Shown: positions 1-64,000 of the stretch, in pieces
Layout of the letters: the number at the start of each line of letters is the position of its first letter
Position numbering within the stretch: position 1 is the stretch's first letter
Origin: Escherichia coli
GTDB taxonomy: Bacteria > Pseudomonadota > Gammaproteobacteria > Enterobacterales > Enterobacteriaceae
Assembly: GCF_044324875.1 (NCBI RefSeq)
Contig: NZ_CP172185.1
DNA: 64,000 bases
Reading direction: 5' to 3' (one strand)
Program-made: the position numbers and the translations under genes
The notes under the pieces: model-generated
Database searches by the model: none
What the model saw: the letters and a program-made list of their open reading frames with translations, nothing else
Told to the model about the DNA's origin: nothing

Positions 1-489
1 CAAGCGCAGCCAGCAGGCGACAAGGCTGAGTTCATCGAAAAAGTTCGCCGTGCGCTGTATCTGGGCAAAATCGTTTCTTACGCTCAGGGCTTCTCTCAGC
101 TACGCGCCGCGTCTGAAGAGTACAACTGGGATCTGAACTACGGCGAAATCGCGAAGATTTTCCGTGCTGGCTGCATCATCCGTGCGCAGTTCCTGCAGAA
201 AATCACCGATGCTTATGCCGAAGATCCGCAGATCGCTAACCTGCTGCTGGCTCCGTACTTCAAGCAAATTGCTGATGACTACCAGCAGGCGCTGCGTGAT
301 GTCGTTGCTTATGCAGTACAAAACGGTATCCCGGTTCCGACCTTCGCCGCTGCGGTTGCCTATTACGATAGCTACCGTGCCGCTGTTCTGCCTGCGAACC
401 TGATCCAGGCACAGCGTGACTATTTCGGTGCACATACTTATAAGCGCATTGATAAAGAAGGTGTGTTCCATACTGAATGGCTGGATTAA
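1..489 (+). CDS. gnd: 6-phosphogluconate dehydrogenase, 3' portion (5' end lies outside the window)
   Basis: Frame 1 translation ends ...[23 protein letters not shown] followed by TAA at 487-489, matching the recalled Gnd C-terminus. Confidence 0.9.
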
Positions 490-514
490 TCTGATTTAAC
501 CAACAATAAAATTG

Positions 515-548
515 AGGCCCGGCGTATATTGCACCGGGCTTTTTTTTG
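515..548 (+). terminator. rho-independent terminator downstream of gnd
   Basis: GC-rich hairpin gcccggcgtatattgcaccgggc followed by a run of 8 T. Confidence 0.7.
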
Positions 549-728
549 CCAATTATCTTATAGACTAAATTTCACTGCTTAATATTAACTTAATAAATAT
601 CAGCTATTCTTATAAAGAAATTCTGAATTGTTTTTCGTTGCGTTGACCATCTTACAACGTAGCGTTAAAACTTTTAACTCTTATCAGGATGCTAAAAACA
701 TCATGATTCACAGTTAAGTTAATTCTGA

Positions 729-1904
<1,176 letters not shown>

Positions 1905-2049
1905 CATCTTGTTATCAGGGCTATTTACGCCCTGATTGTCTTTTGTTACTTCCTCAATAATTCATTATTTTTATCACTTATCCTATAGCATTCACGAGGA
2001 TTATCGCTAAACTATGCGGACTTGGAAATTTCCGTCAGTTAGGGTAATG

Positions 2050-3027
2050 ATGAGAGTAGAAAATAATAATGTTTCTGGGCAAAACCATGACCCGGAACAG
2101 ATTGATTTGATTGATTTACTAATGCAGTTGTGGCGTGGCAAGATGACAATCATCATCTCTGTCATTGTTGCTATTGCCCTGGCTATAGGGTATCTGGCCG
2201 TTGCCAAAGAAAAGTGGACTTCCACAGCTATCGTTACTCAACCTGATGTGGGGCAAATCGCTGGCTATAACAATGCCATGAATGTTATCTATGGTCAGGC
2301 TGCACCGAAAGTGTCAGATTTGCAGGAGACGTTGATTGGTCGCTTCAGTTCTGCCTTCTCTGCATTAGCAGAAACGCTGGATAATCAGGAAGAACCAGAA
2401 AAACTTACCATCGAACCTTCTGTTAAGAACCAGCAATTACCATTGACTGTTTCTTATGTTGGGCAAACTGCAGAGGGCGCACAAATGAAGTTGGCCCAAT
2501 ACATTCAGCAAGTTGACGATAAAGTGAATCAAGAGCTAGAAAAGGATCTCAAAGACAACATTGCTCTGGGACGGAAAAACTTGCAGGACTCTTTAAGAAC
2601 GCAGGAAGTGGTCGCGCAGGAGCAGAAAGATCTGCGTATCCGTCAGATTCAGGAAGCATTGCAGTATGCGAATCAGGCGCAGGTGACAAAACCACAGGTT
2701 CAGCAGACTGAAGATGTGACGCAAGATACGTTGTTCCTTCTTGGGAGCGAAGCACTGGAGTCGATGATTAAGCATGAGGCGACCCGTCCGTTGGTGTTCT
2801 CACCAAACTACTATCAGACTCGTCAAAACCTGCTGGATATCGAAAGCTTAAAGGTTGATGATCTTGATATTCATGCTTACCGTTATGTGATGAAACCGAC
2901 GTTACCTATTCGTCGCGATAGCCCGAAAAAGGCAATTACCTTGATTCTGGCAGTGCTACTGGGTGGCATGGTTGGCGCGGGGATTGTGCTGGGGCGTAAC
3001 GCTCTACGCAATTACAACGCGAAATAA
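2050..3027 (+). CDS. wzzB: O-antigen chain-length determinant protein Wzz
   Basis: ORF from 2014; start placed at the internal Met giving MRVENNNVSGQNHDPEQIDLIDLL; two hydrophobic segments flank a long periplasmic region. Confidence 0.9.
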   Translation: MRVENNNVSGQNHDPEQIDLIDLLMQLWRGKMTIIISVIVAIALAIGYLAVAKEKWTSTAIVTQPDVGQIAGYNNAMNVIYGQAAPKVSDLQETLIGRFSSAFSALAETLDNQEEPEKLTIEPSVKNQQLPLTVSYVGQTAEGAQMKLAQYIQQVDDKVNQELEKDLKDNIALGRKNLQDSLRTQEVVAQEQKDLRIRQIQEALQYANQAQVTKPQVQQTEDVTQDTLFLLGSEALESMIKHEATRPLVFSPNYYQTRQNLLDIESLKVDDLDIHAYRYVMKPTLPIRRDSPKKAITLILAVLLGGMVGAGIVLGRNALRNYNAK

Positions 3028-3049
3028 TCTTTGCAGTTTTAAAGAAAAT

Positions 3050-3082
3050 GGGCAGGGTGGTGACACCTTGCCCGTTTTTTTT
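3050..3082 (+). terminator. rho-independent terminator after wzzB
   Basis: Hairpin gggcagggtg-gtgaca-ccttgccc followed by T8. Confidence 0.7.
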
Positions 3083-3115
3083 GCCGGATGCGATGCTGGC
3101 GCATCTTATCCAGCC
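3083..3115. repeat. REP (repetitive extragenic palindromic) element
   Basis: gccggatgcgatgctggcgcatcttatccagcc matches the REP pattern GCC(G/T)GATGCG...GCG(T/C)CTTATC(C/A)GGC. Confidence 0.7.
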
Positions 3116-3134
3116 AAAATGTGCAGAGCGAATA

Positions 3135-4421
<1,287 letters not shown>

Positions 4422-4489
4422 CGATAAGCTTGCGCATCGGGCAATGGCTACGGATGCGACTACAACATCGCATCCGGTCAGTCCGCAAC

Positions 4490-5094
4490 TCACTGATGCC
4501 GTTTGCGCAGGTTCTCAATCACCGTCGTTAAATCCAGCCCCTGATCCTGCAACAGCACCAGCAGGTGATACATCAAGTCAGATGCCTCGTTGGTCAGCTC
4601 AAAGCGGTCATGTACCGTTGCTGCCAGCGCAGTTTCCACCCCTTCTTCGCCCACTTTCTGCGCGATGCGTTTGGTGCCGCTGGCATACAGTTTGGCTGTG
4701 TAAGAGGTTTCCGGGTCGGCAGATTTACGTTCGGCGAGCAGTTGTTCCAGTTGATACAGGAACAGCCACTGGTGAGCGGTGTTGCCGAAGCAACTGCTGG
4801 TGCCTTTGTGGCAGGTCGGGCCGATGGGATTCGCCAGCACTAATAAAGTGTCGTTGTCGCAGTCCGACGCAATACTCACTACGTTGAGGAAATTACCCGA
4901 CGTTTCGCCTTTGGTCCACAGTCGCTGTTTAGTGCGCGAGAAGAAGGTAACTTTGCCACTTTCGATGGTTTTGTCCAGAGCTTCCGGGTTCATGTAGCCC
5001 AGCATTAACACTTCACCGGATACCGCGTGTTGCACAATCACCGGCATCAGTCCGTCGGTTTTTTCCCAGTCCAGTTCGCGACGTAGTTGTTCTG

Positions 5095-5101
<7 letters not shown>
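4490..5101 (-). CDS. hisI: bifunctional phosphoribosyl-AMP cyclohydrolase / phosphoribosyl-ATP pyrophosphatase
   Basis: 203-aa [27 protein letters not shown]...; last gene of the his operon. Confidence 0.93.
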
Positions 5102-7179
<2,078 letters not shown>

Positions 7180-7180
<1 letters not shown>

Positions 7181-8246
7181 TACAGCACTCCTTTCGACGA
7201 GGGCAGGGTGTCGCCTTCCACGCGGATGGCCTGGCGCAGGGTGCGGCCAAACGCTTTGAACAGGCTCTCTACACGGTGGTGATCGTTTTTACCTTTGGTT
7301 TTCAGGTGCAGGGTCACGCCCATGGTGTATGAGAGCGAACGGAAGAAGTGCTCGATCATTTCAGTGCTGAGATCGCCCACGCGCTGGTAGGTAAACTCGG
7401 CTTTATATTCCAGGTGCGGGCGACCAGAGATATCCAGCGCGCAGCGGGCAAGGCATTCGTCCATCGGCAGCACAAAACCGAAGCGGCAAATACCGCGTTT
7501 GTCGCCAAGAGCAATTTTTAATGCTTCGCCCAGCGCCAGGCCGGTATCTTCGACGGTGTGATGATCGTCGATATAGAGGTCGCCTTTAACGTTGATTTCC
7601 ATACGGAAACCACCGTGGGTAGCGATCTGATCCAGCATGTGATCAAAGAAGCCAACGCCGGTGTTAATCTTGCTGCCACCTTCGCGATCCAGCCACACCT
7701 GGACGTCAATTTGCGTCTCTTTGGTGTTACGCACTACATGGGCGTAACGGTCTCGTTTAGTGAGTTGCTCGCCAATCATTGGCCAGTTCAGAGTTTCGCG
7801 GTCGTAGCGTAAACCATTAATGCCCATGTTTTCCGCCAGTTGAATGTCGGTCGCGCGATCGCCAATTACATAACTGTTAGCGCGATCCATCGCTTGCTCA
7901 GCCAGATAACGCTCCACCAGTTTTACTTTCGGCTTACGGCAGTCACACTCATCGGCGGGCAGGTGTGGGCAAATCAGCACTTCATCAAACTGCACGCCTT
8001 GCGAGGTGAAGATCTGCATCATCAGGTTGTGCGGGCCATCGAAATCCGCCTGCGGGAAACTTTGTGTTCCCAGACCATCCTGATTAGTGATCATCACCAG
8101 CTTGTAGCCCGCTTTTTGCAGCTTCAGCAGCTCCGGGATCACGCCAGGTTCAAAGGCGAGTTTGTCAAAACGGTCCACCTGAAAATCACTTGGCGGTTCG
8201 CTAATCAGGGTTCCATCGCGATCGATAAAAAGATACTTCTGACTCA

Positions 8247-8247
<1 letters not shown>
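7180..8247 (-). CDS. hisB: bifunctional histidinol-phosphatase / imidazoleglycerol-phosphate dehydratase
   Basis: [23 protein letters not shown]...; start placed at the second Met ([13 protein letters not shown]). Confidence 0.92.
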
Positions 8248-10618
<2,371 letters not shown>

Positions 10619-10623
10619 GGCGA

Positions 10624-11523
10624 TCACTCCATCATCTTCTCAATCGGCAGGACCAGAATTGAACTGGCACCCAGCGCTTTCAGTTTTTCCATCGTTTCCC
10701 AGAACAGGGTTTCGCTGCTGACCATGTGCATCGCTACGCGCTGTTGGTCACCTGCCAGCGGTAGAATGGTTGGGCGTTCGGCACCTGGCAGCAGGGCGAT
10801 GACTTCATCCAGACGTTCGGTCGGTGCGTGCATCATGATGTATTTTGATTCGCGCGCCTGGATCACGCCCTGAATACGCGTCAGCAGTTTGTCGATCAGT
10901 TGCTGTTTGGATTCTTCCATTTCGCCATCGCGTTGGATCAGGCAGGCTTTCGAGCGGTAGATAACTTCGACTTCGCGCAGGCCGTTAGCTTCAAGCGTGG
11001 CACCGGTGGAAACCAGATCGCAAATCGCATCCGCCAGTCCGGCACGCGGGGCGACTTCAACAGAACCGTTCAGTAAGCAGGATTTAAAAGAGATGCCTTT
11101 CTGGTCGAGATAACGCTTGAGCAGGTGAGGATAAGAGGTGGCGATACGTTTACCGTTTAAGGAGAGCGGGCCGTCCCAGGCTTCATCAACCGGCGTTGCC
11201 AGCGAAAGGCGGCAGCCGCCGAAATCCAGACGACGCAGGGTAAAGTAGCGCGGATCTTCACCCTGGGCGCGGCGGTTAAGCAGCTCTTCTTCCAGCACGT
11301 TTTCGCCGATAATCCCAAGGTCAACCACGCCGTCCATTACCAGACCGGGAATGTCGTCGTCACGCACGCGCAGAATATCAATCGGCATGTTTTCTGCCAT
11401 CGCGATCAGGCGCTGGGTGTGAAGATTAATTTTAATGCCGCAGCGCGCCAGTAATTCGCGTGAGTCATCACTTAAACGGCCGGATTTCTGCATAGCTATG
11501 CGTAAACGAGAGTTGTCTGTCAT
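10624..11523 (-). CDS. hisG: ATP phosphoribosyltransferase
   Basis: Track ORF is 312 aa; start placed at the internal Met giving [21 protein letters not shown] (299 aa). Confidence 0.92.
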
Positions 11524-11571
11524 TTTCTTATTCCTCTTTAAACCTGTCTGAACCGTTATCAACCGCGCAAT

Positions 11572-11606
11572 AAAAAAGCCCCCGGAAGGTGATCTTCCGG
11601 GGGCTT
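11572..11606 (-). terminator. his attenuator terminator
   Basis: Minus strand reads gaaagcccccggaagatcaccttccgggggctttttt; a perfect GC hairpin plus T-run between hisL and hisG. Confidence 0.85.
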
Positions 11607-11668
11607 TCTCATGCGTTCATGCACCACTGGAAGATCTGAATGTCTTCCAGCACACATCGCCTGAAAGA

Positions 11669-11719
11669 CTAGTCAGGATGATGGTGATGATGGTGGTGTT
11701 TAAATTGAACGCGTGTCAT
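11669..11719 (-). CDS. hisL: his operon leader peptide
   Basis: Minus-strand ORF ATG ACA CGC GTT CAA TTT AAA CAC CAC CAT CAT CAC CAT CAT CCT GAC TAG = MTRVQFKHHHHHHHPD, with seven consecutive His codons. Confidence 0.95.
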   Translation of the reverse strand: MTRVQFKHHHHHHHPD

Positions 11720-11968
11720 AAAAGTCTCTGTGAATGTTTATTCAACTGATGTCTTTTAACCTAAACCACTTTCACGTTAGAAAGCAAGGGCTTTTTTATA
11801 TATTTTATGGCGATGGATTTGTTTAATGAATGAGCGGGGAAAGGAGGGGGCTAAGAGGACTGACCTCTAAGCTGACGGCACCAAAAATAGCGAAGCCTGG
11901 ATTTTCGTCTCACTGACAATATCTTGATCTACAAACTAATTAATAAATAGTTAATTAACGCCCATCAT

Positions 11969-11986
11969 TGTACAATGAGCTGTACA
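11969..11986 (+). promoter_or_regulatory. YefM-YoeB operator (paired TGTACA palindromes)
   Basis: tgtacaatgagctgtaca lies immediately upstream of the yefM start; TGTACA repeats are the recalled YefM/YoeB autoregulatory operator. Confidence 0.6.
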
Positions 11987-12001
11987 AAAGAGGAGATTGA
12001 C

Positions 12002-12253
12002 ATGCGTACAATTAGCTACAGCGAAGCGCGTCAGAATTTGTCGGCAACAATGATGAAAGCCGTTGAAGATCATGCCCCGATCCTTATTACTCGTCAGAAT
12101 GGAGAGGCTTGTGTTCTGATGTCACTCGAAGAATACAACTCGCTGGAAGAGACGGCTTATCTGCTGCGCTCCCCCGCTAACGCCCGGAGATTGATGGACT
12201 CAATCGATAGCCTGAAATCAGGCAAAGGAACAGAAAAGGACATTATTGAGTGA
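12002..12253 (+). CDS. yefM: type II antitoxin YefM
   Basis: [64 protein letters not shown]...; stop overlaps the yoeB start. Confidence 0.92.
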
Positions 12254-12504
12254 AACTAATCTGGTCTGAGGAATCATGGGATGATTATCTGTACTGGCAG
12301 GAAACAGATAAGCGAATTGTTAAAAAGATCAATGAACTTATCAAAGATACCCGCAGAACGCCATTTGAAGGTAAGGGGAAGCCAGAACCCCTGAAACATA
12401 ATTTGTCAGGCTTCTGGTCCCGACGCATTACAGAGGAGCACCGTCTGGTATACGCGGTTACCGACGATTCACTGCTCATTGCAGCATGTCGTTATCATTA
12501 TTGA
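12250..12504 (+). CDS. yoeB: type II toxin YoeB (ribosome-dependent mRNA interferase)
   Basis: 84-aa [71 protein letters not shown]... Confidence 0.92.
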
Positions 12505-12586
12505 ACAGATTCATTCATAGAATGAATTGTCAGTTTTGATACGCTAGCGTAGCCTTATAGATCTAAGGTGTATCAGGAGATAACGG

Positions 12587-13411
12587 ATGAAAAAGGTCGC
12601 AATTGTCGGGTTAGGGTGGTTAGGCATGCCGCTGGCGATGTCACTTTCAGCGCGAGGCTGGCAAGTTACCGGGAGTAAAACCACACAAGATGGTGTCGAA
12701 GCGGCCCGAATGAGTGGGATTGATAGCTATCTGCTTCGCATGGAGCCTGAGTTAGTTTGCGATTCTGACGATCTGGATGCCCTGATGGATGCCGATGCGC
12801 TGGTCATTACGCTTCCGGCACGTCGTAGCGGCCCCGGCGATGAGTTCTATTTACAAGCGGTACAAGAGTTAGTAGATAGCGCGCTGGCCCATCGTATTCC
12901 CCGCATTATTTTTACCAGCTCAACATCTGTCTATGGCGACGCGCAAGGCACGGTGAAAGAAACCACCCCGCGTAATCCGGTAACCAACAGTGGACGAGTA
13001 TTAGAAGAACTCGAAGACTGGCTGCACAATTTACCCGGAACTTCGGTCGATATTCTACGTCTTGCGGGTCTGGTCGGACCGGGACGTCATCCCGGACGTT
13101 TCTTTGCCGGAAAAACCGCCCCTGATGGTGAACATGGTGTTAATTTAGTCCATTTAGAAGATGTTATTGGCGCTATCACTCTGTTGTTACAGGCACCTAA
13201 AGGCGGACACATCTATAATATATGTGCGCCAGCTCACCCTGCGCGTAATGTTTTCTATCCGCAGATGGCCCGTTTACTGGGGCTGGAACCTCCGCAGTTC
13301 AGAAATAGTCTGGACAGCGGCAAAGGTAAGATTATTGATGGCAGTCGGATTTGTAATGAACTGGGATTTGAATACCAGTATCCCGATCCGCTGGTAATGC
13401 CGCTGGAGTAA
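12587..13411 (+). CDS. yeeZ: NAD(P)-binding epimerase/dehydratase-family protein
   Basis: 274-aa ORF with N-terminal Rossmann motif VAIVGLGWLG; synteny with yeeY. Confidence 0.8.
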   Translation: MKKVAIVGLGWLGMPLAMSLSARGWQVTGSKTTQDGVEAARMSGIDSYLLRMEPELVCDSDDLDALMDADALVITLPARRSGPGDEFYLQAVQELVDSALAHRIPRIIFTSSTSVYGDAQGTVKETTPRNPVTNSGRVLEELEDWLHNLPGTSVDILRLAGLVGPGRHPGRFFAGKTAPDGEHGVNLVHLEDVIGAITLLLQAPKGGHIYNICAPAHPARNVFYPQMARLLGLEPPQFRNSLDSGKGKIIDGSRICNELGFEYQYPDPLVMPLE

Positions 13412-13456
13412 ACGATCACGCCAGCAGGACGCCGCATGCACTGCAAGGGGGCGTGT

Positions 13457-14386
13457 ATGAAACCACTGCTGGATGTGTTGATGATCCTCGATGCCTTAGA
13501 AAAAGAGGGCAGTTTTGCGGCGGCGTCGGCCAAACTCTACAAGACGCCGTCCGCTCTGAGTTACACCGTTCACAAGCTGGAAAGCGACCTTAATATTCAA
13601 TTGCTTGATCGTAGCGGACACCGCGCTAAATTCACCCGCACCGGAAAAATGTTATTAGAGAAAGGGAGGGAAGTTCTGCATACCGTGCGAGAACTGGAAA
13701 AGCAGGCGATCAAACTGCATGAAGGCTGGGAAAACGAGCTGGTGATTGGCGTGGACGACACCTTCCCTTTTTCTCTGCTTGCGCCACTCATTGAAGCTTT
13801 TTATCAACATCATAGCGTGACGCGCCTGAAGTTTATCAATGGCGTACTCGGTGGTTCCTGGGATGCCCTGACTCAGGGGCGAGCGGATATTATTGTTGGC
13901 GCGATGCATGAGCCACCATCTTCCAGTGAGTTTGGTTTCTCGCGGTTGGGCGATCTTGAACAAGTCTTTGCGGTCGCGCCCCATCATCCGTTAGCCCAGG
14001 AAGAAGAACCGTTAAACCGTCGTATCATTAAGCAATATAGGGCGATTGTGGTAGGGGATACTGCGCAGGCCGGCGCTTCTACGGCCTCGCAACTTCTCGA
14101 CGAACAAGAAGCCATTACCGTTTTCGATTTTAAAACCAAGCTGGAGCTGCAAATTAGCGGCCTCGGCTGCGGCTATTTACCCCGTTATCTGGCGCAACGT
14201 TTTCTCGATAGTGGCGCGTTAATCGAGAAGAAAGTGGTCGCCCAAACTCTCTTTGAACCTGTCTGGATTGGCTGGAACGAACAGACCGCAGGACTTGCCA
14301 GCGCCTGGTGGCGAGACGAGATTTTAGCAAATAGTGCGATCGCCGGTGTTTATGCAAAATCTGATGACGGAAAATCAGCCATTTAA
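13457..14386 (+). CDS. yeeY: LysR-family transcriptional regulator
   Basis: MKPLLDVLMILDALEKEGSFAAASAKLYKTPSALSYTVHKLE...; LysR helix-turn-helix at the N-terminus. Confidence 0.85.
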   Translation: MKPLLDVLMILDALEKEGSFAAASAKLYKTPSALSYTVHKLESDLNIQLLDRSGHRAKFTRTGKMLLEKGREVLHTVRELEKQAIKLHEGWENELVIGVDDTFPFSLLAPLIEAFYQHHSVTRLKFINGVLGGSWDALTQGRADIIVGAMHEPPSSSEFGFSRLGDLEQVFAVAPHHPLAQEEEPLNRRIIKQYRAIVVGDTAQAGASTASQLLDEQEAITVFDFKTKLELQISGLGCGYLPRYLAQRFLDSGALIEKKVVAQTLFEPVWIGWNEQTAGLASAWWRDEILANSAIAGVYAKSDDGKSAI

Positions 14387-14652
14387 AGAAAAATTATTAT
14401 GACAAGCCTCTCATTCTCTTGTCATTTCCCCCCCATTTAGGCACAATGCGCCGCTGTCAAAAAATGACTAAAAACCGACGTTTCATCAGCGTCGGTTATT
14501 TTTTGCTTCAAACCAATCATTCATACCAAGAGGCCGGGCTTCGTACCGGATAGATATTTACTAAAAATCGACAGTTGTTGTCGCTGAGGAATCCAAAAAA
14601 ATGGGGCAATTTTTTGCTTACGCGACGGTTATCACCGTAAAGGAGAATGACC

Positions 14653-16011
14653 ATGTCGCATAACGTTACTCCAAACACCTCTCGCGTGGAATTGCGTAAA
14701 ACGCTTACGTTAGTTCCGGTTGTAATGATGGGTCTTGCCTATATGCAGCCGATGACGCTGTTTGATACATTTGGTATCGTTTCAGGCCTCACGGATGGTC
14801 ATGTGCCGACAGCCTATGCGTTCGCATTGATTGCGATCCTGTTTACGGCTCTGAGCTACGGGAAGCTGGTTCGCCGCTATCCTTCTGCTGGCTCTGCATA
14901 CACTTACGCCCAGAAATCCATTAGCCCGACTGTCGGCTTTATGGTGGGTTGGTCTTCTCTGCTCGACTATCTGTTCGCGCCGATGATCAACATTCTGCTG
15001 GCGAAAATCTATTTTGAAGCTCTGGTGCCTTCCATCCCATCGTGGATGTTTGTGGTGGCGCTGGTGGCCTTTATGACCGCCTTTAACCTGCGTAGTCTGA
15101 AATCCGTAGCGAACTTCAACACTGTAATCGTCGTGTTGCAGGTAGTGCTGATCGCGGTGATTCTGGGCATGGTTGTTTATGGCGTATTTGAAGGTGAAGG
15201 CGCGGGTACGCTGGCGAGCACTCGTCCGTTCTGGTCTGGCGATGCGCATGTTATCCCGATGATTACCGGGGCGACAATCCTGTGCTTCTCCTTTACCGGC
15301 TTTGACGGCATCAGCAACCTGTCGGAAGAAACCAAAGATGCAGAGCGCGTGATCCCGCGTGCGATTTTCCTGACCGCGCTGATTGGCGGCATGATCTTCA
15401 TCTTTGCAACTTACTTCCTGCAGCTGTACTTCCCGGATATCTCTCGCTTTAAAGATCCGGATGCGTCACAGCCTGAAATCATGCTGTACGTTGCGGGTAA
15501 AGCGTTCCAGGTTGGCGCGCTGATCTTCTCCACCATTACCGTACTGGCGTCCGGTATGGCGGCGCACGCAGGCGTAGCGCGTCTGATGTACGTAATGGGT
15601 CGTGACGGCGTGTTCCCGAAAAGCTTCTTCGGTTATGTACACCCGAAATGGCGTACTCCGGCGATGAACATCATCCTGGTTGGCGCGATTGCCCTGCTGG
15701 CAATCAACTTCGACCTGGTAATGGCTACGGCGCTGATTAACTTTGGTGCGTTGGTGGCGTTCACCTTCGTTAACCTGTCGGTCATCTCGCAGTTCTGGAT
15801 CCGTGAGAAGCGTAACAAGACGCTGAAAGATCACTTCCAGTATCTGTTCCTGCCGATGTGTGGTGCGCTGACCGTTGGTGCGCTGTGGGTTAACCTGGAA
15901 GAAAGCTCAATGGTTCTGGGTCTGATCTGGGCTGCTATCGGTCTGATTTACCTGGCATGCGTAACCAAGAGCTTCCGTAACCCGGTTCCGCAGTACGAAG
16001 ACGTAGCATAA
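14653..16011 (+). CDS. plaP: putrescine importer (APC-family amino acid/polyamine permease)
   Basis: [33 protein letters not shown]...; about 12 predicted transmembrane segments. Confidence 0.85.
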
Positions 16012-16029
16012 TCATCTTTTCTAATAATC

Positions 16030-16068
16030 AACCGGAGTCGAATGAATATTTGGCTCCGGTTTTTTTAT
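16030..16068 (+). terminator. rho-independent terminator after plaP
   Basis: Hairpin accggagtcgaatgaatatttggctccggt followed by T7. Confidence 0.7.
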
Positions 16069-16189
16069 TCTTTTTTATCGAAATCCTCATTAATAACCAT
16101 TTGTTCTAATTTAGAGAATTTGGTTATTGGTCTGCATTCCACCAGTCATGAATAATTTCCCCATTAACATTCATCTGGTTAATTAATTT

Positions 16190-17248
16190 ATGTTTTCAAT
16201 GATATTAAGCGGGCTAATTTGTGGTGCTCTGCTGGGATTTGTCATGCAGCGTGGGCGTTTTTGCCTGACAGGTGGTTTTCGCGATATGTATATCGCGAAA
16301 AATAATCGCATGTTTTACGCCTTGCTGATTGCAATTTCGGTACAAAGCGTGGGGGTTTTTGCGTTAATTCAGGCGGGCCTACTGACTTACGAAGCCGGGG
16401 CGTTCCCGTGGCTTGGTACTGTTATAGGTGGGTATCTTTTCGGGCTGGGAATTGTTCTGGCGGGTGGATGTGCCACCGGGACCTGGTATCGCGCGGGTGA
16501 GGGATTGATCGGCAGTTGGATCGCGCTTTTCACTTATATGGTGATGAGTGCGGTGATGCGTTCTCCACACGCCAGTGGTTTAAATCAAACCTTGCAGCAC
16601 TACAGTACTGAACATAACTCTATTGCTGAGACTTTTAATTTGTCTGTGTGGCCGTTGGTTACCGTTTTGCTGGTGATAACGCTCTGGGTGGTGATGAAAG
16701 AGTTGAAGAAGCCAAAACTCAAAGTCGCGACCTTACCGCCGCGCCGAACCGGGATCGCTCATATTCTGTTTGAAAAACGCTGGCATCCCTTTGTCACTGC
16801 TGTACTCATCGGTTTGATTGCGCTTTTAGCCTGGCCCCTGAGTGAAGCAACCGGACGCATGTTTGGGTTAGGAATCACTTCCCCAACGGCCAATATTCTG
16901 CAATTTCTGGTCGCGGGTGACGTGAAATACATTAACTGGGGCGTTTTCCTGGTGTTAGGGATCTTCGTGGGGTCATTTATTGCAGCCAAAGCGAGCCGTG
17001 AGTTCCGCGTTCGCGCTGCTGATGCACAAACAACATTACGTAGCGGGTTAGGTGGTGTACTGATGGGCTTCGGTGCCAGCATTGCAGGTGGTTGCTCTAT
17101 CGGTAATGGACTGGTCATGACTGCAATGATGACCTGGCAGGGCTGGATTGGCCTTGTATTTATGATTCTCGGAGTCTGGACTGCGTCCTGGCTTGTGTAT
17201 GTTCGACCGCAGCGTAAGGCGCGACTGGCAACTGCTGCGGCAAATTAA
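16190..17248 (+). CDS. yeeE: YeeE/YedE-family inner-membrane transporter (thiosulfate uptake)
   Basis: 352-aa ORF MFSMILSGLICGALLGFVMQRGRFCLTGG... with conserved Cys-containing motifs in a polytopic membrane protein. Confidence 0.85.
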   Translation: MFSMILSGLICGALLGFVMQRGRFCLTGGFRDMYIAKNNRMFYALLIAISVQSVGVFALIQAGLLTYEAGAFPWLGTVIGGYLFGLGIVLAGGCATGTWYRAGEGLIGSWIALFTYMVMSAVMRSPHASGLNQTLQHYSTEHNSIAETFNLSVWPLVTVLLVITLWVVMKELKKPKLKVATLPPRRTGIAHILFEKRWHPFVTAVLIGLIALLAWPLSEATGRMFGLGITSPTANILQFLVAGDVKYINWGVFLVLGIFVGSFIAAKASREFRVRAADAQTTLRSGLGGVLMGFGASIAGGCSIGNGLVMTAMMTWQGWIGLVFMILGVWTASWLVYVRPQRKARLATAAAN

Positions 17249-17261
17249 GTAAGGTGTAAAG

Positions 17262-17489
17262 ATGGCGATTAAAAAGCTGGATGTGGTGACGCAGGTCTGT
17301 CCGTTTCCACTCATAGAAGCAAAAGCAGCACTGGCAGAAATGGCCAGCGGCGATGAGTTGGTAATTGAGTTTGATTGCACCCAGGCAACTGAAGCAATCC
17401 CACAGTGGGCGGCAGAAGAAGGGCATGCCATCACCGATTATCAGCAGATTGGCGATGCAGCGTGGAGCATCACCGTTCAAAAAGCCTGA
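17262..17489 (+). CDS. yeeD: TusA-like sulfur-carrier protein
   Basis: 75-aa ORF containing the TusA CPxP motif (VCPFPL). Confidence 0.85.
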   Translation: MAIKKLDVVTQVCPFPLIEAKAALAEMASGDELVIEFDCTQATEAIPQWAAEEGHAITDYQQIGDAAWSITVQKA

Positions 17490-17531
17490 CTCAAAATTGT
17501 CCTCCGCCGTACCAGCGGCGGAGGCTTCACA

Positions 17532-18959
17532 TTAGACAATCTCTTCCGCGTACTGCCAAAGCGCTTTTAACAGCGCCACTTTTTCTTTATCGTCGGCATA
17601 CTGCTGCGCCAGCATCTGAATCTCTTCTGCATAACCCTGCAAAAACTCTGGCGCGAAGACCTGGCGGCGGTGCTCCAGCCAGCGTTGCTGCTCGGCATAA
17701 TCCAGCGTCCCCGGGAAGTTGCGCGCCCGATAATTGAACAACAGCTTTTCAATTCGTTTATCAACAAAAGTGATATCCAGTGCCGGTAAATTACGCGGCT
17801 CGGTTTCAAGCACAATTTTCATTGCTGCGCGATCGGCGTCACTGAAAAAGCCATTATAAAGCTGTGCATCCACGTTATCTGAAGGCGTAAACGGTTCGGC
17901 TTCCGCGAATATCGCCACCACTTTTTCACGCACTTGCGGATTTTCACGCAGAATTTTCAGGTTATCGAGGCAATGCTGACGATTAATTCCCAGTCGGTCG
18001 GCATCTTCCGGGCGTAGCGTATTCGCCTGGGCCAGCACCGGACATTTATTGATATGCACCAGTTTAACCGGAACGGCGGCGTTATCGCCAAGATCGGCTT
18101 TTGCGGTATATAGACGCTCGCGCAATGTGTCGCTATCCAGTTCCAGTAATGGCGAAATGTCTCCTGCCAAATCCACCATAATTACGGCATTGCGATTTTC
18201 AGGATGCCACGCCAGCGGTGCCACCCAGCTGGTATTGCCGCGCCATGCCCCAAACATTCCGGAAACGTGAACCAGGGGTTTCATCTGCGGAACATCAATC
18301 AACGCCATCAGTTTGTGTTTATTACGATGGGTAAAGAGATAATCAAACAGGCGTGGCTGACGCGTTTTTACCAGTTTCGCCATCGCAATAGTGGCGTACA
18401 CATCAGCCATCGCATCGTGGGCGTTGCTATGTTCAATACCATTCGCTTTGGTTAAATGCTCAAGGCGAAAGCTCGGTAGACCGTCATCATTTTCAGGCCA
18501 GTTTATTCCTTCCGGGCGCAGGGCATAACAGGCACGCATAACATCCAGTAAATCCCAGCGCGAGTTATCATGCTGCCAGCTCCAGGCGTAAGGATCGTAG
18601 AAATTACGATAAAAAACGTTGCGTGTGACTTCGTCGTCGAAACGCACATTGTTGTAGCCCAGAATACAGGTCTTCGGTACGGTAAAAAGCGAGTGAATAC
18701 GGGCGGCAAATGCGGCTTCGTTTTCTCCTTTCGCCCGAGCTTCCTGCGGGGTAATACCGGTAATTAATACTGCTCCAGGCAGGGGTAAATAGTCATCCGC
18801 GGGCTTGCAGTAAAAGACTTCGGGTTCGCCGATGACATTGAATTCGTCATCGGTGCGAATGGCTGCGAACTGTGCAGGGCGATCTAACGCGGGGTGCGTG
18901 CCAAAGGTTTCGTAATCGTGAAACAAAAAGGTAGATTGTTGCTTACCGTCATTCATCAT
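17532..18959 (-). CDS. sbcB: exodeoxyribonuclease I
   Basis: ORF from 19007; start placed at MMNDGKQQSTFLFHDYETFG (DnaQ-like exonuclease motif). Confidence 0.9.
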   Translation of the reverse strand: MMNDGKQQSTFLFHDYETFGTHPALDRPAQFAAIRTDDEFNVIGEPEVFYCKPADDYLPLPGAVLITGITPQEARAKGENEAAFAARIHSLFTVPKTCILGYNNVRFDDEVTRNVFYRNFYDPYAWSWQHDNSRWDLLDVMRACYALRPEGINWPENDDGLPSFRLEHLTKANGIEHSNAHDAMADVYATIAMAKLVKTRQPRLFDYLFTHRNKHKLMALIDVPQMKPLVHVSGMFGAWRGNTSWVAPLAWHPENRNAVIMVDLAGDISPLLELDSDTLRERLYTAKADLGDNAAVPVKLVHINKCPVLAQANTLRPEDADRLGINRQHCLDNLKILRENPQVREKVVAIFAEAEPFTPSDNVDAQLYNGFFSDADRAAMKIVLETEPRNLPALDITFVDKRIEKLLFNYRARNFPGTLDYAEQQRWLEHRRQVFAPEFLQGYAEEIQMLAQQYADDKEKVALLKALWQYAEEIV

Positions 18960-19161
18960 TAGGTTAAATCCGTTGTTTCTGCTGTCTGCCAGAGTATCAA
19001 ATATCACCGTGCTAATCAGCTTTAGCGCGACAATTTGACAGCGAGTGGCAACAGATCATGTCAGATAAAAATGAGAGGGTAGTCACATTTTCTTGCACTT
19101 TATTCCAGCCAGTTCATAAGTATTTCCGTAAAAAGAACAGCTATTTGAAACTCCTGAGGGT

Positions 19162-20334
19162 TTGCTGTTGAAACGCCGTCTTATTATTGCTGCTTCTTTG
19201 TTCGTTTTTAACTTATCGTCTGGTTTTGCGGCGGAAAACATTCCTTTTTCACCTCAGCCTCCTGAGATTCATGCCGGCTCCTGGGTATTGATGGATTACA
19301 CCACCGGTCAGATCCTCACCGCGGGTAATGAGCATCAACAGCGCAATCCCGCCAGCCTGACAAAGCTGATGACGGGCTATGTCGTGGATCGTGCTATCGA
19401 TAGTCATCGCATTACGCCAGACGATATTGTCACCGTGGGGCGTGATGCGTGGGCGAAAGATAATCCGGTGTTTGTCGGTTCTTCACTGATGTTTTTGAAA
19501 GAGGGCGATCGCGTATCGGTACGTGATTTAAGCCGTGGTTTAATTGTGGATTCCGGAAATGACGCTTGTGTTGCACTGGCTGACTATATTGCCGGTGGGC
19601 AACGGCAGTTTGTTGAAATGATGAACAACTATGCCGAGAAGCTGCATCTCAAGGATACGCATTTTGAAACAGTGCATGGTCTGGATGCACCAGGCCAGCA
19701 TAGCTCGGCTTATGATTTAGCTGTGCTTTCTCGCGCTATCATCCACGGCGAGCCCGAGTTTTATCATATGTACAGTGAGAAAAGTCTCACCTGGAACGGT
19801 ATCACCCAGCAAAACCGTAACGGGTTATTGTGGGATAAAACCATGAATGTTGACGGCCTGAAAACGGGTCATACTTCTGGTGCCGGGTTTAATCTCATTG
19901 CTTCGGCTGTCGATGGGCAGCGTCGTCTCATTGCAGTGGTAATGGGAGCTGACAGTGCAAAAGGTCGTGAGGAAGAGGCAAGAAAATTACTGCGTTGGGG
20001 GCAACAAAACTTTACTACGGTGCAAATTTTGCACCGTGGGAAAAAGGTCGGTACGGAACGCATCTGGTATGGCGATAAAGAAAATATCGCCCTGGGAACG
20101 GAACAAGAGTTCTGGATGGTGCTACCGAAAGCCGAAATTCCACATATCAAAGCCAAATATACCCTTGATGGTAAAGAGCTCACCGCGCCAATTAGCGCCC
20201 ATCAGCGGGTAGGGGAAATTGAACTTTACGACCGTGATAAACAGGTGGCGCACTGGCCGCTGGTTACCCTGGAATCTGTCGGGGAAGGCAGCATGTTTTC
20301 TCGCCTGAGTGATTATTTCCACCATAAGGCCTGA
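19162..20334 (+). CDS. dacD: D-alanyl-D-alanine carboxypeptidase (PBP6b)
   Basis: ORF with signal peptide and SxxK motif (ASLTKLM); the track start is a TTG, so the true start may be 19168. Confidence 0.88.
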   Translation: MLLKRRLIIAASLFVFNLSSGFAAENIPFSPQPPEIHAGSWVLMDYTTGQILTAGNEHQQRNPASLTKLMTGYVVDRAIDSHRITPDDIVTVGRDAWAKDNPVFVGSSLMFLKEGDRVSVRDLSRGLIVDSGNDACVALADYIAGGQRQFVEMMNNYAEKLHLKDTHFETVHGLDAPGQHSSAYDLAVLSRAIIHGEPEFYHMYSEKSLTWNGITQQNRNGLLWDKTMNVDGLKTGHTSGAGFNLIASAVDGQRRLIAVVMGADSAKGREEEARKLLRWGQQNFTTVQILHRGKKVGTERIWYGDKENIALGTEQEFWMVLPKAEIPHIKAKYTLDGKELTAPISAHQRVGEIELYDRDKQVAHWPLVTLESVGEGSMFSRLSDYFHHKA

Positions 20335-20420
20335 CCTTTCTTTTGCAGCAGACTGGCAGGAGTGCGAGTCTGCTCGCATAATCAACACTCATTCCTTGTG
20401 GTTTTAATATTGCAACCACA

Positions 20421-20436
20421 CTGTATATAAAAACAG
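20421..20436 (+). promoter_or_regulatory. LexA (SOS) box upstream of sbmC
   Basis: ctgtatataaaaacag fits CTGT-N8-ACAG, about 17 bp upstream of the sbmC start. Confidence 0.75.
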
Positions 20437-20452
20437 TAATAATGGAGGCGTC

Positions 20453-20926
20453 ATGAACTACGAGATTAAGCAGGAAGATAAACGTACCGTTGCAGGTTTC
20501 CATCTCGTTGGCCCGTGGGAACAGACGGTAAAGAAAGGTTTTGAGCAGTTGATGATGTGGGTAGATAGCAAAAATATTGTGCCGAAGGAGTGGGTTGCTG
20601 TCTATTACGACAATCCGGATGAAACACCCGCCGAAAAATTACGCTGCGACACCGTCGTGACGGTACCGAATAACTTTACGCTCCCCGAAAACAGTGAGGG
20701 CGTCATTCTGACAGAAATTTCAGGTGGTCAATATGCGGTGGCGGTGGCTCGTGTAGTCGGTGATGATTTTGCTAAACCCTGGTATCAGTTCTTTAATAGC
20801 CTCTTGCAGGACAGTGCTTATGAAATGTTACCAAAGCCCTGCTTCGAGGTTTACTTGAACAATGGCGCGGAAGAGGGGTACTGGGATATCGAAATGTATG
20901 TTGCGGTGCAGCCAAAACATCACTAA
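20453..20926 (+). CDS. sbmC: DNA gyrase inhibitor SbmC/GyrI
   Basis: 157-aa [27 protein letters not shown]... Confidence 0.9.
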
Positions 20927-21123
20927 TTCATCTCAGGGCGGTGTGTTGACGCGAAGACCTCTCTTTTTTTGAAAGCGAAAAGAGTAAGATGCGCCTTTCA
21001 ATTTTTTCGCTCCTGCCGGGAAATTACACTGTTCCCGGTTTGTCCGTCGGATAATTCAGAGGCGCGCCTTCTGGCCGACAGATGAGTTATGAGCGCTTTT
21101 AATCTTCATTACGGAGTTTCTGC

Positions 21124-22182
21124 GTGCGTGCCGATAAGTCATTAAGCCCGTTTGAAATCCGGGTATACCGCCATTACCGCATTGTGCATGGTACTCGGGT
21201 CGCGCTGGCATTCCTGCTCACTTTTCTCATTATCCGCCTGTTTACTATCCCGGAAAGCACCTGGCCGCTGGTCACCATGGTGGTGATTATGGGGCCAATC
21301 TCGTTCTGGGGGAACGTTGTCCCTCGTGCCTTCGAACGTATTGGCGGTACGGTGTTGGGGTCGATTTTAGGTCTTATCGCTTTGCAACTGGAGTTAATCT
21401 CGTTACCGCTGATGTTAGTCTGGTGCGCGGCGGCCATGTTCCTTTGCGGTTGGCTGGCGCTGGGCAAGAAACCGTATCAAGGATTATTGATTGGGGTGAC
21501 GCTGGCAATTGTTGTTGGTTCCCCGACAGGTGAAATTGATACGGCGTTATGGCGAAGCGGCGATGTGATCCTCGGCTCTTTACTGGCAATGTTGTTTACC
21601 GGTATCTGGCCACAACGAGCGTTCATCCACTGGCGCATTCAACTGGCAAAAAGTCTGACCGAGTATAATCGGGTCTATCAATCTGCATTCTCACCGAACT
21701 TACTCGAACGCCCGCGTCTGGAAAGCCATCTACAAAAACTCCTGACCGATGCCGTGAAAATGCGTGGGCTGATTGCGCCCGCCAGCAAAGAAACCCGTAT
21801 TCCAAAATCGATATATGAAGGTATCCAGACCATTAATCGCAATCTGGTTTGTATGCTGGAGTTGCAAATCAATGCATACTGGGCCACGCGCCCCAGCCAT
21901 TTCGTGTTATTGAACGCGCAAAAACTTCGTGATACCCAGCACATGATGCAGCAAATACTGCTGAGCCTTGTTCATGCGCTGTACGAAGGTAATCCGCAGC
22001 CGGTTTTTGCCAATACGGAAAAATTGAACGATGCTGTGGAAGAGCTGCGTCTGTTGCTTAATAACCACCATGACCTGAAGGTTGTGGAAACACCAATCTA
22101 TGGTTATGTGTGGCTGAACATGGAAACGGCACATCAGCTTGAGTTGCTATCGAATCTGATTTGCCGGGCCTTGCGCAAATAA
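21124..22182 (+). CDS. yeeA: FUSC-family inner membrane protein
   Basis: 352-aa ORF (GTG start) with multiple transmembrane segments; synteny between sbmC and yeeX. Confidence 0.8.
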   Translation: MRADKSLSPFEIRVYRHYRIVHGTRVALAFLLTFLIIRLFTIPESTWPLVTMVVIMGPISFWGNVVPRAFERIGGTVLGSILGLIALQLELISLPLMLVWCAAAMFLCGWLALGKKPYQGLLIGVTLAIVVGSPTGEIDTALWRSGDVILGSLLAMLFTGIWPQRAFIHWRIQLAKSLTEYNRVYQSAFSPNLLERPRLESHLQKLLTDAVKMRGLIAPASKETRIPKSIYEGIQTINRNLVCMLELQINAYWATRPSHFVLLNAQKLRDTQHMMQQILLSLVHALYEGNPQPVFANTEKLNDAVEELRLLLNNHHDLKVVETPIYGYVWLNMETAHQLELLSNLICRALRK

Positions 22183-22353
22183 TTCCTGAACTTCAGAATC
22201 ATCTTGCTGCTGCTTCGATTCAGCAAGGATAAAGGGTATGATAGTGAAAAGGGATAAAAGCATTGTCATCTGCGGCAGCTATGAGTAATGTTGGCCCTAA
22301 CGAATAGCGGTTGCTTAAACGAATCCGACTCTCACATTATCAGGGGTATAAAA

Positions 22354-22683
22354 ATGGAAACTACCAAGCCTTCATTCCAGGACGTACTGGAATTTGTTCG
22401 TCTGTTCCGTCGTAAGAACAAACTGCAACGTGAAATTCAGGACGTTGAGAAAAAGATCCGTGACAACCAGAAGCGCGTCCTGCTGCTGGACAACCTGAGC
22501 GATTACATCAAGCCGGGGATGAGCGTTGAAGCAATCCAGGGCATCATCGCCAGCATGAAAGGTGACTATGAAGATCGTGTTGACGATTACATCATCAAAA
22601 ATGCCGAGCTCTCCAAAGAACGCCGCGATATCTCCAAAAAGCTGAAAGCTATGGGCGAAATGAAAAACGGCGAAGCGAAGTAA
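22354..22683 (+). CDS. yeeX: DUF496-family protein YeeX
   Basis: [56 protein letters not shown]... (109 aa). Confidence 0.88.
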
Positions 22684-22783
22684 TTCCTGTTTTATTCAAT
22701 GAGGGTTGCCCGGCAACCCTCATTGCTCATTGATTCTTTTCTGTGTATCAAAGTCATCATTCCCATCTGATAACCTATCGAAA

Positions 22784-23227
22784 TTAGCGACAGACATCTT
22801 CTGTATGCAGCAAGGCAAAAAGTTCTGTAACTCCATTGTTATTAACCGCACTGGTTACTAACACGTTGTGCGCTCCAGCTTCCCGTAACCAACATTTCAC
22901 CAAAGATATTTGTTCCATGCTGGCTAAATCTGCTTTGGTTACTACTCCAATGACCGGGCGATTCATTGACGAGGTAAAGCCTGGCGAAAAAGGGGACCAC
23001 GGTGCGTCCGCATTAAGCATCAGGGCGATAATGTCCGCTTCGCAGGCGCTGACCAACAATGCTCTGTAGAGGCTGCGGTTTTCGAGGTATTCGCCTGGTG
23101 TATCAATGGTGGTCGGGGACCAGACGATTGCCTGCGTTTTCTGATAATGAATATTTTCGCCACGCAGACATTGCGTGAGCGACGTTTTTCCGCACTGGCT
23201 GGGGCCGATGAGCATCATACGTTGCAT
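22784..23227 (-). CDS. pduV: EutP/PduV-family small GTPase
   Basis: 147-aa ORF with P-loop [10 protein letters not shown]; last gene of the pdu cluster. Confidence 0.85.
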
Positions 23228-23231
23228 AACG

Positions 23232-23582
23232 TCAGGTCCGCGTAATGGGGCAGGCGGTAAAGCGCATCATTTCACCCAGCGTACGGGTAACCTGGCTAAG
23301 TGCATATTCAATCGCAGAAACATCACCAGTCAGCACTACGGCACCGGTAAAACGATCAAGAAAACCGATCTCTACAGCGCCTGATTTTGTGGCGATATCA
23401 CATGCGATGATAGATGCTTCGCTGGGGGTAATTGTCAGAATGCCAATAGCAGAAACGGTGTCTGGTAAACCCAATTTCTTAAACAGATCCTTCCCTGGAT
23501 TGGCGATGACATGTGCCAGCGTGACCTGCTTACCAGGGACATATTCCTGAATCATCCGTTCAGTTGTGTGCTGAGTTGTCAT
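23232..23582 (-). CDS. pduU: microcompartment shell protein (circularly permuted BMC domain)
   Basis: ORF ...[80 protein letters not shown]... Confidence 0.85.
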
Positions 23583-24136
23583 TATCCCTCCACCATCTGA
23601 CGCCACATGGCTTCATGTGGACGGGCAATCACCGACCGATAGACCAACAAACCTTTTTCTCCCGCACGCTCGCTGGCGACAGAGACCGCGTTATTAACAT
23701 CTGAAATATCGCCAGCAACCACCATGTAGCATTTACCGCCAATGCCAAAAGCCATATGCACGCGAACAAGAATGACATTCGCAGCTTTGACAGCACAATC
23801 GGCAGCGTCAATGCAGGCGGCGACACTCCAGGTTTCGACTACGCCGACAGCCCGGTGCTGTTCAACTTGGTTCAGTCCGCTGATTGCAGAAAGGATGCTG
23901 GGATGAATATTCGGCAGGACAAGACTGTCGACCAGCATTTCACCAGCAAGGGAAGCACCGCTGTTGATGGCCTGTTGCACCGCGCCCACATCGCCACCGA
24001 GCATCAGCAGAAATTTTCCGGGGCATAGCGTTTTGCTGACCAGTAACTCAACGTTGGCGCTTTTCAGCATGGCGTCGCCGGTTTCCATCCCTTTCGCGAT
24101 ACTGCTAAGTTCTAAAATACCTACCGCTTTCGACAT
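23582..24136 (-). CDS. pduT: microcompartment shell protein with tandem BMC domains
   Basis: 184-aa [35 protein letters not shown]... with two BMC repeats. Confidence 0.85.
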
Positions 24137-24138
24137 CG

Positions 24139-25482
24139 TTAACCTCTCACAAGCGTAATCGCGTTTTCTGTCACATCGCTGACCATGCCATCAATACTGG
24201 CATGAATGGGGGCACCTAATGTGCCGTGTGGAATTTGACCTACACATTGCCCATGAACGACGCGATCGCCTTTTTGTACACACGCAATTGCGCTGGCACC
24301 GATGTGCTGGCGTAACAATAACGTCACTTTTTCGGTCTGAGGCACCTGTTCAGACAATGGCGCATCCTGATACCACGGGGTTAAGCCCAGTCTGGTTACC
24401 AGCCGTTTTACGGGAATCAGTCGATAATTTGCCATGGGATCTGCAGGATTTAAGGTACCTTCGTAACGGAGATTTTGTGCGCGTAATTCCTGCTTAAGCA
24501 GGCGGTTTATGCGCATTGGTGAAATTCCTACCGGACAGGCGACGCTGGCGCAGACGTTGCACTCCGAACAGGTGAGCGCCGTCAGTAACAGTTGTGGCGT
24601 AGCGAGCTGTTGGTAGTTAACCGCACGTACTAATAAATGGGGTGCCAGTTCGTGACCGATTAAATGACGTGGGCAGAGATCGGTACACAAGCGGCATTGC
24701 TCACAAACAGTTTTCGCGACGGCAAGTACGCTGCGGTCATTCTGCATTCGACATTGGATCAGTGAATGAGAGTTGGGTAAAACCAGCAAGCCGCCAGTGG
24801 TTTTGCTGACTGGTGTGTCGAGCGATGTGATCAAACTGCCCATCATCGGTCCGCCATTGATAAAACCAGGAGCATCCACTGTTGCGCCGCCCGCCAGCGC
24901 CAGGACTTCACGTAAAGACATGCCGATGGGGACGGTTACCGTTATTGGTTTCGCCACTGCACCATTAACGGTGAGTGTGCGGCGCGTCACTGGATACTGT
25001 TGCTCGACGGCTCTGGCAATATTAAGTACGGTTTGAACATTATTGACCACCACACCGACGCTAACGGGTAATGCAGCGGGTGGAACGCGGCGACCAGTTG
25101 CCATCCAGATGGTCAGCACTTCGTCTCCTGCGGGGTAAACATCGGGCAAAATATGCAGGCGGATATCCGGTGGTAACAGTGGTGTGAGTGCGTTTATTGC
25201 CAGTTGATATTTCTCTTTCAGCGCGATGATTCCGCTGCTGGCCCCGGTGGCTTTCATCGCATAGTGAACACCGCGAAGCAGGCGGCTGGCTTGCTGCGCC
25301 ATTAACTGTTGATCCACTTTCAACATGGGTTCGCATTCCGCCGCATTCACCAGGAAAGTGTCAACACGCGCTTGTAGCTTAATATGGGTTGGAAAACCTG
25401 CGCCGCCAGCACCCACGACACCAGCTGCCTGTACTCGCTCGCGGATGGTCTGGTCGTCGCAGGAGGTTAACTCGACGTTCAT
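24139..25482 (-). CDS. pduS: cobalamin reductase (RnfC-like flavoprotein with 4Fe-4S clusters)
   Basis: 447-aa ORF with a GAGGAGFP nucleotide motif and two CxxCxxCxxxCP ferredoxin motifs. Confidence 0.85.
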
Positions 25483-26591
25483 AACAACTCCTCGAGCAGT
25501 TCTGCAATAGCGGTGGCATCAGCCGCACGCGGGTTGGTACGCAACGTTGCATCCGCCAGTGCCGCCTGAACCATATCTGGTATGCGTATTGACCATTCTG
25601 CTTTTTTTTCTTTCAGCACATTGGTAAGAGTCGGTAGCTTACAGGTTGTTTTAAGCTGTTCAATATGTTGAATAAGTGTATTCAGGCTGGCGGTGTCATT
25701 GGCGTTGTCCGGGCATAAATGGCACGTTTTCGCCAGCCGGGCGTAGCGTTTGGCAGCGCGCGGATCGCCAGCATTAAAGCGGATAACCGCCGTGAGCAGG
25801 AGCGCATTCGCCAGGCCGTGTGGCAGATGAAACTGTCCGCCGAGTTGATGAGCAATTGCATGGTTTAATCCCAGTCCAGCCTGGCTAAAGGCCATTCCTG
25901 CAAGTGTCGATGCATTATGCATTTTGCCACGGGTAGCGAGACAATCGCCTTTCTTCACTGCAGTGGGCAGGTATTGAAAAACAATTTGCACGGCTTTTTC
26001 GACCAGTGCATCCGTGAAGTCGCTGGCGCGGGGAGAAACATAAGCTTCAAGCGCATGGGTTAAAACATCCATCCCGGTATTGGCCGTTATCGCCGGTGGC
26101 ACGCTGACGACCAAAGATGGATCAAGGATCGCGATATCCGGATAAAGTGCATTATCGAAAAGGGGATATTTAATCCCTTTCTCAGGATCGCTGATGACAC
26201 AAGCACTGGTCACTTCGGAACCGGTACCGCTGGTGGTGGGAATGGCTACGCAGGTTTCAATTTCAATGCCACACTGGCGACCGAACCAGACAATTGCTTT
26301 TGCGGCGTCCAGGGCAGAACCGCCGCCAAAACCGATAACTACATCCGGGCGTAAAGTCTGCATTTGCGCAATGCCTTTCACCACGGTCTGGATAGTTGGG
26401 TCGGGCGTTATTTCGCTAAAAATACTGAGACGATTACTGTCGGGCAGCGCCTGATGCAACGTGTCAATAAGTGGTGAGCGTGCCAGAAAGGCATCGCAAA
26501 TAATCCAGATGTGTCTATGAGAGAAACGGCTAAGTACCTTGAGACTTCCTGGTCCGCTGTATAAACGCGTCTGCAGTGAAAAAGTATTCAT
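25479..26591 (-). CDS. pduQ: iron-containing alcohol dehydrogenase (1-propanol dehydrogenase)
   Basis: 370-aa ORF with the Fe-ADH GGGS motif (GFGGGSALDAAKA). Confidence 0.85.
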   Translation of the reverse strand: MNTFSLQTRLYSGPGSLKVLSRFSHRHIWIICDAFLARSPLIDTLHQALPDSNRLSIFSEITPDPTIQTVVKGIAQMQTLRPDVVIGFGGGSALDAAKAIVWFGRQCGIEIETCVAIPTTSGTGSEVTSACVISDPEKGIKYPLFDNALYPDIAILDPSLVVSVPPAITANTGMDVLTHALEAYVSPRASDFTDALVEKAVQIVFQYLPTAVKKGDCLATRGKMHNASTLAGMAFSQAGLGLNHAIAHQLGGQFHLPHGLANALLLTAVIRFNAGDPRAAKRYARLAKTCHLCPDNANDTASLNTLIQHIEQLKTTCKLPTLTNVLKEKKAEWSIRIPDMVQAALADATLRTNPRAADATAIAELLEELL

Positions 26592-26601
26592 TTCCGTTTC
26601 T

Positions 26602-27987
26602 CTAGCGAATTGAAAAGCCGCTGGTTAACACGCAGCGTCGTGAGCGGGCAAAAGTCCGTGCTGACGTTGTCCCTTCTCCGGTCGGTGTTGCAATGGTAAA
26701 GGTCGTAAAGCCTTCGCCGCCGACGCCAATACCCGCCCAGGAGGGGCCGTTTTTGACAAAGATTGAGGTTTGCATAACGCGTGCGGCAAGGTTGAGCCGT
26801 GAGACGTTCTGCGAGTGCATAATTGCCGTGTGGTGCAAGCCGTCTTCCACTTTCAGCGCCAGGGTGAGAGCGCTATCAAAATCGTTGACCTTCACAATGG
26901 GCAGCATTGGCATCAGTTGTTCACAAGTAACCCAACTATCATTGGCGTCGACAACAGCAATCAGTAGGCGCGGCGCTTTTGCGGGCAAAGGGAGGCCTGC
27001 CGCTTCCAGCAAGGCTGATGGGCTTTTCCCAACCAGTTTTTTGTTGGCGCTACCGTCTGGCAGGCAAATTGCACGCAATTTCTCCGTTTGCTCATAGTTA
27101 AGAAGAAGCGCGCCAAAACTTTGCATCTGCTGAATTAAATAATCTGCCACTGATGCCACGACAATCAGGCTTTTTTCAGCAATACACGGCAGGTTGTAAT
27201 CAAATGAAGCGCCGTTGATGATGTCCTCGGCGGCTTTCACAATATCCGCCGTTTCATCGACGATGCACGGAGGGTTACCCGCTCCGGCACCAATCACTTT
27301 CTTGCCACTTTTCATTCCCATGGCGACGATCCCCGGACCGCCGGTAATCGCCAGAACGCTGATTTTAGGGTGCGCCATCATCTGTTCGGTAGCAGCAAAG
27401 GTCGGTTCAGATACGGTAACGATCAGGTTATGAATGCCACTACAACGAAACGCGATGTCTTCGATTGTGGTAATCAGTTTTAACGAAACGTATTTGGCTC
27501 CCGGGTGTGGACTGAAGTAGACGCTATTACCTGCTGCCAGCATGCTGATGCTGTTGTTAATGATGGTTTCCGTGGGGTTGGTGCTTGGCGTGACCGAGCC
27601 AATAACCCCAAACGGGGAGTATTCAAACAAAACCATGCCACCATCACCGGTTAGTGCAGTGGTGGTTAAATCTTCAATTCCTGGCGTGTTATCGAGTGCC
27701 GCTTTGTTTTTTAGGTACTTATCTTCTTTATTTCCCATCCCCGTTTCTTTGGCGCTTTCTTCTGCCAGTTCGGTCAGGCGGGGTATTAATTCTTCGCGAA
27801 TGGCGCTGATAATGGCGCTACGGGTTTTAAGCGGGCACTGTTGAAAGCGTAAAAAGGCCTGGTGTGCTGCGCAGACCGCTTCATCAACAGTCTGGAAAAT
27901 AGCGTTTCTTTGCGCTCGTTGCGTAGCGGGGGCAAGCTGCTCACGCAGAATATTGCGGATCAGTGTTTCTAATTCAGAGTTATTCAT
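26602..27987 (-). CDS. pduP: CoA-acylating propionaldehyde dehydrogenase
   Basis: 461-aa aldehyde dehydrogenase-family ORF with an N-terminal encapsulation-like helix; position in the pdu cluster. Confidence 0.85.
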   Translation of the reverse strand: MNNSELETLIRNILREQLAPATQRAQRNAIFQTVDEAVCAAHQAFLRFQQCPLKTRSAIISAIREELIPRLTELAEESAKETGMGNKEDKYLKNKAALDNTPGIEDLTTTALTGDGGMVLFEYSPFGVIGSVTPSTNPTETIINNSISMLAAGNSVYFSPHPGAKYVSLKLITTIEDIAFRCSGIHNLIVTVSEPTFAATEQMMAHPKISVLAITGGPGIVAMGMKSGKKVIGAGAGNPPCIVDETADIVKAAEDIINGASFDYNLPCIAEKSLIVVASVADYLIQQMQSFGALLLNYEQTEKLRAICLPDGSANKKLVGKSPSALLEAAGLPLPAKAPRLLIAVVDANDSWVTCEQLMPMLPIVKVNDFDSALTLALKVEDGLHHTAIMHSQNVSRLNLAARVMQTSIFVKNGPSWAGIGVGGEGFTTFTIATPTGEGTTSARTFARSRRCVLTSGFSIR

Positions 27988-28991
27988 TGGTTTACTCCCA
28001 CGTTAATTGCCGCCATTGCGCTTTGGGCAATATCCATGTCTTGTTCAACGCTACCACCGCTGATGCCAAGCCCCCCGAGCAATATTCCGTCACGCCAGAG
28101 GGGGAAGCCGCCACCAAAGGTGACGACTTTGCCTTGCATATGGCTTTCGAGCCCATAAAGCGGCGCGCCGGGTTGCACGGTATCAGCAAGCTTGTGGGTT
28201 GCTGTTTTCATCGCCACGGCGGTCCAGGCTTTTTTCGGTGCCAGTTCACTGCTGACCAACAGGGCATCAGGCATCCGCCAGGTAACACTTTCTGTTCCGT
28301 TGGCATCAACAATGCTGATGACAACGGGAATATGCAGTTCATCCGCGCGCATTGCCGCACTACGAATGAGCTGGTGAAGATCCTGAAATGTGAGCGGCAT
28401 TGTGCGTTCCTTCAATGCTGGTGTGTGGTTGGCTTCGTGATAACGTTTTGTGATTTCCTGAATCATCAGGTTTTGATGAGCAACGTTGTCTTCCACTCGG
28501 GCGAGGGCATACAGGCAATCGGAAAGTCGGTTGATATAGTGCAGCAAAACATTCCGGACGTTGGTTTCCGTTGTCAGTTCAACCAGACGTCTTTCAGCCC
28601 GTCGAGCCACTGTGCGGGCGAAATGCATGTGGCTTGCGGCTTCAGATCGACCAGGCAGAATGAAGCTGTGAACTGGGGGGACGGCGTTCATTGCGCTATC
28701 GATCGCGTTTTCCAGCGCAGCAATTTCTTCCGTACTGATGTAACGCTGCTTCGCTGACGGCTGTTCGCTTTCACTCGCGAGTTCGGCGCTAAACCAAAAT
28801 ATCTGTTGTTGAATGGCTTCCAGTAAGATGCGATGGCTTTCGATGGCGGTGGCGCAATAACACAGACTGAGTGTCGCGTTCAGTTCATCCAGCGTGCCAT
28901 AGGTTTCGACACGTAGATGAGTTTTGCTGACGCGCTGTCCGGTAAATAAAGACGTACTTCCTGAATCACCTGTTCGGGTATAAATTGCCAT
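27984..28991 (-). CDS. pduO: ATP:cob(I)alamin adenosyltransferase (PduO-type) with C-terminal DUF336 domain
   Basis: 335-aa ORF MAIYTRTGDSGSTSLFTGQRVSKTHLRVETYGTLDELNA... Confidence 0.88.
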   Translation of the reverse strand: MAIYTRTGDSGSTSLFTGQRVSKTHLRVETYGTLDELNATLSLCYCATAIESHRILLEAIQQQIFWFSAELASESEQPSAKQRYISTEEIAALENAIDSAMNAVPPVHSFILPGRSEAASHMHFARTVARRAERRLVELTTETNVRNVLLHYINRLSDCLYALARVEDNVAHQNLMIQEITKRYHEANHTPALKERTMPLTFQDLHQLIRSAAMRADELHIPVVISIVDANGTESVTWRMPDALLVSSELAPKKAWTAVAMKTATHKLADTVQPGAPLYGLESHMQGKVVTFGGGFPLWRDGILLGGLGISGGSVEQDMDIAQSAMAAINVGVNQ

Positions 28992-29002
28992 CTTTCAGCT
29001 CC

Positions 29003-29278
29003 TTAGCGCGAAAGCGTATCGACAATGCCGACCACTGCCAGGTCGATGGCCTCATTAGGGCCGGAAAACACATGTCTGGCGCTGGAACCACTGCTGAGGA
29101 GTACCAACTCACCAACGCCTGCGCCGACTGAATCAACGGCAACTTCGTCGCCGGTTAATGGCGTGAGAGGCAGTTCGCCGTCAGCACTGACCCGGCGAAC
29201 CAGCAGCAGTTTTTTCCCGATCAGAGATGGTGATTTTTGCGTGGATACTACCGCGCCAGTGACTCGAGCCAGATGCAT
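29003..29278 (-). CDS. pduN: microcompartment vertex (pentamer) protein, EutN/CcmL family
   Basis: 91-aa [33 protein letters not shown]... Confidence 0.85.
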
Positions 29279-29281
29279 AGG

Positions 29282-29773
29282 TTACTCCTGCCTGATTAAC
29301 TGAATATTTCGGGTAATTGCCGCTTCACGAGCCAGTGCGGTCACACAACATTTCCGCTGTAACACCAATATTCCCGAGCTTAACTGTGCGATATCGACAT
29401 AACTTAAAAGTCGATCATGATGTAGGTAGATCGGTTGCCCTTGTTCGTCGCACCAGCTTAGCGGTAGACGGGCGAGAGTCTTCAATTCAATGGCGTTCAG
29501 GAAATGACGCTGCAACGACAATTGAATGTGCATTCCCCAGGCTAACGCTTCGTGTATCTGGATTGCTGCTCGATCTGACGTTTCGTTCTCCGCAAGTTGT
29601 CGCAGCAGCGGCAGATCGACATATCGGATTTGTAATGACGCATACTGATGAACGCTCTCTTGAACACTGGCGTCTCGCAGTTGAAAAACAGTCAGCACGA
29701 GTGTTTTTCCCGCACGTTGTTTAAGGCGAAAAACCACTTCGTCAACAATACGTTGCATCAGTATGTTATTCAT
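29282..29773 (-). CDS. pduM: microcompartment structural protein PduM
   Basis: 163-aa ORF between pduL and pduN; assignment by operon order. Confidence 0.7.
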   Translation of the reverse strand: MNNILMQRIVDEVVFRLKQRAGKTLVLTVFQLRDASVQESVHQYASLQIRYVDLPLLRQLAENETSDRAAIQIHEALAWGMHIQLSLQRHFLNAIELKTLARLPLSWCDEQGQPIYLHHDRLLSYVDIAQLSSGILVLQRKCCVTALAREAAITRNIQLIRQE

Positions 29774-30402
29774 GGCATTGACACCAGTGTGGCAAAAACG
29801 TCAGGGCTATCAGCCCCTGCGGCGTTGGCCTCATCGGTATCAATATGCATTTCAAGACGCATATCCGGAGAGACGCGAACAGCGACGTTTTCGAATATCA
29901 GTCGTCGCTCATCACCTTCAATGGCAACCGCCACTTTATCGCCATGCGTAACGCCATAAATCAGGGCATCCAGCGGAGACATATGAATATGCCGTTGCGC
30001 GACAATGACGCCAGATGTGATCTCCAGTTCCGCAAATGGACTTATCAAACGAATCCCCGGAGTGCCGCTGAGATCGCCTGACATGCGTAGCGGGGCGGTG
30101 ATCCCTAACGTTCTGGCGTCCGTCCGGGAAATTTCCACCTGACTTGCATTGCGTAGCGGCCCCAACAAGCGAACGTTGTGCAATTTACCTTTTGGTCCCT
30201 CCAGCGTAACAACCTGTTCAGCAGCGAATTGGCCAGGTTGCATTAACGGCTTTTTCTCGCTAATCGGTTGTTCAGGAAAAAGACGCAAATAATCCGCTGT
30301 TGAAAGATGAATATGACGACTGGAAACACCCAGAGGGATAGGGCGCTCACGCATCTCATCCAGAATCTGGCTCACTGTTTCCTGCAAGGTTTGTTTATCC
30401 AC
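29770..30402 (-). CDS. pduL: phosphate propanoyltransferase
   Basis: 210-aa ORF MDKQTLQETVSQILDEMRERPIPLGVSSRHIHLSTADYLRLF... Confidence 0.85.
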   Translation of the reverse strand: MDKQTLQETVSQILDEMRERPIPLGVSSRHIHLSTADYLRLFPEQPISEKKPLMQPGQFAAEQVVTLEGPKGKLHNVRLLGPLRNASQVEISRTDARTLGITAPLRMSGDLSGTPGIRLISPFAELEITSGVIVAQRHIHMSPLDALIYGVTHGDKVAVAIEGDERRLIFENVAVRVSPDMRLEMHIDTDEANAAGADSPDVFATLVSMP

Positions 30403-30404
30403 TG

Positions 30405-30827
30405 CTACTCCCCTCGCTTATTGGTGTGCAGGCAAAGTGAGCGGGGCTCACCTTTTTGCCGCTGACATGCCGGGTCAAGACACAAATTACAACTGATAAT
30501 CTCTGAGGTGACGGTTGTTGCTGGTGTTTCGCTTGTTTCAACCGTCCCAGTCAATGCTTCAGTTGTGTGGGGCAGAATGCCGTCTCCCGGGCGGGCAATT
30601 ACTTTGTGTGCGACAAGGCCATTTCGCTGTCCGGCGAAACTGGCTCCCGTCGCGATCGCCGCATTAACCGAGGCGACGTCACCGGTGATTTTGATGAGCG
30701 TCCAGCCTGAGCCATTGGTCTTCTCAAGGCCAACCAGCATGATAGACGCGGCTTTTGCCATAGCGTCTGCGCAACTGATAGCGAGTGCCAGACCACTGAC
30801 TTCAAGTAATCCCAGTGATTGCTTCAC
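30405..30827 (-). CDS. pduK: microcompartment shell protein with C-terminal Cys-rich extension
   Basis: 140-aa ORF; N-terminal BMC domain MKQSLGLLEVSGLALAISCADAMAKAASI... and a C-terminal tail with CxxC-type cysteines. Confidence 0.8.
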   Translation of the reverse strand: MKQSLGLLEVSGLALAISCADAMAKAASIMLVGLEKTNGSGWTLIKITGDVASVNAAIATGASFAGQRNGLVAHKVIARPGDGILPHTTEALTGTVETSETPATTVTSEIISCNLCLDPACQRQKGEPRSLCLHTNKRGE

Positions 30828-30850
30828 GCTGTGCTCCTTAGCGAATGGGG

Positions 30851-31126
30851 TTATGCCGATTTAGGTAAAATAGCCTCAACATCACTGTGTGGGCGTGGGA
30901 TGACATGGCAGGATTTAACTTCGCCAACGGCGCTTGCCGCAGCGCTCCCCGCATCAACGGCGGCCTTTACTGCGCCAACATCACCGCGGACCATCACCGT
31001 AATCAGACCCGAACCAATCTTTTCATAGCCAACCAGCTGCACGTTGGCGGATTTAACCATGGCATCTGCAGCTTCAATTGCGCCAACTAACCCTTTTGTT
31101 TCAACCAGTCCTAGTGCGTTGTTCAT
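30851..31126 (-). CDS. pduJ: major microcompartment shell protein (BMC-H)
   Basis: 91-aa [59 protein letters not shown]... Confidence 0.88.
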
Positions 31127-31145
31127 ACTGCGTTTCTCCTGTGGA

Positions 31146-31496
31146 TTATGAGTGGAATTCCCGGAAGGGAATTCCTTTTACCAGGCGGGCAGCGTTAGTG
31201 CCGATGCTGCGCCGGGCATGGTTATCTTGTTGATACATCAGCGTAAACAGTGGCGCTGATGCTGGTAAGTTTTTGTAATGCACAATCAGTTTTTCCTGAT
31301 CGCAGGCAATGCCAACCAACAGGGGAGATTGACGAGCAGCCAGCCAGGCGCTATCGATAACTTCACCTGACGGAATGTGTTGAATGCGAAAGGGAATACC
31401 TTCCTCTTCAATGCCAAGAAGCACCTCATCCCATGTAGTGATACAGTCACCGATCTCCATGACGACGATGGCTGGTGCACGCTCTTTACCTTCCAT
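31146..31496 (-). CDS. pduH: diol dehydratase reactivase small subunit
   Basis: 116-aa ORF immediately downstream of pduG; operon order. Confidence 0.8.
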
Positions 31497-33318
31497 GAAT
31501 CGACTCCTTGTGCCAGGCGATGAGGAGCCCAGTAGCTACCGCATTGCGCGGACCTTCGCTACCACGGATATTCCCCCGCCCGGCGACCAGTCGATAATGT
31601 GCCAGCGCGTCGGTGACCAATTGCGGTACTTCGAAATCCAGCGAAGAGCCACCCACCAGAACGACAAACGGAATGTCGCGAATATTTCCGGCAGGGCTTA
31701 CCTGACGTAGCGCGCGCAGGGAATTAGTTACGAAGACACGCTCTTTCGCACTGCGACGGACAGCGCGTACTTTTTCCAGCGTCAAATCACCGGGAATAGG
31801 CACCAGTTCGTCGGGTTTCACTACACAGACGCGGGCAAATACATGGGGGGATAGGGGAGTAGGGAAGAACTGAACGCTGCCATCTTCATGGCGTAAGTGG
31901 AACAGGCTTTCTACTTTTGCCAACGGGTACTTTTTGATTTCTTCTGCCAGATAACGATCATTTAAGCCCAGCTCACGAGCGATAATCATCGTTACCATGT
32001 CGCCCGCTCCCGCAAGGTGAGTGGCAACAATTTCTCCTTTCTGATTGATGATGGAGGCATCGGTAGAGCCTGCACCTAAGTCCAGAATTGCCAGTGGACG
32101 TGTGGTTCCAGGGGTAGTCAAGGCCCCCTGAATGGCGGCTTCTGCTTCTGCGCCTCCGACCTGAACATCAACATGCAGTTTTTGCTTAATTTCACTGGCG
32201 ATCATTGCCATTTGCAGACGGTCGGATTTCACCATAGAGGCAATACCCACAGCCTGTTCCAGTGAAAATTCACCTGCCAGGCCGCCGGTTACGCTGACGG
32301 GGACAGAGGTATCTATCGCCAGCAAATCCTGAATAAAAATTTCGTTGCTGGGTTTGTTGGTCAGTTCCGCCATGGTCTGGCGAACATGTTCCAGCATTCC
32401 GCCGATGTTGGTGCCTGGTTCTCCCGTCACGTTTTCCAGTTTTGGGCACTCACCGACCGCTTTCATAATGGCATCGGCACCAGCAGCTACATCAACGCGC
32501 GTTGTGCGCCCGGCAGAAAGCAGTTCGATATTTCCGGCGGGTATCGAACGGGCTTTAACGTCGCCAGAAGGCGTTTTCACTACCACTGCTGAACGGTTGC
32601 CGATTAGCGCCCGCGCGACAGGAACAATATTTTTAGTCTCTTCAGCATTGAGGGCGAAAACGGTGGCAATCCCATACGGGTTAGACAGGGTTTCGATAAC
32701 TTTCCCGGGAACGGCAACTTCAATTGCAGCCAGCATGCCGAGCGGAATACGATCGATGTAGAGGACTTCATCAACAATAGGTACAGCAATTTCCAGGCGG
32801 TTACTGACCAGCACGCCATCGTCGCGTTGCAGAATAACGCCAGTCAGCTGATATCCGGCACGTACGGAGGCGTTTATCATCGTCGCGATATCGGCAAAAT
32901 CAAATGCCGATGACACCACCAGGATGTAAGGTGTGTCCGCCGGGCGTGTTAATAACTCTTGCGGAGTGATGGTGAGCCCTACGCCCAGCCCCACTCCGCC
33001 CGGAGTTTTCGGGTTGTGACCGATCATGGTTGATTCGGTGATGATGGTTTCAGTGATGGTTTCCATCGCCACATCACCAATGACCGGAGTTGCTTCGTTG
33101 ATACGAATAAGCGAAATATCGCTAACATTGATGCCGACTTTTTTCGTTGCCTGTGCGAGCGCCTCCTGAATACCATGGACGTTACGCAACGTACCTTTAA
33201 TTCCGGTGGTTTCCGCCAGGGCGCTACTCACGAACGACAACTCTCCAGTTGCACTGAGCGTTGCCAGCGCAATCTCTGTTGATGAGTTGCCGATATCAAT
33301 GCCTGCTATATATCGCAT
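31486..33318 (-). CDS. pduG: diol dehydratase reactivase large subunit
   Basis: 610-aa ORF MRYIAGIDIGNSSTEIALATL... (ASKHA/actin-like ATPase fold). Confidence 0.85.
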   Translation of the reverse strand: MRYIAGIDIGNSSTEIALATLSATGELSFVSSALAETTGIKGTLRNVHGIQEALAQATKKVGINVSDISLIRINEATPVIGDVAMETITETIITESTMIGHNPKTPGGVGLGVGLTITPQELLTRPADTPYILVVSSAFDFADIATMINASVRAGYQLTGVILQRDDGVLVSNRLEIAVPIVDEVLYIDRIPLGMLAAIEVAVPGKVIETLSNPYGIATVFALNAEETKNIVPVARALIGNRSAVVVKTPSGDVKARSIPAGNIELLSAGRTTRVDVAAGADAIMKAVGECPKLENVTGEPGTNIGGMLEHVRQTMAELTNKPSNEIFIQDLLAIDTSVPVSVTGGLAGEFSLEQAVGIASMVKSDRLQMAMIASEIKQKLHVDVQVGGAEAEAAIQGALTTPGTTRPLAILDLGAGSTDASIINQKGEIVATHLAGAGDMVTMIIARELGLNDRYLAEEIKKYPLAKVESLFHLRHEDGSVQFFPTPLSPHVFARVCVVKPDELVPIPGDLTLEKVRAVRRSAKERVFVTNSLRALRQVSPAGNIRDIPFVVLVGGSSLDFEVPQLVTDALAHYRLVAGRGNIRGSEGPRNAVATGLLIAWHKESIHGR

Positions 33319-33327
33319 AGTTCGTCC

Positions 33328-33846
33328 TTAATCGTCGCCTTTCAGTTTTTTGCGCTCGACATAAAGCTCCGCAGCTTCACGGACAAATGCAGCACAAATT
33401 TTGGCCTGATAACGCCGTTCAAGATCGTCAGCAATGGCAATAAGTTCTTGCTTAGTCGAACGATAAGGGCGTAACGCATTGTAGATTTCGAGGATGCGAT
33501 CATCCGGTACTGAGGTAAGCTCAGCGGCGCGTTCAAAATTCATCGCCAGGCGATCGCGACCAGCATCTCTGGCAATCGCGGCCTGAATACGCAATGTTTC
33601 AGGGGTTATACGCATATCCTGGGCGGTGACGTTATCGCTGAGTACATTTTCCAGAGTGAAATCGTCGAGCGTTTTATTGGTCGCCGTTTTAACCCATTCC
33701 GGATGTTTATTTGCCAGCGGATAATCCGTCACTTTGGCGCTCTGTATTGATGCGTTGGGGACCGCAGAAACAGAAGCTGCATCCTGTAAACTGTTCATGC
33801 GGTTCAACACGTCCCTGACCATCGACTCAATTGCATCGGTATTCAT
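33328..33846 (-). CDS. pduE: propanediol dehydratase small (gamma) subunit
   Basis: 172-aa ORF following pduD; operon order. Confidence 0.85.
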   Translation of the reverse strand: MNTDAIESMVRDVLNRMNSLQDAASVSAVPNASIQSAKVTDYPLANKHPEWVKTATNKTLDDFTLENVLSDNVTAQDMRITPETLRIQAAIARDAGRDRLAMNFERAAELTSVPDDRILEIYNALRPYRSTKQELIAIADDLERRYQAKICAAFVREAAELYVERKKLKGDD

Positions 33847-33860
33847 GAAGATTTCCTTTG

Positions 33861-34529
33861 TTAAAACGTCACGCGCAGTTCTTGCGGTTTTTTGCCAGTG
33901 ACCACGTACTTCGTCTCTTTGATATGCAAAATGGCAGATTTAGCCTGGTATTTCGGCCGCGCCATTTGATCGTTGAGGGTCGGCACCGGTTGTGGAGACT
34001 CACGCTTTGCATAACGCGCGGCGTTTTTGCCAATCTGACGATAAGTTTCCAGCGTCAACAAAGGCGCTTGAGGGAATAGTTCCAGGTTAGACAAGGGAGG
34101 AAGACCCTGCTGGTGGATAACCGTTGTGCCTTTCGACTGAATACCGATAGCAATACCTGAACCACTAAGACGATCGCCTTCGACTGCTACGAATGCGACA
34201 TCGGACGATTTAAAGCAGCGAATCACACGGGCTTTAATGCCTTCTTCTTCGATACCAGCAATCACTTCGCGCAAGATGTTTTTATGCGGAATACCGATGA
34301 TATTGACGGTTTGCGCCAGGCCGAACGCCGGGCCTACAGCAATAATGACTTCATCTTGCTGAGTGCCTTGTTGGGCTTCGCCAATTTCGGTCAGAAAAGT
34401 TCCGGTATCTGGCGCGGAAGAGACAGTTGCACAGGCAGGTGCGCGAAATGAAACGGGCTTGTCGCTGGTTTGCATTTCTGCCAGCACGTCTTCGATAATC
34501 TGACGCAGTAATTTTTCGTTAATTTCCAT
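33861..34529 (-). CDS. pduD: propanediol dehydratase medium (beta) subunit
   Basis: 222-aa [22 protein letters not shown]... with an N-terminal encapsulation helix. Confidence 0.85.
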
Positions 34530-34538
34530 TTCTCACCC

Positions 34539-36203
34539 TTAGTCAATTTCGTTGGGATCAAGTGCACCGGGAATATTTTTGATCTCTTCCCAGCGTTCCC
34601 CTTGCAGGCGGTAACCTGTAGCCGGTCCGGCGTAATCATTGATGTCATTGACCGCTGAGAGCACTTGTCCGTCATCGACGATGATGGCTGAGGTATGGAG
34701 ATAATCGCCGGTCAGTTTTGCTTTTTGCATGTTGAGCATGTCCTGGGCGACATCGGTAAAACCGCCTTGCGCCAGGGCTTTCACCACTTCCAGGCTGTTA
34801 CGGTTTTTATTGATAATCTCCTGGGCGAACTTGATGTCTTCCACAATATTGCGCTCAGGCATATCTTTCGAACCGTGGGCATAGGTTGCCGCTTCGACTT
34901 CTTCATCGGTAATAGGCGGTAGTCCCATACCGGCAAAGACAGCCTGTAAAGCGCGAGCGGCTTTATTGCGGATAGCGATAACATCTTCTTCGCGTACTGG
35001 TCGCAGCCCGCCATCAACCTTCAGGTCACGCTGAATGACGTTGTAATCATCGAAGTCTTCAGCATCTTCGTTTGAACCAGCAAACATGTTGTCGTAGTTC
35101 GGCACAGCGGAAAAACCGGAAGAGATAAAGTCGGTACCTGGCAGAAACTGCATCAGGAAACGTGCGGTACGGCGCATATCCGAGTGGGTAAAGGTCTGGT
35201 CATTACTGGAAGCGCATTCCAGATCCAGCGATGAGCAAATTAAGTTTTCCGCTAATACTGCGCGGATGCCTGATGGCACAGCCGATGGGACACCGATGCA
35301 GCTTACCGAACCATTCTGCAGACCCTGAACGCCTGCGGCTTTAGTGATGTAAATGCAACGAGCCTCGAGATAAAGCATTGATTTGCCTTCCGCGTAACCC
35401 ATCTGTACTTCTGAGCCGGAGCCGGAAGTAAAGCGCATTTTTAAGCCGCGAGAAGCATAAGATGACGCGAGAAACCCTTTTGACCACGGGGTATCATCGC
35501 CATCGGTGAAAACAGGTTCTGTACCATAGACAGAAATTGTTTCGGCGTAACAGGTGTGGCCTAACATACCGAGTTTCAGTTCGGTGGCTTCTTCCAGTGA
35601 ACACTGGGTCAAGACGCCCGGACGTCCCACCTGTGAGCCGACCAGCAGGGCGATGGCGTTGAACGGTGCATAGCGAGCAACGGCAACGGTGGTTTCCTGT
35701 TCATCAAACCCGCGCCATGCGCCTTCAGCTGCGTCGGCGGCAATTTGTACCGGGTTATCTTTAACGTTGGTGACGTGAGCCTGTTGTGATGGTGTTCGAC
35801 GGGCGCGCATTTTCTGCATCGCCATCATCATCTCTACCACGTTCATCTGCGAAACCACTTCGACGATTTTTGCAGGCGTCATTGCTGTGGTAAGGGGAAC
35901 GATATCGCTACGTTTGACATTTGGATCGCACAACATATTGGCAAGTTTTACCGAATCCATCGCGATGACTTCTTCGGCGCGAGCGAGATTGATGCCGTAG
36001 CGGGCGATAAAGTGGTCGATCAGGTCAAACTGGCTGGCGGGTTTTCCATCCAGTTCGGTAACGACGCCGTTAACAATTTTGATTGACGGTTTAGGATCGT
36101 TCGGGCTTTCCATCGCAATGAAGCCTTCTTCAATCCACTCTTTAACGAAACCGTCCTGGTTGACCGGGCGTTTTGCCAGTGCTTCAAATCTTTTCGATCT
36201 CAT
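34539..36203 (-). CDS. pduC: B12-dependent propanediol dehydratase large (alpha) subunit
   Basis: 554-aa ORF MRSKRFEALAKRPVNQDGFVKEWIEEGFIAMESPNDPKPSIKIVNG... Confidence 0.9.
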   Translation of the reverse strand: MRSKRFEALAKRPVNQDGFVKEWIEEGFIAMESPNDPKPSIKIVNGVVTELDGKPASQFDLIDHFIARYGINLARAEEVIAMDSVKLANMLCDPNVKRSDIVPLTTAMTPAKIVEVVSQMNVVEMMMAMQKMRARRTPSQQAHVTNVKDNPVQIAADAAEGAWRGFDEQETTVAVARYAPFNAIALLVGSQVGRPGVLTQCSLEEATELKLGMLGHTCYAETISVYGTEPVFTDGDDTPWSKGFLASSYASRGLKMRFTSGSGSEVQMGYAEGKSMLYLEARCIYITKAAGVQGLQNGSVSCIGVPSAVPSGIRAVLAENLICSSLDLECASSNDQTFTHSDMRRTARFLMQFLPGTDFISSGFSAVPNYDNMFAGSNEDAEDFDDYNVIQRDLKVDGGLRPVREEDVIAIRNKAARALQAVFAGMGLPPITDEEVEAATYAHGSKDMPERNIVEDIKFAQEIINKNRNSLEVVKALAQGGFTDVAQDMLNMQKAKLTGDYLHTSAIIVDDGQVLSAVNDINDYAGPATGYRLQGERWEEIKNIPGALDPNEID

Positions 36204-36221
36204 AAATCTGCCTCAGAAAAT

Positions 36222-37034
36222 TCAGATGTAGGAAGGGCGATCGTTTTTCGGTGTATCGCCGAGAGTCGAAAGCACGGTTTTACCGATTTCGCGTGCGGAG
36301 ATGACCGCCTGGCGGACTGCGCCGGAGTCACCCGAGATAATCAGAATGACTTCATTGCTGTAGCTGGTGCCTTGCGCGGGGGAGCTGTATGCCACAACAT
36401 CCACATTGGCGGACTTCAGCGCGGTGTCTGCCATCAGAACACCCACCGCAGCCGGAGCGCCGACAATAACGCCGCAAGCCCGTCCCAGTGGAGCGCCAAA
36501 CGCTTTTTCCAGTGCATAGCTGGCGCGGGCGGTATATTGCAGTTCAAGATGTCCGGCTTCGTTGGCATAGACATCGCCAAAGGTTCGATCGAGTTCTTTC
36601 AGGGCAACTTCAATACCGCGTTTCACGTCGGAAACATCGTTGCCACCTAAGAGGATCAATGAGCCGTGTCCGGCACCGCCTTTAGTATCGCGAGGAAGTT
36701 CAATGCTAATAACTTCAGTATTGGTTGCTTTTACCGCTTCATCAGCGGCCATAATGTGTGGACCTGCGCCAATACGCGCACCCAGAATGCCAATGGAACG
36801 ATAGCGTTTTTCAAGTTTCATTGCGTCCAACAGGGCGCTATCAACGTTCGCAATGACCAGACCTACAGTGTCGCCAATAGCGGTGCCAACAAATTCTGTT
36901 AACGTGCAGCTTTTTTCTGCCATAGCCGTCTCTCGTATTTGATGAGTGGTTTTCGGGAGAACCTCATGCTCTGGCGTCGCTACGCGAGCGATGACCTGCG
37001 CCATGATCTGTTCGACCAGTTCATTGCTGCTCAT
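36222..37034 (-). CDS. pduB: microcompartment shell protein (tandem BMC, BMC-T)
   Basis: 270-aa ORF upstream of pduC; tandem BMC domains. Confidence 0.85.
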
Positions 37035-37315
37035 GGGTTAATTCCCTTTGGTAAGATTTTTTCGACATCGGTATGTGGGCGGGGAATAACGTGCACGGCT
37101 TTTACTTCGCCGACGTTACGCGCAGCTGCGGCACCTGCGTCTGTTGCCGCTTTTACCGCCCCGACATCACCACGAACGATGACGGTCACCAGCCCGGAAC
37201 CTATTTTTTCGTAGCCGACCAGCAAAACATTTGCCGACTTCACCATGGCGTCTGCGGCCTCTATGGCGGCAGTTAAGCCTTTGGTTTCTACCATTCCTAA
37301 CGCTTCTTGTTGCAT
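37031..37315 (-). CDS. pduA: microcompartment shell protein (BMC-H), first gene of the pdu operon
   Basis: 94-aa [60 protein letters not shown]... Confidence 0.9.
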
Positions 37316-37826
37316 AAAGACCTCGCCTGGATTTTTTTGACGATATGACTATAAAAAAAAGCGAGGAAAAAGAATGGCTGACTTAATCGGCTAATGAGAA
37401 AAATTAATAGAGAACAAATATTATAAAATTGCTTTTATGAACTATATGTTGTTAATTTATTAGTTGTTTTGTGGATATTTCAATGTGAATTAATTGCGTT
37501 GGCTAGTGAGTTTAATCGCGAGTAATATTTTGTGGGGGGGTGTTCGAGGAAGGAACTGTGATATTTGTTTCAATTTTATTATGTCATGATGGCAATTTTT
37601 TATTATAAAAGTTTGGCGGTAATTATTACTTTCAACACTGATTAACGCTGTGTTGCATGATTCGGTAATGACAATAATTTGTTATGTTAGCACGATTTTT
37701 ACACGAGTCTGTCATGCATGTTAGCAATATTTTCTGCAGAGCAATTTTTTATAGTTGCGCTCGATATATACAACAATCAGCGCATAGTTGGCTGATAAAG
37801 AAAAACTCCGTAAAGAAGGTGTCACT
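37316..37826. promoter_or_regulatory. divergent pduA / pduF control region
   Basis: A 510-bp AT-rich intergenic region between divergent pduA and pduF. Expected from Salmonella knowledge to carry PocR-dependent promoters; individual sites not resolved here. Confidence 0.5.
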
Positions 37827-38636
37827 ATGAATGATTCACTCAAGGCGCAATGCGTTGCCGAGTTTTTGGGCACCGGACTGTTCCTCTTTTTTGGCATTGG
37901 TTGTTTGTGCGCCCTGAAACTTGCCGGGGCAAGTCTGGGACTGTGGGAAATTTGTATCATTTGGGGGTTAGGGATTTCGCTTGCTGTTTACCTTACGGCA
38001 GGTATTTCCGGCGCTCATCTCAACCCGGCAGTTACCATTGCTCTGTGGCTGTTTGCCTCTTTCCCAGCCCGTAAAGTGCTGCCATTTTGTGTGGTGCAAT
38101 TAGCGGGTGCCTTTGGTGGTGCGGTTCTGGCATATTTTCTCTACAGCAGTTTGTTTACCGATTTTGAATCTGCTCACAATATGGTGCGTGGTAGTGCAGA
38201 AAGTTTACAACTCGCCAGTATCTTCAGTACTTATCCGGCAGCGGCGATTAATGTATGGCAAGCTGCGTTGGTCGAAGTGGTCATAACGTCCATGTTAATG
38301 GGGTTGATTATGGCGTTGACCGATGACGGTAATGGCGTACCCAAAGGACCGCTTGCGCCTTTACTTATTGGTATTCTGGTTGCTGTTATTGGTGCTTCTA
38401 CCGGACCATTAACCGGTTTTGCCATGAATCCAGCGCGTGATTTTGGACCTAAAATTTTCACCTGGCTTGCGGGTTGGGGGGAAATTGCGATGACTGGTGG
38501 ACGCAATATTCCTTATTTCATTGTACCCATTATTGCACCGATCATTGGCGCATGTGTTGGTGCGGCGATTTATCGCTATCTCATTGCAAAGAATTTACCT
38601 GTCAATAGTGTTACACCTAAAGAAATCAGCGAATAA
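37827..38636 (+). CDS. pduF: propanediol diffusion facilitator (MIP/aquaglyceroporin family)
   Basis: MNDSLKAQCVAEFLGTGLFLFFGIGC... with two NPA motifs (HLNPAVT and MNPARD). Confidence 0.88.
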   Translation: MNDSLKAQCVAEFLGTGLFLFFGIGCLCALKLAGASLGLWEICIIWGLGISLAVYLTAGISGAHLNPAVTIALWLFASFPARKVLPFCVVQLAGAFGGAVLAYFLYSSLFTDFESAHNMVRGSAESLQLASIFSTYPAAAINVWQAALVEVVITSMLMGLIMALTDDGNGVPKGPLAPLLIGILVAVIGASTGPLTGFAMNPARDFGPKIFTWLAGWGEIAMTGGRNIPYFIVPIIAPIIGACVGAAIYRYLIAKNLPVNSVTPKEISE

Positions 38637-38838
38637 CGAAATAATCTGGCAGCTATAAACGTTTATTTTTTTACTGTTTGTGATCTGCTTTCCGAACTTA
38701 TTAAAAAGTCTCCCGCTTCACGGAGGCTTTTGTTATTGTCCTTTGTGCTTCTCGTCAGTAAATCATCAGGGATGATGTGAAGATTAAATGTAAAACAATT
38801 GTTTTGCTATAACAATAAATTAACTGGGAGGTTTTATC

Positions 38839-39753
38839 ATGATTTCTGCGGCGACACTTAATTCAGAACTCATTAATAAAATCGCGCAGGATTTTGCGCA
38901 GGCGACCAGCCTTGCGGTTGTCGTGGTCAATATTCACGGCGATGAAATTTCCGAGCTGTTTAACTTCACTCCATTTTGTCAGATGATGCGGCAACACTCT
39001 CAGCTTAGCACTCGATGTCGCATGAGCGATCGTTGTGGGGGCCTGGAAGCCTCTAAATCCGATCAGCCTTGTATTTATCGCTGTCATGCCGGATTAACCG
39101 ATTTCTCTATTCCACTGGTAATCGCCGGACATTTAGTTGGTTTTGTATTGTGCGGGCAAGTTCGTCTGCGTAATGATGATGTCGATTTGGTCGATATTCT
39201 GAATGTCGATGATTGCTGGCAGGCAGATCCCGAATTACTTAATGAATTTCGCAAAGTCCCTGAGATGGATTACTCAAGAGTTATGGCCTCTGCTGATTTG
39301 TTGAAGTTGATTGTGGAAAATTGCCTCAAAAAACAACTCAATTTTGTTGTTATTAAAGAGAACAAATTTCAGTCAGATTCGGTGCGCCAGACTCGTGCGC
39401 CTAATCCCCACGACAATAAAATGAAAAAAGCTTTACGCTATATTGATGCGCATTTATCAGACGATTTGCGTCTGGAAGATGTCGCCTCGCACGTTTATCT
39501 AAGCCCTTATTATTTCAGCAAGTTATTTAAGAAATACCATGGGATTGGGTTTAATGCGTGGGTAAACCAACAACGGATGGCCAGCGCTCGTGAGTTACTG
39601 TGCCATAGTGACTGGAGCATCGCCAGCATTGCGCGTAATTTAGGTTTTTCGCAAACCAGTTATTTTTGCAAAGTTTTCCGTCAGACTTATCAGGTTACGC
39701 CGCAGGTGTATCGGCAGCAAGTGAATGAAAATGCGGCGATGGAAACGGTATAG
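38839..39753 (+). CDS. pocR: AraC-family regulator of pdu/cob genes
   Basis: 304-aa ORF with a C-terminal AraC helix-turn-helix; position after pduF. Confidence 0.85.
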   Translation: MISAATLNSELINKIAQDFAQATSLAVVVVNIHGDEISELFNFTPFCQMMRQHSQLSTRCRMSDRCGGLEASKSDQPCIYRCHAGLTDFSIPLVIAGHLVGFVLCGQVRLRNDDVDLVDILNVDDCWQADPELLNEFRKVPEMDYSRVMASADLLKLIVENCLKKQLNFVVIKENKFQSDSVRQTRAPNPHDNKMKKALRYIDAHLSDDLRLEDVASHVYLSPYYFSKLFKKYHGIGFNAWVNQQRMASARELLCHSDWSIASIARNLGFSQTSYFCKVFRQTYQVTPQVYRQQVNENAAMETV

Positions 39754-39869
39754 AGTAAATGCCAAAAAAAAGGAAGGTTTAAATAAACGCTGGAATGAAT
39801 AATTAACGTTATTTACGTGTTATGGGAAAAGTGAAATCAGCTCATAACATACGCTGACAGGTGTGGCAC

Positions 39870-40080
39870 ATTTGTGCCAGGGAAGAGGGTGAAAATCCCT
39901 CGCAGCCCCCGCTGCTGTAATGCTGACAAACCCGAAAATGCCACTGATCGCGAGATTGGGAAGGTCGGGTGAGGATGACGCTAAGCCAGAAGACCAGTCT
40001 GTCAGTCAATACCAACAACTTCGGTGGGAAGTGGGTTGCCCGGAAGCGTCCGGTAGAGTACTGGCGCGTCTTTATACCCC
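39870..40080 (+). promoter_or_regulatory. cobalamin (B12) riboswitch; boundaries approximate
   Basis: Contains the conserved riboswitch blocks ggtgaaaatccc, cgcagcccccgctgctgtaa, gccactg, gggaaggtcgg and the B12-box-like aagccagaagaccag. Confidence 0.65.
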
Positions 40081-40234
40081 TACCACCCTGAAAGGATCAG
40101 GGTATGGCGGCATCATTTAGTTCTTTCATCGCAGTGCCAACAGGCACCAGAGCTGCACTTAAGGTGTGGCAATCTTGTTTCATGGCTCATCAACCAGACC
40201 GCCATTACAGGAAACTAAGTGGAGGGCGAGGGAC

Positions 40235-40672
40235 ATGAAAACGATAAGACCCGAATCGATAGCTCTTTTTTGCCTCTTATCTGGAGATGCGGACCTGGCG
40301 AAACAATTGGCTGAAATATTGCCAATAACTTGTTTTGTTGGTGAGGACTGGCAGCAAGATTTCCAGCCTCTTGACGGTGGGCCTGTGCAATCGTTATCAG
40401 ATGTGTATGGCGATTATTCAGTGCTGCTATTGATAGCAGCTGAAAGCGAGATATCCGTACCAGAATGGCTCGCTCATTCTGAAGGAACGACGGTAATTGT
40501 GATTGCAGAACACAATGCCCGTTTGCTGACTGGTCCGGCTGGTGGGGCTGTAGCATTGATCCATTATCTGAATGAAATCTGTCATTCCAGAGAAACCGCT
40601 GTCAATGACGCATTTTGTCGTACGTTAACACGAGGAAGTCTGGCTATTCCGCAATGCCATCTTCTTTCGTAA
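40235..40672 (+). CDS. hypothetical protein downstream of the B12 riboswitch (possible cbi-deletion remnant); alternative start at 40166
   Basis: Open frame of 146-168 codons with protein-like composition immediately 3' of the riboswitch and 5' of cobU; no family recognised by eye. Confidence 0.3.
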   Translation: MKTIRPESIALFCLLSGDADLAKQLAEILPITCFVGEDWQQDFQPLDGGPVQSLSDVYGDYSVLLLIAAESEISVPEWLAHSEGTTVIVIAEHNARLLTGPAGGAVALIHYLNEICHSRETAVNDAFCRTLTRGSLAIPQCHLLS

Positions 40673-40805
40673 TGGATTGAGAATGCTGGATTTTTAATTA
40701 TATTACGCGCAGTATTAATCGCGTAAATGTTTTGCGGTCAGCAACGGTGGGGGATCCATTGTTCTGTTCAATGAATACCATCATACAAATGAATCAGGAG
40801 TCGGT

Positions 40806-41351
40806 ATGATGATTTTGGTGACGGGGGGCGCACGGAGCGGGAAGAGTCGCCACGCAGAGGCGCTTATTGGGGACTCTTCACAGGTTCTGTATATCGCCAC
40901 CTCGCAAATCCTTGATGATGAGATGGCTGCACGGATAGAACATCATCGGCAAGGCCGCCCGGCGCACTGGCGCACGGTGGAGCGCTGGCAACATCTTGAT
41001 GAATTAATTCATGCAGACATTAACCCGCATGAAGCTGTGTTGCTGGAATGCGTTACCACAATGGTGACTAATCTGTTGTTTGATTATGGCGGCGATAAAG
41101 ACCCTGATGAATGGGATTATCAGGCGATGGAACAGGCAATTAATGCTGAGATTCAGTTGTTGATTGCTGCCTGCCAACGTTGCCCCGCGAAGATTGTATT
41201 AGTGACTAACGAAGTGGGAATGGGGATTGTGCCGGAGAGTCGTCTGGCACGACATTTTCGTGATATTGCCGGGCGGGTAAATCAGCAGCTGGCCGCTGCG
41301 GCAAATGAAGTGTGGCTGGTGGTTTCGGGTATTGGAGTAAAAATCAAATGA
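40806..41351 (+). CDS. cobU: adenosylcobinamide kinase / adenosylcobinamide-phosphate guanylyltransferase
   Basis: 181-aa [26 protein letters not shown]... (P-loop). Confidence 0.92.
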
Positions 41352-42091
41352 GTAAATTATTTTGGGCGATGCTCTCTTTTATTACGCGTCTGCCTGTGCC
41401 GCGTCGCTGGTCCCAGGGACTGGATTTCGAGCATTATTCTCGCGGTATTATTACTTTTCCTTTAATTGGTTTATTGCTTGGCGCGATTAGCGGGCTGGTC
41501 TTCATGGCGTTGCAGGCATGGTTTGGCGTACCACTGGCGGCACTGTTTAGCGTACTTGTGCTGGCGCTTATGACCGGGGGATTCCACCTGGACGGCCTCG
41601 CCGATACTTGTGATGGCGTATTTTCTGCACGTAGCCGCGATCGCATGTTGGAAATCATGCGTGATAGCCGTTTAGGTACCCACGGCGGTCTGGCATTGAT
41701 TTTTGTTGTACTGGCAAAGATTTTGGTGTTAAGCGAGTTGGCTTTGCGTGGCGAACCGATCCTTGCATCGCTGGCGGCAGCATGCGCGGTCAGCCGCGGG
41801 ACTGCCGCATTATTGATGTATCGTCATCGTTATGCCCGGGAAGAAGGGCTTGGCAATGTGTTCATTGGCAAAATTGATGGGCGACAAACCTGCGTCACAC
41901 TCGGTTTAGCCGCTATTTTTGCTGCTGTATTATTGCCAGGTATGCATGGTGTGGCTGCTATGGTGGTGACGATGGTGGCGATTTTCATCCTCGGTCAGCT
42001 TCTCAAACGTACGCTGGGCGGGCAAACCGGCGATACGCTGGGAGCAGCCATAGAGCTTGGTGAACTGGTCTTCCTGCTGGCACTGCTATAA
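41348..42091 (+). CDS. cobS: cobalamin 5'-phosphate synthase
   Basis: [18 protein letters not shown]...; polytopic membrane protein. Confidence 0.9.
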
Positions 42092-42102
42092 AGAGACGTG
42101 AC

Positions 42103-43182
42103 ATGCAAACACTTGCCAATTTACTGAATACGATCCCTGCCATCGATCCTGCCGCTATGTCGCGTGCACAACGGCATATTGACGGGTTACTCAAACCTGT
42201 TGGTAGCCTGGGAAGGCTGGAGGCGCTTGGCGTACAACTGGCGGGAATGCCGGGGTTGAATGGCATACCGCATGTGGGCAAAAAAGCGGTACTGGTTATG
42301 TGTGCCGATCACGGCGTCTGGGAGGAAGGGGTCGCTATTTCCCCAAAAGAAGTCACAGCCATTCAGGCTGAAAATATGACCCGCGGAACAACCGGCGTGT
42401 GTGTGCTGGCAGCACAAGCGGGCGCTAACGTCCACGTAATTGATGTTGGTATTGATACTGCTGAGCCTATCCCCGGGCTTATCAACATGCGTGTCGCACG
42501 AGGTAGCGGCAATATTGCTTCAGCTCCGGCAATGAGTCGCCGTCAGGCTGAAACGTTGCTTTTGGACGTCATATGTTATACGCGGGATCTGGCAAAAAAC
42601 GGTGTCACGCTGTTTGGTGTAGGTGAATTGGGGATGGCAAACACGACACCGGCAGCGGCGATAGTGAGCACAATCACTGGCCGGGCTCCTGAAGAAGTGG
42701 TTGGGATTGGCGCAAACCTGCCGACAGATAAACTGGCTAATAAAATTGATGTTGTGCGACGGGCGATTACGTTGAATCAACCAAATCCGCAGGATGGCGT
42801 TGATGTCCTGGCAAAAGTGGGTGGATTTGATTTGGTCGGAATGGCTGCCGTGATGTTAGGCGCTGCGTCCTGCGGTTTACCGGTGTTGCTGGATGGATTT
42901 CTTTCTTATGCTGCTGCGCTCGCAGCCTGCCAGATGTCTCCTGCAATCAAACCGTATCTCATTCCTTCTCACCTGTCGGCAGAAAAAGGGGCGCGTATAG
43001 CGCTGTCACATTTGGGGCTGGAGCCTTATCTCAATATGGAGATGCGTTTAGGTGAGGGGAGTGGCGCAGCTCTGGCGATGCCCATCATCGAAGCTGCTTG
43101 TTCGATATACAACAACATGGGCGAACTTGCTGCCAGTAATATTGTTCTACCGGGGAATACGACTTCTGATTTGAACAGTTAA
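42103..43182 (+). CDS. cobT: nicotinate-nucleotide:dimethylbenzimidazole phosphoribosyltransferase
   Basis: 359-aa [43 protein letters not shown]... Confidence 0.92.
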
Positions 43183-43246
43183 AAACGAAAAGTCTGATAA
43201 AAGCTATACTTAACCGATAGCTTTCGCGACTTAGGAAAGGGACATG

Positions 43247-44179
43247 ATGCGTCGTGTAAATATTTTTTGCTCATTTGCTCTACTTTTTGCCAGCCATAAT
43301 AGCCTGGCGGTAACTTATCCATTACCTCCAGAGGGTAGCCGTTTAGTGGGACAATCGCTTACTGTAACTGTTCCTGATCACAATACCCAGCCGCTGGAGA
43401 CTTTTGCCGCACAATACGGGCAAGGGTTAAGTAACATGCTGGAAGCGAATCCGGGCGCTGATGTTTTCTTGCCGAAGTCAGGCTCGCAACTCACCATTCC
43501 GCAGCAACTGATTTTGCCCGCCACTGTTCGTAAAGGGATTGTGGTTAACGTCGCTGAGATGCGTCTTTATTACTACCCACCAGACAGTAATACTGTGGAG
43601 GTTTTTCCTATTGGTATCGGCCAGGCTGGGCGAGAAACCCCGCGTAACTGGGTGACTACCGTTGAACGTAAACAAGAAGCACCAACCTGGACGCCAACGC
43701 CGAACACCCGGCGCGAATATGCGAAACGAGGGGAGAGTTTGCCCGCATTTGTTCCTGCGGGGCCCGATAATCCCATGGGGCTGTACGCGATTTATATTGG
43801 CAGGTTGTATGCCATCCACGGTACCAATGCCAATTTTGGTATTGGGCTCCGGGTAAGTCAGGGCTGTATTCGTCTGCGCAATGACGATATCAAATATCTG
43901 TTTGATAATGTTCCTGTAGGTACTCGTGTGCAACTTATTGATCAGCCAGTGAAATACACAACGGAACCGGATGGTTCAAAGTGGCTGGAAGTTCATGAGC
44001 CGCTGTCGCGCAATCGTGCTGAATATGAGTCTGACCGAAAAGTGCCATTGCCGGTAACCCCATCTTTGCGGGCGTTTATCAACGGGCAAGAAGTTGATGT
44101 GAATCGCGCAAATGCTGCGTTGCAACGTCGATCGGGAATGCCTGTGCAAATTAGTTCTGGTTCAAGACAGATGTTTTAA
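43247..44179 (+). CDS. ldtA: L,D-transpeptidase
   Basis: [17 protein letters not shown]... with a signal peptide, LysM-like region and YkuD catalytic motif (HGT...SQGCIRL). Confidence 0.9.
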
Positions 44180-44234
44180 GAGCGTTGGTAATTAGAAAGC
44201 AAAAAGCCTGCTAGAAAGCAGGCTTTTTTGAATT

Positions 44235-44310
44235 TGGCTCCTCTGACTGGACTCGAACCAGTGACATACGGATTAACAGTCCGCCGTTCTACCGACTGAA
44301 CTACAGAGGA
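44235..44310 (-). tRNA. asnV: tRNA-Asn (GUU)
   Basis: 76-nt reverse complement of tcctctgtagttcagtcggtagaacggcggactGTTaatccgtatgtcactggttcgagtccagtcagaggagcca. Confidence 0.95.
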
Positions 44311-44564
44311 ATCGTGTGAACGGGGCGCATATTAATGGCAGTGCATGGTGATGTCAAAGGGTGAAATGCATTTTTTTGTTTGTTTGCTGTCAATTTCAAC
44401 AAAGTGGTGAGCTTTCAATCTTATTGGTAATGAACCATCGTGGTGCATACCCTCCTTTTATGGGGCAGGGGAACGCGACAGCTGATAAAAAGAGCCAATG
44501 ACGAACCTATCATAATCTCTTATTTGACAGTTGGTTAGCTTGTACATCAACGCCAAAATAAAAC

Positions 44565-44580
44565 TGGCAAGCATCTTGCA
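44565..44580 (+). promoter_or_regulatory. sigma54 (-24/-12) promoter of nac
   Basis: tGGcaagcatcttGCa has the GG-N10-GC spacing of the TGGCAC-N5-TTGCA consensus, about 55 bp upstream of the nac ATG. Confidence 0.65.
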
Positions 44581-44635
44581 ATCTGGTTGTAAGTAATGGC
44601 GGCACTTGGGCCGATTCTTATAAACCGGAGGCAAC

Positions 44636-45553
44636 ATGAACTTCAGACGCCTGAAATACTTCGTAAAAATTGTAGATATTGGTAGCCTGACCCAGGCTGC
44701 TGAAGTATTGCATATCGCACAACCAGCGCTCAGTCAGCAGGTTGCCACACTGGAAGGTGAGTTAAATCAACAGCTTTTGATTCGCACAAAACGGGGCGTT
44801 ACGCCAACTGACGCCGGAAAAATTCTCTATACCCATGCGCGGGCCATTTTACGTCAGTGTGAGCAGGCCCAACTGGCGGTGCATAACGTTGGTCAGGCAT
44901 TATCGGGGCAAGTCTCGATTGGCTTTGCGCCAGGAACCGCTGCGTCATCCATCACCATGCCCTTATTACAGGCGGTTCGCGCTGAATTCCCGGAGGTCGT
45001 TATCTATCTTCATGAAAATAGCGGTGCAGTGCTTAACGAAAAACTGATAAATCACCAACTCGATATGGCGGTGATTTATGAGCATTCCCCTGTGGCTGGT
45101 GTATCCAGTCAGGCTTTACTGAAAGAAGATCTTTTTCTGGTAGGAACTCAAGATTGCCCGGGGCAAAGCGTTGATGTTAATGCTATTGCGCAAATGAACC
45201 TCTTTCTCCCCAGTGATTACAGTGCTATTAGACTTCGTGTTGATGAGGCTTTTTCCCTACGGCGACTCACGGCAAAAGTCATTGGTGAAATTGAGTCTAT
45301 TGCCACGCTTACCGCAGCGATTGCCAGCGGCATGGGCGTTGCAGTATTACCCGAATCGGCCGCGCGTTCGTTATGTGGCGCAGTAAATGGGTGGATGTCA
45401 CGCATTACCACTCCTTCCATGAGTCTCTCTTTGTCATTAAATTTACCCGCCAGAGCGAACTTATCGCCACAGGCACAGGCAGTGAAAGAGTTGTTAATGT
45501 CAGTGATGAGTTCTCCAGTGATGGAAAAAAGGCAGTGGCAATTGGTGAGCTAA
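44636..45553 (+). CDS. nac: nitrogen assimilation control protein (LysR family)
   Basis: 305-aa ORF MNFRRLKYFVKIVDIGSLTQAAEVLHIAQPALSQQV... Confidence 0.9.
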   Translation: MNFRRLKYFVKIVDIGSLTQAAEVLHIAQPALSQQVATLEGELNQQLLIRTKRGVTPTDAGKILYTHARAILRQCEQAQLAVHNVGQALSGQVSIGFAPGTAASSITMPLLQAVRAEFPEVVIYLHENSGAVLNEKLINHQLDMAVIYEHSPVAGVSSQALLKEDLFLVGTQDCPGQSVDVNAIAQMNLFLPSDYSAIRLRVDEAFSLRRLTAKVIGEIESIATLTAAIASGMGVAVLPESAARSLCGAVNGWMSRITTPSMSLSLSLNLPARANLSPQAQAVKELLMSVMSSPVMEKRQWQLVS

Positions 45554-45654
45554 GCGTTATATCGGGATGGAATAAGATGCGGGTTTTTATTATTTGTTAT
45601 GCCGGGCATTAGACTTTAACAATAACGGGATATCTGAACTGCCCGGAGTTTACC

Positions 45655-46605
45655 GTGAATTTCCAACAACTAAAGATAATCCGCGAGGCTGCACGTCAGG
45701 ATTACAACCTGACAGAGGTTGCGAATATGCTTTTTACCTCACAGTCAGGCGTCAGCCGTCACATTCGGGAACTGGAGGATGAACTTGGCATCGAAATATT
45801 TGTTCGACGAGGTAAGCGACTGCTGGGCATGACTGAACCGGGCAAAGCATTACTGGTCATTGCAGAACGCATTCTTAATGAAGCCAGTAATGTTCGTCGG
45901 CTTGCAGACCTGTTTACCAACGATACGTCTGGCGTTCTCACTATTGCAACGACGCATACTCAGGCACGTTATAGCTTGCCTGAGGTCATTAAAGCTTTTC
46001 GCGAACTTTTCCCGGAGGTTCGGCTGGAGCTAATCCAGGGTACGCCACAGGAAATTGCGACGTTGTTGCAAAATGGCGAAGCTGATATTGGTATCGCCAG
46101 CGAGCGTTTGAGTAATGACCCGCAGCTCGTCGCCTTCCCGTGGTTTCGTTGGCACCATAGTTTGCTTGTTCCACTCGATCATCCCTTGACGCAAATTACA
46201 CCGTTGACGCTGGAATCAATAGTGAAGTGGCCGTTAATCACTTACCGACAGGGGATTACGGGGCGCTCACGTATTGATGACGCATTTGCCCGCAAAGGTT
46301 TGCTGGCAGATATTGTATTAAGTGCGCAGGATTCTGATGTCATTAAAACCTATGTTGCTCTTGGGCTGGGGATTGGATTAGTTGCCGAACAATCCAGCGG
46401 CGAACAAGAGGAAGAGAATTTAATCCGTCTGGATACGCGGCATCTTTTCGATGCCAATACTGTATGGTTGGGACTGAAGCGAGGGCAACTTCAACGTAAC
46501 TATGTCTGGCGCTTTCTGGAACTTTGTAATGCAGGACTGTCAGTTGAGGATATCAAGCGCCAGGTGATGGAGAACAGTGAAGAGGAAATTGATTATCAGA
46601 TATAG
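45655..46605 (+). CDS. cbl: LysR-family regulator Cbl (sulfonate-sulfur utilisation)
   Basis: 316-aa ORF MNFQQLKIIREAARQDYNLTEVANMLFTSQSGVSRHI... Confidence 0.9.
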   Translation: MNFQQLKIIREAARQDYNLTEVANMLFTSQSGVSRHIRELEDELGIEIFVRRGKRLLGMTEPGKALLVIAERILNEASNVRRLADLFTNDTSGVLTIATTHTQARYSLPEVIKAFRELFPEVRLELIQGTPQEIATLLQNGEADIGIASERLSNDPQLVAFPWFRWHHSLLVPLDHPLTQITPLTLESIVKWPLITYRQGITGRSRIDDAFARKGLLADIVLSAQDSDVIKTYVALGLGIGLVAEQSSGEQEEENLIRLDTRHLFDANTVWLGLKRGQLQRNYVWRFLELCNAGLSVEDIKRQVMENSEEEIDYQI

Positions 46606-46642
46606 CAAAAAGCCCGCTATAAAAGCGGGCTTTTCAGAAATT

Positions 46643-46718
46643 TGGCTCCTCTGACTGGACTCGAACCAGTGACATACGGATTAACAGTCCGCCGTTCTAC
46701 CGACTGAACTACAGAGGA
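46643..46718 (-). tRNA. asnU: tRNA-Asn (GUU)
   Basis: Identical 76-nt tRNA-Asn sequence, reverse strand. Confidence 0.95.
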
Positions 46719-46878
46719 ATCGCTGTTGAGGCACATCTTAACGGCGAAAAATCTTTTGTCAAACCCGATTTTTAAATTTCCCAACTGTTTGCCGTTTCTA
46801 TCAACAGTTTGTTGCATTTGCAGACAATTTGTTGGCGAAAATCTTTGCAGCTTTGCTGATTCTCCCTCATTATTTGAA

Positions 46879-48366
46879 ATGTGGTTTCACTTTCTGCAAT
46901 TAAGGTCGGCTTTGAATATCTCCTCTGCTTTACGCCAGGTTGTTCACGGCACTCGCTGGCACGCCAAACGCAAGAGTTACAAAGTGTTGTTCTGGCGCGA
47001 GATAACCCCGCTTGCTGTTCCTATCTTCATGGAGAACGCCTGTGTCCTGTTGATGGGTGTCCTGAGCACTTTTCTGGTCAGCTGGCTGGGAAAAGATGCG
47101 ATGGCCGGCGTGGGATTGGCGGACAGCTTCAATATGGTCATTATGGCATTTTTTGCGGCTATCGATCTTGGTACCACTGTCGTTGTGGCATTTAGTCTCG
47201 GTAAGCGGGATCGACGACGAGCGAGGGTGGCGACGCGGCAGTCATTGGTGATCATGACGTTGTTTGCCGTGCTGTTGGCAACGCTTATTCATCATTTTGG
47301 CGAACAAATTATTGATTTCGTTGCGGGTGATGCCACGACAGAAGTTAAAGCACTGGCGTTGACTTATCTGGAGCTGACGGTACTCAGTTATCCAGCAGCT
47401 GCCATCACTTTGATTGGTAGTGGTGCACTTCGTGGTGCAGGGAATACGAAAATACCGCTACTGATTAACGGTAGCCTGAATATTCTTAATATTATTATTA
47501 GCGGCATATTGATTTACGGCCTTTTCTCCTGGCCGGGACTGGGATTTGTCGGGGCTGGGTTGGGTTTAACCATTTCTCGTTATATTGGCGCAGTGGCAAT
47601 TTTGTGGGTGCTGGCGATTGGTTTTAATCCTGCGCTAAGGATTTCGTTAAAGAGCTATTTTAAACCGCTGAATTTTAGCATTATCTGGGAAGTCATGGGG
47701 ATTGGTATTCCAGCAAGTGTCGAATCAGTATTATTTACCAGTGGTCGGTTATTAACCCAAATGTTCGTTGCCGGGATGGGGACCAGTGTTATTGCCGGAA
47801 ATTTTATCGCGTTTTCAATTGCGGCTCTTATCAACTTACCCGGAAGTGCGCTCGGCTCTGCTTCTACGATCATTACAGGCCGAAGGTTGGGAGTAGGGCA
47901 GATAGCGCAAGCAGAGATTCAGTTGCGGCATGTGTTCTGGCTGTCCACTCTTGGATTAACGGCCATCGCCTGGCTAACGGCTCCCTTTGCCGGGGTTATG
48001 GCATCGTTTTACACCCAGGATCCACAGGTTAAACATGTCGTTGTGATTCTGATTTGGCTAAATGCTTTATTTATGCCTATTTGGTCTGCCTCATGGGTGC
48101 TACCCGCTGGATTTAAGGGTGCTCGCGATGCACGTTACGCCATGTGGGTTTCTATGTTGAGCATGTGGGGTTGCCGGGTTGTAGTCGGTTATGTGCTGGG
48201 AATCATGCTTGGCTGGGGTGTGGTTGGTGTCTGGATGGGAATGTTTGCCGACTGGGCTGTGCGGGCCGTGCTGTTTTACTGGCGAATGGTTACTGGACGT
48301 TGGCTGTGGAAATATCCTCGACCTGAGCCGCAAAAGTGTGAAAAAAAGCCAGTTGTGTCGGAATAA
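46879..48366 (+). CDS. yeeO: MATE-family efflux transporter
   Basis: ORF from 46726; start placed at MWFHFLQLRSALNISS...; 12 predicted transmembrane segments. Confidence 0.85.
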   Translation: MWFHFLQLRSALNISSALRQVVHGTRWHAKRKSYKVLFWREITPLAVPIFMENACVLLMGVLSTFLVSWLGKDAMAGVGLADSFNMVIMAFFAAIDLGTTVVVAFSLGKRDRRRARVATRQSLVIMTLFAVLLATLIHHFGEQIIDFVAGDATTEVKALALTYLELTVLSYPAAAITLIGSGALRGAGNTKIPLLINGSLNILNIIISGILIYGLFSWPGLGFVGAGLGLTISRYIGAVAILWVLAIGFNPALRISLKSYFKPLNFSIIWEVMGIGIPASVESVLFTSGRLLTQMFVAGMGTSVIAGNFIAFSIAALINLPGSALGSASTIITGRRLGVGQIAQAEIQLRHVFWLSTLGLTAIAWLTAPFAGVMASFYTQDPQVKHVVVILIWLNALFMPIWSASWVLPAGFKGARDARYAMWVSMLSMWGCRVVVGYVLGIMLGWGVVGVWMGMFADWAVRAVLFYWRMVTGRWLWKYPRPEPQKCEKKPVVSE

Positions 48367-48466
48367 ACGACAAAGTGCAGATTATTTCAGCAAACGATTT
48401 CAAATTTAAAAAACAGGCTTTGACATTGTGGATGAGCGTCGCTAATATTCGCCTCGTTCTCACGAT

Positions 48467-48542
48467 TCCTCTGTAGTTCAGTCGGTAGAACGGCGGACTG
48501 TTAATCCGTATGTCACTGGTTCGAGTCCAGTCAGAGGAGCCA
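48467..48542 (+). tRNA. asnW: tRNA-Asn (GUU)
   Basis: tcctctgtagttcagtcggtagaacggcggactgttaatccgtatgtcactggttcgagtccagtcagaggagcca on the plus strand. Confidence 0.95.
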
Positions 48543-48996
48543 AATTTTAGTTTTGAGACATCTCTATGAGTCTCAAGACAGTTAAAAAATAAAAATTATT
48601 TTTACCCGGTTACCTTGTAAAAAGTGACCGGGTTTTTTGATTTCTGTGTTTCGTGCGCTTAATCGAGTCTCACGCTTCAGTGAGCAAATTGCCCCTCCCC
48701 AACAGACATCACGATTCGCAAGGTCAAAAACTCTGTTCCATGAAGTACCGTACAAAGACAAAGAGAAAAATGCCTTATGCGGGATGTCGCTATCGCGTCT
48801 TTATCGGGAAACTATGCGTAATTGCCACTTTGCCTTCTGTAATCAGAAAAAGAAGAACTGGAATTTTAATAAATATTATTTCTCTGGGAATGGGGGGTTT
48901 TTATAAGCAATATGACGAGTTGAATATTATATTTTTTATAAGGATTATATGAGATTAAAGAAATCTGCCATAAAGACAGATTTCTTTAAAATATAA

Positions 48997-49713
48997 TTAG
49001 AGATTTGCGACGTTATGATAAACTTTTTGAACATCGTCGTCATCTTCAAGGGCATCAACAAGCCCTTCAAAGATTTCTAAATCTTCTGGGGAAAGCTCAA
49101 CTTCAGATTGAGCAATCATTTCTAATTCTGTTGTTGAGAACTCAGTGATTCCAGCTGCTTTTAGAGCCGCGATTCCTTTATGAAGGTCAGTAGGTTCAGT
49201 ATAAATAACAATATTACCTTCTTCTTCAGTTACATCACGAACATCAACTTCAGCTTCAAGTAAAATTTCAAAAATATGGTCAGGGTCTGTTCCTTTAAAT
49301 ACAATCACACCCGTATTGTCAAACATATAGCTGACAGAGCCTGCCGCTCCGATATTGCCGCCTTTTTTATTGAAAATTGTGCGAACGTTAGCAATCGTAC
49401 GGTTAACATTTGAAGTCAATGTCTCAGCGATAATCATTGAGCCATTAGGACCAAAGCCTTCATAACGGCCCTGCACGAACGTTTCATCTCCGCCGCCTTT
49501 GGCTTTATCAATTGCTTTATCAATAACGTGCTTTGGAACTTGTGCCTGCTTTGCTCGTTCAATAACGAATTTTAAAGATGTGTTTAATTCTGGATCGGGT
49601 TCACCTTGTTTGGCAGCGGCATAGATTTCTACACCGAATTTTGCATAAATTTTAGACGTCGCACCGTCTTTAGCCGTTTTTTTAGCAACAATATTGGCCC
49701 ATTTACGTCCCAC
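48997..49713 (-). CDS. yeeN: YebC/PmpR-family transcriptional regulator
   Basis: 238-aa [47 protein letters not shown]... Confidence 0.9.
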
Positions 49714-50054
49714 TGGAATGATCTCCTCGAAAATTTATTTACATTACTGGTAAATCGTTAACATGTGTTAATTCGGCATATTATATCATAACAGGAAAAA
49801 TCTCGTCTATTAGAAATAAAAATATTCTAAAGCCATAATATTATATTTAATCTCATAAAAACTAATGTTGTTGGCGGGATTTTTTATAATTGTGTTTTGA
49901 AAGCATACTTGCTTATAATATGTGGAAATCATTAAGGCTATAATAAAACTCGTATCCGCCCCAGGAAGCAAACAGCCTGCTTTATTGCAGGCTATTTGCT
50001 GGATGACTTACTAAATCCTTCACATCTATTCCTGATAAAAAGGAACAGAACTTA

Positions 50055-51509
50055 TTACCGGAACGGCGGCTCATTAAATGTTCGTAATTTACGTGAATGC
50101 AGTCGGTCGCCTTCTGCGCGCAGCAAATCGATCGCCCGAATGCCAATTTGCAGGTGTTCGGAAATAGCGCCTTCATAAAAACGGTTAGCCTGACCGGGAA
50201 GTTTAATCTCACCATGCAACGGTTTATCTGAAACACACAGTAGTGTCCCGTATGGCACGCGGAAACGATATCCTTGCGCGGCAATGGTTGCACTTTCCAT
50301 ATCAATTGCTACGGCCCGGCTTAAGTTAAAACGAAGTGCAGAAGCTGAGTAACGTAATTCCCAGTTCCTGTCATCTGTGGTTACCACAGTGCCAGTACGT
50401 AGCCGCTGTTTAACTTCCTCACCGGGCCTGCCGCTGACTAACTTGGTAGCGTCATAAAGCGCACGTTGCACTTCAGCAATGCTCGGAATAGGAATATCGG
50501 GCGGCAGTACCGCATCAAGAACGTGGTCATCGCGTAAATAAGCGTGTGCAAGTACATAATCTCCAATGGCCTGGCTTTCACGTAAGCCACCACAGTGACC
50601 AATCATCAACCAGACATCCGGGCGTAGCACCGCCAGATGATCGCAGATGGTTTTAGCATTTGACGGTCCCACGCCAATATTCACCAGAGTAATACCCTGA
50701 CCATCGGCGGTAATTAAATGCCATGCTGGCATCTGGTGTTTTTTCCATGCAAGGTCGGAAATGGCTTCTTCTGGCGCTTCGGTTTCGGCGGTGATCCAGT
50801 TCCCGCCAGCACAAGAAAGGGCAATGTAGGGACTATCAGGGTCGAGGATCTGGCTGCATCCCCAACGAACGAATTCATCCACATAACGTGTGTAGTTGGT
50901 AAACAAGACGAACGGCTGAAAATGTTCAACTGGCGTACCGGTATAATGGCGCAACCGCGCGAGGGAAAAATCGACGCGGCGCGCATCAAAATGCGATAGC
51001 GGGGAGAATTCAGTTGGATGATAAATGCCGTCTGCAGTTTCATCGCCAATTTGCGCCAGTTCTGTTGTCGGGAAATAGCGAGTTAACCCAGCGCTCATTG
51101 AGCGATCAAGTGTCAATTCAGAGCCATCGATGACATAAGGATAAGGGATTTCATGCTGCGAGGGTTGCACCGAGATATGCGCACCATAATCCTGATACAG
51201 CAACGTAAGTTGTTCATTGAGATACGAACGAAAGAGAGTAGGGCGAGTAATCGTGGTGGTGTAGCTGCCTGCGTGGGTAAAACGACCAAATGCGCGCGTT
51301 TTGGGGGGATTGGTTGTGCTACCGTCCCAGGTTACGGTCAGTGATGGATAGACAAAAAGACCTTGTTTGCGGGCGTTTTCATCAGGTAATTCGCCACTTG
51401 TAATATATTTGCCAATGGCGTTGCGTAATGCGACTACAGATTGCTCATACAGCGCGTCGAGTTTATCCAGTGCCTGAGCTGGGGTCAGACCGGAGCCCTT
51501 ATTATTCAT
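50055..51509 (-). CDS. amn: AMP nucleosidase
   Basis: ORF from 51614; start placed at MNNKGSGLTPAQALDKLDALYEQSV... Confidence 0.9.
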   Translation of the reverse strand: MNNKGSGLTPAQALDKLDALYEQSVVALRNAIGKYITSGELPDENARKQGLFVYPSLTVTWDGSTTNPPKTRAFGRFTHAGSYTTTITRPTLFRSYLNEQLTLLYQDYGAHISVQPSQHEIPYPYVIDGSELTLDRSMSAGLTRYFPTTELAQIGDETADGIYHPTEFSPLSHFDARRVDFSLARLRHYTGTPVEHFQPFVLFTNYTRYVDEFVRWGCSQILDPDSPYIALSCAGGNWITAETEAPEEAISDLAWKKHQMPAWHLITADGQGITLVNIGVGPSNAKTICDHLAVLRPDVWLMIGHCGGLRESQAIGDYVLAHAYLRDDHVLDAVLPPDIPIPSIAEVQRALYDATKLVSGRPGEEVKQRLRTGTVVTTDDRNWELRYSASALRFNLSRAVAIDMESATIAAQGYRFRVPYGTLLCVSDKPLHGEIKLPGQANRFYEGAISEHLQIGIRAIDLLRAEGDRLHSRKLRTFNEPPFR

Positions 51510-51610
51510 GTGTGTCTCCTGTTCCATACAATTACCGCACATCCGATAGTATGTCACAGAAATGTGAAACAAAAGTGTAAGGCGAAGATCGGATGATCTT
51601 CGCCAGACTA

Positions 51611-52927
51611 TCAAGCGCGTAGATTATCTTTCATCAACAAAGCGGTCATTGCGGAAATCAGGCATCCAGCCAGCAAATAAATGGCGACGCTATGCCAGTT
51701 CCCGGCAAAGTAAGTGATGAGTGCAGCGGCAATAAAAGGTGTAAATCCACCGCCAACCACACTGGCAACCTGATAACCGACTCCTGCACCACTATAGCGA
51801 TAACTGGCACCAAACATTTCGGTAAACATCGGTTGTTGCACACACACCACCATGTCATGCGCAATGTTTGCCAGCATTATGGAGAAGAAAACTATCCAGA
51901 AAATAGATTGTGTTTCAAGCGCCATAAAGAAAGGAAATGCGCTCAACGTTCCGATTAACGCGCCTGTGATATAAACCCTGCGGCGACCAAAACGATCGGC
52001 AAGCCAGGCAAAACAGGGAATGGTCAGGCAGCTTAATCCACCTACCAGCAAACCAATATTAAGGAAAAGTTCGCGCGGTAACCCCATATTCTGGGTTGAA
52101 TAATTAAGTGCGAAGGCGGTAACGATGTACATCGTCAGCAACTCGCACAGTCGTAGCGCAATAATCTTCAGGAAAGCACCGGGATGTCGTAATAGTGCTT
52201 CGATAACCGGAATGCGTTTTTTCGCGGCCGCTTGATTATGTTGCTGTTGTTCGAATTCCGCGGACTCCTCCATGCCATTACGCACCCACAATGCTCCCAG
52301 TACCAGTACGATGCTAAACAGGAAAGGAATGCGCCAGCCCCAGCTTAAAAACTGTTCGTCAGTCGTCATCATACTGATCAATGAAACCAGTCCAGTTGAA
52401 AGCAGTAAACCTACACCGTAGCCAACTTGTACACCGCTACTGTAAAAGGCTTTTTTATTTTTCGGTGCACTTTCAACGGAAAGTAACGCTGCGCCTCCCC
52501 ATTCGCCGCCGACGGCAAATCCCTGTATGGCACGCAGCGTCACCAGTAAAATGGGGGCCCACCACCCAATGGTCGAGAAGGAAGGAAGAATACCAATCAA
52601 GGCTGTCGCGATGCCCATCATCCAGACGGTCAGCATTAACATGCGCTTACGTCCCAGCCGGTCGCCAAAGTGACCGAAAATGACACCGCCGAGCGGACGG
52701 AAAAGGAATCCGACGCCAAAGGTGGCAAATGCGGCGAGCGTTCCCATAGCCGGGCTTACTTGCGGGAAAAACTCGCGATTAAACACCAGTGCGGCGGTAA
52801 TGCCATAGAGTAAAAAATCATACCAGTCGACGACGGCACCAGCGAAACTGCCTAACGCAGCTCGTCGGGCGCGACTTAACGAAAGCGTCCCTTCATCGGG
52901 ACGAGTGGAGATGAGCGTGGAGTCCAT
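51611..52927 (-). CDS. shiA: shikimate:H+ symporter (MFS)
   Basis: 438-aa ORF MDSTLISTRPDEGTLSLSRARRAALGSFAGAVVDWYDFLLYG... Confidence 0.9.
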   Translation of the reverse strand: MDSTLISTRPDEGTLSLSRARRAALGSFAGAVVDWYDFLLYGITAALVFNREFFPQVSPAMGTLAAFATFGVGFLFRPLGGVIFGHFGDRLGRKRMLMLTVWMMGIATALIGILPSFSTIGWWAPILLVTLRAIQGFAVGGEWGGAALLSVESAPKNKKAFYSSGVQVGYGVGLLLSTGLVSLISMMTTDEQFLSWGWRIPFLFSIVLVLGALWVRNGMEESAEFEQQQHNQAAAKKRIPVIEALLRHPGAFLKIIALRLCELLTMYIVTAFALNYSTQNMGLPRELFLNIGLLVGGLSCLTIPCFAWLADRFGRRRVYITGALIGTLSAFPFFMALETQSIFWIVFFSIMLANIAHDMVVCVQQPMFTEMFGASYRYSGAGVGYQVASVVGGGFTPFIAAALITYFAGNWHSVAIYLLAGCLISAMTALLMKDNLRA

Positions 52928-53241
52928 AATGATCCTGTTTGTACTGTCTTTTTATAATTAGTATGGAAAAGGTAACTCACATTGCCGTCGATCTATAAAC
53001 GAACCTTATGAGACTACCTCGACAGAGCGCATCTGCAAATGATTTTATGGCTGATTAACGGCAACATGAAAAATTCGCTGGAAGATGAAAGTACAGGAGT
53101 TGCTGGTGTTGTTTAAGGATTAAGCAGAGCACCCACAGGTTCGAGATATGAAACATAAAAGTCCGCATATGCACAAAATGGCACCCTGATGAGTCTGATA
53201 GACTGCATTGCATTATAACCAGTAGGGAGGCGAGGTTAATT

Positions 53242-54294
53242 ATGTTTTTAGCATCATTGTTGAGACGTATTGCATTTAGTTACTACGATTATAAAGCTAA
53301 TAATTTCAATATTGGAAAAACAGAGTTTGTTGTCATCCATATTCCCGATCAAATTGGCGATGCTATGGCCATCTTTCCAGTTATTCGGGCGCTTGAACTG
53401 CATAAAATTAAGCATCTTTTAATTGTTACTTCGACTATTAATTTAGAAGTCTTTAATGCGCTCAAACTTGAACAGACTAAATTAACATTAGTCACAATGA
53501 CTATGCAGGATCACGCAACATTAAAAGAAATAAAAGATTTAGCGAAGAACATAACACAGCAATACGGTACGCCGGATCTTTGTATAGAGGCGATGCGTAA
53601 AAAGAACCTGAAAACAATGTTATTTATCAGTCAGTTGAAAGCAAAAACGAATTTTCAGGTTGTCGGTTTAACCATGAAGTGCTATTCCCCTTTGTGTAAG
53701 ACTGCGTCCCGGATGGATCAGAATCTCCGGGCTCCCGTACCCATGACATGGGCATTTATGATGCGTGAGGCGGGTTTTCCAGCAGTCAGGCCAATATATG
53801 AATTGCCATTAAGCGAGGATGCACTCGATGAGGTGCGCGAGGAAATGCGATCGTTAGGATCTTACATTGCGCTTAATTTAGAAGGTAGCTCGCAGGAGCG
53901 TACATTTTCATTATCGATTGCAGAAAATCTAATAGCAAAAATTCAAAGTGAAACAGATATACCAATAGTGATCGTTCATGGACCCAAAGGGGAAGATAAA
54001 GCCAGGGAACTAGTGAATAGTTATAATAATGTCTACCGTTTATCCTTGTCACCCTCGATTAAACGTTCAGCAGCAATCATAAAAGATGCTTATATCGCAA
54101 TAACACCTGACACCTCAATATTACATATGGCAAGTGCCTATAATACCCCCGTTGTTGCAATTTATGCTGATTACAAAACGCGATGGCCCGCAATGGCCGA
54201 TGTCTCGGAGTCAGTCGTCGTTGGGCAAAAAATTGACAATATAAGTCTGGATGAATTCGCAAAGGCATTAAAAAGTGTTTTGGCGAGAATATGA
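53242..54294 (+). CDS. yeeL: glycosyltransferase family 9 (heptosyltransferase-like) protein, intact
   Basis: 350-aa uninterrupted ORF between shiA and yeeJ. Recalled K-12 synteny places the yeeL pseudogene here. Confidence 0.65.
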   Translation: MFLASLLRRIAFSYYDYKANNFNIGKTEFVVIHIPDQIGDAMAIFPVIRALELHKIKHLLIVTSTINLEVFNALKLEQTKLTLVTMTMQDHATLKEIKDLAKNITQQYGTPDLCIEAMRKKNLKTMLFISQLKAKTNFQVVGLTMKCYSPLCKTASRMDQNLRAPVPMTWAFMMREAGFPAVRPIYELPLSEDALDEVREEMRSLGSYIALNLEGSSQERTFSLSIAENLIAKIQSETDIPIVIVHGPKGEDKARELVNSYNNVYRLSLSPSIKRSAAIIKDAYIAITPDTSILHMASAYNTPVVAIYADYKTRWPAMADVSESVVVGQKIDNISLDEFAKALKSVLARI

Positions 54295-54873
54295 GGCAGT
54301 ATTTATGCATATTAATGCCGATCTGTTATGAACGGTGGTGTCATCAATACTCTGTGGCTGGTCAATCATTACAGAAAGCCAGTCTTTGGAGCAAAGCTGT
54401 ACTCACCGGATACGATCATAGTCACATCGAACGCGATTCTGGCGGAACCAAAACATTGTAATGTATTTCACCATCATAAATAAGGCAATCTAAACTTTAA
54501 CTCCCGTTAACTGCCATACATTATTATGAGTGGCGCTGATGTAATTTGTAATAGTGAAATATGAATTAATGTTGTTTGTACGTCCTAACATATCTTCCTT
54601 CTTGATGTAATTAGCTAAACATTAACGTGATTTGACTACATAGCAACAATGGTAGCTATCAAAAATAGCTCATGTACTTCGTTTCCTGCTGGCATGGAAC
54701 AGGTGGTTATATCGTGTGTGAAAGCTTTTATAAAAAGTAAGGAGGCTCGACTATCTTTAAACTAACAGGGGGTATGGGAAAATGCAGGTATATTAATGGA
54801 GCGTTTGACAGCAAACGAATATAAAAGCAGAGCGCCCCGAATGGAGCACTCTGTAAGAAAATATAGCGAAAAA

Positions 54874-63489
<8,616 letters not shown>

Positions 63490-63801
63490 GCTTACCTTCC
63501 CTGAACGAGCTAACATAAATGCGCCCTTTCTAGCACAGCGAAAAAAAGTAAATCCTGATAGCAATATGATTGAAAATTAATAACTTTTCGTTAAGCAGTT
63601 TTGGGTGTGAGTTGCAAGGGGGAGACTACTGAATTACTCAAGTTTTATAATCGAGGGGAAAATGGTGATGGCGTCCATAGCAAAACGCCCTCAACCATTA
63701 AGGTCGAGGGCGCTTAAGATGTCAAAAACCCGCTATCCGTTAAAAAGCAATGCTCAACTAAGGTCAGTGACATTGGGCTAAAAAAGCGAATTTTTAGAAT
63801 T

Positions 63802-63877
63802 TGGCTCCTCTGACTGGACTCGAACCAGTGACATACGGATTAACAGTCCGCCGTTCTACCGACTGAACTACAGAGGA
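63802..63877 (-). tRNA. asnT: tRNA-Asn (GUU)
   Basis: Identical 76-nt tRNA-Asn sequence, reverse strand, upstream of yeeJ. Confidence 0.95.
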
Positions 63878-64000
63878 ATCGTGTGAACGGGGCGCATATT
63901 ACTTAGCGGTACCTTGTCTGTCAACACTAAATTTCATAAGTCATTTCAATTGGTTAATTAATCTGCAAAGTTGTTAATTAATGAACATTCGTCGTCGAAA

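Follow-up and report, generated by a model that had tools for sequence, protein, structure and literature searches.

The NtrC-activated, sigma-54-dependent promoter of nac in an Escherichia coli chromosome and its conservation across enterobacterial nac loci

The sequence at positions 44564–44580, plus strand, of a 64,000-nucleotide stretch of Escherichia coli DNA (the window) is almost certainly the NtrC-activated, sigma-54-dependent promoter of nac (nacp). This promoter is already known; descriptions of it go back to the 1990s, and several genome-wide studies have re-confirmed it. Since nac relays the nitrogen-starvation signal of sigma-54 and NtrC to many sigma-70 promoters, the promoter is a key node. 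The value of the present analysis is confirmation, in that a real regulatory element had been called correctly from raw sequence, together with comparative data in the form of a footprint of the whole nac control region over about 20 genera; the analysis does not advance any open question. Sequence elements, statistics, geometry and conservation were read from the window and from related nac loci, and the occupancy by sigma-54 and NtrC and the dependence on rpoN and ntrC are taken from the literature on strain K-12.

The genes of the region lie in the order of the E. coli chromosome, cobU-cobS-cobT-ldtA, a tRNA-Asn gene on the minus strand (asnV), nac, cbl, a further tRNA-Asn gene and yeeO. 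The features of the nac control region are as follows.

44329–44357, minus strand: divergent sigma-70 promoter of the tRNA-Asn gene (asnV), TTGACA-17-TAATAT, with a GC-rich discriminator
44384–44402, no strand assigned: conserved palindrome, TTGCTGTCAATTTCAACAA; TTGCTGACAATTTCAGCAA in other genera
44431–44447, no strand assigned: NtrC site 1 (strong), TGAACCATCGTGGTGCA, centre at about −152, a near-match to the consensus
44451–44467, no strand assigned: putative NtrC site 2 (weak), centre at about −132, 20 bp from site 1, right half only
44509–44523, no strand assigned: predicted Nac-type (LysR) box, ATCATAATCTCTTAT, centre at about −75, between the enhancer and the promoter
44564–44580, plus strand: nac sigma-54 −24/−12 core promoter, CTGGCAAGCATCTTGCA, recognized by its sequence, weight-matrix score, identity to K-12 and to ChIP-seq motif OS19, and conservation
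44591, plus strand: predicted nac transcription start (+1), placed by sigma-54 geometry
44591–44635, plus strand: nac leader, 45 nt, with the Shine-Dalgarno sequence GGAGG at 44627–44631
44636–45553, plus strand: nac coding sequence, 305 residues, LysR-type regulator, from the open reading frame and the RefSeq annotation of the matching region

The first-pass annotation had flagged 16 bases at 44565–44580 on the plus strand (TGGCAAGCATCTTGCA, also written tggcaagcatcttgca) as a candidate sigma-54 promoter for nac, with the invariant GG and GC dinucleotides at the correct spacing, about 55 bp upstream of the nac start. The doublets are read directly in the sequence, GG at 44566–44567 and GC at 44578–44579, one helical turn apart, and 55 bp do separate the end of the motif (44580) from the nac ATG (44636). 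Compared with the consensus TGGCAC-N5-TTGCW, the core has the canonical spacing and 10 of the 11 consensus bases, the sixth base being A and not C. Matches to this consensus with at most one mismatch are not enriched in the window, where six were found against 3.82 expected, a number reached by 18 of 100 shuffled sequences.

A position weight matrix was built without nac, from the other 41 intergenic sites that ChIP-seq had assigned to sigma-54 in E. coli K-12 (PMC4591121, Table 1). With this matrix the nac core scores 17.5 bits, which is the highest of the 127,968 positions on both strands of the window and exceeds the scores of 71% of the training sites (range 8.6–21.4 bits, median 16.0). 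A shuffled 64-kb window is expected to hold about 0.195 sites as good as this one, and 18% of shuffled windows do contain one; scaled by arithmetic to the 325-bp intergenic region and the correct strand, the chance expectation is about 5e-4 sites. Taken alone, the consensus match is suggestive; position, partner sites and conservation together lift the nac core far above chance.

Some other matches in the window deserve mention. The runner-up sigma-54 matrix matches at 27057–27073 (plus strand, 16.6 bits) and 24545–24561 (plus strand, 14.9 bits) are in antisense orientation within pduP and pduS. Intragenic sites that do bind sigma-54 are described in PMC4591121. Five runner-up sequences, including these two, were sought in the published ChIP-seq tables and none is present there. 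As antisense intragenic sequences (27057 and 24545), with none of the five in the tables, the runners-up were rejected as peers of the nac site. The propanediol-utilization (pdu) island adjoins the cob genes, with minus-strand genes at 24139–28991; among 5,426 complete E. coli genomes only 645 have it, and K-12 is without it. Two near-identical consensus-like matches, TGGCAATCCAGTTGCT and TGGCAATCCCGTTGCT, are found about 3.9 kb apart at 56584–56599 (minus strand) and 60477–60492 (plus strand), and this pair may be part of an inverted duplicated sequence.

Upstream of the core, NtrC site 1 differs by a single mismatch from TGCACCA-N3-TGGTGCA. It is the sole match with no more than one mismatch in the 64-kb window, no such match arose in 100 shuffles, and it fits the NtrC motif obtained by ChIP-exo, GCaCcaaaAtgGtGC (PMC9853098). 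The putative site 2 has a good right half, TGGGGCA at 44461–44467, and a left half that is degenerate in E. coli; its assignment to NtrC is suggested by this half-site and its placement. The two sites are located about 100–135 bp upstream of the motif, site 1 strong and the putative site 2 weak. The nitrogen-limitation control with which the first-pass annotation had found the motif consistent is borne out by an NtrC site upstream, by published NtrC occupancy in K-12 and by the placing of nac among the genes that NtrC regulates directly (PMC9853098), just as its candidate sigma-54 promoter agrees with the top rank of the core in the matrix scan of the window and with the identity of the 17-mer to the K-12 nac promoter, for which ChIP-seq, SELEX and rpoN-deletion data are published.

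In K-12, the sigma-54 ChIP-seq site OS19 is CTGGCAAGCATCTTGCA, with nac as the downstream gene, a distance of 45 and a fold-above-threshold of 24 (PMC4591121; Bonocora et al. 2015); the same report relays its class C, experimentally confirmed in EcoCyc, and took the nac promoter as a positive control for RNA induction upon nitrogen limitation. In another study aaacTGGCAAGCATCTTGCAATctgg, at −71 to −54, is among 18 known sigma-54 promoters, and deletion of rpoN lowered nac RNA 4.2-fold (PMC2831329). For NtrC, a ChIP-seq peak designated nac-cbl was observed in vivo at 59.6-fold (PMC4066584). Genomic SELEX in vitro gave peaks in the nac/asnV spacer, 52% for the RpoN holoenzyme, 50% for NtrC and 86% for both together (PMC8743547), and nac was found to be up-regulated by NtrC (PMC9853098).

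The start of transcription is predicted by placing +1 at 12 nt past the C of the −12 GC, that is, 19 bp downstream of the motif centre (rule of PMC4591121). The resulting position, 44591, leaves 45 bp to the nac start, and matches the distance of 45 given for K-12 (PMC4591121). No sigma-70-like promoter was found on the plus strand between 44150 and 44700. The open reading frame downstream carries the RefSeq name nitrogen assimilation transcriptional regulator NAC, as in more than 5,400 E. coli genomes.

Conservation was examined at 80 loci from about 20 enterobacterial genera, found by a Nac protein scan of a genome collection and including Escherichia, Citrobacter, Enterobacter, Lelliottia, Kluyvera, Kosakonia, Klebsiella, Raoultella, Leclercia, Siccibacter and Phytobacter; for some counts the window was added as the 81st sequence. 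At all 80 loci the best sigma-54 matrix site within 400 bp upstream of nac scores between 14.5 and 18.7 bits (median 17.5), as compared with matrix maxima of 8.7 bits inside nac and 6.9 bits downstream in control regions of equal size. Among the 20 distinct 17-mers at these loci, TGGCA (positions 2–6) and TTGCA (positions 13–17) are invariant, and there is free variation at four of the six positions of the spacer. The distance from the core motif to the ATG is 53–59 bp at 78 of the 80 loci, and the predicted leader is 43–49 nt long in 79 of the 81 sequences.

The enhancer is conserved as well. An NtrC site with at most two mismatches occurs upstream of nac at 54 of 80 loci, versus none of 160 control regions. 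Of 81 sequences, 71 have site 1 centred between −150 and −153, two at −140 or −141 and seven at −130 or −131. These shifts, about 10.5 bp in Pseudocitrobacter and about 21 bp in the Kluyvera-type loci, amount to about one and two helical turns, so that the helical phase of the enhancer relative to the core promoter is preserved. In an alignment of 20 genera with a mean column identity of 62%, the promoter, enhancer and box elements stand out as islands of conservation. A perfect TGGGGCA is present as the site 2 half in 67 of 81 sequences; in 68 of 74 its distance to site 1 is 20 bp, and it is near-invariant in the alignment. At position 44462 this strain has the consensus form TGGGGCA, as opposed to TAGGGCA in K-12 MG1655; through this G/A variant, the NtrC threshold for nac induction might differ between strains.

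Between the enhancer and the core, the predicted Nac-type box departs at one position (C for A) from the Nac consensus ATA-N9-TAT (PMC10540941), a pattern low in information content; the motif reported for Nac by ChIP-exo is ATAagnaaaanttAT (PMC9853098). An AT[ACT]-N9-TAT box centred at −74 to −76 is found in 59 of 81 sequences and forms a conserved block in the 20-genus alignment. In the K. aerogenes nac promoter, a repressor is bound in the interval that separates the activators from the core promoter (PMC4740811), and the −75 box is presumed to be the site of nac autorepression in E. coli, judging from its sequence and placement. The enhancer is about 21 bp closer to the core in the Kluyvera-type loci (L037, L048–L050, L060, L061 and L064) and about 10.5 bp closer in the Pseudocitrobacter loci (L053 and L055), and in both groups the deletion takes out the −75 box. 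Several Citrobacter loci are also without it. The lineages without the box may have lost nac autorepression.

The leader itself showed no convincing structural conservation. RNAalifold found no consensus RNA structure in the nac leader, and the E. coli nac leader folds no better than shuffled sequences (z = 0.31). A short stem can be drawn by hand at 44601–44618 of the window (alignment columns 12–16 and 25–29), GCCAG...CTGGC in most genera and CGGC...GCCG in E. coli; for this stem of 5 bp, 73% of cells show pairing, versus 27–37% for controls slid along the alignment, and its covariation is weak. In 35 of the 81 sequences, the 14 nt after the −12 element hold a run rich in C and T, mostly ACTCCTCC, just upstream of the predicted +1; carriers include L034, L041, L045–L049, L065 and L072–L074, and the E. 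coli sequences and the window do not have it. The run is complementary to the nac Shine-Dalgarno sequence GGAGG and would occur only in read-through transcripts. It may resemble the anti-Shine-Dalgarno insulation that one report describes for sigma-54 promoters (bioRxiv 10.1101/086108).

The sequence elements and the K-12 literature suggest the following mechanism. Sigma-54 RNA polymerase would sit on the −24 GG and −12 GC elements (44564–44580) as a stable closed complex, unable to start unaided. Upon nitrogen limitation, phosphorylated NtrC would bind the enhancer about 130–150 bp upstream, oligomerizing on the strong palindrome at 44431–44447 and, aided by the weak site, recruiting additional dimers. 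By looping of the DNA, NtrC would then contact the polymerase, and ATP hydrolysis would open the promoter, with transcription from about 44591 giving a 45-nt leader followed by nac. Nac bound at the ATC-N9-TAT box near −75 would probably interfere with the loop and thereby dampen its own synthesis.

Three other explanations of the site were weighed. One is that the sequence is a functionless chance match to the sigma-54 consensus. The abundance of consensus matches with at most one mismatch in the window, six versus 3.8 expected, is what this explanation would lead one to expect, as is the finding of a site of equal or higher score in 18% of shuffled windows. However, the nac site is the best of the window and is in the right place and orientation, its core bases do not change at 80 loci of about 20 genera in which spacer and flanks have diverged, a unique NtrC site is paired with it at a conserved, phase-locked distance, and sigma-54 occupancy of the identical sequence is published; the conservation and the published ChIP data in effect refute a chance match, which is given almost no credence. 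It is also very improbable that sigma-54 binds here silently and that nac is driven by an unrecognized sigma-70 promoter or by read-through from ldtA. Many of the 135 sigma-54 binding sites found in one study may indeed never yield productive transcription (PMC4591121), but the 4.2-fold drop of nac RNA in the rpoN deletion (PMC2831329), the increase under nitrogen limitation of RNA downstream of the site (PMC4591121) and its dependence on NtrC (PMC9853098) all speak for a productive promoter. In addition, no sigma-70-like promoter was found on the plus strand between the tRNA gene and nac, and ldtA is separated from nac by a strong hairpin terminator at 44201–44228 and by the oppositely oriented tRNA gene.

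The remaining explanation takes the dyad GCAAG-CAT-CTTGC for a minus-strand terminator with a small hairpin (stem 44579–44567, followed by CAGTTTTATT), as flagged by a terminator scan. The stem is just 5 bp long, however, and no minus-strand gene ends there; a partial dyad GCA...TGC is inherent in the sigma-54 consensus, and the spacer changes of other genera (ATTCATA, AGCAAA, AAGTTA) break the extra pairs. This candidate was rejected on the grounds that the dyad belongs to the consensus and nothing ends at the site, and its probability is negligible. Even jointly the three explanations are highly improbable, and the site is read here as the NtrC-activated, sigma-54-dependent promoter of nac, a reading that none of the data contradict.

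The same intergenic region holds elements of the divergent tRNA-Asn gene. The centre of the palindrome at 44384–44402 lies exactly 82 bp from the 5' end of tRNA-Asn at 71 of 72 loci, and its distance to NtrC site 1 varies from 40 to 53 bp; a related G-N13-C element is present at the same place upstream of the two other tRNA-Asn genes of the window. The palindrome was therefore rejected as a third NtrC site or nac element, being in register with the tRNA and not with the enhancer and recurring at other tRNA-Asn genes. As far as its sequence and position indicate, the palindrome probably serves the asnV promoter as a Fis-type upstream site (at about −70). A functional coupling of the nac enhancer and the divergent asnV promoter is unlikely; the idea comes from this Fis-like palindrome, which is locked to the tRNA promoter and, in every genus examined, is only 40–53 bp away from NtrC site 1. 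If it were true, Fis binding and bending, or supercoiling from heavy divergent tRNA transcription, could let nac induction respond to growth rate in addition to nitrogen status. On the other side of the tRNA gene, between its 3' end and ldtA, the hairpin at 44201–44228 has a 12-bp stem flanked by A and T runs and is likely to be a bidirectional terminator that would insulate nac from ldtA read-through.

The control region described here can be compared with several known systems. With the K-12 nac promoter (nacp; Muse & Bender 1998) it shares an identical 17-mer, NtrC site 1 and Nac-type box, as well as the 45 bp from the predicted start to the ATG and the neighbours asnV and cbl. Eight differences from K-12 are found in the 325-bp spacer; among them are the weak half-site base (TAGGGCA in K-12) and, immediately upstream of NtrC site 1, an indel of 1 bp. 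K. pneumoniae ATCC 13883 (L078) has the same sigma-54 core, an NtrC site at −152, TGGGGCA 20 bp downstream of it and ATC-N9-TAT at −75. It differs in the core spacer (AGCAAA versus AGCATC in E. coli), in its NtrC site 1, which is TGCACCGTTGTAGTGCG, and in the left half of site 2, GTACCCC, which is better preserved than that of E. coli. For K. aerogenes nac, Feng, Goss, Bender and Ninfa reportedly described in 1995 one high-affinity and one low-affinity NtrC site, activation dependent on the face of the helix, and repression by Nac from between the enhancer and the promoter.

The promoters glnAp2 and glnK, listed with nac as known sigma-54 promoters, have the same arrangement of a −24/−12 core, upstream NtrC sites and looping. 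The nac promoter differs from them in having TGGCAA instead of TGGCAC and one strong NtrC site only. Both glnK and nac fire only once NtrC exceeds a threshold (PMC3870243), so that nac is a late, starvation-level promoter. The combination of one strong and one weak NtrC site with TGGCAA in place of TGGCAC fits its later firing than glnAp2 (PMC3870243).

Follow-up and report, generated by a model that had tools for sequence, protein, structure and literature searches.

The spacer between asnW and yeeN in E. coli is very probably non-coding junction DNA, put together from three pieces of different origin: the tail of the asnW transcript, a filler, and the eroded end of an insert derived from Lactococcus. 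No protein is encoded in it, and no sRNA is made from its 300-bp core. Positions given here are those of the window, i.e. the whole stretch of 64,000 nucleotides that was analysed, in which the spacer and its neighbours are arranged as follows.

48467-48542, + strand: asnW, tRNA-Asn(GUU), left border of the spacer (ARAGORN; Rfam tRNA match of 72.6 bits)
48543-48996: asnW–yeeN spacer, 454 bp
48543-48640, + strand: asnW 3' trailer, a candidate Hfq-bound 3' external transcribed spacer (3'ETS), in the order hairpin 1, A/U-rich linker, terminator, U6
48641-48816, no strand: filler of ~176 bp with 46% GC, evolving neutrally; not a gene
48817-48996, - strand: Lactococcus-derived tail of the spacer, with the yeeN terminator, a relic promoter and a dead GyrI-like stub
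48997-49713, - strand: yeeN ORF, right neighbour of the spacer

An unassigned spacer of about 450 bp had been described at this place by the first-pass annotation, and the description holds: in K-12 MG1655 no feature is annotated between yeeN (b1983) and asnW (b1984), and in the listed E. coli genomes the annotation under the spacer core is "none". The spacer was found in at least 5395 of 5426 complete genomes in one comparison and in 5413 of them in another, whether or not islands are present. When Rfam was scanned at permissive E-values, the tRNA alone reached its gathering threshold; the best matches below threshold, manA-II (31.9 bits, threshold 100) and STnc370 (27.5 bits, threshold 54), sit on generic hairpin-plus-terminator shapes. 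A literature search for asnW together with yeeN returned just a SELEX peak within yeeN and papers on genomic islands.

The right 180 bp of the spacer form the tail of a larger Lactococcus-derived block, with the following parts.

48817-49822, - strand: the whole block, consisting of promoter, yeeN, terminator and GyrI-like stub
48955-48989, - strand: yeeN intrinsic terminator, imported with the gene; stem of 13-15 bp with a perfect 13-bp inverted repeat
48928-48954, - strand: relic of the donor yeeN/GyrI intergenic region with a -10-like TATAAT, a putative promoter (alignment with L. lactis and enterobacterial copies)
48817-48927, - strand: dead 5' stub of a GyrI-like gene, the next gene after yeeN in Lactococcus (tblastn, DNA alignment)

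From 48956 to 49822 the DNA is 85.4% identical to the L. lactis chromosome, and the YeeN protein is 94% identical to its Lactococcus counterpart. The GC content is 36.4% in the block, 36.8% at the L. lactis locus and 49.5% in the window, and the Lactococcus yeeN gene lies within conserved housekeeping synteny. These homologies suggest a single transfer, in which an insert of about 1 kb of L. lactis-like chromosomal DNA would have brought yeeN into the Enterobacteriaceae; in current work yeeN is regarded as the YebC_II translation factor of E. coli, which relieves stalling at polyproline (PMC12234827, PMC12856214). Our literature search found no paper that states a Lactococcus origin of yeeN. 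That the right third of the spacer appears to be a relic of transfer from Lactococcus to enterobacteria had been overlooked in the first-pass annotation.

The end of the insert would have retained the original yeeN terminator, presumably still functional and under constraint, followed by the relic promoter and the dead first ~41 codons of the GyrI-like gene. The terminator fold has a z-score of -7.2, equalled by none of 200 shuffles. Over 23 sequences ranging from E. coli to Lactococcus, 87.9% of the cells pair and 6 pairs have changed on both sides, a score that 0 of 500 shuffles reach; a hairpin at 48957-48987 had already been taken for the yeeN terminator, and these compensatory changes support the assignment. 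The U-run behind the stem is interrupted in E. coli (UUUCUUUAAU) and is U6-U7 in L. lactis and most enterobacteria.

The stub was recognized by tblastn, with residues 17-41 of the L. lactis protein (LPKEISLIELPVLNYLMIDGKGAPT) matching window positions 48891-48817 (IPREIIFIKIPVLLFLITEGKVAIT) at 48% identity (E = 9.7e-6 in a small search), and by a colinear DNA match to Citrobacter R56 (z = 8.4). Where the gene once started, at 48927-48925, there is now an ATA, followed by a frameshift and a TAA. The gene beside yeeN in L. taiwanensis belongs to the GyrI-like family PF06445 (2.6e-11); the E. coli stub shares this homology, keeps ~41 of ~173-231 codons and has no intact complete domain. Pfam searches with the E. 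coli and Citrobacter stubs, which by themselves are too short, gave nothing above cut-off. The stub is a relic and not a family member. A protein relic in the filler was also sought, by tblastn of the L. taiwanensis GyrI-like protein against 48543-49000, and nothing significant was obtained.

In several respects the block resembles other gene relics at the edges of acquired DNA. Composition steps to 36% GC, the donor order (yeeN, then the GyrI-like gene) is kept, and the stub has lost start and frame and evolves neutrally. Unlike typical cases, the donor would be a Gram-positive Lactococcus, the insert measures just ~1.0-1.3 kb and revealed neither genes of mobile elements nor repeats or att sites, and yeeN still has the promoter and terminator native to it. 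Between the two block edges no target-site duplication and no common sequence was found. A 15-nt inverted repeat (48945-48959 and 49846-49860) was considered as such a shared sequence and rejected; by a rough estimate it is near chance expectation for AT-rich DNA, and one arm lies outside the block.

The filler has no detectable ancestry. It is without similarity to the rest of the window, to phages or to true plasmids: the phage collection gave no match, and the matches labelled as plasmids were mislabelled chromosomes. When the six translations of 48630-48836 were compared by phmmer with 1.84 billion proteins, the only matches, in all six frames, were short ORF calls on the same DNA. Donor DNA was rejected as its source after lenient alignment to the downstream regions of L. 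lactis, L. taiwanensis, Citrobacter R56 and L003, in which z did not exceed 2.1. The filler drifts as fast as, or slightly faster than, the third codon positions of yeeN. Its nucleotide diversity (pi) is 0.045 among 10 diverse strains, and in the genus-level comparison, which is based on one divergent contig (L100), it shows 83.0% identity plus 5 gap columns, as against 87.4% identity at yeeN third positions.

The same holds for the core as a whole. Among the 10 strains its pi is 0.045-0.072, compared with third-position values of 0.037 for yeeN and 0.061 for amn and with 0.013 for yeeN overall, the spacer values being inflated by the choice of these strains according to spacer identity. The comparison with L100 is free of that bias: codon positions 1 and 2 of yeeN are 99.6% identical, the yeeN terminator 97.6% and the Lactococcus remnant 85.4%. 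Beyond Escherichia, homology with Salmonella ends at 48932 and that with Citrobacter and Kluyvera at or before 48828. In several strains an IS1 element has inserted at ~48814.

Two short reading frames had been pointed out in the core, and both are present as described.

48637-48906 (89 aa, TTG start) and 48653-48952 (99 aa, GTG start), + strand: two overlapping frames, chance ORFs

The two frames are what a stretch of 300 bp poor in stop codons yields by chance. Each is intact in 4 of the 10 diverse strains, the breaks in the alignment being indels of 4, 2 and 1 bp. A small protein could in principle come from either frame, from the internal ATG at 48770 in the second, or from a 14-codon ORF at 48777-48821. 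These ORFs do exist, and the 14-codon one is intact in all 10 strains. Of its differences, however, ~6 change an amino acid and 2 are silent, and it lacks a good ribosome-binding site, and a 59-aa ORF on the - strand is intact in only 1 of 10 strains. A Pfam search with the three longest spacer ORFs gave nothing above cut-off, no protein homologs were found outside the same locus, diversity is no lower than at synonymous sites, and the sORF table of Stringer et al. 2021 has no entry for yeeN, asnW or coordinates 20575xx-20578xx. Because just 4 of the 10 strains have kept the long frames intact and several strains carry IS1 in the spacer, we regard the small protein that the first-pass annotation had allowed for as exceedingly improbable.

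An independent, lineage-specific sRNA or antisense RNA from the core is scarcely more plausible. One conceivable start is the relic Lactococcus promoter of the - strand, with its -10 at 48949-48944; transcription from there would approach the asnW terminator from behind, and this terminator forms a hairpin on that strand too. The promoter-like site itself, from 48971 to 48944 on the - strand, has 10 of 12 matches and lies inside the relic of the donor intergenic and promoter region; such matches, however, are only about two times as frequent in this AT-rich DNA as expected from shuffles. The core is no more structured than its shuffles on either strand (z = +0.85 and +0.78), has no Rfam match, diverges neutrally with many indels, tolerates IS1 and is not conserved outside Escherichia. 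In two curated Term-seq lists of Adams et al. 2021 (PMC7815308) there is no 3' end on either strand between 2053655 and 2058025. The suggestion that the core may be non-coding is upheld by broken frames, neutral divergence and the lack of structure or family, while that of an sRNA within it is not.

The left border of the spacer is a known target of mobile DNA: asnW is the integration site of the pks island and of others (PMC7232551). In ETEC4077 an RHS/TPR island adjoins the spacer, and homology with the window begins exactly at the last 16 nt of the tRNA.

48527-48542, + strand: last 16 nt of the tRNA (CCAGTCAGAGGAGCCA), the direct repeat that joins genomic islands, with the spacer just outside (ETEC4077 junction)

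The spacer might for these reasons be read as the scar of an excised tRNA-linked island or prophage, with an att remnant or an integrase fragment. This is extremely unlikely. The island junction uses only the 16-nt end of the tRNA and leaves the spacer intact downstream, no second copy of that end occurs in the spacer, the spacer has no similarity to phages, integrases or other proteins, and it is present in 5413 of 5426 genomes whatever their islands.

The spacer as junction DNA begins on the asnW side with the transcript tail, which contains three elements.

48550-48579, + strand: hairpin 1, with a 12-pair stem and no U-tract behind it
48580-48603, + strand: invariant, single-stranded A/U-rich linker (CAGTTAAAAAATAAAAATTATTTTT; strain alignment)
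48604-48639, + strand: asnW intrinsic terminator, an inverted repeat forming a stem-loop (48604-48633) followed by T6 (48634-48639)

The tRNA sequence itself is identical in all compared strains and in L100. The fold of 48543-48650 has a free energy of -34.7 kcal/mol and a z-score of -5.8, which 0 of 200 shuffles equal, and consists of the two hairpins followed by T6. Terminator-like hairpins had been noticed at about 48551-48640, and the region does contain an intrinsic terminator. Both hairpin regions of the spacer, in the asnW trailer and at the 3' end of yeeN, are clearly beyond chance. A simple consensus terminator scan flagged neither of them, and it missed that of asnW because the loop exceeds the limit of the scan. 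The terminator stem has 10 pairs, 5 of them G-C; across the 10 strains 99% of its cells pair, and its variants are switches between U-A and U-G or between U-G and C-G. In hairpin 1, 99.2% of cells pair, and the 4 pairs that vary are all pair-preserving wobbles. The linker has no variable column among 24, versus 66 of 316 in the core (Fisher p = 0.0066; 10 diverse strains, within Escherichia), and a single change in L100; the terminator U-run has none among 17 columns in the same strains, with T6 invariant. Overall the trailer is 90.8% identical to L100, versus 83-85% for the core.

The tail of asnW, with its hairpin, invariant A/U-rich linker and intrinsic terminator with U6, would end most transcription from the gene. 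Adams et al. 2021 (PMC7815308) report a Rho-dependent region downstream of this terminator, which implies some read-through, and their two curated Term-seq lists contain the mature tRNA end at 2058025 only, with none near 2057930. The window contains four identical tRNA-Asn genes, and only at asnW is there a long structured trailer. Paralogy of this trailer with those of the other three genes was rejected, as there is no similarity and those are short, with an immediate terminator.

Directly behind the terminator the composition of the spacer is suited to Rho.

48640-48757, + strand: C-rich, G-poor stretch, a candidate Rho loading (rut) zone, with ~30% C and 17% G and a C/G ratio of 1.6-1.85 in 78-nt windows

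Judging from its composition, this stretch is probably where Rho is loaded onto untranslated RNA that has passed the asnW terminator. Adams et al. 2021 (PMC7815308) place a region of Rho termination at K-12 position 2057519 (~49050 of the window), on the asnW strand and antisense to yeeN; its downstream reads rise from 26 to 182 when bicyclomycin (BCM) is present (score 9.3, p = 3.7e-37). As the 800-nt windows behind the Rho score take in the tRNA as well (PMC7815308), RNA reading through from asnW and RNA starting inside the spacer may both contribute to it. By these published data the BCM-sensitive stop lies ~300-400 nt beyond the C-rich stretch, within the antisense of the yeeN 3' end, and it would keep tRNA read-through from crossing yeeN in antisense. 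The arrangement resembles Rho-dependent termination of untranslated or antisense read-through, for which the same study mapped BCM-sensitive regions genome-wide, both in the BCM-sensitive stop on the asnW strand, antisense to yeeN, and in the C-rich, G-poor untranslated stretch 5' of the stop; unlike in the cases mapped there, the rut site here is assigned from composition. Because the C-rich stretch evolves neutrally, such a backstop may be either selected or incidental.

The likeliest site of any RNA function in the spacer is the asnW trailer, which the first-pass annotation had filed under terminator-like hairpins. In the Hfq RIL-seq data of Bar et al. 2021 (PMC8175672) there is a node named asnW.yeeN.IGR, so that the trailer could be an Hfq-bound tRNA 3'ETS, although this is unproven. 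In exponential phase the node has 48 chimeric fragments and 1 interaction. It is always the second RNA of the chimera (SIC 0, k = 1), has a U-tract of 6 and receives an sRNA score of 0.094, just below the authors' cut-off of 0.1 and between those of DicF (0.103) and RybB (0.083); in another condition it has 92 fragments, 2 interactions and a score of 0.0146 (PMC8175672). Since RNA from the spacer appears on Hfq, a complete lack of RNA function in the trailer is not established.

It is conceivable, though on balance unlikely, that the trailer (48543-48640), once freed from the tRNA precursor, works as a regulatory RNA dependent on Hfq, by pairing with one or a few RNAs or by sponging them. The model for such a function is 3'ETS-leuZ, a tRNA 3'ETS of E. 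coli acting as a sponge for RyhB and RybB (Lalaouna et al. 2015, as cited in PMC8175672 and PMC5145812). Both the asnW and leuZ trailers follow a tRNA gene and are closed by an intrinsic terminator, and both occur in Hfq RIL-seq as nodes of the form X.Y.IGR, mostly second in the chimeras. Set beside 3'ETS-leuZ, the asnW trailer consists of a stem-loop, an A/U-rich linker and a U-tail. At ~98 nt it is longer than the leuZ 3'ETS, which measures ~53 nt. In its favour are the presence of the node under two conditions, the shape of the trailer, which is that of an Hfq-binding module (stem-loop, A/U-rich single strand, terminator with U6), the invariance of linker (0/24 columns) and U-run (0/17) next to stems that vary only in a pair-preserving manner, and better conservation than the core in the comparison with L100. 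That conservation, however, was seen in a comparison within Escherichia and is explicable by terminator function alone. The RIL-seq table has no coordinates, so the position of the RNA in the spacer is a deduction and it could be read-through from elsewhere in the spacer; its strand is taken only from how the node name orders the two genes. In the second condition the node scores very low, and the interactions are few, 1-2 compared with 5 for leuZ in the same table, where the asnW score falls below the authors' cut-off. The two Term-seq lists of PMC7815308, with a 3' end at the mature tRNA and none at the asnW terminator, give no sign of a discrete stable RNA. Unlike 3'ETS-leuZ, the asnW trailer has no known partner RNA, discrete species or phenotype, and it is a candidate for this class and not an established member.

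Slightly less likely still is the fuller version of this reading, in which the trailer would be the second E. coli tRNA 3'ETS with a regulatory role of its own, released by RNase from the precursor of the highly expressed tRNA-Asn, held on Hfq through the linker and U6, and pairing with one or two RNAs as a sponge or sRNA. Such a function would belong to the asnW copy alone, because only this one of the four tRNA-Asn genes has a long structured trailer. A 3'ETS role of the trailer complements, and does not replace, the explanation of the spacer as junction DNA of three origins.

For annotation, the spacer can be closed: its label should be tRNA trailer and terminator, neutral filler and horizontal-transfer relic, and no new gene should be called. 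Overall it is ordinary, with an interesting side story of horizontal transfer. Two by-products of the analysis outweigh the spacer itself, namely the origin of yeeN and the asnW trailer. The trailer offers a concrete candidate, open to testing, for a second tRNA 3'ETS bound by Hfq. The yeeN block is a clean and datable case of what would be transfer from a Gram-positive bacterium into the core genome of enterobacteria, and a Lactococcus origin would explain a YeeN that differs in activity from, and is not redundant with, the native YebC.

asnW ends at 48542 and the - strand yeeN ORF occupies 48997-49713, so the spacer between them is 48543-48996, or 454 bp. No annotated feature lies between b1983 and b1984 in K-12 MG1655, in agreement with the first-pass annotation of an unassigned spacer of about 450 bp, and the core (the ~300-bp middle between the two terminators) has none in the genome listing of E. 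coli strains compared. Two overlapping frames reported there are indeed present (48637-48906, 89 aa, and 48653-48952, 99 aa), and both proposed hairpin regions are genuine, each folding far more stably than shuffled sequences. The features of the region are as follows.

48467-48542, + strand: tRNA-Asn(GUU) gene, asnW
48550-48579, + strand: trailer hairpin 1
48580-48603, + strand: A/U-rich, single-stranded linker of the trailer
48604-48633, + strand: asnW terminator stem-loop, followed by T6
48817-48996: apparent Lactococcus relic in the spacer
48817-49822: L. lactis-like block with promoter, yeeN, terminator and next-gene stub (3888-4757 in locus L097; 3698-4933 in locus L007)
48997-49713, - strand: yeeN ORF; the asnW-yeeN pair is flanked by yeeO and amn

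The window is from E. coli: over 48400-49100 it matches strain CFSAN061770 at 99.9% identity, and 5395 of 5426 complete genomes carry 80% or more of that region in one place. The core (48641-48960) occurs in 5413 of the 5426, at only 90-95% identity in more than half of the genomes. In ETEC4077 the junction with a genomic island falls exactly at the tRNA's final 16 nt, past which the spacer is unchanged; the spacer is thus the chromosomal flank of an island attachment site, not island DNA. In CFSAN061770 two locus tags are missing across the spacer (RS10380 to RS10395), which suggests gene calls once made and later withdrawn by the annotation pipeline. The window holds four tRNA-Asn genes of identical sequence (44235-44310, 46643-46718, 48467-48542 and 63802-63877), and rearrangements between copies differ among strains (loci L083 and L086): in EcN, nac and cbl precede the spacer-adjoining tRNA, and AHB21 has an inversion of yeeO between two of the copies, with an IS100 close by. 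In PNUSAE147324 and WCHEC005237, yeeO, encoding a MATE exporter, contains an internal stop and is annotated as a pseudogene (739-2226 in both L085 and L091). In the window its mechanical ORF (46726-48366, 546 aa from TTG; annotated product, 495 aa) overlaps the opposite-strand tRNA-Asn gene at 46643-46718.

The asnW end of the spacer is structured. The segment 48543-48650 folds at -34.7 kcal/mol (z = -5.8), which no shuffle equals. Across 10 diverse E. coli strains 99.1% of cells in the trailer stems pair, and substitutions at the 8 variable pairs are all wobble-compatible. None of the 24 linker columns varies, whereas 66 of 316 core columns do (Fisher p = 0.0066); the 10 strains likewise show no variation in the T-run or the 11 bases that follow it. 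The other three tRNA-Asn genes in the window have short trailers with an almost immediate terminator, so the long trailer is peculiar to asnW. In the Rfam search the gathering score was reached by the tRNA alone. A sub-threshold manA-II motif match at 48509-48638 (31.9 bits where 100 is the gathering score; E = 0.0025, small search) covers the 3' half of the tRNA and the trailer, and this likeness is probably just that of a hairpin plus a terminator.

Published RNA data bear on the fate of asnW transcripts. In two Term-seq lists of Adams et al. 2021 (PMC7815308), the sole curated 3' end near the spacer is the tRNA's own (K-12 2058025, - strand), and the neighbouring 3' ends lie kilobases away. 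The same study also maps a region of Rho termination to 2057519 (- strand) and classes it as antisense to yeeN. Without bicyclomycin, 1121 reads fell upstream of it and 26 downstream; with the drug the counts were 843 and 182 (score 9.3, p = 3.7e-37). The K-12 - strand is the window + strand and the site maps to ~49050, so some asnW-strand transcripts run through the entire spacer until Rho halts them shortly after they enter yeeN. Past the asnW terminator, a stretch of 118 nt has ~30% C and 17% G, a Rho-preferred composition, and may act as a Rho loading site.

In a re-analysis of Hfq RIL-seq data (Bar et al. 2021, PMC8175672), the node asnW.yeeN.IGR forms one interaction in exponential phase, with 48 chimeric fragments in which it is invariably the second RNA. 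It has a U-tract of 6 and an sRNA score of 0.094, beside the authors' cut-off of 0.1, 0.17 for 3'ETS-leuZ and 0.10 for DicF. A different condition yields 92 fragments, two interactions and a score of 0.015. The gene-name order parallels that of leuZ.yecA.IGR (3'ETS-leuZ), and a U6 tract agrees with the asnW terminator. The Hfq-bound RNA, seen at whole-spacer resolution, is most simply read as the asnW trailer. It may be a tRNA 3' external transcribed spacer (3'ETS) like that of leuZ; membership in the class of 3'ETS sponges is not established. No paper discussing an asnW 3'ETS was found in the literature searched.

The core had been left open as a possible source of a small protein or sRNA, and neither suggestion was supported. 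Four of 10 strains retain the 99-aa frame, four the 89-aa frame and one a 59-aa - strand frame, the breaks in the 10-strain alignment being indels of 4, 2 and 1 bp. The sole ORF whole in all 10 has 14 codons (48777-48821), with ~6 replacement and 2 silent differences and without a convincing ribosome-binding site. A Pfam search of the spacer ORFs gave no family matches, and the translated-sORF table of Stringer et al. 2021 has no entry for these genes or coordinates. A spacer small protein is very unlikely. As to an sRNA, the core has no excess structure over shuffles on either strand (z = +0.85 and +0.78) and no Rfam family at gathering score. A 91-aa protein (P0135) has an N-terminus, MKTAGVDIGSITAKAAIVEG..., that is foreign to the locus and fused in frame to the spacer + strand frame; its source is probably a chimeric contig or, in some strain, DNA inserted beside the asnW terminator. 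IS1A lies within the spacer at ~48814 (L091 2675-3500) in several unrelated-looking strains (H26, H27, H88, H89), a few bases from the edge of the Lactococcus-derived remnant.

In the 10 strains, nucleotide diversity (pi) is 0.045 in the filler (48641-48816) and 0.072 in the Lactococcus remnant, values inflated by the selection of strains on spacer identity; the values to set beside them are 0.013 across the full yeeN gene, 0.037 at its third codon positions and 0.061 at those of amn. A comparison free of this bias is provided by L100 (GCA_015332265.1), a contig of greater divergence in which yeeN, spacer and asnW are arranged as in the window.

Identity of each element to L100
asnW: 100%
yeeN codon positions 1+2: 99.6%
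yeeN terminator: 97.6%
asnW trailer: 90.8%
yeeN codon position 3: 87.4%
Lactococcus remnant: 85.4%
filler: 83.0%, with five gap columns

By these sequence comparisons both terminators and the trailer appear constrained and the 300-bp core does not, the genus-level basis being the single contig L100.

The search for YeeN relatives had a surprising outcome. Among the matches listed, the nearest relatives of YeeN after the enterobacterial copies are from L. taiwanensis (93% identity), then L. formosensis, L. petauri and L. ileimucosae (84-85%) and Streptococcus (77-79%); the L. lactis protein is 94% identical and falls in the same 90% cluster. The similarity extends to non-coding DNA: 48956-49822 and the L. 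lactis chromosome share 85.4% identity along 871 nt, with 88% in the yeeN coding sequence, 74% in the 109 bp upstream (promoter and Shine-Dalgarno) and 76% in the terminator. The block has a GC content of 36.4%, close to the L. lactis locus (36.8%) and against 49.5% for the window. In L. lactis and L. taiwanensis yeeN lies in a conserved housekeeping order (rsfS, a methyltransferase gene, a PF05636 (HIGH_NTase1) gene, a 141-aa ORF, yeeN, a GyrI-like gene (PF06445), ung), from which we infer transfer from Lactococcus to enterobacteria; direction and number of events are deduced from synteny and composition, not from a tree.

The segment past the yeeN stop folds at -20.2 kcal/mol (z = -7.2), which no shuffle equals. 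Across a set of 23 sequences that spans E. coli to Lactococcus, pairing holds in 87.9% of cells and 6 pairs have changed on both sides, with no shuffle or slid register near. This conserved pairing supports the earlier call of a yeeN terminator, apparently imported with the gene. Beyond it lies a stub of the GyrI-like gene. The longest copy of the transferred piece, 1272 nt in Citrobacter sp. R56, reaches ~57 codons into that gene, with the motif NYLMIDGKGAP still readable. The E. coli stub is shorter. Its - strand at 48891-48817 translates as IPREIIFIKIPVLLFLITEGKVAIT, where L. lactis has LPKEISLIELPVLNYLMIDGKGAPT (48% identity; E = 9.7e-6, small search), and it aligns colinearly with the stub in Citrobacter (z = 8.4 relative to shuffles). 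Its former start codon is now ATA (48927-48925), a 1-nt insertion makes TAA, and DNA identity to the donor is 59.5%. A 15-nt inverted repeat (48945-48959 and 49846-49860, 93% complementary) brackets yeeN; it is near chance for AT-rich DNA and has one arm outside the transferred block.

The filler shows no similarity to donor downstream DNA, the rest of the window or phages. Matches in a plasmid collection were rejected as E. coli chromosomal sequence filed as plasmids. A six-frame search against 1.84 billion representative proteins returned 13 short proteins matching several of the six frames at 60-92% identity, hence spurious ORF calls on the same locus. The filler is assigned to no source among the sequences searched.

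Beyond Escherichia, among the matches listed, spacer homology stops at 48932 in Salmonella and at or before 48828 in Citrobacter, Kluyvera and others. Outside the ~1.0-1.3 kb yeeN block, flanks differ between most genera compared, and flanking genes vary by genus and even by Citrobacter species. In the compared loci (L003-L017 and L092-L096; Citrobacter, Superficieibacter, Kluyvera, Shimwellia, a Raoultella MAG and Salmonella) there is no tRNA nearby and no mobility gene in the block. In the Salmonella-type contigs L093-L096 the yeeN downstream flank carries defence systems that vary from strain to strain (among them BREX with BrxA/B/C and methylase, McrBC, type I HsdR, HNH/ScoMcrA nuclease, DndB), which suggests an adjoining defence-island hotspot. 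One contig labelled E. coli SCPM-O-B-8794 (L003, NZ_JAATUR010000009.1) has a yeeN block only 88% identical to that of the window, an EAL-type signalling protein downstream and neither amn nor asnW; the explanation is either a mislabelled organism or a second yeeN copy that was placed independently.

In the working proposed here, asnW would be transcribed from its own predicted promoter (TTGACA-17-TAATAT, 48420-48448), and the intrinsic terminator at 48639 would end most transcripts. tRNA maturation would cut off a 98-nt trailer, part of which Hfq may catch. Read-through RNA, untranslated and C-rich, would be stopped by Rho before it runs far antisense into yeeN. yeeN would be transcribed from its imported, predicted promoter (TAGACG-18-TATAAT with TG upstream, 49809 to 49780) and end at its imported terminator, and the DNA between the two terminators would have no job visible to selection. 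Intrinsic terminators, a backstop by Rho, a pseudogene stub bordering transferred DNA and possibly a tRNA 3'ETS are all elements of known kinds, and the novelty appears to lie in their assignment. The Lactococcus origin of enterobacterial yeeN and its flanks is described in no paper found in the literature searched. Judged from sequence, the block would be an inter-phylum import of a YebC_II translation factor into the enterobacterial core genome, an origin that bears on current work on YebC/YeeN translation factors.
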